A DNA stretch of 31,255 bases from a virus (Duplodnaviria; Heunggongvirae; Uroviricota; Caudoviricetes), in the IMG/VR virus record IMGVR_UViG_3300006201_000009; one strand, given 5' to 3'. Every line of letters starts with the position of its first letter. Position 1 is the first letter of the stretch. The notes beneath the pieces are model-generated. The model saw only the letters and a program-made list of their open reading frames with translations, did no database searches and had not been told where the DNA came from. This document shows positions 1 to 31,255 of this stretch, piece after piece. The translations under genes were made by a program, and so were the position numbers.

Positions 1-276
1 GACGATTCGGATTGCAAAGCAAAACCGGCAGATATCTATAAGGCTCTTGCTATCGAAACTTATTACAAGAACTTTATCGACCCCACAACCTTTGACGAGG
101 CTTGCAGTTGGACAGATGGTGAGATCGCGGAAAAGGTTTCAACATTGACCGACGGCGCAAGACAAAATCTTGTAGTTGCTCTCAACGGATTTATTAAGGA
201 CGGTACGCTCGATTCTCGTCGCAAGATAAAGGCATTTGAAAAGGCTCTTGGGTGTGAGCTTCAAGTAAACGATTAA
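1..276 (+). CDS. 5'-truncated phage protein, probably from the head/neck module
   Basis: Frame 1 is open from base 1 to TAA at 274-276 (...GTLDSRRKIKAFEKALGCELQVND*). It is followed by the RBS AAGGGGTG of the next gene. Confidence 0.7.
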   Translation, partial: DDSDCKAKPADIYKALAIETYYKNFIDPTTFDEACSWTDGEIAEKVSTLTDGARQNLVVALNGFIKDGTLDSRRKIKAFEKALGCELQVND

Positions 277-287
277 AGGGGTGAAAT

Positions 288-722
288 ATGCCTACAAAGT
301 TTGAGGAGATTTACGGAAGGGCGTTGTTTAAGTTCACTGACTATTCATTCATTAACACCTGCACTGACTTAAAAGAGGCTGTGCTTCAGAAATATCTTCT
401 ATCATCAATTGTCGATTTTCAACACTCTTGTAAATTAGATTTGAATGATTACGATTTGGAAAATGAACAGTTTAACATCGAGCTGGACAATGAGGTTATA
501 GAGATACTCTCGCTTGGAATAGCGTTCCACTGGTTAAGCGCACAAGCGTTGAATAGACAGCATCTGAAGAATATGATACACAACAAAGATTATACATCGT
601 ATTCTCCTGCAAACCTGCTTAAAGAAATAAGAACTTTGCGTGACGGATTAGAGCAAGAGTATAGAGGCAAGATCAACACGTACTCATTCAGATACGGCTC
701 GTTTGATACTTTGAAGGTGTGA
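288..722 (+). CDS. putative head-completion/adaptor (neck) protein
   Basis: 144-aa ORF with RBS. The pattern (FEEIY..ALFKFTD...DL.D.D.....F..EL....IEIL...W...KD....SPANLL) resembles neck-module proteins of large Firmicutes siphoviruses. Function is inferred from position. Confidence 0.55.
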   Translation: MPTKFEEIYGRALFKFTDYSFINTCTDLKEAVLQKYLLSSIVDFQHSCKLDLNDYDLENEQFNIELDNEVIEILSLGIAFHWLSAQALNRQHLKNMIHNKDYTSYSPANLLKEIRTLRDGLEQEYRGKINTYSFRYGSFDTLKV

Positions 723-731
723 GGTGAAGAC

Positions 732-1049
732 ATGGAACAGTTAAGGAACTATCTATCAAGTTTACGAGGCGATGTATTTAAGCTACTTCCTATGAAAGAA
801 GCTGAAATGAGTGGCGTTAACAACCACATGAGCGAATACATCGAGTCGCTTATTATAAATCTAACGGGTGCAATGACAACATATCCGATTCTTGCATCCC
901 AAAAACAATACCTATATGTAGTAAACAATATGCAGTACATACATGGTCATTCCGTTGACTTCAAGCAGTGGAGAAAGATTATCCTGAATTCAACAAGGAA
1001 CATCGATAATCTTTGCGTGCTATACGGAGGGGAGACGGATGGCAAATGA
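732..1049 (+). CDS. hypothetical protein in the neck module
   Basis: 105-aa ORF with RBS GAGGTG, tightly packed between neighbours. Confidence 0.65.
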   Translation: MEQLRNYLSSLRGDVFKLLPMKEAEMSGVNNHMSEYIESLIINLTGAMTTYPILASQKQYLYVVNNMQYIHGHSVDFKQWRKIILNSTRNIDNLCVLYGGETDGK

Positions 1050-2127
1050 TGAACTCGCATTATATCGCCGCTGGTTGGCTTGCGGCTTAGAAAAAGAAAA
1101 GTGCCAAGAGCAGAACTATGTTCAAGAAAGTTTTGCTGAAACAATACAACAAAGCTCTGCGTATCAAAAAGATGCGCTTGTAAATGGCAATCCGCAACCT
1201 ATTGTTGCAACGCGCAAAGAGACCAACAAATGTGATGTTACGGTTATCCCTGGGGATAGACTGTACATAGGGGATTTGGTAAAGGTATTTAATGAGTACT
1301 GGATTTGTGTAGAGATGTATGTGGATGAGTTCGGTATGTATTACGGTGAGCTTTGGATGTGTAACCATATATTCCATTATCAAGATTTTGAGCTCAACAC
1401 AATTCACAAGTACGCAATTCTTGACGATGGCTCGTATTCAAAAGGGAACGATAAAGCGCTTGTCGTTACCGATAACAGTTTCAACTGCTATATTTCTTTG
1501 GATGACGAAAGCCGCTCGTTGTTTATAGATAAGCGACTTGGTATAAGCGTTATCTACGACAAAGACGGCAAAGAAGTTCTCGAGGCAGGTAAAATTAAAT
1601 GGATTGATATTAAGAGTCGCAACTTTGGCGAGGGTAGTCATTTAATGGTTTTCGGTATTAACGACGACCCATTCAATCCTGAGTCAGACAATATAGAGTT
1701 GCTAATATGCGATTATAAAGAAAAACCGAAAGAGGAATTGCCCGAAGAGCCAGAACCCATTGAGCCAGAGCCGGTTGAACCAGATAACCCAGATAATCCA
1801 GATGAGAACCCAGATGAAAATCCAGGAGAGGAAACGGTTGTAATCAAAGGCAGATTGGTGATTGACGGTAGAAAAACCATACGTTCAGGCAGTGCTCGCA
1901 CGTATTCTTTAACCGCAATAGATAAAGAAAGCGGCGAAAGCATCGAGCCTCCGGCGGAAGTTGAGTGGAGCGTTGAAGGGGAAGGCGTATCCATAAAACC
2001 GAGTGGAGCAACGTGCAAAATAAGCGTTAAAGAAGATGATGATTTGGTTGGCTCGATTTTTACAATAACCTGCATTTGTACGACAGGGGAATATATAGAA
2101 GCAAAATACGAAGTGGAGGTAACCTAA
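1039..2127 (+). CDS. putative head-closure/neck protein with Pro/Glu-rich linker and C-terminal Ig-like domain
   Basis: 362 aa with RBS GGGGAG. The acidic linker EEPEPIEPEPVEPDNPDNPDENPDENP precedes a beta-rich ~95-aa domain (IDGRKTIRSG...YSL...VEWSV...CKISV...FTITC). Confidence 0.6.
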   Translation: MANDELALYRRWLACGLEKEKCQEQNYVQESFAETIQQSSAYQKDALVNGNPQPIVATRKETNKCDVTVIPGDRLYIGDLVKVFNEYWICVEMYVDEFGMYYGELWMCNHIFHYQDFELNTIHKYAILDDGSYSKGNDKALVVTDNSFNCYISLDDESRSLFIDKRLGISVIYDKDGKEVLEAGKIKWIDIKSRNFGEGSHLMVFGINDDPFNPESDNIELLICDYKEKPKEELPEEPEPIEPEPVEPDNPDNPDENPDENPGEETVVIKGRLVIDGRKTIRSGSARTYSLTAIDKESGESIEPPAEVEWSVEGEGVSIKPSGATCKISVKEDDDLVGSIFTITCICTTGEYIEAKYEVEVT

Positions 2128-2128
2128 T

Positions 2129-2635
2129 ATGGCAAAAACTTATTTAGACCAAATAGTAGAATATCCCGCAAAGGTTATACTCCGCATAGCCGAAGACAAA
2201 TATTGTACGGGGTTAATCGTAAATAAAGCGTTCGACGATGTTGGTGAAGATGACATCGATAAAACTATGGAAACCAACATCAAAGATTATCAATATATCG
2301 ACGAAACATCACAAGAGGTGGCTGCCTATATATGGGTAGAAATGGAGGTAAATCGCGTAGATAATAGAACTATAAAAGGCATACGACTCTACGTTACGGT
2401 TGCTTGCCATAAAAATTATATGGCGCTAAATAGAAAGACATTCAAGGGAGTCATCGGGAACCGCAGAGATAACCTTGTTAGATATGTCGATAGAGTATTA
2501 AACAATTCTGAATTTCTTGGAATTGGAAAACTAAAACTGAACTCCGTTAAAACCGTGACACCGATAAGCGGTTTTGCGATAAGAGAGATAACATACGAAG
2601 TTCCCGATTTTAATATCGTGGAGATTAACGAGTGA
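2129..2635 (+). CDS. putative tail-completion/terminator-type protein
   Basis: 168 aa with RBS GGAGG. Size and position upstream of the major tail protein support the call; function is inferred. Confidence 0.5.
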   Translation: MAKTYLDQIVEYPAKVILRIAEDKYCTGLIVNKAFDDVGEDDIDKTMETNIKDYQYIDETSQEVAAYIWVEMEVNRVDNRTIKGIRLYVTVACHKNYMALNRKTFKGVIGNRRDNLVRYVDRVLNNSEFLGIGKLKLNSVKTVTPISGFAIREITYEVPDFNIVEINE

Positions 2636-3411
2636 AGTTTAGTTATGAGGACTTAATCAGTGGTGACTCAATACCCGTTGATGGTGTTGGGCATATAAGG
2701 TCTCCGCTGTTGCGCGAATTAAAGCCCACGAAAGGTATCGGTATGTGGACTTATAATTTGTACTTAAATATTTTGAGCTGGGAAAAGGACGATATAATTA
2801 AGTTTATGAAAGTTTCAAGCGGTAAGCAATTAAGAAGCTTGAATGGCAAAGATGAACTTAATGCCTTTGATGTCGCTACACTCCTCGATCAACCAAGACA
2901 GCTATTGCAAGACGCAATGGCTTTTTTTATTGACGAGGATTTGGAATGGGATAAGCGAAAGCGCGTTTTTATTACCAAATCAAAAGACAACCACAACGAG
3001 ATAGGGAAAATCAATAGAGATAATTTTGACGATGTTCGAGATATGATGCTTCAAGCAAACTACATTAACTTGGGGCGTTCTGCTAAACCAGCCAAGTTTG
3101 CGTCTGGTAAGGCTCAATCTCTTTGGGAAATTGCACAGCAACACTTAAAAAAGGAAGCTACAAAAGCAACACCAGACAAGCGAATGCAACTTGGAAACAT
3201 TATCTCAAAATTAAGTTGCGTCTCCGTTGGATATACCCTATTAAACATATACGATTTAACCGTGTTTCAGTTGTATGATCAATTCTTCCAGTATGGATAC
3301 TTACGAGCTATGGATTTAAGTGAAATGGCTTATAGCAATCACGGTGGAAAAGATTTTGACGTACAGGCTTGGTTAAAACCAATAACAAATTTAGAAAAGG
3401 AGCAGAAATAA
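2632..3411 (+). CDS. hypothetical tail-module protein
   Basis: 259 aa, GTG start overlapping the upstream TGA (GTGA), RBS GGAG. Confidence 0.65.
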   Translation: MKFSYEDLISGDSIPVDGVGHIRSPLLRELKPTKGIGMWTYNLYLNILSWEKDDIIKFMKVSSGKQLRSLNGKDELNAFDVATLLDQPRQLLQDAMAFFIDEDLEWDKRKRVFITKSKDNHNEIGKINRDNFDDVRDMMLQANYINLGRSAKPAKFASGKAQSLWEIAQQHLKKEATKATPDKRMQLGNIISKLSCVSVGYTLLNIYDLTVFQLYDQFFQYGYLRAMDLSEMAYSNHGGKDFDVQAWLKPITNLEKEQK

Positions 3412-3412
3412 T

Positions 3413-4084
3413 ATGAGTGCATCAATTAAAATGGCTAACCGTTATGGCTTGAATTTGAAGCTTACCAATATAACGGACGACACCGATACGATGGTTATCG
3501 ATTTCGCGAACGAAGTCAGCCTTGAAGTAACCGGTGAAATTACGTGGGCTACCGGTGGTCAGGGACACGTAAAAATGATAGGGTTCAAAGACCCGCTTGA
3601 GGGAACGCTGAAGGTTTCCACTCAGGTTACAGATAGCGGTATCATGAATTTGATTTCCGGTCAGAAACTTACCGACGATAGCGGCGTCGCTTCGTTCAAC
3701 GGCAAGATGAAGAAATTCCGTTATTACAAAATCGAGGGCGATACGCTTTGGCAGGACGAGGACGGCAACGTTTACACGGAGAATGTCATCGTTTACAAGG
3801 CTCTCGTAAAACCCAACTACAGTGTTACGTATAACGGTTCGGGAGACCCTGTGAGCATCGATATTGAGTTTGAGCTTGCAGAGGACAAAGAAAAGAACTT
3901 TGTCGATATCAAGCGCGACAAAGACCCCGTTCCCGAGGAATCTACCGAAGGCGGCACGACTACGCCCGATACTCCCGTTCAAGGCGGAGAAGGCGACGGC
4001 AATGAGGGCGGTGCGGATACGCCCAATCCCGATACCGGTGACGAAACGGGTGGAGAAACTGGCGGCGGCACCGAGAATCCATAA
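3413..4084 (+). CDS. major tail (tube) protein with acidic low-complexity C-terminal extension
   Basis: The pattern IDFANEVSLEVTGEITWATGGQG...IGF....EGTLKVSTQV...DPVSIDIEFEL is typical of tail-tube proteins. Strong RBS AAGGAG, upstream of the tape measure gene. Confidence 0.7.
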   Translation: MSASIKMANRYGLNLKLTNITDDTDTMVIDFANEVSLEVTGEITWATGGQGHVKMIGFKDPLEGTLKVSTQVTDSGIMNLISGQKLTDDSGVASFNGKMKKFRYYKIEGDTLWQDEDGNVYTENVIVYKALVKPNYSVTYNGSGDPVSIDIEFELAEDKEKNFVDIKRDKDPVPEESTEGGTTTPDTPVQGGEGDGNEGGADTPNPDTGDETGGETGGGTENP

Positions 4085-4107
4085 ATAAGTATTAGGCATT
4101 TAGAGAA

Positions 4108-4133
4108 ATAGCCGCGGCTATATGTCGCGGCTA
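4108..4133 (+). other. GC-rich stem-loop after the major tail gene, no U-tract
   Basis: TAGCCGCGGC-tatat-GTCGCGGCTA (10 bp, one G-U). ATAGCCGCGGCTAT at 4108-4121 is itself a perfect 14-bp palindrome. Confidence 0.6.
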
Positions 4134-4154
4134 CGACTCTAATTATTTACCAAT

Positions 4155-4658
4155 ATGAATGAAAGGTCAAAATACAATGTAGGCAAAAAAACCTATGAAC
4201 GTACATACGACGGTATTGTGTTTGATAGCGTCGTTGAAATGAAATATTATCGTGATGTAATATTGCCAGCGGTACAAAGTGGGGAAATAACACATTACGA
4301 GATGCAAAAAAAATATATATTGCAACCGCCCTTCATAAGAGATGGTAAGAAAGTTCAGGCTATCGAATATAAGGCGGATTTTTATACAGTGAGTAAAGAC
4401 GGAAAAGAAACCGTTATAGACATCAAAGGGTGTCCTGATAATGTAGCAAAGCTGAAACGAAAAATGTTCTGGTTTACTTATCCAGACCTTGATTATGTTT
4501 GGATAGGGTACTCGAAGATCGACGGGGGATGGACTACATATGAAGCAATTAACGCTGGGCGAAAGCAGCGCAGGAAAGAAAAAGCACAGAAATTAAAGGA
4601 GATCGAGGAATATAATGAAAAAATCAAAAAGCGAAAACAACAACACAGCACAAATTAG
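4155..4658 (+). CDS. DUF1064-like protein (PD-(D/E)xK nuclease-like fold)
   Basis: SKYN...YDGIVFDS..E..YY...QKKYILQP.F......IEYKADF......VIDIKG is the DUF1064 pattern. Confidence 0.75.
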   Translation: MNERSKYNVGKKTYERTYDGIVFDSVVEMKYYRDVILPAVQSGEITHYEMQKKYILQPPFIRDGKKVQAIEYKADFYTVSKDGKETVIDIKGCPDNVAKLKRKMFWFTYPDLDYVWIGYSKIDGGWTTYEAINAGRKQRRKEKAQKLKEIEEYNEKIKKRKQQHSTN

Positions 4659-5220
4659 GGCGCTCGTTGAGGCGACTGCGCCAAGGGTGGGGGAACTTAA
4701 GTATGGCGAAGGCGAGACGGAACTCGTGGTTAAGGTTTACCCTGTTCTGCCGTTTACGAAAAGAATGGAGATGGTGCGGGAAATTGTAGACGGCGTCTTT
4801 ATGGATGAGAAAGACTCCGTAAAAACATACGTACCCGAATATCGTACTCTTCTCGAAAGATATACGGTAATCAAGTTTTTCACCGACTTGACTCTTCCTA
4901 CAAAGTTGGACGATATGTGGCTGGTTTTGAAATATACAACCATTTATGATGATGTTGTCAAACTCGTAGGCGAGGCAGATATAGAGGATATATTCGATGC
5001 GGCGAACAATGCAATCGATACATATAGGCAATATCTTGTCGCCAAGACTGATGTCAACTCGCTCATGAATAAAATAGGCGGCGTACTAAGTGACTTTGAA
5101 GGGAGAGTTCCGCAAGAAGACATTGATGCGATAACCTCTAAAATCAAGGATTTGGCTCCGAATGGTTCGTTGCAGGATATTATAAGTGGTTTATTTGGAA
5201 AAAAGGATGTTCAAGGTTAA
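4615..5220 (+). CDS. hypothetical protein, possible tail assembly chaperone
   Basis: 201-aa mostly helical ORF with RBS GAGGA, between the major tail and tape measure genes. Confidence 0.6.
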   Translation: MKKSKSENNNTAQIRALVEATAPRVGELKYGEGETELVVKVYPVLPFTKRMEMVREIVDGVFMDEKDSVKTYVPEYRTLLERYTVIKFFTDLTLPTKLDDMWLVLKYTTIYDDVVKLVGEADIEDIFDAANNAIDTYRQYLVAKTDVNSLMNKIGGVLSDFEGRVPQEDIDAITSKIKDLAPNGSLQDIISGLFGKKDVQG

Positions 5221-5232
5221 TACTTAGTTTAA

Positions 5233-5252
5233 GATGTTCCGTAAGGAATATC
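5233..5252 (+). promoter_or_regulatory. GNRA-tetraloop hairpin abutting an RBS
   Basis: GATGTTCC-GTAA-GGAATATC (8 bp, one G-U), directly followed by GGAGGA at 5253-5258. Confidence 0.5.
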
Positions 5253-5265
5253 GGAGGAGAGCAGA

Positions 5266-5574
5266 ATGATGCAAACATTGCAAATTATAAGCCTTGTAAT
5301 AAGCTTACCGAGTGCTGCTATCGTCCTCTTAACATCAGTGTGTAAACCATTTAGAACGTGGCTTTTAGGTCGCTATCGTGGACAAGAAACCGACAGATGT
5401 TTGTTGAGGGATAGAATTACCGAGATTTATTACAAGCACTATCATGAACGTCAGATGCGGCTCTACGAATACGAAGACTTAGAAAAGCTTTATTTTCAAT
5501 ATAAAAAGTTAAAGGGGAATTCGTTCGTAGACAAGATTTGGGATGAGGTTCAAACTTGGACTATTGACGAATAA
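5266..5574 (+). CDS. small membrane protein with one N-terminal TM segment, holin-like
   Basis: Hydrophobic N-terminus LQIISLVISLPSAAIVLLTSV, then LLRDRITEIYYK...LEKLY.QYKKLKGNSFV, a pattern seen in small Firmicutes phage membrane proteins. Confidence 0.55.
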   Translation: MMQTLQIISLVISLPSAAIVLLTSVCKPFRTWLLGRYRGQETDRCLLRDRITEIYYKHYHERQMRLYEYEDLEKLYFQYKKLKGNSFVDKIWDEVQTWTIDE

Positions 5575-5583
5575 AAGAATAGT

Positions 5584-5640
5584 TTGATACAGAGTGGGGC
5601 TGGGTGAATAAATCATCCAGCCCTTGTTCTGTGGTGTCAA
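5584..5640 (+). other. long imperfect intergenic stem-loop
   Basis: Core GGGGCTGGGTGA-ataaa-TCATCCAGCCCT (12 bp, two G-U), extended by ACAGAG/TTCTGT. It ends just before the RBS of the next gene. Confidence 0.55.
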
Positions 5641-5651
5641 CGGAGGGGCTA

Positions 5652-6191
5652 ATGATTACAGAGGAATATATTAACAAGCTTATCGAGCAATATGCCAAGT
5701 CCCCCGCGGGCAAGGCAGCAATTAAAAAGCAAACAGGTATTACATATACCGATAAAGACCCGTCGGCAATGTTGATGGCATACGGAGAACAGATGAAGAA
5801 GATACTTTATCAGCATATCAATCCGCTTATTAAATCAATCATACCCGACGACATAATTGTAGAAAAACCATACCAAGGGAATGACGGATTGTGGAGATTG
5901 GAAGTATCGTTTCGCGAGGGGTCATTACAAAGAGACTCTCTTGACTTGGAAACCTATCCAGAGGGATTGCACAACATTGTTCTATTGTTTACAAAAGGAT
6001 ACCATGCGAGAGATTATGTATATGGATGGTGGTATGACCAATATGGCAACCACGGCAACGTGCGAAGCCGTAAAGACAGGGAGCCTAATGACTTTTTGAC
6101 GCAAGCCGTTAATGAATTTAATAATGGCGCGGGAAAAGGAATAGCAAAAGCGGAACTCGTAGGCATTTACAAAGATGGTTCCGATGTTTAA
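5652..6191 (+). CDS. conserved hypothetical virion-module protein
   Basis: ATG at 5652 with RBS GGAGGGG is preferred over the GTG at 5604, which lies inside the hairpin. Contains SLQRDSL...GLHNIVLLFTKGYHARDYVYGWW. Confidence 0.65.
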   Translation: MITEEYINKLIEQYAKSPAGKAAIKKQTGITYTDKDPSAMLMAYGEQMKKILYQHINPLIKSIIPDDIIVEKPYQGNDGLWRLEVSFREGSLQRDSLDLETYPEGLHNIVLLFTKGYHARDYVYGWWYDQYGNHGNVRSRKDREPNDFLTQAVNEFNNGAGKGIAKAELVGIYKDGSDV

Positions 6192-6204
6192 TATCGAATT
6201 TTAT

Positions 6205-6225
6205 GCTCGCTTATGCGAGTTTTTT
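6205..6225 (+). terminator. intrinsic terminator-like hairpin just upstream of the tape measure gene
   Basis: GCTCGC-ttat-GCGAGT followed by a T-run (T6 at 6220-6225). Confidence 0.6.
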
Positions 6226-6249
6226 AATAATAAATAAAGGAGGAGGAAT

Positions 6250-9200
6250 ATGGCTGATAATGTAATTGGCATTAAGTTTGGTGTCGCTGGCGGCAAAGGT
6301 TTTCTTGCTGGTTCATCTGGCGCATTGATAAAAGAACAACTTGAATACATAGCAAATCGAATAAAGTTAAAAGTCAACATAAACAAGACCTACTTCAAAA
6401 GCCAATTAACCGCGCTTAAAAAAGAGCTCGATAAAACGCTCGGTGATCTAAATATCAATGTAAGAGCCAATGTTAAGACGGAAGGTCAAGGCGGCTCCTC
6501 TGGCGGCGGTGGCGACAAACAAGAGCAAGTTGCAAGCTACGAATCTGTAACAAAGGCTCTTGAAAGATTATATCAAACAAAGGTTAAATTATTAAAATTG
6601 CCTAAGGCGGATGATGGTAGTTTTTCGTCAGTGGCAGGCGTTAAGGCAAACGCGGATGCAAATAATCTTGACAAACAATTTAGAGAACAGCTTGAAGCCC
6701 TTGAGAAACTTGAGGGCGTGGATAAAGAAAGAGTTCAGTATATCAAAGAATACAGGGAGCAATTAGAACAAGCCTACCAACTTCAAAAGCAGGCGGCGGA
6801 GACTCCTATTCAACAACAAGTACAGATGGCAACACCTACCGATATTGCTAAGTTGCAAAGAATGTCGGCATCTCTTTATGTTGATAATGGTTTCGATGAT
6901 GTTATAGCTCGAAGTAAAGAAGCGAAAAAGCTTGTAGACGAATTTAGTGCGAGTTTGAACGAAGCGCTTAATCAGGGTGGAGGTCAATTAACCAAAGAAA
7001 AGGTTAAGGAACTTAATGCTCAATTCATGCAGACACAAGCACGTCTAAAAGAAATACAGAGAGAAACTGATACGCTTGGAAATAAAATTAAGGAAGCTTT
7101 CGACTCTCGAGTTATTCAACGTATCGCACAAACGCTGTTACTCTTGTTATTACGTGCTTTGAAACAGGTCTACGATAACGTTAAAAAGATAGATGCTGCA
7201 ATGACGGAGCTAAGAATAATTACGGGTGCTACCGCAAAAGAAATGGATGCTGCGGCAAGAAGTATTGCAAAGTCAGCCAAAGAAATAGGTGCAAGCGTTG
7301 TTGATCTCACCAACTCTACAAGCACATATGCGAGACTTGGGTTTGGCTTAGAGGACGCCGAATTACTTGCAAAGAAAACAACTATGTACGCCAACATTTC
7401 TGGTGTTAACGTAGATGAAGCAACGACAAATATTACTGGTATTATTAAAGCTTATAACATCGGCGCGGAAGGTCTTGAAAACGTTTTAGACCAGATGATT
7501 TGGGTCGGCAATAGTTTTGCTATTTCACAAGCAGAAATTGGTGAGGCAATGAATAACGCGGCAAGTGCATTAGCATCAAACGGGAATACGCTTCAAGAGG
7601 CTATTGGTATAGTTACTGCCGCAAATGCGTCATTACAGAATGTAAGCAAATCATCTACGGCAGTTCGTACAATAGCTGCTCGTATTTCTGCCAGCACAGC
7701 TGAATTACAAGAGCTTGGTGAAGATGCAGGCGACATATTATCAACCGCTGATCTCGACAGAAAGATGCGTGCATTTGGTGTATCTATCTCGGGCGCCAAC
7801 GGAGAGCTACGCTCGACATATGCTATACTTGGAGACCTTGCTGCTAAGTGGGGAGACTTTAACGATGCTGAACGGGCTGCTATTGCTGATATGCTTGCTG
7901 GTACAAGGCAGCAAAATGCTTTTTATAGCATAATGCAAAACTGGAACGATGCTGCCAGTGTCGTTGAAAATGCAACCCAAGGTGTTGGGGCATTACAAGA
8001 CGCGCAAGAGATATACATTGACTCCATTGAGGGAAAATCAAATCAGTTAAAGGCGGCGTGGGAAGAGTTTTCAACATCTTTATTAGATAGTGGTATCGTT
8101 AAATTTTTCATAGACTTACTGTCTGTTATAGCAAAAGTTCTAAATGCAATCTTATCTCTCGGCAATGGGTTTATGGCAAATGGCGCAATAATGGCAGCAG
8201 CCGTTATTGGCGTTATCGCTATGATAAACAAGTTAATTCCAGCGTTCAAGAATATGCGCTTACAGTTCAAACTTCTACAAACAGAGCTTGGGGTAACGGC
8301 AACTGGAATAAAAGGGTTTTTCGCAACGGTTGGGACAGCTATTCAGAAATTTTTGGCAAAAAATGCGCCTATCTTAATTATCACAACGATACTTACCTTA
8401 ATGACTTCATTGAGCGGTCAAGCGAGAGGCTGGGCAGAACTAATTGCCGGCGCCGTGGCTCTTATCGCAACGGCAATAATCATTGCTGTAAAGGGAGTTG
8501 ACGCAACCATCAAAGGGTTTATGGCAACCAACCCAATAGGCTGGATTTTACTTGCGATATCTGCTGTTGTCTCCGTAGTAAAAGGCATTTTTGACCTGAT
8601 TGAAGCATTTAATCCTTCATATGAAACACTCAAAGAAGCAGCTAAAGAATCAATTGACGCTTGGAAAGATGCAGAAGACGAGCTTGATGAAGTTAAAGAT
8701 AAACTTGCAGAAATTAACGAACAAATTGATGCGATCAATAAAAAAGATAATATAAGCCTCGTCGATAAAGAGGAGCTTAAATATCTTGAAGAGCAGAAGG
8801 CTAACCTTGAAGCTATCGAGGCAACAAAGGCAGAAGAAGCCAAGAGAGCTAAACAAAAGGCAGCGAGTGATGCTGCGGGTGCTCTTGGAAAATATAATGA
8901 TACACATACGGTTGACGACGCTCCGTGGTGGGAGTGGTTGTTAATTGGACCCTTTGCGTTTATACATCAGGGAATCGCTTGGGGCTCAGACACATACGAA
9001 GAAAAATTCAATGAAATCTTAAAGAATTACCAAAGCGCTTCGCAGGAAGATAAAGATTTTATTACGAGCACACTTAAAGAATACGGTGAAATGCTTGATG
9101 GATTTGAATTTGGTGATAGTGCCGAGCTTGATACATATTTAGCGCAATATTACAGGATGATTGATAGTTACAATCTCCAAACAGGCAATGCTGCGCAGAC

Positions 9201-10611
9201 GTGGAAGAGGGTTCTCGCTGATTCAAGATTTTCGTCAGAAGTGGAGAAACTACAACAACTTGCTGATTCACAAGGCGTATCCATGGACGCTATTACAGCA
9301 GCGGCTCCACAGTTCTTAGACTATTTGAAACAAATAGGTGTATATACGGATGGCGATACAGAGTCTACTAATGCGCTAATTGAAAGCATAAAAGAGTTAA
9401 GAAAGCGTCTTGAGGCTAAAACCAAAATTACATTTACCGATGATATCGATATAATGCAAGACAAATTCGATAGTCTCAACAACGGCTTAAAAGACATTGA
9501 TAAAACTGGCATAATTTCGATGGATAATATTGCCAAAATTATTGATAAAGATGCCGAAGGATATCCTACTCTTCTTGCTAAATACTTCAAATATGTTGAT
9601 GGTATTGGTTACCAATTGGCTGACGAGTGGGCTAATAAAACAAAGTCAGAAATCTTCAATGCTATGGCGCGAGATGAAATACAAGCCTACGCAGACGAAC
9701 TCAGCGAGGCACAAGACATACTTGCCTCAATGGAAGCCGACGACGAGGATTACGCAACAGCAACGAACAATGTTGCAGTCGCCCAGGAAAATCTCAATAC
9801 GAAAATTACGGAGTGGGCAACGTTACTTCGTGAACAAGCAATCGAAGATGAAACCGATAGGTTAAATAAGTTGCAAGATGCGCTTGAAGAGCAGGGCGAC
9901 AAATATAAGGAATTGATTGATATCCGTAAGGATTTACTTGAAACATACAAGGATGAGATCAAATATCAAAAAGAATTGGCGCAGAAGCAGAAGAATGTAG
10001 CAGATTTACAGACGCAACTATCATTGGCTATGCTCGATAAATCTGCTGCTGGTCAATCTAAGGTCAGAGACTTGCAAGAGCAATTAACCGATGCGAGAGA
10101 CGAGTTGGACGAATACACTCTTAACAGGGCGATTGAGGATTTAACAAAGCAGCTTGATGAAGATTACGATGCTTATGAAATATTCCTACAAGAGCAAATC
10201 GATAGGATAATTGATGAAATTGCCAATCTTGCATCGACGTTCAAAATTGATTTTACTCCAAACGATGACGGAAGCTATACCATTAAACAACATCATAGTG
10301 GCGGGTTTGTCGGAGATGTTGCCTCTTTAAGAAGTAATGAAGAATTTGCTAAATTGCTGAAGGGTGAGCTGGTAGTGACATCACAACAAATGGACACATT
10401 TATGAAAAAGACTCTACCGAGTATGCTCGCTTATAACAGTGGTGGCGCTGCAATTATCAACAATAATTCTCCGCTGATAGAAATAAAGTGTGGCGATATT
10501 GATAAGGATTCGATGCCACAATTGAAATCTCTTGTAGATCAAGCTGTTGCAAAGATTGAGAAAAATATGCAAACAGCGTTGGCAAGAACGGGGTACAAGA
10601 AAAAATACTAA
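6250..10611 (+). CDS. tail tape measure protein with TP901-type core
   Basis: 1453-aa helical, Ala-rich protein. Core KIDAAMTELRIITG...YARLGF...VLDQMIWVGNSFAIS..EIGEAM..AASAL...TAVRTIAARI, central hydrophobic segments, C-terminal HHSGGFVG...LLKGELVVT. Confidence 0.92.
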   Translation: MADNVIGIKFGVAGGKGFLAGSSGALIKEQLEYIANRIKLKVNINKTYFKSQLTALKKELDKTLGDLNINVRANVKTEGQGGSSGGGGDKQEQVASYESVTKALERLYQTKVKLLKLPKADDGSFSSVAGVKANADANNLDKQFREQLEALEKLEGVDKERVQYIKEYREQLEQAYQLQKQAAETPIQQQVQMATPTDIAKLQRMSASLYVDNGFDDVIARSKEAKKLVDEFSASLNEALNQGGGQLTKEKVKELNAQFMQTQARLKEIQRETDTLGNKIKEAFDSRVIQRIAQTLLLLLLRALKQVYDNVKKIDAAMTELRIITGATAKEMDAAARSIAKSAKEIGASVVDLTNSTSTYARLGFGLEDAELLAKKTTMYANISGVNVDEATTNITGIIKAYNIGAEGLENVLDQMIWVGNSFAISQAEIGEAMNNAASALASNGNTLQEAIGIVTAANASLQNVSKSSTAVRTIAARISASTAELQELGEDAGDILSTADLDRKMRAFGVSISGANGELRSTYAILGDLAAKWGDFNDAERAAIADMLAGTRQQNAFYSIMQNWNDAASVVENATQGVGALQDAQEIYIDSIEGKSNQLKAAWEEFSTSLLDSGIVKFFIDLLSVIAKVLNAILSLGNGFMANGAIMAAAVIGVIAMINKLIPAFKNMRLQFKLLQTELGVTATGIKGFFATVGTAIQKFLAKNAPILIITTILTLMTSLSGQARGWAELIAGAVALIATAIIIAVKGVDATIKGFMATNPIGWILLAISAVVSVVKGIFDLIEAFNPSYETLKEAAKESIDAWKDAEDELDEVKDKLAEINEQIDAINKKDNISLVDKEELKYLEEQKANLEAIEATKAEEAKRAKQKAASDAAGALGKYNDTHTVDDAPWWEWLLIGPFAFIHQGIAWGSDTYEEKFNEILKNYQSASQEDKDFITSTLKEYGEMLDGFEFGDSAELDTYLAQYYRMIDSYNLQTGNAAQTWKRVLADSRFSSEVEKLQQLADSQGVSMDAITAAAPQFLDYLKQIGVYTDGDTESTNALIESIKELRKRLEAKTKITFTDDIDIMQDKFDSLNNGLKDIDKTGIISMDNIAKIIDKDAEGYPTLLAKYFKYVDGIGYQLADEWANKTKSEIFNAMARDEIQAYADELSEAQDILASMEADDEDYATATNNVAVAQENLNTKITEWATLLREQAIEDETDRLNKLQDALEEQGDKYKELIDIRKDLLETYKDEIKYQKELAQKQKNVADLQTQLSLAMLDKSAAGQSKVRDLQEQLTDARDELDEYTLNRAIEDLTKQLDEDYDAYEIFLQEQIDRIIDEIANLASTFKIDFTPNDDGSYTIKQHHSGGFVGDVASLRSNEEFAKLLKGELVVTSQQMDTFMKKTLPSMLAYNSGGAAIINNNSPLIEIKCGDIDKDSMPQLKSLVDQAVAKIEKNMQTALARTGYKKKY

Positions 10612-10617
10612 TGTTGC

Positions 10618-10644
10618 GAGAGCAGGCTTATGTGGTCTGCTCTC
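10618..10644 (+). other. stem-loop between the tape measure and distal tail genes, no U-tract
   Basis: GAGAGCAGGCT-tatgt-GGTCTGCTCTC (11 bp, two G-U). Confidence 0.6.
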
Positions 10645-10675
10645 TAATATATAAAATTAAAAAGGAGGGCATAAG

Positions 10676-11452
10676 ATGTTAACTGCTACGGAATTTATCT
10701 ACGATGGTGTATGTTCAGCAAAATATGGATTAAAAATTGCAAGCTTTGATGGTTCTGTGCTTGAAGAAACACCATACATTGTGCCAAATATTGCAGTCGC
10801 AAAAGCGGCGGCATCAAAAAAATTTCATTATCTTGACAGGACATACGATAGCCCACCGACATTTGACTTCTCTATTGTTAGCGAGGAAAGTATTCATGAA
10901 GAAATATTGAGAGAAGTGCTAATTTGGCTGGATGCTCGTAGGGGATTTAAGCCGTTCATAGTAATGCAACAAGGGTTCGACGATTTGACTTATAACTGCA
11001 TCTTTACGGTAACAAGTTTAATTTATCACGCAGGATATTGCGTCGGCTTAAACTTATCGGCAACGTTTGACTCTAATTATGTTTTAGGCAAACCTATAGA
11101 GATAATTTTATTTGGCAACGGTGAACCGCAAGATGTTGATTTGTACAACGATTCTGATAATATTGATACTTACATTTTCCCGAAGGTGGAATTCGATACC
11201 TCGGATGGTGCCGTGTCAATTATAAATACAACAGATGACCGCGTGCGAGAATTTGCTTTCTCGGGACTAAACCCTAACACGCAATATGTCGTCGATAATG
11301 AATTAAAAATTATTACAGGTGAGGGCAGAAATTTGCTCGAGAAGTTTACAAAGAATTGGTTACGCATTCTTCGTGGGAAAAACCGTTTGCGAGTTCGTAT
11401 CAATGGAGCTATTACAATCACCTGTCCAAGATATATCAAAATAAGTTTTTAA
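10676..11452 (+). CDS. distal tail protein (Dit)
   Basis: 258 aa directly after the tape measure gene. F.YDG..S..YGL, LYNDSDNIDTYIFPKVEF and WLRILRGKNRL are typical Dit features. Confidence 0.8.
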   Translation: MLTATEFIYDGVCSAKYGLKIASFDGSVLEETPYIVPNIAVAKAAASKKFHYLDRTYDSPPTFDFSIVSEESIHEEILREVLIWLDARRGFKPFIVMQQGFDDLTYNCIFTVTSLIYHAGYCVGLNLSATFDSNYVLGKPIEIILFGNGEPQDVDLYNDSDNIDTYIFPKVEFDTSDGAVSIINTTDDRVREFAFSGLNPNTQYVVDNELKIITGEGRNLLEKFTKNWLRILRGKNRLRVRINGAITITCPRYIKISF

Positions 11453-11470
11453 TACAAAGGGAGGTAAGGT

Positions 11471-14400
11471 ATGATAAGTAGTTTTGATTACTACAAGAAA
11501 ATTGAGAGCCCGAATATGTACTTGTGTAATCCAGACAAGCGACCTATTTGTGCTTTGAATGCGGAAAATAGGCACTTGATATTACGGTTTAACGATTTAT
11601 CACAGTTGACTTTTACCGTTCCTAAAATTGCTGGTACCGAGGATAATTATGCTTTGGTCGAGTCTAAGCGCTTACTCTTTATCGAAAAAATTGGCTGGTT
11701 TCAAATTGAAAGCGTGCACGAAACTACAAATGGCGAGCAGTGTGAGAAAGAGGTTACAGCACAGTCACATCAATATGCGTTAAAGAATAGAGGGTTCATT
11801 ACAGAAGAAAGAGTTTATATGTTCTATAACCCCAATGACCCTTTTGACGAAAAATATGATAGTGGTAATCTGGCGGCAATGCCGTCCGTAGTTGGACAGC
11901 TTTATCAGCAGGCGGGAATAAAAATTGCCTTGAACACAGCCGATATTGAAGCAACGGAAGATAAAATAGAGTGGACTATAACCTATGTTGACCCCATTCT
12001 TAAATTCAAGGCTAAAAGCTATGGAAAAATGTATGAGTCCGCAGATGGTTATGAAAACGTATGCCGTAGCTTTGAAGCGAATGAAAACCTAAACGGATAC
12101 GATTTTATCATAAATAACGTGGAAGCGGCGTTTGAGGTTATATTTGAGTTTGATTTTCTTTATCACACAATCAAAATTAAAACACTTGACGCGATTACGC
12201 TACCTACAGATATATATCTATCTTTTGACAATATTATAAATAATTTAACGATTAAAGAGAACTCAGAGGATATTGTAACTGTAATGTCCTGTAACGGAGG
12301 CAGCCTTGATATAAGAACCGTTAATCCAATGGGGACAAATTATATCGTTGATTTTGAGTATTATAAAAAAAGAGAAAGCGATGATGGTAAAATAAAATTT
12401 CCTTGGATGTCAGAAGAGCTAATTAACGCACTCGACGAATGGAAAGCAGAGTGGGGTAAATGGAAAGATAGCTATAGCAATCTCGTCACAAGATTACAGG
12501 CTTTGTATGTCGAACAATCAAAGGCTGACGAAGAAATACGAACGTCAAACCTTAAGTTAACCGATATGCAGGCGGCACGCGATCAATATATCAATAATGA
12601 AGATGAAGATATTGAGGGTGCGGGTATTATCACCGGCGAAGTTGTTGCTATTGGTTCAAAAAGCCTAAAACAAGGAACAACATTTTACAACTCTGAATTT
12701 ACCGAAAACTCGGTTATAATTGGCTACACAGAAATGCCAAAGATGACAAAGAGCGACGATGGCATTTATACGTTTTCATTTTTAGCCGATGGCACTCGTG
12801 GAACTGCTAACAGCTTGATACAAAACTACTATGAAGAAGAAAGTGGTTTCGATGGCGTCCCTATACCGATGTATTTTATGGACGGAGATAGCCGTAGCTA
12901 TTGCAAGCTAAATATTGATAGTATTGTTGAGGTCGCAAAAGATAATAATGGCGACCCAATGTATTTCACGCACAAATCTGGTGATGGTTTGGGTGCAAAA
13001 ACTGGCTATATCAGCATAGACGGTACAGAATTTGTCGTATCAAAATCAAGCACCACTGATGTATTCACTATATCTTGTGGTACTTTGTCGGTGAGATTTA
13101 CATCAAATTCGTATTTTGTTTACAACGGAGTACGTTATAGGGTTTTGGCAAGTGCCGACGGTATTGTTTCCTTGTACCGCTACTATGTTTCTGGGTTTGA
13201 TAGATTCACAACATATAAAGAAACCGCCGGTGTTGGCGGTTGGTGTGATATATGGGAAAATTATATAAAGACTACTCTTGCTGCAACTCTTAATGCGATT
13301 AACACACAAATAAATAGTATCACACAGGAAATGAATCGCATAAGCGAAATCTGCAACATCCAAAAGTTTATCAAAAGAAAGGGAGATGGGTTATACGACG
13401 AACTTTCAAACTATTGGATAGAAGGCGAATATACAAACGATAATATCGCTACGCATGATTCGACAACAATGTCAGAACGTATTGATCTCGCTAAAGGGTT
13501 AATGGCGGCGGGAGAAATCGATTTAAGTAAAAGCGCTCAACCGAAATTCGAGATGAGCGTTGATGCAATTAACTTTATAAAGATGTACGAGTTCAGGCAA
13601 TTTACGCAGGAGCTCGTCCTTGGAAAAACAATAACAATCGAAAAATCGGATGGCGTGTACTATCGCCCAGCGTTAATGTCGATTGAGTATGACTTGGATG
13701 TAGCGGATAGCTTCACGATGACATTCTCAAACGCATCGAAGCCTGGCGATACAGCAATGACGTTTGCAGACCTTATTAAGGAGTCGTCTTCAACTTCAAG
13801 GACTGTAGCCGCGAACTGGTCGAACTTGACTGATTATACGCGCAACAAAGAAAGTATTACGAACATGATTGAGGCACCGTTAGACAGAACGTTACGAGCC
13901 GCGCAGGCGAATATGGCATCGCAAGCATTTATAATTGACGATACAGGTATCCTTGGTAGAAAGTATGATACTGATTTTGATGAGTCTAATGGAACATTGT
14001 CGCCAAAGCAATTGCGCATAATGAATAACGTTATAATCTTTACCGATGACAATTGGGAAACCGCGAAGACAGCGCTTGGGGAAATTGTTCTACCTGATGG
14101 TACGGCGTCTTATGGGCTAATAGCGGAAACAATAATTGGCAATATTATTCTTGGTGATAACGTTATCGCATCAAATAACGACGGTAGCGTAACTTTAACC
14201 GGAAATGGAATAGTCATCAAGAACGCATCTGGCGATGTGGTGCTTGAAGCACTTAATAATGGCAATATAACCATCAAGAACTATGCCTCTCAGTCAGACC
14301 TTGACGCGCTTGGAAAGAGGGTTGGCGCGGCTGAAACTTCTATAGAAGCAAATGCTCAAGCCATTACATTAAAAGCCTCTCAGTCAGACCTTGACGCGCT

Positions 14401-15775
14401 TGGAAAGAGGGTTGGCAATGCCGAAACAGCTATACAGCAAACCGCAAACGAAATCACCGCATACGCAAAAAAGAAAGAGGGCGACACATCAGATGAGTTT
14501 AGCTATGTTTTAGCGCCTACTGGGTTTACTCTTAGAAATGGTAATTCCATAGTTTTTAATTGCGATAAAGATGGAATTACAATAAATGGTTCGGGGACGT
14601 TCTCGGGAACGATAAATGCTTCAAGCGGTTCTTTTACTGGAAATGTCAATGCAACAAGCGGTTCAATAGGCGCTTTTGAAATAACTAACGATGGATTGGA
14701 AAGCGAATACATTAAATTAAACAGCAAAGAAATCCGGTTTCCTATACAGTCAAGTTTTAATCTAAATGATGAGGTTTCGATTTACACATCTCAGGCAGGG
14801 GGCGTAAACACTTCGTATATTACAACAGTAAACACATCGGACTTCGTTATTCAAAACTTAACGGGAGCCGGAATAAAGTTTAGTAAAGATAAGACCGCCG
14901 TTACTCAAACGATTACCTTAACTTTTAATGGTCCGAATTTATCGGGTGCTGGCGATATGGGGAACGCATTGGTCGTTAACCATAGTATTCCATCACCGTC
15001 TGGCGGGTGGGCTTATAGTTACGATTTTAATTATACTGCATCATTATCCGCGGCATTACCATATCCATATTCAAAAACGGTGTACGTTCGATATTTATAT
15101 AACATTGTCAAAACCGAATATCGCGTCAAGGCAATAACTTTAAGCTTTCCGGCGTTTACAACAAGTATAAGCGGTAGCGCTAACTTAGATTCGTTAGATG
15201 AGGTTAAAACTCGTTACAATCCCAATGATAGTCGTTTTGAAACGGGCGTATATTTTTCTTCATATGGAAGCCGCACTAATCAAGCGAGCTCCACAGTTAC
15301 TTCTTTTAGTTCCACAAATAATACTCTATACTCTCTTGGCAATTTTAGCCCACAAGAAGATAGAAAATACTCATTGGGCGCAAACGGTAATGCGTGGGGC
15401 AACCTTTACTTGTACAGTGGCACACAAGTAGGTAGCGACATTAGATTAAAAAATTCAATAGAAAAACTGTCCGATAGGTACAATGCGTTCTTCGACAATC
15501 TTACTCCAGTAAGTTACATCCTAAACAATGGGACTTCTCATAGAAAGCACATAGGCTTTATTGCGCAAGATGTAGAAGCCAGCCTAAATAAAGCTGATAT
15601 AGATACTAAAGATTTTGCTGGTTTGTGTGTGCCATCCGAGGGCGAGCTATATTATATGTTGAGATATGAGGAATTTATTGCGCTCAATACGGCACAAATA
15701 CAACAGTTGAAATCTAAAGTAAACAGCCTTGAAAAAGAAATCTCTTCATTGCGGAATACTACCAAAAATATTTAG
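11471..15775 (+). CDS. tail tip/central fibre protein (Tal-like) with C-terminal peptidase S74-type intramolecular chaperone
   Basis: Follows Dit. N-terminal tail-hub region (LRFNDLSQLTFTVP), later Gly-rich GSGTFSGTINASSGSFTG.IGAFEI segment, then GSDIRLKNSI...HIGFIAQDVE...LRYEEFIAL and a terminal coiled coil, the S74 pattern. Confidence 0.85.
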   Translation: MISSFDYYKKIESPNMYLCNPDKRPICALNAENRHLILRFNDLSQLTFTVPKIAGTEDNYALVESKRLLFIEKIGWFQIESVHETTNGEQCEKEVTAQSHQYALKNRGFITEERVYMFYNPNDPFDEKYDSGNLAAMPSVVGQLYQQAGIKIALNTADIEATEDKIEWTITYVDPILKFKAKSYGKMYESADGYENVCRSFEANENLNGYDFIINNVEAAFEVIFEFDFLYHTIKIKTLDAITLPTDIYLSFDNIINNLTIKENSEDIVTVMSCNGGSLDIRTVNPMGTNYIVDFEYYKKRESDDGKIKFPWMSEELINALDEWKAEWGKWKDSYSNLVTRLQALYVEQSKADEEIRTSNLKLTDMQAARDQYINNEDEDIEGAGIITGEVVAIGSKSLKQGTTFYNSEFTENSVIIGYTEMPKMTKSDDGIYTFSFLADGTRGTANSLIQNYYEEESGFDGVPIPMYFMDGDSRSYCKLNIDSIVEVAKDNNGDPMYFTHKSGDGLGAKTGYISIDGTEFVVSKSSTTDVFTISCGTLSVRFTSNSYFVYNGVRYRVLASADGIVSLYRYYVSGFDRFTTYKETAGVGGWCDIWENYIKTTLAATLNAINTQINSITQEMNRISEICNIQKFIKRKGDGLYDELSNYWIEGEYTNDNIATHDSTTMSERIDLAKGLMAAGEIDLSKSAQPKFEMSVDAINFIKMYEFRQFTQELVLGKTITIEKSDGVYYRPALMSIEYDLDVADSFTMTFSNASKPGDTAMTFADLIKESSSTSRTVAANWSNLTDYTRNKESITNMIEAPLDRTLRAAQANMASQAFIIDDTGILGRKYDTDFDESNGTLSPKQLRIMNNVIIFTDDNWETAKTALGEIVLPDGTASYGLIAETIIGNIILGDNVIASNNDGSVTLTGNGIVIKNASGDVVLEALNNGNITIKNYASQSDLDALGKRVGAAETSIEANAQAITLKASQSDLDALGKRVGNAETAIQQTANEITAYAKKKEGDTSDEFSYVLAPTGFTLRNGNSIVFNCDKDGITINGSGTFSGTINASSGSFTGNVNATSGSIGAFEITNDGLESEYIKLNSKEIRFPIQSSFNLNDEVSIYTSQAGGVNTSYITTVNTSDFVIQNLTGAGIKFSKDKTAVTQTITLTFNGPNLSGAGDMGNALVVNHSIPSPSGGWAYSYDFNYTASLSAALPYPYSKTVYVRYLYNIVKTEYRVKAITLSFPAFTTSISGSANLDSLDEVKTRYNPNDSRFETGVYFSSYGSRTNQASSTVTSFSSTNNTLYSLGNFSPQEDRKYSLGANGNAWGNLYLYSGTQVGSDIRLKNSIEKLSDRYNAFFDNLTPVSYILNNGTSHRKHIGFIAQDVEASLNKADIDTKDFAGLCVPSEGELYYMLRYEEFIALNTAQIQQLKSKVNSLEKEISSLRNTTKNI
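14285..14416 (+). repeat. two identical 42-bp direct repeats 90 bp apart inside the tail tip gene
   Basis: GCCTCTCAGTCAGACCTTGACGCGCTTGGAAAGAGGGTTGGC at 14285-14326 and 14375-14416. Each encodes ASQSDLDALGKRVG. Confidence 0.95.
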
Positions 15776-16274
15776 AGATAAGAGAAAAATAAAGCGGCGA
15801 GGGCTTTGCGTCATATATTCCAAAAACAACAAAGCCTTCAAATTCTCCAGTTGGCGAGATTACACAATCTATGCTTGCTATATCAATAAACGATGTTTGG
15901 CAACATACTTTTATGGAGAACGTATATCCCGCCAACTCTAAGGATGTATATCCAGCTGTGTCTATTCGTATTTCAAAAGGATAAAACTGTTCACTAACAA
16001 CATCGTTAGTACTAATTATATTTTTCTTGACTAATTTAGCCGTGATGGATGAAATATGGAATGTATATTCTTTGTCTACTTCCGGATGGATTTCACTGTT
16101 TGGTGTCAGTATATAGTCGAACTCACAGTTGGGGTAGACGGGGATAGCATCTCCAACTTCCATTTTAGAAAGGTCTACGGTGTAGTTATCGTATTCATCG
16201 TCTGAACAGCCAGCGATACCGAGACAAGTAAAAAATAAAATAAGACTTAATAACATGGAACTAAATTTTTTCAT
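15759..16274 (-). CDS. predicted lipoprotein, candidate moron/superinfection-exclusion protein
   Basis: ATG at 16274 with RBS GGAGG. Signal peptide MKKFSSMLLSLILFFTCLGIAG-C has a lipobox. Orientation is opposite to the tail operon, and the 3' end overlaps the tail tip gene by 17 nt. Confidence 0.75.
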   Translation of the reverse strand: MKKFSSMLLSLILFFTCLGIAGCSDDEYDNYTVDLSKMEVGDAIPVYPNCEFDYILTPNSEIHPEVDKEYTFHISSITAKLVKKNIISTNDVVSEQFYPFEIRIDTAGYTSLELAGYTFSIKVCCQTSFIDIASIDCVISPTGEFEGFVVFGIYDAKPSPLYFSLISKYFW

Positions 16275-16301
16275 AATAACCTCCAATGAAAAGACTGTTT
16301 A

Positions 16302-16330
16302 ATTATAACACTTTTTCTGCGGAAAATCAA
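16302..16330 (-). promoter_or_regulatory. sigma70/sigmaA-type promoter of the lipoprotein gene
   Basis: Minus strand reads TTGATT-17 nt-TATAAT with an extended -10 (TGtTATAAT), 28 nt upstream of the ATG. TTTTC-N4-GAAAA (16313-16326) abuts the -35 box. Confidence 0.75.
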
Positions 16331-16340
16331 TGTATATAGG

Positions 16341-16368
16341 ATACTCGACGCATTTTTGTGTCGAGTAT
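16341..16368 (+). terminator. stem-loop between the lipoprotein promoter and the side-fibre genes
   Basis: ATACTCGACGCA-tttt-TGTGTCGAGTAT (12 bp, one G-U) followed by TTAT. The U-tract is weak. Confidence 0.5.
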
Positions 16369-16402
16369 TTATAAGTCAACAAGGAAATAAAGGAGACAAT
16401 CA

Positions 16403-16780
16403 ATGAAGCTAAACAAATTATTACAAGCGAGACGTGTTCTTTCGGAGCACGCCAACGAGCCAATTCCAACAATGTTGGCTTATAAGATACTGAAATTTAT
16501 GAAGGCGTCCGATACAGAAGGCGCCTTTTATGACGCCAAGCTACAAGAGATAATTGAAAAGTTTGGCAAAAAAGATGAAAATGGGAATATAACTTATGCA
16601 AATGGTCGTGTAAGTGTCAACAGCGAAAATATTGATGAATGTCAAAAAGCAATAAGGGAATTAGGTGAGACCGAAATTGATGCACCCACTATAACCTTCA
16701 CTGTTCGTGAACTTACGCCAATCAATTTTTCAGTATCAGAGCTGTACTCGCTTGATGAATTCATAATAGAGGAGGGATAA
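16403..16780 (+). CDS. small conserved tail-associated protein
   Basis: 125 aa with RBS AAGGAG. The LAYKILK...LQEIIEKFGKKDENG...IDECQKAIREL.ETEI pattern is common beside phage tail-fibre genes. Confidence 0.65.
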   Translation: MKLNKLLQARRVLSEHANEPIPTMLAYKILKFMKASDTEGAFYDAKLQEIIEKFGKKDENGNITYANGRVSVNSENIDECQKAIRELGETEIDAPTITFTVRELTPINFSVSELYSLDEFIIEEG

Positions 16781-16781
16781 T

Positions 16782-18119
16782 ATGCAATTTGATTTATTGG
16801 GTAAAGCCGTAAGACGTTTCCGCTTGCCGGCAGCCGATTACATAGGTGCCCCAGTAATTATAATCCCCGTACAAGAAGGTGATGTTAATTCAAGATATTT
16901 TGAAATAACAATGTATGATGATCGTGGCGATATGGATTTAAGCATTTATAATAAAGCAATACTTAGTGGTTCAACACCATCGGGCGTAGTGCTTACATCC
17001 ACAAAATGCGAGATAAGCGACGATAAAAAATCGGTTATAGTTCAATTTGGTGGTGGATTTACTGCAAGAACTGGACGTGTCGCTTGCGATATTATGTTTA
17101 CAAATTCGGATGCTACGGTATGTCTAACAACACAAACATTTTATGTAATTGTGTCAGAATCTCAATCGGGGAAAATAATCACCGAAAATGATGATGATTA
17201 TAATGAACTATTAACGCTTTTGAAAGAGGTGAGCTCACTTGAAAGCAGAATACAGGAAGCGGAAAATAGTAGGGTGGAAGCGGAGACTGCTCGCTCCGGC
17301 GCAGAATCAAAAAGAGCAGAAGCTGAAAGCATAAGAAAACAATCAGAAGATACTCGAGTTGCGCAAGAAAAAATCAGACAGGATAATGAGGCGGAACGCA
17401 TCACAAATGAAAATGCGCGTAAGGACTCCGAGTCAAACCGTGCAACAGCTGAGGATGCTCGCGTATCCGCGGAGTCCGATAGGGCGACCGCAGAGAGTAC
17501 GAGAGAAGACGCCGAAGATGAACGTGCCATGGCGGAAACCAAAAGGAACGAGAATGAAGACAAGCGTAAAGCATCAGAGACGATGCGTGAAAGTGCAGAA
17601 AATACACGCGCCACCAACGAAGATGAAAGAGTTGCCGCAGAAGAATCTCGCAAAAACGCTGAGACAGACAGGCAAACGCAAGAAACTGCACGTCAGACGA
17701 GCGAGGACGAGCGTGAAACAAATGAGCTTGAACGCATAGAAGCTGAAGAAACCCGCGCTGATGGGGAAGATGCCCGCGTATTAGCCGAGGCGTCAAGGGT
17801 ATCCGCAGAAACAAGCAGAGCGCAAGCTGAAACGGATAGGAGCACCGCAGAACAAACAAGACAATCGAACGAAACAAACCGCGAGACAACAGAAGCACAA
17901 CGTGTATCGGCAGAGACGGCAAGGGTGGCTGCTGAGACCAAGAGAGAAGAAGATTTTCAGGCAGCAAAAGAGGATTGCGAGAGCGCAACAAATGATGCTA
18001 ATAGTGCCGCACGAGATGTAAGAGATTTATTAGATGCGCTTCCGTGCCCTACAAATAAAATTGACGGTGAAGTTACCACGCCATTTATAGCGTTGAACTT
18101 TGTCGCATTGGAGGACTAA
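16782..18119 (+). CDS. BppU-like baseplate upper/side-fibre protein with long E-x-x-R heptad coiled coil
   Basis: N-terminal QEGDVNSRYFEITM.D....DLS...FTARTGRV.CDI matches the BppU N-domain pattern. About 230 aa of AExxRxxAExxR repeats follow at ~17250-17955. Confidence 0.75.
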   Translation: MQFDLLGKAVRRFRLPAADYIGAPVIIIPVQEGDVNSRYFEITMYDDRGDMDLSIYNKAILSGSTPSGVVLTSTKCEISDDKKSVIVQFGGGFTARTGRVACDIMFTNSDATVCLTTQTFYVIVSESQSGKIITENDDDYNELLTLLKEVSSLESRIQEAENSRVEAETARSGAESKRAEAESIRKQSEDTRVAQEKIRQDNEAERITNENARKDSESNRATAEDARVSAESDRATAESTREDAEDERAMAETKRNENEDKRKASETMRESAENTRATNEDERVAAEESRKNAETDRQTQETARQTSEDERETNELERIEAEETRADGEDARVLAEASRVSAETSRAQAETDRSTAEQTRQSNETNRETTEAQRVSAETARVAAETKREEDFQAAKEDCESATNDANSAARDVRDLLDALPCPTNKIDGEVTTPFIALNFVALED

Positions 18120-18120
18120 C

Positions 18121-18660
18121 ATGGGATGTTGTGAAGGAACAGAAAACGAAATTAAGTTTATTAAAGGTGACGTCCTTGAAATATATTTCGCCGTCGAAGA
18201 CCTCGAAGTCGAGTATATTGCACAAGTTTATTTCTCTTGCATTGGCGCAAAGATTTTATGCGAGTTGCCTTACTCAGAAGAGCAAGAAGCGTTTTGTTTG
18301 CGTTTCCCTTCAAAAATATCCGATGAAGTTAAGCCTGGGTTCTATACATACGATGTGACTTTGGAGCTTGTCGATGGAAGTAAGATTACATTATTACACA
18401 ACGAAGATTTCATAGTTCTGAAAAAGAGGAATACATTGTCTGAAGATGCTTACATAGAAGACAGTGAAACCGATGGCGATGATAACACTGGCGAAGGTGA
18501 CAACACTGAGCCGACAGAGCCCGAAACTCCGCCCGACGAAACAGAACCTGACAATCCGACAGGTGGCGATGGCAATGATAATCCGCCAACTCCGCCCGAG
18601 GGTGGTTCAGAGGTGGAAACACCGCCAACCGATGGAGGGGACGAAAATGATAGTGAGTAA
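18121..18660 (+). CDS. tail/baseplate accessory protein with acidic Pro/Gly/Thr-rich C-terminal tail
   Basis: ATG at 18121 with RBS GGAGG. The beta-rich N-domain (KGDVLEIYF...GFYTYDVTLEL.DG) resembles a BppU-type fold. Confidence 0.65.
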   Translation: MGCCEGTENEIKFIKGDVLEIYFAVEDLEVEYIAQVYFSCIGAKILCELPYSEEQEAFCLRFPSKISDEVKPGFYTYDVTLELVDGSKITLLHNEDFIVLKKRNTLSEDAYIEDSETDGDDNTGEGDNTEPTEPETPPDETEPDNPTGGDGNDNPPTPPEGGSEVETPPTDGGDENDSE

Positions 18661-19036
18661 AAAAATAACCGCGAAGATAGTTCGCGGCGAATCAAAGAAA
18701 CCACAACAAGTTAAGAAAGTCCTCTCGCTTTTGCCAAGCGACTATAGAGGGTTAATCAATTTACCCACATTAAACGGTGTTGAGGTGAGCGGCGATCTTA
18801 CTTCAAAGGATTTGAGCATTCTGTCTTCGGTGGCTGATGAATATGAGGAACATAATCTCGGAGAAGGAAATGACGAAGGGAAATATTTCGTACTCGTTGG
18901 GGACGATGAAACAACGGCAAAGGTTCCAGCTAATACAGTTGCGAAAACTTTGTCTTTAATAAAAACAACCGAGGAACTTGATGAGAATATGGATGTCGGT
19001 TCCTATCGGTTTGTAGAAAAGAAAAGGGGTAACTAA
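18647..19036 (+). CDS. tail-fibre-associated protein
   Basis: ATG at 18647 with RBS GGAGGGG, in frame with ORF 18464-19036. DYRGLINLPTLNGVEVSGDLTSKDL matches a common phage fibre motif. Confidence 0.65.
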   Translation: MIVSKKITAKIVRGESKKPQQVKKVLSLLPSDYRGLINLPTLNGVEVSGDLTSKDLSILSSVADEYEEHNLGEGNDEGKYFVLVGDDETTAKVPANTVAKTLSLIKTTEELDENMDVGSYRFVEKKRGN

Positions 19037-19038
19037 CT

Positions 19039-19869
19039 ATGGCAGTAACACAAAAAGATTATCAAGTTATGCAAAAACTTGGGGATGATGAGTTTCTACT
19101 TTTACATCCCGAAACAAATGCTGGCAATGTCATAGTTGACGTTGACGGTATAAATGCAAAAGACGCGGGAGGCGCGTTCGCGGAAATGAAATCTGCACTT
19201 GACGAAAAGGCGGGTGCGGCAGACATTCCTGATGTCAGTCAATTTATAACGCGGGCGGTAAACGATCTTATCAATTACTATACGATATCCGCAATCGATG
19301 AAAAGATTACTGACCTTGAAGGAAAGGTCAGTGCAATTCCTAAATTTTCGGTAAGTGTTGTTACGGAGCTTCCATCTGCGGATATAAGCGAAACAACGAT
19401 ATACTTACTTAAAACTGGCGACGGTGATGACAACTTATACACCGAATATATTTATGTCAACTCCGCGTGGGAGATGCTTGGAACGCAGTCACTCAATCTC
19501 GACGGCTATGCTACAGAGACTTGGGTAAACGCGAGAATATCTTCATTCGTTACGGAAGCCCGAGTACAGGAATTGATTGATGCAGCAGCGATAAAAACAG
19601 CCGAGGCGGCGGATAAACTGTCAACGGCAAGGAAGATATCTATATCGGGAGACATTACGGGCGAGACAACTTTTGATGGCTCTAAGGATAGCAATATCGT
19701 TGCATTGTTAAGTAAAACAGGTGTGGCGGCGGGAATTTACTCCGCTGTTGAGGTAGATGAAAAAGGGAGAGTAACTGGCGGTTCACAAGCATTTGAGGTG
19801 GGAACAGCCGGTCAAACAACTCCAAGTCAGAATTTAGCTATCGGTGGGCTATTTTTCAAGTTACTTTAA
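19039..19869 (+). CDS. tail fibre (shaft) protein
   Basis: LHPETNA N-terminus. ADKLSTARKISISGDITGETTFDGS...GVAAGIYSAVEVDEKGRVTGG is a typical tail-fibre repeat. Confidence 0.75.
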   Translation: MAVTQKDYQVMQKLGDDEFLLLHPETNAGNVIVDVDGINAKDAGGAFAEMKSALDEKAGAADIPDVSQFITRAVNDLINYYTISAIDEKITDLEGKVSAIPKFSVSVVTELPSADISETTIYLLKTGDGDDNLYTEYIYVNSAWEMLGTQSLNLDGYATETWVNARISSFVTEARVQELIDAAAIKTAEAADKLSTARKISISGDITGETTFDGSKDSNIVALLSKTGVAAGIYSAVEVDEKGRVTGGSQAFEVGTAGQTTPSQNLAIGGLFFKLL

Positions 19870-19881
19870 GGAGGTAAAAAT

Positions 19882-20919
19882 ATGGCGGGATATACATTAC
19901 AAGGTAAAACCGCGGACGGAACTATGGTGGATGTTCCGTTAGCCGCAACATACGATGCGGCAGGGAATAATATACAACAACATTATGCCGCAAAGACAGA
20001 ATACGAAGCGATAATGGCGAAGCTTGGAACGATGGGTGGTCAACTGGATTTGTTACTTGCTTCGTCGGGTATGGTGTCGTTTGCTGATTGCGATTGGGAA
20101 ACTATCAAAACGATTTCCGAGAGCGGCAAAGCGTCGTCTGCGTTTAAGATTGGCGACGAGAAGCAAATCACTTTTTCTACGGGTGAGAAAATTACGATGG
20201 TCATACTTGGATTTGACCACGATGATTTGTCTGATGGAAGCGGAAAAGCGGGCATAACTCTTGGTATGAAAAACGCATTGGCGACCAACTATATGATGAA
20301 TGCTTCGTCGAAAGACTATGATGGGCAATCTGGTTACAATGCGGGCGGATGGTTAAATTGTGAGATGCGAAATAATACGATGCCGTTATTGCTTAGTTAT
20401 TTACCAGAGGAAGTACGGGCAGTTATTAAAACCGTAAAGAAAAAGACATCGAAGGGTTGTATGTCAAGCGATATGCTCGAAACAGACGATAAACTATTTT
20501 TGTTTTCTCAAGAGGAAGTAATGGGAACCCATATGTACACTACACAGTACCAGAACTCGTTCGCTGGTGAGGGGACTCAATACGACTATTTTAAGGGCGC
20601 AAAAATTCCGGCACCAAAGAGTGGTACGGGCACATTCTCTGTTTTGGATGGTACAGGTTGCTTCTATACTACGGATACAGCCGTTGCTCAAAAGTATGAT
20701 AATAGATTTGGTCAAGAAAAGGGCACATCAAAGAACTATTATTACAATTATAACAATGCAAAGGCGCAAGGGGATAGCGCAACAACTTCGTGCACCTGGT
20801 GGCTTCGCTCTCCGTATTACAATTATAGCAGCAACTTCTGCTGTGTCGGCAGCAGCGGTTACAGCAATCACTACGGTGCCAACCTCAGTTACGGCGTCGC
20901 TTTCGGCTTTTGTATTTAA
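19882..20919 (+). CDS. DGR target protein, putative receptor-binding fibre tip (DUF6273-like, C-type-lectin fold expected)
   Basis: VILGFDHDDL...GGWLNCEMR...LPEEVRAVIKTVKK...DKLFLFSQEEV...WWLRSP...GVAFGFCI*. The VR occupies the 3' end, and the gene is last in the fibre cluster. Confidence 0.88.
   Translation: MAGYTLQGKTADGTMVDVPLAATYDAAGNNIQQHYAAKTEYEAIMAKLGTMGGQLDLLLASSGMVSFADCDWETIKTISESGKASSAFKIGDEKQITFSTGEKITMVILGFDHDDLSDGSGKAGITLGMKNALATNYMMNASSKDYDGQSGYNAGGWLNCEMRNNTMPLLLSYLPEEVRAVIKTVKKKTSKGCMSSDMLETDDKLFLFSQEEVMGTHMYTTQYQNSFAGEGTQYDYFKGAKIPAPKSGTGTFSVLDGTGCFYTTDTAVAQKYDNRFGQEKGTSKNYYYNYNNAKAQGDSATTSCTWWLRSPYYNYSSNFCCVGSSGYSNHYGANLSYGVAFGFCI
20789..20914 (+). repeat. DGR variable repeat (VR)
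   Basis: 126 nt aligning without gaps to 21808-21933 (offset 1019). The 16 mismatches are all opposite TR adenines: 7 A>G, 5 A>T, 4 A>C. Confidence 0.97.
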
Positions 20920-20940
20920 TCTCATATCAAAACAAAGAAA

Positions 20941-20961
20941 TCCGCCACGCAATGTGGCGGA
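20941..20961 (+). promoter_or_regulatory. GC-rich hairpin/cruciform downstream of VR (DGR target-recognition element)
   Basis: TCCGCCAC-gcaat-GTGGCGGA, a perfect 8-bp stem 26 nt after the VR end. No counterpart follows TR. Confidence 0.8.
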
Positions 20962-20987
20962 ATTAAAAATTAACAAGGAGGACAAGT

Positions 20988-21308
20988 ATGGAGCAATTCT
21001 ATTTCAAACCTACGCTCGAACCGCACAACGAAGCAGAGAAGTTAATCTTCGTCGCGGCGAACGGACAAGGGTATATTGCTAACAACGAACTACATATATG
21101 CGGCAACTATCACTTGATATATAAATTTTCGGGCGATAATGTCGGATGGTATATGAAGAACCCTCAAGATAACGTCGATAGATATCTTGGTCTCGGCGCG
21201 AGTCCGTCTGTTCTGATAGGAGATATAGACATCAAAGATAACGAATATTTTGAGGCAATTAAGTATGTTCAACCCGAAAATGAAGATCGGGAAGAAACAG
21301 AAGAATAA
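20988..21308 (+). CDS. hypothetical protein inside the DGR cassette
   Basis: 106 aa with strong RBS AAGGAGG. It fills the gap between the VR hairpin and avd. Confidence 0.75.
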   Translation: MEQFYFKPTLEPHNEAEKLIFVAANGQGYIANNELHICGNYHLIYKFSGDNVGWYMKNPQDNVDRYLGLGASPSVLIGDIDIKDNEYFEAIKYVQPENEDREETEE

Positions 21309-21340
21309 AAAAATAATACTGACACAATAAGGAGATAAAG

Positions 21341-21760
21341 ATGGCGGTACTTAAAAGTAACAGAAATGAATCACAATTACAATTCATAGACACTGCAAGA
21401 CAGTTAGAGATTTTCACCTTACGAAATTGTGTCAAATTTCCTAAACGATATACCTTTTTTATTACTACCGAAATTGTGAGACTATCGCAATCGGTGTACA
21501 ACAATGTCAAAGCAGCAAACAGCGTTTTCCCTTCCGGTGAGCTGGAAATACAGATGCGTAGAGATTATCTCACGAGGGCAAATTGCGATTTGCAATGCTT
21601 AATTTCCCAACTTGATGTTGCGAAAGAAATGTTTGGAGAAGAAGTTAAGTCGAACACTTGGTGTGCTTGGATGGACTTAATCGAAAAAGAAGCCAAACTG
21701 ATTTCCGCAGTAAAGAAAAAAGATAAAGAACGTCTTAAAGAAACTCCAAACGAGTCTTAA
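21341..21760 (+). CDS. avd: DGR accessory variability determinant (Avd-like four-helix bundle)
   Basis: 139 aa, FPKRYTF.I..EI......V..NV.AANS...RRDYLTRANCDLQCLISQLDVA pattern with a basic C-terminus, immediately upstream of TR. Confidence 0.88.
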   Translation: MAVLKSNRNESQLQFIDTARQLEIFTLRNCVKFPKRYTFFITTEIVRLSQSVYNNVKAANSVFPSGELEIQMRRDYLTRANCDLQCLISQLDVAKEMFGEEVKSNTWCAWMDLIEKEAKLISAVKKKDKERLKETPNES

Positions 21761-21807
21761 GGCGATTTTTTATATATAGGTTATGAACCGATTTACATTT
21801 GTCGTGG

Positions 21808-21933
21808 CGTGCAACTGGTGGCTTCGCTCTCCGTATTACAATAATAGCAACAACTTCTGCTATGTCAACAGCAACGGTAACAGCAATAACAACAATGCCA
21901 ACAACAGTAACGGCGTCGCTTTCGGATTTTGTA
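21808..21933 (+). repeat. DGR template repeat (TR)
   Basis: AAC/AAT-rich copy of the VR, with 15 AAY codons in the target frame, between avd and the RT gene. Confidence 0.97.
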
Positions 21934-22148
21934 CGATAATGCCAGACACAGTAATTCCCATAGAGGAACGAAATCAGCGCAAGTACAAAAGGGGTTTATG
22001 ACCTTTCCGCAAGGATAAATGAATATTTTGATGTGGTCTACCGGACGCTTCTTGCATTGCGCGTGATTGTGGTAGCGCGTTTAATGGTAGGTATCACTAT
22101 GCAGTTATTTTCCCACAATGATTTCACTGTACAAGGTATATAATTTTT
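21934..22148 (+). ncRNA. TR-RT spacer, probable structured 3' part of the DGR template RNA
   Basis: 215-nt intergenic region with small hairpins, e.g. TCC-GCAA-GGA at 22006-22015 and GGGGT-ttatg-ACCTT just before it. The role is inferred from the BPP-1 DGR spacer. Confidence 0.45.
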
Positions 22149-23267
22149 ATGAATAGCAAGGAAAGACATGAATTAAGGTATCAGAGACGCAAACAAAGAC
22201 GTCTCGAGAAGAAAAGGAAATTTGATGAAATTTATTGTGATTACGATAAAGTTTTCACGTTTGATAACTTGTATCACAGTTACAAACAATGTTGCAAAGG
22301 GGTGGGCTGGAAATCCAGCACCCACAAATACAGAACGAATGCTCTGCTCAACGTAAATTCTACATATAAAATGTTGCGTGACGGAACATTCAAAAGCAAA
22401 GGATTTTATGAGTTTAATATAATCGAACGAGGCAAGGCAAGACATATACAAAGCGTTCATATTAGTGAGCGAGTTGTTCAACGGTGCCTATGCGATTACA
22501 GTCTTGTTCCGATTTTGAAGCGTTCTTTTATCTATGATAACGGAGCTTGCATTAAACTTCGCGGAATAGACTTTGCACTTAACCGAATGAACAGACATTT
22601 GGAAAAGTATTATAGACAACACGGCAGCGAGGGTTACGCCCTCGTTTTTGATTTCTCGAAATACTTTAACAGCATTAACCACGTTGCGCTGTTGAAAATT
22701 TTGCGCGAGAAAATCACGGACGATAGGTTGTATGCTATCGTCAAACAACTTGTTGACGACTTCGGCGAGAACGGACTTGGGTTAGGTAGTCAAATATCGC
22801 AGAGTTGCGCGTTAGCTCTCCCAAATAAAATGGATCACTATATAAAGGAAGATTTAGGTATTAAGTATTACTGTCGTTATATGGACGATGGATGCTTAAT
22901 ACACCACGACAAAGAACACTTAAAATACTGTCTGCAAAAGATTACGGAGATTTGTACCGAACTTGGTATAAAGCTAAATCCAAAGAAAACCCAGATAATT
23001 AAATTAAGTCGTGGTATCAATTTTCTCAAAACACATTTCATTTTAACGAAAACGGGAAAGATAATACGCAAGCCGCACAAGAAAAATATTACGCTTATGC
23101 GCAGAAAACTTAAAAAGTTCAAGCGTTGGGTTGAAGAGGGTAAGATGACATTTGAAGATGTTACGACATCGTGGTGTTCGTGGCGTGGTCATCAGCTCAA
23201 ATTTAACTCATATTGGGCAAGGCAAAGAATACACGACCTTTATGTGCGATTATTCTATTGGTCGTAA
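22149..23267 (+). CDS. DGR reverse transcriptase
   Basis: 372 aa with ERGKAR.I, DFSKYFNSINH, GLGLGSQISQ (the DGR-type LGxxxSQ) and catalytic YMDD. No maturase or endonuclease domain. Confidence 0.96.
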   Translation: MNSKERHELRYQRRKQRRLEKKRKFDEIYCDYDKVFTFDNLYHSYKQCCKGVGWKSSTHKYRTNALLNVNSTYKMLRDGTFKSKGFYEFNIIERGKARHIQSVHISERVVQRCLCDYSLVPILKRSFIYDNGACIKLRGIDFALNRMNRHLEKYYRQHGSEGYALVFDFSKYFNSINHVALLKILREKITDDRLYAIVKQLVDDFGENGLGLGSQISQSCALALPNKMDHYIKEDLGIKYYCRYMDDGCLIHHDKEHLKYCLQKITEICTELGIKLNPKKTQIIKLSRGINFLKTHFILTKTGKIIRKPHKKNITLMRRKLKKFKRWVEEGKMTFEDVTTSWCSWRGHQLKFNSYWARQRIHDLYVRLFYWS

Positions 23268-23275
23268 ACAGAAAC

Positions 23276-23305
23276 AGCGAGTGCCGCCTTGGGTACTCGC
23301 TTTAT
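23276..23305 (+). terminator. terminator-like hairpin after the RT gene
   Basis: AGCGAGTGCC-gccttg-GGTACTCGCT (10 bp, one G-U) followed by TTAT. Confidence 0.55.
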
Positions 23306-23321
23306 AATTAGGAGGTAGTAT

Positions 23322-23726
23322 ATGGATTGGCAAGCAATTTTACTTTCAATCATCGGCATCGTTTTGACTGCTTTGGTGAGCTGGGGTGCAGAACGCCTTA
23401 TTGCGTTAATTAACTCCAAACTGGCTAATAGCAAATATGCAAAGTATCTCACAAGTGCGGTAGACGTGATTACACGCGCCGTCAAAACCACATATCAAAC
23501 TTACGTGCAATCGTTGAAAGACAAGAATATGTTTACAGCAGAAGCGCAAAAAGAAGCACTATCGAAAGCTGGTGAAATGGCATTGGCGCAGCTGACGGAT
23601 GACTCGAAGAAATGGATTGAGAGCAACTTCGGTGATATTAAGACGTGGATTTCTAACACAATTGAGTCTGTTATCTACGACTTGAAGAATAAGACCATAA
23701 GCGAGAGCACAAATGAAAACGCTTAA
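23322..23726 (+). CDS. holin, LL-H-like
   Basis: 134 aa with RBS GGAGG. One N-terminal TM (ILLSIIGIVLTALVSWG), then AVKTTYQTYV..LK...FT.EAQKEAL...WI...IESVI, at the end of the tail operon. Confidence 0.7.
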   Translation: MDWQAILLSIIGIVLTALVSWGAERLIALINSKLANSKYAKYLTSAVDVITRAVKTTYQTYVQSLKDKNMFTAEAQKEALSKAGEMALAQLTDDSKKWIESNFGDIKTWISNTIESVIYDLKNKTISESTNENA

Positions 23727-24138
23727 AGCTATTGGATTTTGGGTGGCATCCTTTACGTGGGGGCTGCCGATGACATTGGTGGGCTGCCTTGTTGCTATCG
23801 CATTGATGGTGACGGGGCACAAGCCTCATAGGTTTCATTATTTCATATATTTTGAAGTAGGAGAGAATTGGGGCGGCTTTGAGTGTGGGTGCTTCTTCGT
23901 AACTAACAAGAACCCGACTTATAGTATCAGACGCCACGAGAGCGGGCACGGCTTACAGAACATAATGCTGGGCGTATTTATGCCGTTCTTGGTAAGCATA
24001 CCGTCTTGTATTCGATATTGGTACCGAGAGATAGTTGTACGGAGCGGTAAAAAGACGTATCACGAATTGCCAGATTACGACAGTATTTGGTTTGAGGGTT
24101 GGGCTACGCGGCTCGGAGATAAGTATTTTAATGAATAA
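23713..24138 (+). CDS. membrane protein with HExxH zinc-metallopeptidase-like motif
   Basis: 141 aa. N-terminal TM (FWVASFTWGLPMTLVGCLVAIALMV), RHESGHGLQ, a second hydrophobic stretch, then WFEGWA. Overlaps the holin end by 14 nt. Confidence 0.7.
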   Translation: MKTLKAIGFWVASFTWGLPMTLVGCLVAIALMVTGHKPHRFHYFIYFEVGENWGGFECGCFFVTNKNPTYSIRRHESGHGLQNIMLGVFMPFLVSIPSCIRYWYREIVVRSGKKTYHELPDYDSIWFEGWATRLGDKYFNE

Positions 24139-24188
24139 AAAAATAGGCGATCTATGGATTAGTTTCCACAGGTCGCCTTCTTTTTCTT
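24137..24188. terminator. bidirectional terminator between convergent units
   Basis: AGGCGATCT...AGGTCGCCT stem (24145-24178) flanked by an A-run upstream and TCTTTTTCTT downstream. Confidence 0.7.
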
Positions 24189-24891
24189 ATTTGAAATGCG
24201 GATATTGCAGCATATATGCGGGTGTACGCCAGATACTCCATTGCTCATTAGTTAAAGTGTTTTGATGTTTAACTATGGCAGACGCGCCGGCGAGTGAGAG
24301 CTGTAGATAACACATATGCACACATCGTATATCAATGTCGCATCCCTCAAACAGACAACTTCGCGTATAATTGATACCATAATCATTCTTTATAACATCA
24401 ATCGCGGCGAGTAGCATTCCGCCAGCTCCACAGCACGGGTCACTTATCGAGATTACTTTGTCTTGCTTGGCTACTTCGACGATATCACTGCCTATTGACA
24501 CCTTAGCCATAAACTTTGATACATCATACGGAGTGAAGAATTGTCCTGTTCTGTCGTTGCCTTGATTACAACACATATAGAGTTCGCCAAGATAATCGTG
24601 GAATCTTCCGTTGTCTTCGACGACAGACGATAAGAGGTCAAATATCTTTCCCAATATCGTGCGCATAAGCGAGCGGTCTCGTTCAGAGTAGGAGTCCATA
24701 ATTTGAGCGTATCTTTCGCTGCGTTCTTTCTTCTCGAATAGATTTACGATGTTCGATATCGTAATGGCACCACACTCAAAAATGTCTCCGATGAATTTGC
24801 TTTGGCTAACCGAGTATGAACCGCTGGTTATAAGCTTCATTATCTCGGCGAGTTCGGGCAAGTTGCGTGGGATGTTTTGGTTGTTCTTCAT
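24187..24891 (-). CDS. N6-adenine methyltransferase-like protein (type I HsdM/N6_Mtase-like) lacking motif IV
   Basis: DYLGELYM...GQFFTPYDVSKFMAK (motif X) and ISDPCCGAGGML (motif I), then DID...MCYLQL. It ends after HQNTLT with no (N/D/S)PP(Y/F). RBS AAGGAG. Confidence 0.8.
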   Translation of the reverse strand: MKNNQNIPRNLPELAEIMKLITSGSYSVSQSKFIGDIFECGAITISNIVNLFEKKERSERYAQIMDSYSERDRSLMRTILGKIFDLLSSVVEDNGRFHDYLGELYMCCNQGNDRTGQFFTPYDVSKFMAKVSIGSDIVEVAKQDKVISISDPCCGAGGMLLAAIDVIKNDYGINYTRSCLFEGCDIDIRCVHMCYLQLSLAGASAIVKHQNTLTNEQWSIWRTPAYMLQYPHFK

Positions 24892-24938
24892 AAGTTAATG
24901 CTCCTTAGATTTTTTATGTATGAGAGGAGCGGGTAAAA

Positions 24939-24968
24939 ATTCTAAATAAAAGATGACTTTTATGTGAA
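24939..24968 (-). promoter_or_regulatory. putative sigmaA promoter with palindromic operator in the spacer
   Basis: Minus strand reads TTCACA-18 nt-TAGAAT. The perfect inverted repeat ATAAAAG-atga-CTTTTAT at 24946-24963 fills the spacer. Confidence 0.55.
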
Positions 24969-24969
24969 T

Positions 24970-25011
24970 AAAAATAGGGCGTACCTTTTTTAATGGTCGC
25001 CCTTATTTTTT
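24970..25011. terminator. intrinsic terminator downstream of dut, likely bidirectional
   Basis: AAAAATA-GGGCG-t-ACC...GGT-CGCCC-t-TATTTTT. Confidence 0.7.
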
Positions 25012-25173
25012 AATATTTATGCTGAAAATGAAACTGCAAGCGGATTATTGAGCTTACCGCGTGTTATAATAATGCCGCTTAATTGCCATTCTGGCTGCGC
25101 CATTTAACCGCTGTGACACTTCATTGAGTTTCTCGAAGAAGTTATCAAAGCCAGTTAATGTCGCTCTAAAGTC

Positions 25174-25656
25174 TTATTTTGAGGTGCTACCGAGACCGCC
25201 ATTTCTTGCTGTGTCCGTGGTGTCATCATCAGTTTTGAAGAAGGGAAGAATTATCCCTTGAGCTATTGCATCACCGGTGGTGATATGTAATTTTTTGCCG
25301 TCTTTAGAGTCGTTTGTAATCTTAATCCATATATGTCCTTCGTTATCGGAGTAAGCATAATCGGAGTCTATGATGCCTGCCGTATTGTTGAGCTGGAGCC
25401 TGTACTTAAACCCCAAGCTACTACGCGGCACTATCATTAGGAACCTATCTTCTGGCAATATGATGCGAATACCAGTTGGAATTTTTATTTGTTCACCTGG
25501 GGCAAGACTGAATGAAACGAGTGAGAAAAAATCATAACCAGCGCTTGCTTTCGTAGCCCTGCGCGGCAATATAATCTGCGAGTAAGAGCAAGGAATTTCA
25601 TTATCTTTGACGTCGATGTTAAATTGCTTTTTGCTTATCTTTTCAAATTTTATCAT
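25174..25656 (-). CDS. dut: trimeric dUTPase
   Basis: SAGYDF, IPTGI, PRSSLG, GIIDSDY, GHI, AIAQGI and the C-terminal RNGGLGST cover the dUTPase motifs. Confidence 0.95.
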   Translation of the reverse strand: MIKFEKISKKQFNIDVKDNEIPCSYSQIILPRRATKASAGYDFFSLVSFSLAPGEQIKIPTGIRIILPEDRFLMIVPRSSLGFKYRLQLNNTAGIIDSDYAYSDNEGHIWIKITNDSKDGKKLHITTGDAIAQGIILPFFKTDDDTTDTARNGGLGSTSK

Positions 25657-26166
25657 TTACTTATGTACTCCATTAAAAATGCCAAAGTTGAGCGTGGCAG
25701 ATATTCGTTTATTTAAGCGGATAATCCTTTGATTGGATGAACCAATATAAGGGAGATTAACGTCTTTCAATTCTTCAACAAATCGTCCGTCAACGACAGT
25801 GTCGATATATTGGAAGATTTCTTTCATCTCCTCTGGGATATCTTCAACACGATATCCAGTGTAGAGCCAAATGTTTTTATTCGGAAACTTTTTCTTAATT
25901 GTCTTGCAAAGTTTAAGAAGGGTTTCGTAGTTGCAGGGATGTAAGGGATCGCCGCCCGTGAGTGTCAACCCTTGAATATACGGCTTAGAAAGTTGTTCAA
26001 AAATCTCGTCTTCTTCTGCTTGTGTGAACTCAATTCCAGACAATGGGTCGTGGGTTTGTGGGTTGTGGCACCCTTTGCAGTTGTGCTCGCAACCCGACAC
26101 AAAAAGAACAACACGTAAGCCGTCGCCGTTCAGCATATTGTCATGCAAAATATTATGGTAATTCAT
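25657..26166 (-). CDS. nrdG: anaerobic ribonucleotide reductase activating enzyme (radical SAM)
   Basis: ATG at 26166. NGDGLRVVLFVSGCEHNCKGCHN (CxxxCxxC), GLTLTGGDPL, WLYTGY, VDGRF, GSSNQR. Adjacent to nrdD. Confidence 0.95.
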   Translation of the reverse strand: MNYHNILHDNMLNGDGLRVVLFVSGCEHNCKGCHNPQTHDPLSGIEFTQAEEDEIFEQLSKPYIQGLTLTGGDPLHPCNYETLLKLCKTIKKKFPNKNIWLYTGYRVEDIPEEMKEIFQYIDTVVDGRFVEELKDVNLPYIGSSNQRIIRLNKRISATLNFGIFNGVHK

Positions 26167-26173
26167 ATCTGCC

Positions 26174-28309
26174 TCACATTGAAATCCTATCTTTGATTTC
26201 GGCGTTCTTTGCGTCATTGTATCTCGTGCGTCCGTGTACTCTCGTGTAACCAAGATAGCCGTTCATTCGGTCAATCTTTGTGATGAGTTCGCTGCCGCAC
26301 TTCGGGCATTTATCCATATCTAACTGTTCGTAACCACAATCTTCACAGTAGGACAGCGAAAGGTTTACACCCTCGTAGAAGCCAAAGTCCATTGCGCGTC
26401 TGATGAGCGTCTTAATGGCATCTTTATTATAGGCGACAGGGTAGCGGCAGTATTGTATCTTGCCACCGTTAAATAAATCCCAGAAGCGGCGCTCATAATC
26501 TTGCTTTTCGATGGGTGTGATGTCTTCCCAAACTCCGCAATGGAAGCTGTTTGAAACATATAGCCTATCGGAAACGTTTTGAATTATTCCGTATTTCTTC
26601 CTGAATTGTTCAACTTGCAACCCAGCCAAACTCTCTGCCGGCGTTCCGTAGATCGCATATAGAATGTTGTCTTCTTTCTTAAATTCTGTGACTCTTTTGT
26701 TGATGTAGGTCATTACTTCTAAGGCAAACTCGCCGTCTTCCACAATCGATTTTTTGTTGTATAGTTGTTGAAGTTCGTTCAAGGCAGTGATACCGAAGCT
26801 CATTGTCATAGGTTTGAGCAGGGGTTTAATTTTGTCGTCAGGATTAAGTGTCCCGCCGTAGAAACCGCCTTGACAATATCCAAGCGGATTTGTAGAGGCA
26901 AGTTTTTCGCCCAGATAATCGTAAGTCTTTTTATGCAGTCCCCTTATGAGTTGAAGATAGTAGTCAAGCACCTCATAAAAATCTCTGTTTTCTTGTCTTG
27001 ATTTTTGTAGTATCATAGGGAGGTGCAGACTAATTGCGCCGAGGTTGAATCTGCCTTCAAACACGGGAACATCATTGTCGTCTGCCGGTTCCATTCCGCC
27101 GCGTTCATACCAAGGCGAGAGAGATGCACGACACCCCATGAGAGATACAACCTTGCCGTACTTTTTGTACATACTCGGTATGTAACCTTCGCCCGTAAGG
27201 GAAAGGAAGTCTGGGTACATAGATTTGCTTGAGCATTCAACCGCCGCATCAAACAGATATTCCATAGGCTTACCTTCGCCGTGTAAGTTCTTATCATACA
27301 AGAATGTGAGTTTGGGGAAGAGAACGGGTTTCTTATGACCGTCCGCGCCCTGACCACCCATTCGAGTTTTTAAGATAACTTCCGTAGCCATTTGCTCCCA
27401 GCGGCTTGTTCCAATTCCAAAGGATGTGGCAATGAAAGGGTAGTCGCCGCGACTACTGCCGACGGTGTTGAAACGATACTCCCAAGATTGGAAGCCTTGT
27501 TCAAAATCGCGGCGTACTTTACGTTCGGCATATACGTCGGCTTGCTCGTCTACTGTCTTACCCGAATTGTTCAATGCCGATGCGATAGCATAAAACTCGC
27601 GTTTGTATTTTTCATAGCTTTTTTGTGCATATGGTGCCAAGATAGTGTCAACCCTTGGGATTGTGAAACCGCCATATTGGCAAGCCGCCGCGCTGATAGT
27701 GATGTCGCTGATAACGTCAAACGCAACGTCAAGCGTCTTTGGTTCGGTGTACCACACGTTGCCCATTTCAAAGCCGCCGGCAAGAACTTTGGCTATATTA
27801 AACAGGCAACAGTTCATCGTGTCTAAACGTGCCGATCTGTCGTGGATATAAATAAACCCTTCATTCATTGCCGCACGTTCTTCTACGTTAAGGAAAAACT
27901 TCTTGTATAGTTCTCCGTTGAGTTCATTGTAGATCAGGCTTCTTTGAGTGGGGACGAGTGCGCTGTCTGTATTCGCGTTATCTCTGTCACCTATGTATCG
28001 AATTGTCTGAGATTTCTTAAATACCTTATCGAGAATGTGAACGAAATCTTGCTTGTAATTGCGGTAGTCACGATAACTTTTTGCAACCTTTGGGTTTACC
28101 TCATCGAGTGCGGTTTCAACCAGTCGGTGCATTTCAAGTATGCTAATCTCGTTTTGTTGTGGCAGCCTTGATTTTACCTTATCACAAACTTTTTTAACTT
28201 CTTCGTCGGTGAAATTAACCATTACGCGCTCGGCAGATTTGCTTATCGCGCTCACAATTTTTTCGTCATTATATTCCGATAATGTTCCGTCTTTTTTAAT
28301 AATCTGCAT
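26174..28309 (-). CDS. nrdD: class III anaerobic ribonucleoside-triphosphate reductase
   Basis: 711 aa with an N-terminal ATP-cone (IIKKDG...KIVSAI), IYIHD, NCC, MGCR, YGTPAESL, C-terminal CxxC...CxxC and the glycyl-radical loop RMNGYLG. Confidence 0.97.
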   Translation of the reverse strand: MQIIKKDGTLSEYNDEKIVSAISKSAERVMVNFTDEEVKKVCDKVKSRLPQQNEISILEMHRLVETALDEVNPKVAKSYRDYRNYKQDFVHILDKVFKKSQTIRYIGDRDNANTDSALVPTQRSLIYNELNGELYKKFFLNVEERAAMNEGFIYIHDRSARLDTMNCCLFNIAKVLAGGFEMGNVWYTEPKTLDVAFDVISDITISAAACQYGGFTIPRVDTILAPYAQKSYEKYKREFYAIASALNNSGKTVDEQADVYAERKVRRDFEQGFQSWEYRFNTVGSSRGDYPFIATSFGIGTSRWEQMATEVILKTRMGGQGADGHKKPVLFPKLTFLYDKNLHGEGKPMEYLFDAAVECSSKSMYPDFLSLTGEGYIPSMYKKYGKVVSLMGCRASLSPWYERGGMEPADDNDVPVFEGRFNLGAISLHLPMILQKSRQENRDFYEVLDYYLQLIRGLHKKTYDYLGEKLASTNPLGYCQGGFYGGTLNPDDKIKPLLKPMTMSFGITALNELQQLYNKKSIVEDGEFALEVMTYINKRVTEFKKEDNILYAIYGTPAESLAGLQVEQFRKKYGIIQNVSDRLYVSNSFHCGVWEDITPIEKQDYERRFWDLFNGGKIQYCRYPVAYNKDAIKTLIRRAMDFGFYEGVNLSLSYCEDCGYEQLDMDKCPKCGSELITKIDRMNGYLGYTRVHGRTRYNDAKNAEIKDRISM

Positions 28310-28907
28310 TTAGTTGTTCTCCGTGTTTACTTTTTAATAGTTGGTCAGAGTATTCGATAATCTTATCGAACGCATCTTCCCAATTATGTACTCTAACCAT
28401 ACCGTTGCTTTGTGCGTCGTAATCTCTATTGTGGTATGCGGTCATCAATATTTTTCTGTACGACCCGCCAATCAAATTATGAATGCCATCGTCAACCAAA
28501 ATATCTGCATTTATCAATTGTTTGTGGGCAATGTTGATTACTTGATTCCAAGAAATAAAAGGGAAATATTGATCAATAATGTGTTCCAATTTGCATCGAA
28601 TAGTTTTATAATTTGAGTTCGTGCAAATATATAGGTTAAACCCCATTTCGTTAATTTTGGATAGGTAGTAGATAGCGTCCTGCTTGGGTTCAATTGTCGT
28701 CCAAAACTCATCGATATAAAGCGGAGCATATACCTCGTCAATACTCAACTTCGGATAGAATTTTTGCATATTCCAGTCCGTAACGTCATCTGGTTTGACG
28801 TTTGTGCTGTGCTTATTATTGAGCCACTCAACCCACGCCGGTATTAGATTTTCAATGGTATCATCCATATCTACCAGCAACGTGATGTTAGAGTAATTGT
28901 TTGTCAT
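28296..28907 (-). CDS. 5'(3')-deoxyribonucleotidase, HAD/NT5C-like
   Basis: LVDMDDTI (DxDxT), YICTN, KQLINADILVDDG..N, and ILM...HN. Confidence 0.85.
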   Translation of the reverse strand: MTNNYSNITLLVDMDDTIENLIPAWVEWLNNKHSTNVKPDDVTDWNMQKFYPKLSIDEVYAPLYIDEFWTTIEPKQDAIYYLSKINEMGFNLYICTNSNYKTIRCKLEHIIDQYFPFISWNQVINIAHKQLINADILVDDGIHNLIGGSYRKILMTAYHNRDYDAQSNGMVRVHNWEDAFDKIIEYSDQLLKSKHGEQLNADY

Positions 28908-29456
28908 TTAGTTCTCCTTAACTCTTTTCTCAATGGCGTCAAGGATGTCTACAACGCCGCTGTATAAGTCTTCGATTGCTTTATCGTTGACAAGCGTAAA
29001 GTCGCTCTCAACGCCATCCAGCGCCGTCTCCGAAGGATGTCGTTGTTGTTCTTCTGTTAATGGGCTAACGAAGTCTTTTCGTATGACGCGGACGTGAAAA
29101 ACGTTGGCGTCATCAGCTTTGAGTTTTTCGAGTTCATTTGGAAACCGTGTATCTGGAATAATGATATAGTCCCATGTGTCTTTGAAGAAGCTCGTGACTT
29201 TCGCTATAAAATCAACCCAAAAATCAGGTTCAACCTTGCGAATGACGTTTGTGCCGACCTGTTGCAAAAGTGTTCTGCCCGCATCATCCTTTTCGCCGTT
29301 CCAATTAAAGAATGACTTGCATATATATTTGAGTAAGTCTGCTTGGTGGATAACCAGAACAGAATGTCCGCGTATAACGAGTTCGTTCTTAAAAATTTCC
29401 GCCGATGTATCTTTACCGTTTTGTGCTTTACCAGATATACAAATAAAATTGCGCAC
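28908..29456 (-). CDS. deoxynucleoside monophosphate kinase-like P-loop protein
   Basis: GTG start with RBS AAGGAG. ISGKAQNGKDT (Walker A), ADLLK, RTLLQQVGT, IPDTRFPNE, HPSETALD. Confidence 0.85.
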   Translation of the reverse strand: MRNFICISGKAQNGKDTSAEIFKNELVIRGHSVLVIHQADLLKYICKSFFNWNGEKDDAGRTLLQQVGTNVIRKVEPDFWVDFIAKVTSFFKDTWDYIIIPDTRFPNELEKLKADDANVFHVRVIRKDFVSPLTEEQQRHPSETALDGVESDFTLVNDKAIEDLYSGVVDILDAIEKRVKEN

Positions 29457-29468
29457 TATGTATTCTCC

Positions 29469-30182
29469 TTATTGTTGTGTTTCTTCGTCGTAGAAGATGA
29501 ATTCTTTTGCATATGGGAGCGAACGTGCCCACGATATAAAGTTCGGAAGGTCTATTTTGTCGGCTCCAGACCACTCGTTCAATTTGTGATGTCGTCTATG
29601 CCTACAAATAGTCAAGAGGTTTTCGTAATTTAACGTTACTGTTCGTGTTTGTAGCCAACTCTCTGGAAGCCAGCGGATGAGTTCCTTCCAAATTTGCTTG
29701 TTCTGAGTTTTGTTGTACACAACCCTCAACGTTTCAAGGAACGGAATGAGATCATTTTCAATAGCGTTGAAAACGTTTATCTTTTGCGCGAGAGGGTTTT
29801 GCTCTTCTGTGTCAAAGACAATGCTGTGATAATCGTCAGTTTCAAAGCAATCGATGGTGATAGGAGTGGACGCCAGTTTGTGCATTGTTGAGGTTGAGTT
29901 TGCAACAGTCCCGACTTTATATGTGTCGAATTCTTTCCACCAATAAAGGGGAGCGGTAATATCCACAGACACAAAGATTTGCCGTAAAAATTTACGGTGT
30001 TCGCTACCAGCCTTGATGAGCGTGGTGGCGAGCTTCATATCATTCGCTCCAATCATATAAATGTCGCCGTTATCGCAATCATAGTCCCGCCAACTGTCGC
30101 TCTTATTCCAGCTATTTTTGGGGTTGCGCATACCACGCAACGCGCCCTCAAAATTAAATACTTGTGTGTTCTCGAATTTCAT
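29469..30182 (-). CDS. divergent ThyX-like (flavin-dependent thymidylate synthase fold) protein
   Basis: ATG at 30182 (RBS GAGG) is preferred over 30209. HRKFLRQI.VSVDITAPLYWWKEFDTYK...STMH and LPES..Q.RT.TLNYENL...RRHHKL.EW align loosely with ThyX blocks. Lies in the dNTP cluster. Confidence 0.6.
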   Translation of the reverse strand: MKFENTQVFNFEGALRGMRNPKNSWNKSDSWRDYDCDNGDIYMIGANDMKLATTLIKAGSEHRKFLRQIFVSVDITAPLYWWKEFDTYKVGTVANSTSTMHKLASTPITIDCFETDDYHSIVFDTEEQNPLAQKINVFNAIENDLIPFLETLRVVYNKTQNKQIWKELIRWLPESWLQTRTVTLNYENLLTICRHRRHHKLNEWSGADKIDLPNFISWARSLPYAKEFIFYDEETQQ

Positions 30183-30405
30183 TATTTTCCTCTTCGTCAT
30201 TCTTATCAAGTTCGTCTATCGTAAATTGGTGGTAACCTTTAGGTTGTGGGAATGGTCTATACAGCGTGTGACCGCAGTGGCGACACTTTATCTTGTCAAC
30301 CTCGTTAGCGGGGTAGTTGGTAACTTCCACCTTGGTAGAGCCACACTCTGGACAAGCTATTGACAACTTGCCATCTCTTGTAATGCTTAGGCGAAATGAT
30401 TTCAT
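30154..30405 (-). CDS. small zinc-ribbon-like protein
   Basis: 83 aa with CPEC...CRHC and RBS AAGGAG. Overlaps both neighbours. Confidence 0.65.
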   Translation of the reverse strand: MKSFRLSITRDGKLSIACPECGSTKVEVTNYPANEVDKIKCRHCGHTLYRPFPQPKGYHQFTIDELDKNDEEENNEIREHTSI

Positions 30406-31151
30406 TATGTATCTCCTTGTTTTTTGATGCGGTGAATTGGTATATAGCCTTGTTCAAAGCGTTTTTCCAATTCAAAGATTGTGTACCTATTAAATGGTCG
30501 TGCTATCTTGCTTTGAAGCTCCTTGAGCTTATTCCAATATTCTGGTAGGTACTTCCAGTAGTTGTAAAGTTCCCATTGGTTTTTGTTTGCACAACACCAA
30601 CACGAAACTCTGTCAAGGATTGAGTAAAGGTCGATGTATCCATCACGGCATTTTTCAATCCATTTGATATTGTGTGATTGACAATATTGCAGGCAGTCGG
30701 CTTCACTCATATTCCAATCTGCGAGAGGGAAGCGCTTATAATCTTTGCGCTCCTTTTGAAGTCTCAGCGTTTCATCGGCAGCGATACCGACATAGCAAAT
30801 TGTGTCTTCTTGTTCGCAATACTTGTCAATTGCTTTCAGTTTTTCACTTGTACCCCAACGGCAACGTCCGCCGCACCAAGCATATCCGTACCTTACAACT
30901 CCGTCTTTGCGAGACTTGTGCGGTTGCTCAAACATCGTATATAAGAACGGACACTTGGGGCGAAGGGTAGTGCATTTAATTCCGCGCTCTTGCGCATATC
31001 TTGTTAACTGTTCCCAGTTGTGATAGATTGATTGAAACTCCATTCCCGTATCGTAAAAAACAATTTCATCGAGTGGGAGTTGTTGTTCTATAATTTTGTA
31101 GACCATAGCAAGACTGTCCTTGCCACAGCTACAACTTGCGATATACCTCAT
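30405..31151 (-). CDS. PAPS-reductase-family (PP-loop) protein
   Basis: IASCSCGKDSLAM (SxGKDS), FYDTG.EF, WCGGRCRWG, VGIAADE..R, RVSCWCC. RBS AAGGAG. Confidence 0.8.
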   Translation of the reverse strand: MRYIASCSCGKDSLAMVYKIIEQQLPLDEIVFYDTGMEFQSIYHNWEQLTRYAQERGIKCTTLRPKCPFLYTMFEQPHKSRKDGVVRYGYAWCGGRCRWGTSEKLKAIDKYCEQEDTICYVGIAADETLRLQKERKDYKRFPLADWNMSEADCLQYCQSHNIKWIEKCRDGYIDLYSILDRVSCWCCANKNQWELYNYWKYLPEYWNKLKELQSKIARPFNRYTIFELEKRFEQGYIPIHRIKKQGDT

Positions 31152-31255
31152 AAAATCTCCTTAATAAATTTTTCTCAAATCTATTAAGGATGCTCCGATG
31201 GCTTCCCGTGCCGCAGTAGACTTTACGACGCTATTTGAATCAGCGCTTTACGGCT

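Follow-up and report, generated by a model that had tools for sequence, protein, structure and literature searches.

A canonical, apparently active diversity-generating retroelement among the late genes of a large, temperate SPbeta-like phage from an uncultured Christensenella-like gut lineage

Described relatives and anatomy of the cassette

The prototype diversity-generating retroelement (DGR), that of Bordetella phage BPP-1 (mtd-avd-TR-brt), consists in order of a target gene with a C-terminal variable repeat (VR), avd, the template repeat (TR) and a reverse transcriptase (RT) gene. The locus described here has the same order and shares with BPP-1 adenine-only mutagenesis, a GC-rich IMH-like end with a fixed TR/VR difference, a GC-rich hairpin 3' of the VR, a structured RNA 3' of the TR and what is probably a comparable C-type-lectin-like variable domain, but its target differs from BPP-1 Mtd in having no Mtd_N domain. 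Also among the closest known systems are Treponema denticola TvpA (PDB 2y3c), the C-terminal domain of Legionella Lcl (DUF1566, PDB 8q4e) and the DGRs of the Faecalibacterium prophages Lelie and CP11 (PMC11792537) and of the nd4 and nd12 phages of the 'tentaclin' paper (PMC10743442). From these last two pairs the present element differs in its Christensenellaceae-like host and SPbeta-like phage (Lelie and CP11 being set apart by their description), and very probably in a small target, Cys-rich at its N-terminus and encoded in the opposite gene arm next to the genes for a retron-type RT and RNase H. DGRs are a known class, as the original prediction had said, and those with DUF6273 targets, two-target ones included, have already been published; the present element thus belongs to a well-described kind of system and leaves the general understanding of DGRs unchanged. 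What is new here is the RT-2 spacer, the fixed position 119, the DUF6273 fold, the host and phage lineage, the remote VR2 and a conserved 106-aa gene, in a well-documented, naturally active DGR from the phages of Christensenellaceae, a gut family linked to health for which very few phages are known.

We analysed a 31,255-nucleotide stretch of viral DNA (hereafter the window) and conclude, with a probability of roughly 90%, that a large, temperate SPbeta-like phage or prophage of uncultured gut bacteria resembling Christensenella carries here, in its late operon, a canonical, currently active DGR, for which we propose a two-target mechanism. The phage was classed as SPbeta-like because YonV, YonJ and YonG domains are present. 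The RT is 95% and 93% identical to copies in two 'uncultured Christensenella sp.' MAG contigs (260 and 492 kb), which on sequence grounds places the host in an uncultured Christensenella-like gut lineage. In a blastn search of the 'phages' collection, the only match was one of 115 nt in an unannotated faecal phage record.

The locus had been predicted to be a complete DGR with all parts intact and co-oriented, which was borne out by the ORFs, motifs, repeat pair and hairpin: every feature lies on the + strand, and the target, Avd and RT ORFs are without stops. Target gene 1 (19882..20919; 345 aa) encodes a ~65-aa N-terminal region of no known family followed by a DUF6273 C-type-lectin-like domain, and its 3' part is VR1 (20789..20914), coding for target residues 303-345. 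The IMH-like VR 3' end (20893..20932) is followed by an inverted repeat able to form a hairpin or cruciform (20941..20961; 8-bp GC-rich stem, 5-nt loop), a 106-aa gene whose product has an acidic C-terminal tail (20988..21308), the accessory variability determinant gene avd (21341..21760; 139 aa), the TR (21808..21933), the RT-2 RNA, which spans from the TR to the RT start (21937..22159), and the RT gene itself (22149..23267; 372 aa). Between the RT and holin genes lies a terminator-like hairpin (23276..23301), called by consensus scan only. An ORF at 21783-22001, where the JGI gene call is a 120-aa 'DUF6273' protein, overlaps the TR and is a by-product of TR homology.

The RT carries the DGR-type motifs LGSQISQ (residues 212-218) and YMDD (residues 244-247) and matches Pfam RVT_1 (E = 6.8e-18) and PHROG 1423 (E = 4.9e-87). 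Its best relative of known structure is 8ub7_A (E = 3.4e-23), a reverse transcriptase of 328 aa that, from this length and the entry series, we take to be the bRT of Handa et al. Avd matches PHROG 3206 ('Avd protein of DGR'; E = 2.2e-8) over residues 2-136, almost its full length, and has a weak Pfam match to PF05635 (E = 0.08, under the family cut-off) and no sequence match in the PDB. The 106-aa protein, which has no Pfam, PHROG or NCBIfam match, belongs to a small family (12 clusters at at least 66% identity) that always occurs on contigs that also carry target homologues; the gene is absent from L008-L010, RT relatives at 53% identity. Low pN/pS values for the RT (0.05-0.07), Avd (0.08) and the 106-aa gene (0.08-0.10, against three relatives) indicate purifying selection on all three (0.05-0.10 overall). 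More speculatively, the 106-aa product could be an undescribed DGR helper or target-specific helper.

The diversified target and its likely role

Target 1 has a DUF6273 C-type-lectin-like fold: PF19789 scores 66 bits on it (cut-off 23.5), and nearly all of its 832 homologues carry the same domain. The lectin fold surfaced only with an exhaustive structural aligner; a Foldseek search of the PDB returned no Mtd or TvpA match and a single borderline one (9qa6, E = 1e-3), and the best match among solved structures is not to a phage fibre but to a domain from a bacterial IgA peptidase. The gene closes the tail module, with the lysis genes immediately after it, and matches in BFVD include 'tail-collar fiber' and 'receptor binding protein' entries. 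We consider target 1 most likely to be a virion-borne ligand or receptor binder. The more specific prediction of a tail-fibre tip is plausible from the gene's position at the end of the tail module; residues 1-70 gave no match to Mtd_N (PF18454) or any other Pfam family at E up to 1. More distant homologues (P0056 and P0062) do carry Mtd_N.

This N-terminus, with its 65 aa free of Mtd_N or any other tail-attachment domain, also favours an alternative that we regard as unlikely but worth weighing, namely that the DGR is active and target 1 is an accessory adhesin or decoration (binding mucus, glycans or non-host surfaces) rather than the receptor-binding tip, so that the element tunes environmental adherence and not host tropism. 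The IgA peptidase match points the same way, as do the occurrence of DUF6273 in homologues coupled to either Mtd_N or a phi29-type head-fibre N-domain (P0055), a PHROG match to a 'Hoc-like head decoration' family (one match, E = 4.7e-6) and the presence of other possible primary receptor binders (a 1434-aa Tal with a Peptidase_S74 chaperone domain, a BppU_N-like protein and a 276-aa 'tail fiber'-type protein). The position of the gene at the end of the tail module and the BFVD matches argue instead for a receptor-binding role, as does the tail-borne location of most characterised phage DGR targets (PMC10743442). A virion-borne ligand or receptor binder remains our preferred reading of target 1.

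Natural variation, homing signals and the DGR RNA

The window contains one 126-nt direct repeat pair, VR (20789-20914) and TR (21808-21933), with 87% identity according to the repeat finder. The two copies mismatch at 16 of the 126 positions, every one of them at a TR adenine (39 in the TR; hypergeometric probability of all 16 falling on A by chance, about 5e-10), and relative to the TR the VR shows seven A>G, five A>T and four A>C changes, 15 of the 16 at codon positions 1 or 2 of the target frame. The original prediction had read all 16 as the signature of mutagenesis; their number and positions hold, with the exception that at TR position 119 the TR/VR difference is fixed rather than produced by mutagenesis, because C is present in every VR examined (all six VR1 copies and the VR2 copies described below) and A in all TRs. 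With this site set aside, 15 of 38 adenines are mutagenised.

Activity was judged on contig-level natural copies from different samples. Between the window and a near-identical IMG/VR record (G000), all 21 differences across 3,126 nt fall in the VR and all at TR adenines, and VR turnover is thus faster than any ordinary mutation, with the remaining 3,000 aligned bases identical. Among the 14 proteins in the target's 90% cluster, 0-4 residues differ over the first 302 aa and 1-15 in the VR part, and the codons that vary among them comprise 20 of the 22 with a TR adenine at position 1 or 2 and none of the 19 without. Across six natural TR/VR DNA pairs, 130 of 133 mismatches are at TR adenines. 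The window and L005 have target bodies that are 73-79% identical, and their VRs agree at 86 of 87 non-A sites and at 18 of 39 A sites. The window, G000, L005 and L020 share one identical TR and have different VRs, and TR substitutions particular to a lineage were found in the cognate VRs (T23A and G26C in L006, G64A in L012, A67C and C68G in L013), so that in these natural copies information passes in one direction, from an invariant TR to the VR. The predicted pattern of variation at TR adenines beside a constant TR was thus seen in natural copies, and from this restriction, together with the recurrence of TR substitutions in cognate VRs, we conclude that the element is active. It is highly improbable that this genome's own copy is silent or decayed and that its VR diversity came from ancestors, relatives or strain recombination: the diversity is known here from contigs, and L005 shows target genes and cassettes exchanged or mis-joined between strains, but every part is intact and shows purifying selection, all 21 differences between the window and G000 lie in the VR and none in the remaining 3,000 aligned bases, and recombination would not limit differences to TR-A sites.

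At the 3' end of the VR, a GC-rich 14-mer (20893-20906) precedes the fixed C at 20907 (TR position 119; A in the TR) and a post-VR motif of ~18 nt (20915-20932), which is common to VR1 and the remote VR2 and absent after the TR; more generally, VR1 and VR2 have similar downstream flanks, to which that of the TR is unrelated. The hairpin at 20941-20961 (dG -10.4 kcal/mol folded as DNA; z = -4.4) has an invariant stem and a variable loop among relatives, with no T-run after it on the + strand. The VR2 hairpin has another sequence (6-bp stem, 4-nt loop; z = -3.5) at the same relative place, and the same fold analysis found no hairpin 3' of the TR. The GC-rich end, fixed A/C difference and hairpins correspond to the IMH features of DGRs and may act in homing, and the occurrence of different hairpin sequences at the same relative position of two VRs offers natural support for a structure-based homing signal.

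The segment between the TR and the RT gene matches the Rfam RT-2 RNA (RF03077) over the complete model (1-222 of 222; cmscan, 129.9 bits against a gathering score of 40), directly upstream of the RT start and overlapping it, and the same family occupies the same place in L005, L006 and L008-L010. From this location between the TR and RT, and from the BPP-1 ribonucleoprotein structure (Handa et al., bioRxiv 10.1101/2023.10.23.563531), which is the source for the role of the spacer RNA, we infer by analogy that the RT-2 region is probably the spacer part of the DGR RNA, binding RT-Avd and priming cDNA synthesis. Rfam lists RF03077 as an sRNA, the DGR role being proposed here, and literature searches pairing 'RT-2' with DGR terms returned nothing; this orphan motif would thereby become linked to the DGR RNA of a Bacillota phage clade. 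Constrained MFE folding also predicted a duplex of sequences upstream of the TR with the 3' end of the RT-2 region in the window and L009, which was judged too weak to claim, with only 9 pairs in L013.

Under the mechanism that we propose, an RNA spanning the TR and the downstream RT-2 structure would be bound by the RT-Avd complex, cDNA would be synthesised with random misincorporation opposite template adenines, and this cDNA would replace the VR, guided by the GC-rich IMH-like end and the downstream hairpin. The TR holds 15 AAY codons and no reachable stop codon, and up to 22 codons might be rewritten on the DUF6273 lectin-like surface (~10^22 possible proteins).

A probable second, remote target

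The search for further VRs that had been suggested gave a divided result. No other VR was found with the TR in the 48-kb G000 record, which stops short of the expected VR2 region. In relatives and in one contig of the same strain there is a second VR, far from the first, in the gene for a 240-aa protein next to those for a retron-type RT and RNase H. The VR2 copies of L049 and L050 show 17 differences from the window's TR, every one of them at an A and none at a non-A position, and the L050 sample also holds a contig 99.975% identical to the present phage. Very probably this exact genome, too, contains a VR2 fed by the one TR, ~50 kb distant in the opposite gene arm. The other contigs of the lineage all break at a GC-rich island upstream. 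A further candidate for a second target on the same contig (P0195 / L022) was dropped, being part of another phage and having a VR-like end incompatible with this TR.

The N-terminus of target 2 is Cys-rich and zinc-ribbon-like; the protein also contains a DUF6273 domain and has no signal peptide. Its gene lies in an early/accessory arm, immediately after those for the retron-type RT and RNase H and adjacent to a ubiquitin-like conjugation operon. A tentative and rather doubtful extension of these observations is that one template diversifies two functionally different proteins, a virion lectin-fold binder and a small non-structural, probably cytoplasmic protein. Should target 2 work intracellularly, say as a hypervariable protein that binds those of host defence or of rival phages, the phage would possess an adaptive counter-defence component resembling an antibody. 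The lineage also provides a compact two-target system with one target outside the structural genes, which could serve to test non-adsorption functions of phage DGRs.

Adenine-specific diversification among natural copies

Between 18000 and 25000, a repeat finder recovered a single long direct repeat (126 nt, 87% identity), composed of the variable repeat (VR; 20789-20914) and, downstream, the template repeat (TR; 21808-21933) of a diversity-generating retroelement (DGR). Compared base by base, the two copies differed at 16 sites, 16 of 16 on TR adenines (39 A in total; 7 A>G, 5 A>T and 4 A>C; hypergeometric P = 5 × 10−10 for 16 random mismatches all landing on A), the mismatch and adenine counts being exactly those of the original prediction, and 15 of these mismatches hit codon position 1 or 2 of ORF 19882-20919. 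The TR holds 22 variable codons (15 AAY, 3 TAY and 4 AGY), a capacity of approximately 10^21.9 possible proteins with no reachable stop codon; three AGC serines were constant across 14 target variants, suggesting selection for scaffold residues. The TR and part of the adjoining RNA (21783-22001; also 11902-12262 of the related contig L020) are open in the target frame, and the JGI gene caller recorded the TR-spanning ORF as a 'DUF6273' protein of 120 aa; this annotation is an artefact that stems from TR homology, and the ORF is not a real gene.

Activity was judged from natural copies, by contig-level comparison with the near-identical IMG/VR record G000, with related loci and with protein variants. 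G000 differed from the window at 21 of 3,126 aligned bases, all 21 in the VR at TR adenines, the other 3,000 bases being identical; L020, from another sample, was 100% identical over 21 kb, VR included. Across a 90%-identity target cluster (14 distinct proteins, drawn from assemblies of JGI, ENA and Logan), variants had 0-4 residue differences in the first 302 aa versus 1-15 in the last 43. Variation touched 20 of the 22 TR codons that have A in position 1 or 2, compared with 0 of the 19 that do not. TR-A sites accounted for 130 of the 133 mismatches over six TR/VR pairs (the window, G000, L005, L006, L012 and the Christensenella locus L013). Although the window and L005 share only 73-79% identity in their target bodies, their VRs matched at 86 of 87 non-A sites (18 of 39 at A sites), which shows continual homogenization of the VR scaffold by the TR. 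In addition, private TR substitutions recurred in the cognate VR (L006, T23A and G26C; L012, G64A; L013, A67C and C68G), which is, on this sequence evidence, directional TR-to-VR transfer. At the contig level, these natural copies thus revealed neither an invariant VR nor variation off the adenines, the two observations named beforehand as counting against the prediction; the DGR reading is supported, with activity shown at that level.

Cassette genes and a candidate spacer RNA

The first target (19882-20919; 345 aa) matched Pfam DUF6273 (E = 4.9 × 10−18), and is followed by Avd (21341-21760; 139 aa; PHROG 3206 'Avd protein of DGR', E = 2.2 × 10−8; a weak match to Pfam PF05635, E = 0.08) and by a reverse transcriptase (RT; 22149-23267; 372 aa; RVT_1; PHROG 1423, E = 4.9 × 10−87) with LGSQISQ and YMDD motifs. 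The closest solved relative of the RT was a 328-aa reverse transcriptase (entries 8ub7-8ube, E = 3.4 × 10−23), which, from its length and entry series, we take to be the Bordetella bRT.

The spacer between the TR and the RT start codon (21937-22159) matched Rfam RT-2 RNA (RF03077) over its full length (129.9 bits; gathering score 40), and RT-2 RNA is found in the corresponding position in relatives L005, L006 and L008-L010. In Bordetella phage BPP-1, RNA flanking the TR wraps RT-Avd and primes cDNA synthesis, and, of 278 DGRs containing Avd, 207 are predicted to have comparable stem-loops just 3′ of the TR (bioRxiv 10.1101/2023.10.23.563531). Because of these parallels and its position between TR and RT, we infer that RT-2 RNA would be the DGR spacer RNA of this clade. 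Constrained minimum-free-energy folding with the TR single-stranded also paired 21754-21807, upstream of the TR, with 22128-22167, at the 3′ end of the RT-2 region (approximately 28 pairs in the window, 27 in the divergent L009 and only 9 in L013), a predicted duplex that resembles the upstream-downstream 'cPRT Stop' duplex of BPP-1.

An extra gene (20988-21308; 106 aa, with an acidic C-terminal tail) lies between the VR hairpin and avd; it had no family match in Pfam, PHROG or the other libraries searched, and is under purifying selection (pN/pS 0.08-0.10, compared with 0.08 for Avd and 0.05-0.07 for the RT). Because the family has few members (12 clusters at ≥66% identity, on contigs carrying target homologues) and RT relatives at 53% identity do not have it (there, avd directly follows the target), the gene is lineage-specific and no general DGR component. 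Its product might serve as a target-specific chaperone or assist the DGR.

Two DUF6273 targets

An AF2 model of target 1, built from 30 homologues (pLDDT 88, pTM 0.81), revealed a confident globular domain (residues 66-345) behind a less confident region of two strands and a long helix (residues 1-65). Foldseek returned only one borderline match in the PDB. Numerous phage DUF6273 proteins came up in BFVD, some of them annotated as tail-collar fibre or receptor-binding protein. The model aligned with PDB 9qa6_A residues 32-282, suggesting that this protease may carry a DUF6273-type binding domain. The target gene closes the tail module. Before it come the tape measure (6250-10611), a DUF6558 protein resembling Dit, a Tal of 1434 aa with Peptidase_S74, a BppU_N-like protein of 445 aa and a 276-aa protein whose PHROG matches include 'tail fiber'; after it come the DGR cassette and then a holin. 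In homologues, this domain is joined to Mtd_N or to an N-domain of the phi29 head-fibre type. Given this position, the BFVD names and the homologue N-domains, target 1 is likely to be a virion-borne binder. The more specific original prediction, a tail-fibre tip controlling receptor tropism, remains plausible from the end-of-module position and is partly supported. A profile search found no family match for the N-terminal part.

Relatives of the RT, 95% and 93% identical to it, are embedded in contigs of 260 kb and 492 kb that belong to two metagenome-assembled genomes (MAGs) labelled 'uncultured Christensenella sp.' Searching both MAGs with the TR recovered, besides the TR and the target 1 VR (VR1), one further copy on another contig in each (VR2), at the 3′ end of a 239-aa gene, matching TR positions 11-126 with mismatches only at TR-A; position 119 is C, and the TR markers of the cognate lineage are present. 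The encoded protein has a Cys-rich CxxC...CxxC N-terminus of approximately 30 aa (no confident model) and then a DUF6273 domain; its gene comes after those for a 382-aa retron-type RT and an RNase H, and 22 near-identical variants differed almost only in the VR part. JGI contigs L049 and L050 carry a 240-aa version, whose VR2 showed 17 differences from the window TR, all at A and 0 at non-A sites, and the L050 sample also contains a contig 99.975% identical to this phage. From these related contigs, VR2 is very probably present in this exact genome. An intracellular role for the second target is a possible, if unlikely, reading. One TR and two VRs also occur in the 53%-identity RT relatives L008-L010 (in L009, at 3983-4107, 4640-4768 and 10560-10677), the second VR approximately 6 kb downstream within another DUF6273 protein, so two-target layouts recur in this RT clade with different geometry.

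Gut-phage DGRs with DUF6273 targets have been published, the domain being described as C-lectin-like (PMC10743442). As in this phage lineage, one TR serves a large and a small DUF6273 target in Faecalibacterium phages Lelie and CP11, where activity was shown by the same sort of genome comparison (PMC11792537). The kind of element is already known; specific here are the lineage of the host, the connection of RT-2 RNA with a DGR, the conserved 106-aa gene, and the location and N-terminus of the second target.

Homing signals and genomic surroundings

At TR position 119 (window 20907), all TRs carry A, and all VRs examined, namely six copies of VR1 and those of VR2, carry C; this position was rejected as a mutagenized site, being a fixed TR/VR difference of the IMH/IMH* type. 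A GC-rich 14-mer (20893-20906) directly precedes it, and approximately 18 nt after the VR are common to VR1 and the remote VR2, whereas the sequence after the TR is unrelated. A hairpin follows VR1 (20941-20961; −10.4 kcal/mol folded as DNA, z = −4.4), and relatives share its stem without change but differ in the loop; VR2 has a different stem sequence in the same relative place (z = −3.5), and a fold scan found no hairpin at the corresponding place after the TR. Two unrelated stems at one position would amount to natural covariation favouring a structural homing signal, a role described for the BPP-1 hairpin; the downstream hairpin and the RNA flanking the TR are both likenesses to that phage.

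In L005 (IMGVR_UViG_3300006145_000271; 4.3 kb), a 79-nt segment of VR end, IMH and hairpin (1010-1200, corresponding to window 20899-20977) is tandemly duplicated. On the upstream side, the target gene shares 97.8% identity with its L013 counterpart and the VR carries the L013 TR marker; on the downstream side, the cassette matches the window at 99.6% identity. Either L005 arose by natural recombination, with an exchange of target and cassette at the IMH, or two strains occurring together were joined into a chimera during assembly.

YonV, YonJ and YonG domains encoded upstream mark the phage as SPbeta-like, and a limited literature search found no published description of a Christensenella phage DGR. 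After the cassette, 23322-24138 holds the holin (PHROG 13712, E = 1.3 × 10−28) and an overlapping 141-aa ORF without a family match; no endolysin was recognizable between the DGR and the minus-strand nucleotide-metabolism genes. Independent contigs of the phage all end at G000:C1:1-1600, approximately 15-17 kb before the window start and within approximately 2-4 kb upstream of the YonV-like gene, at a GC-rich, strand-skewed island, probably a repeat that breaks assemblies or else a genome terminus.
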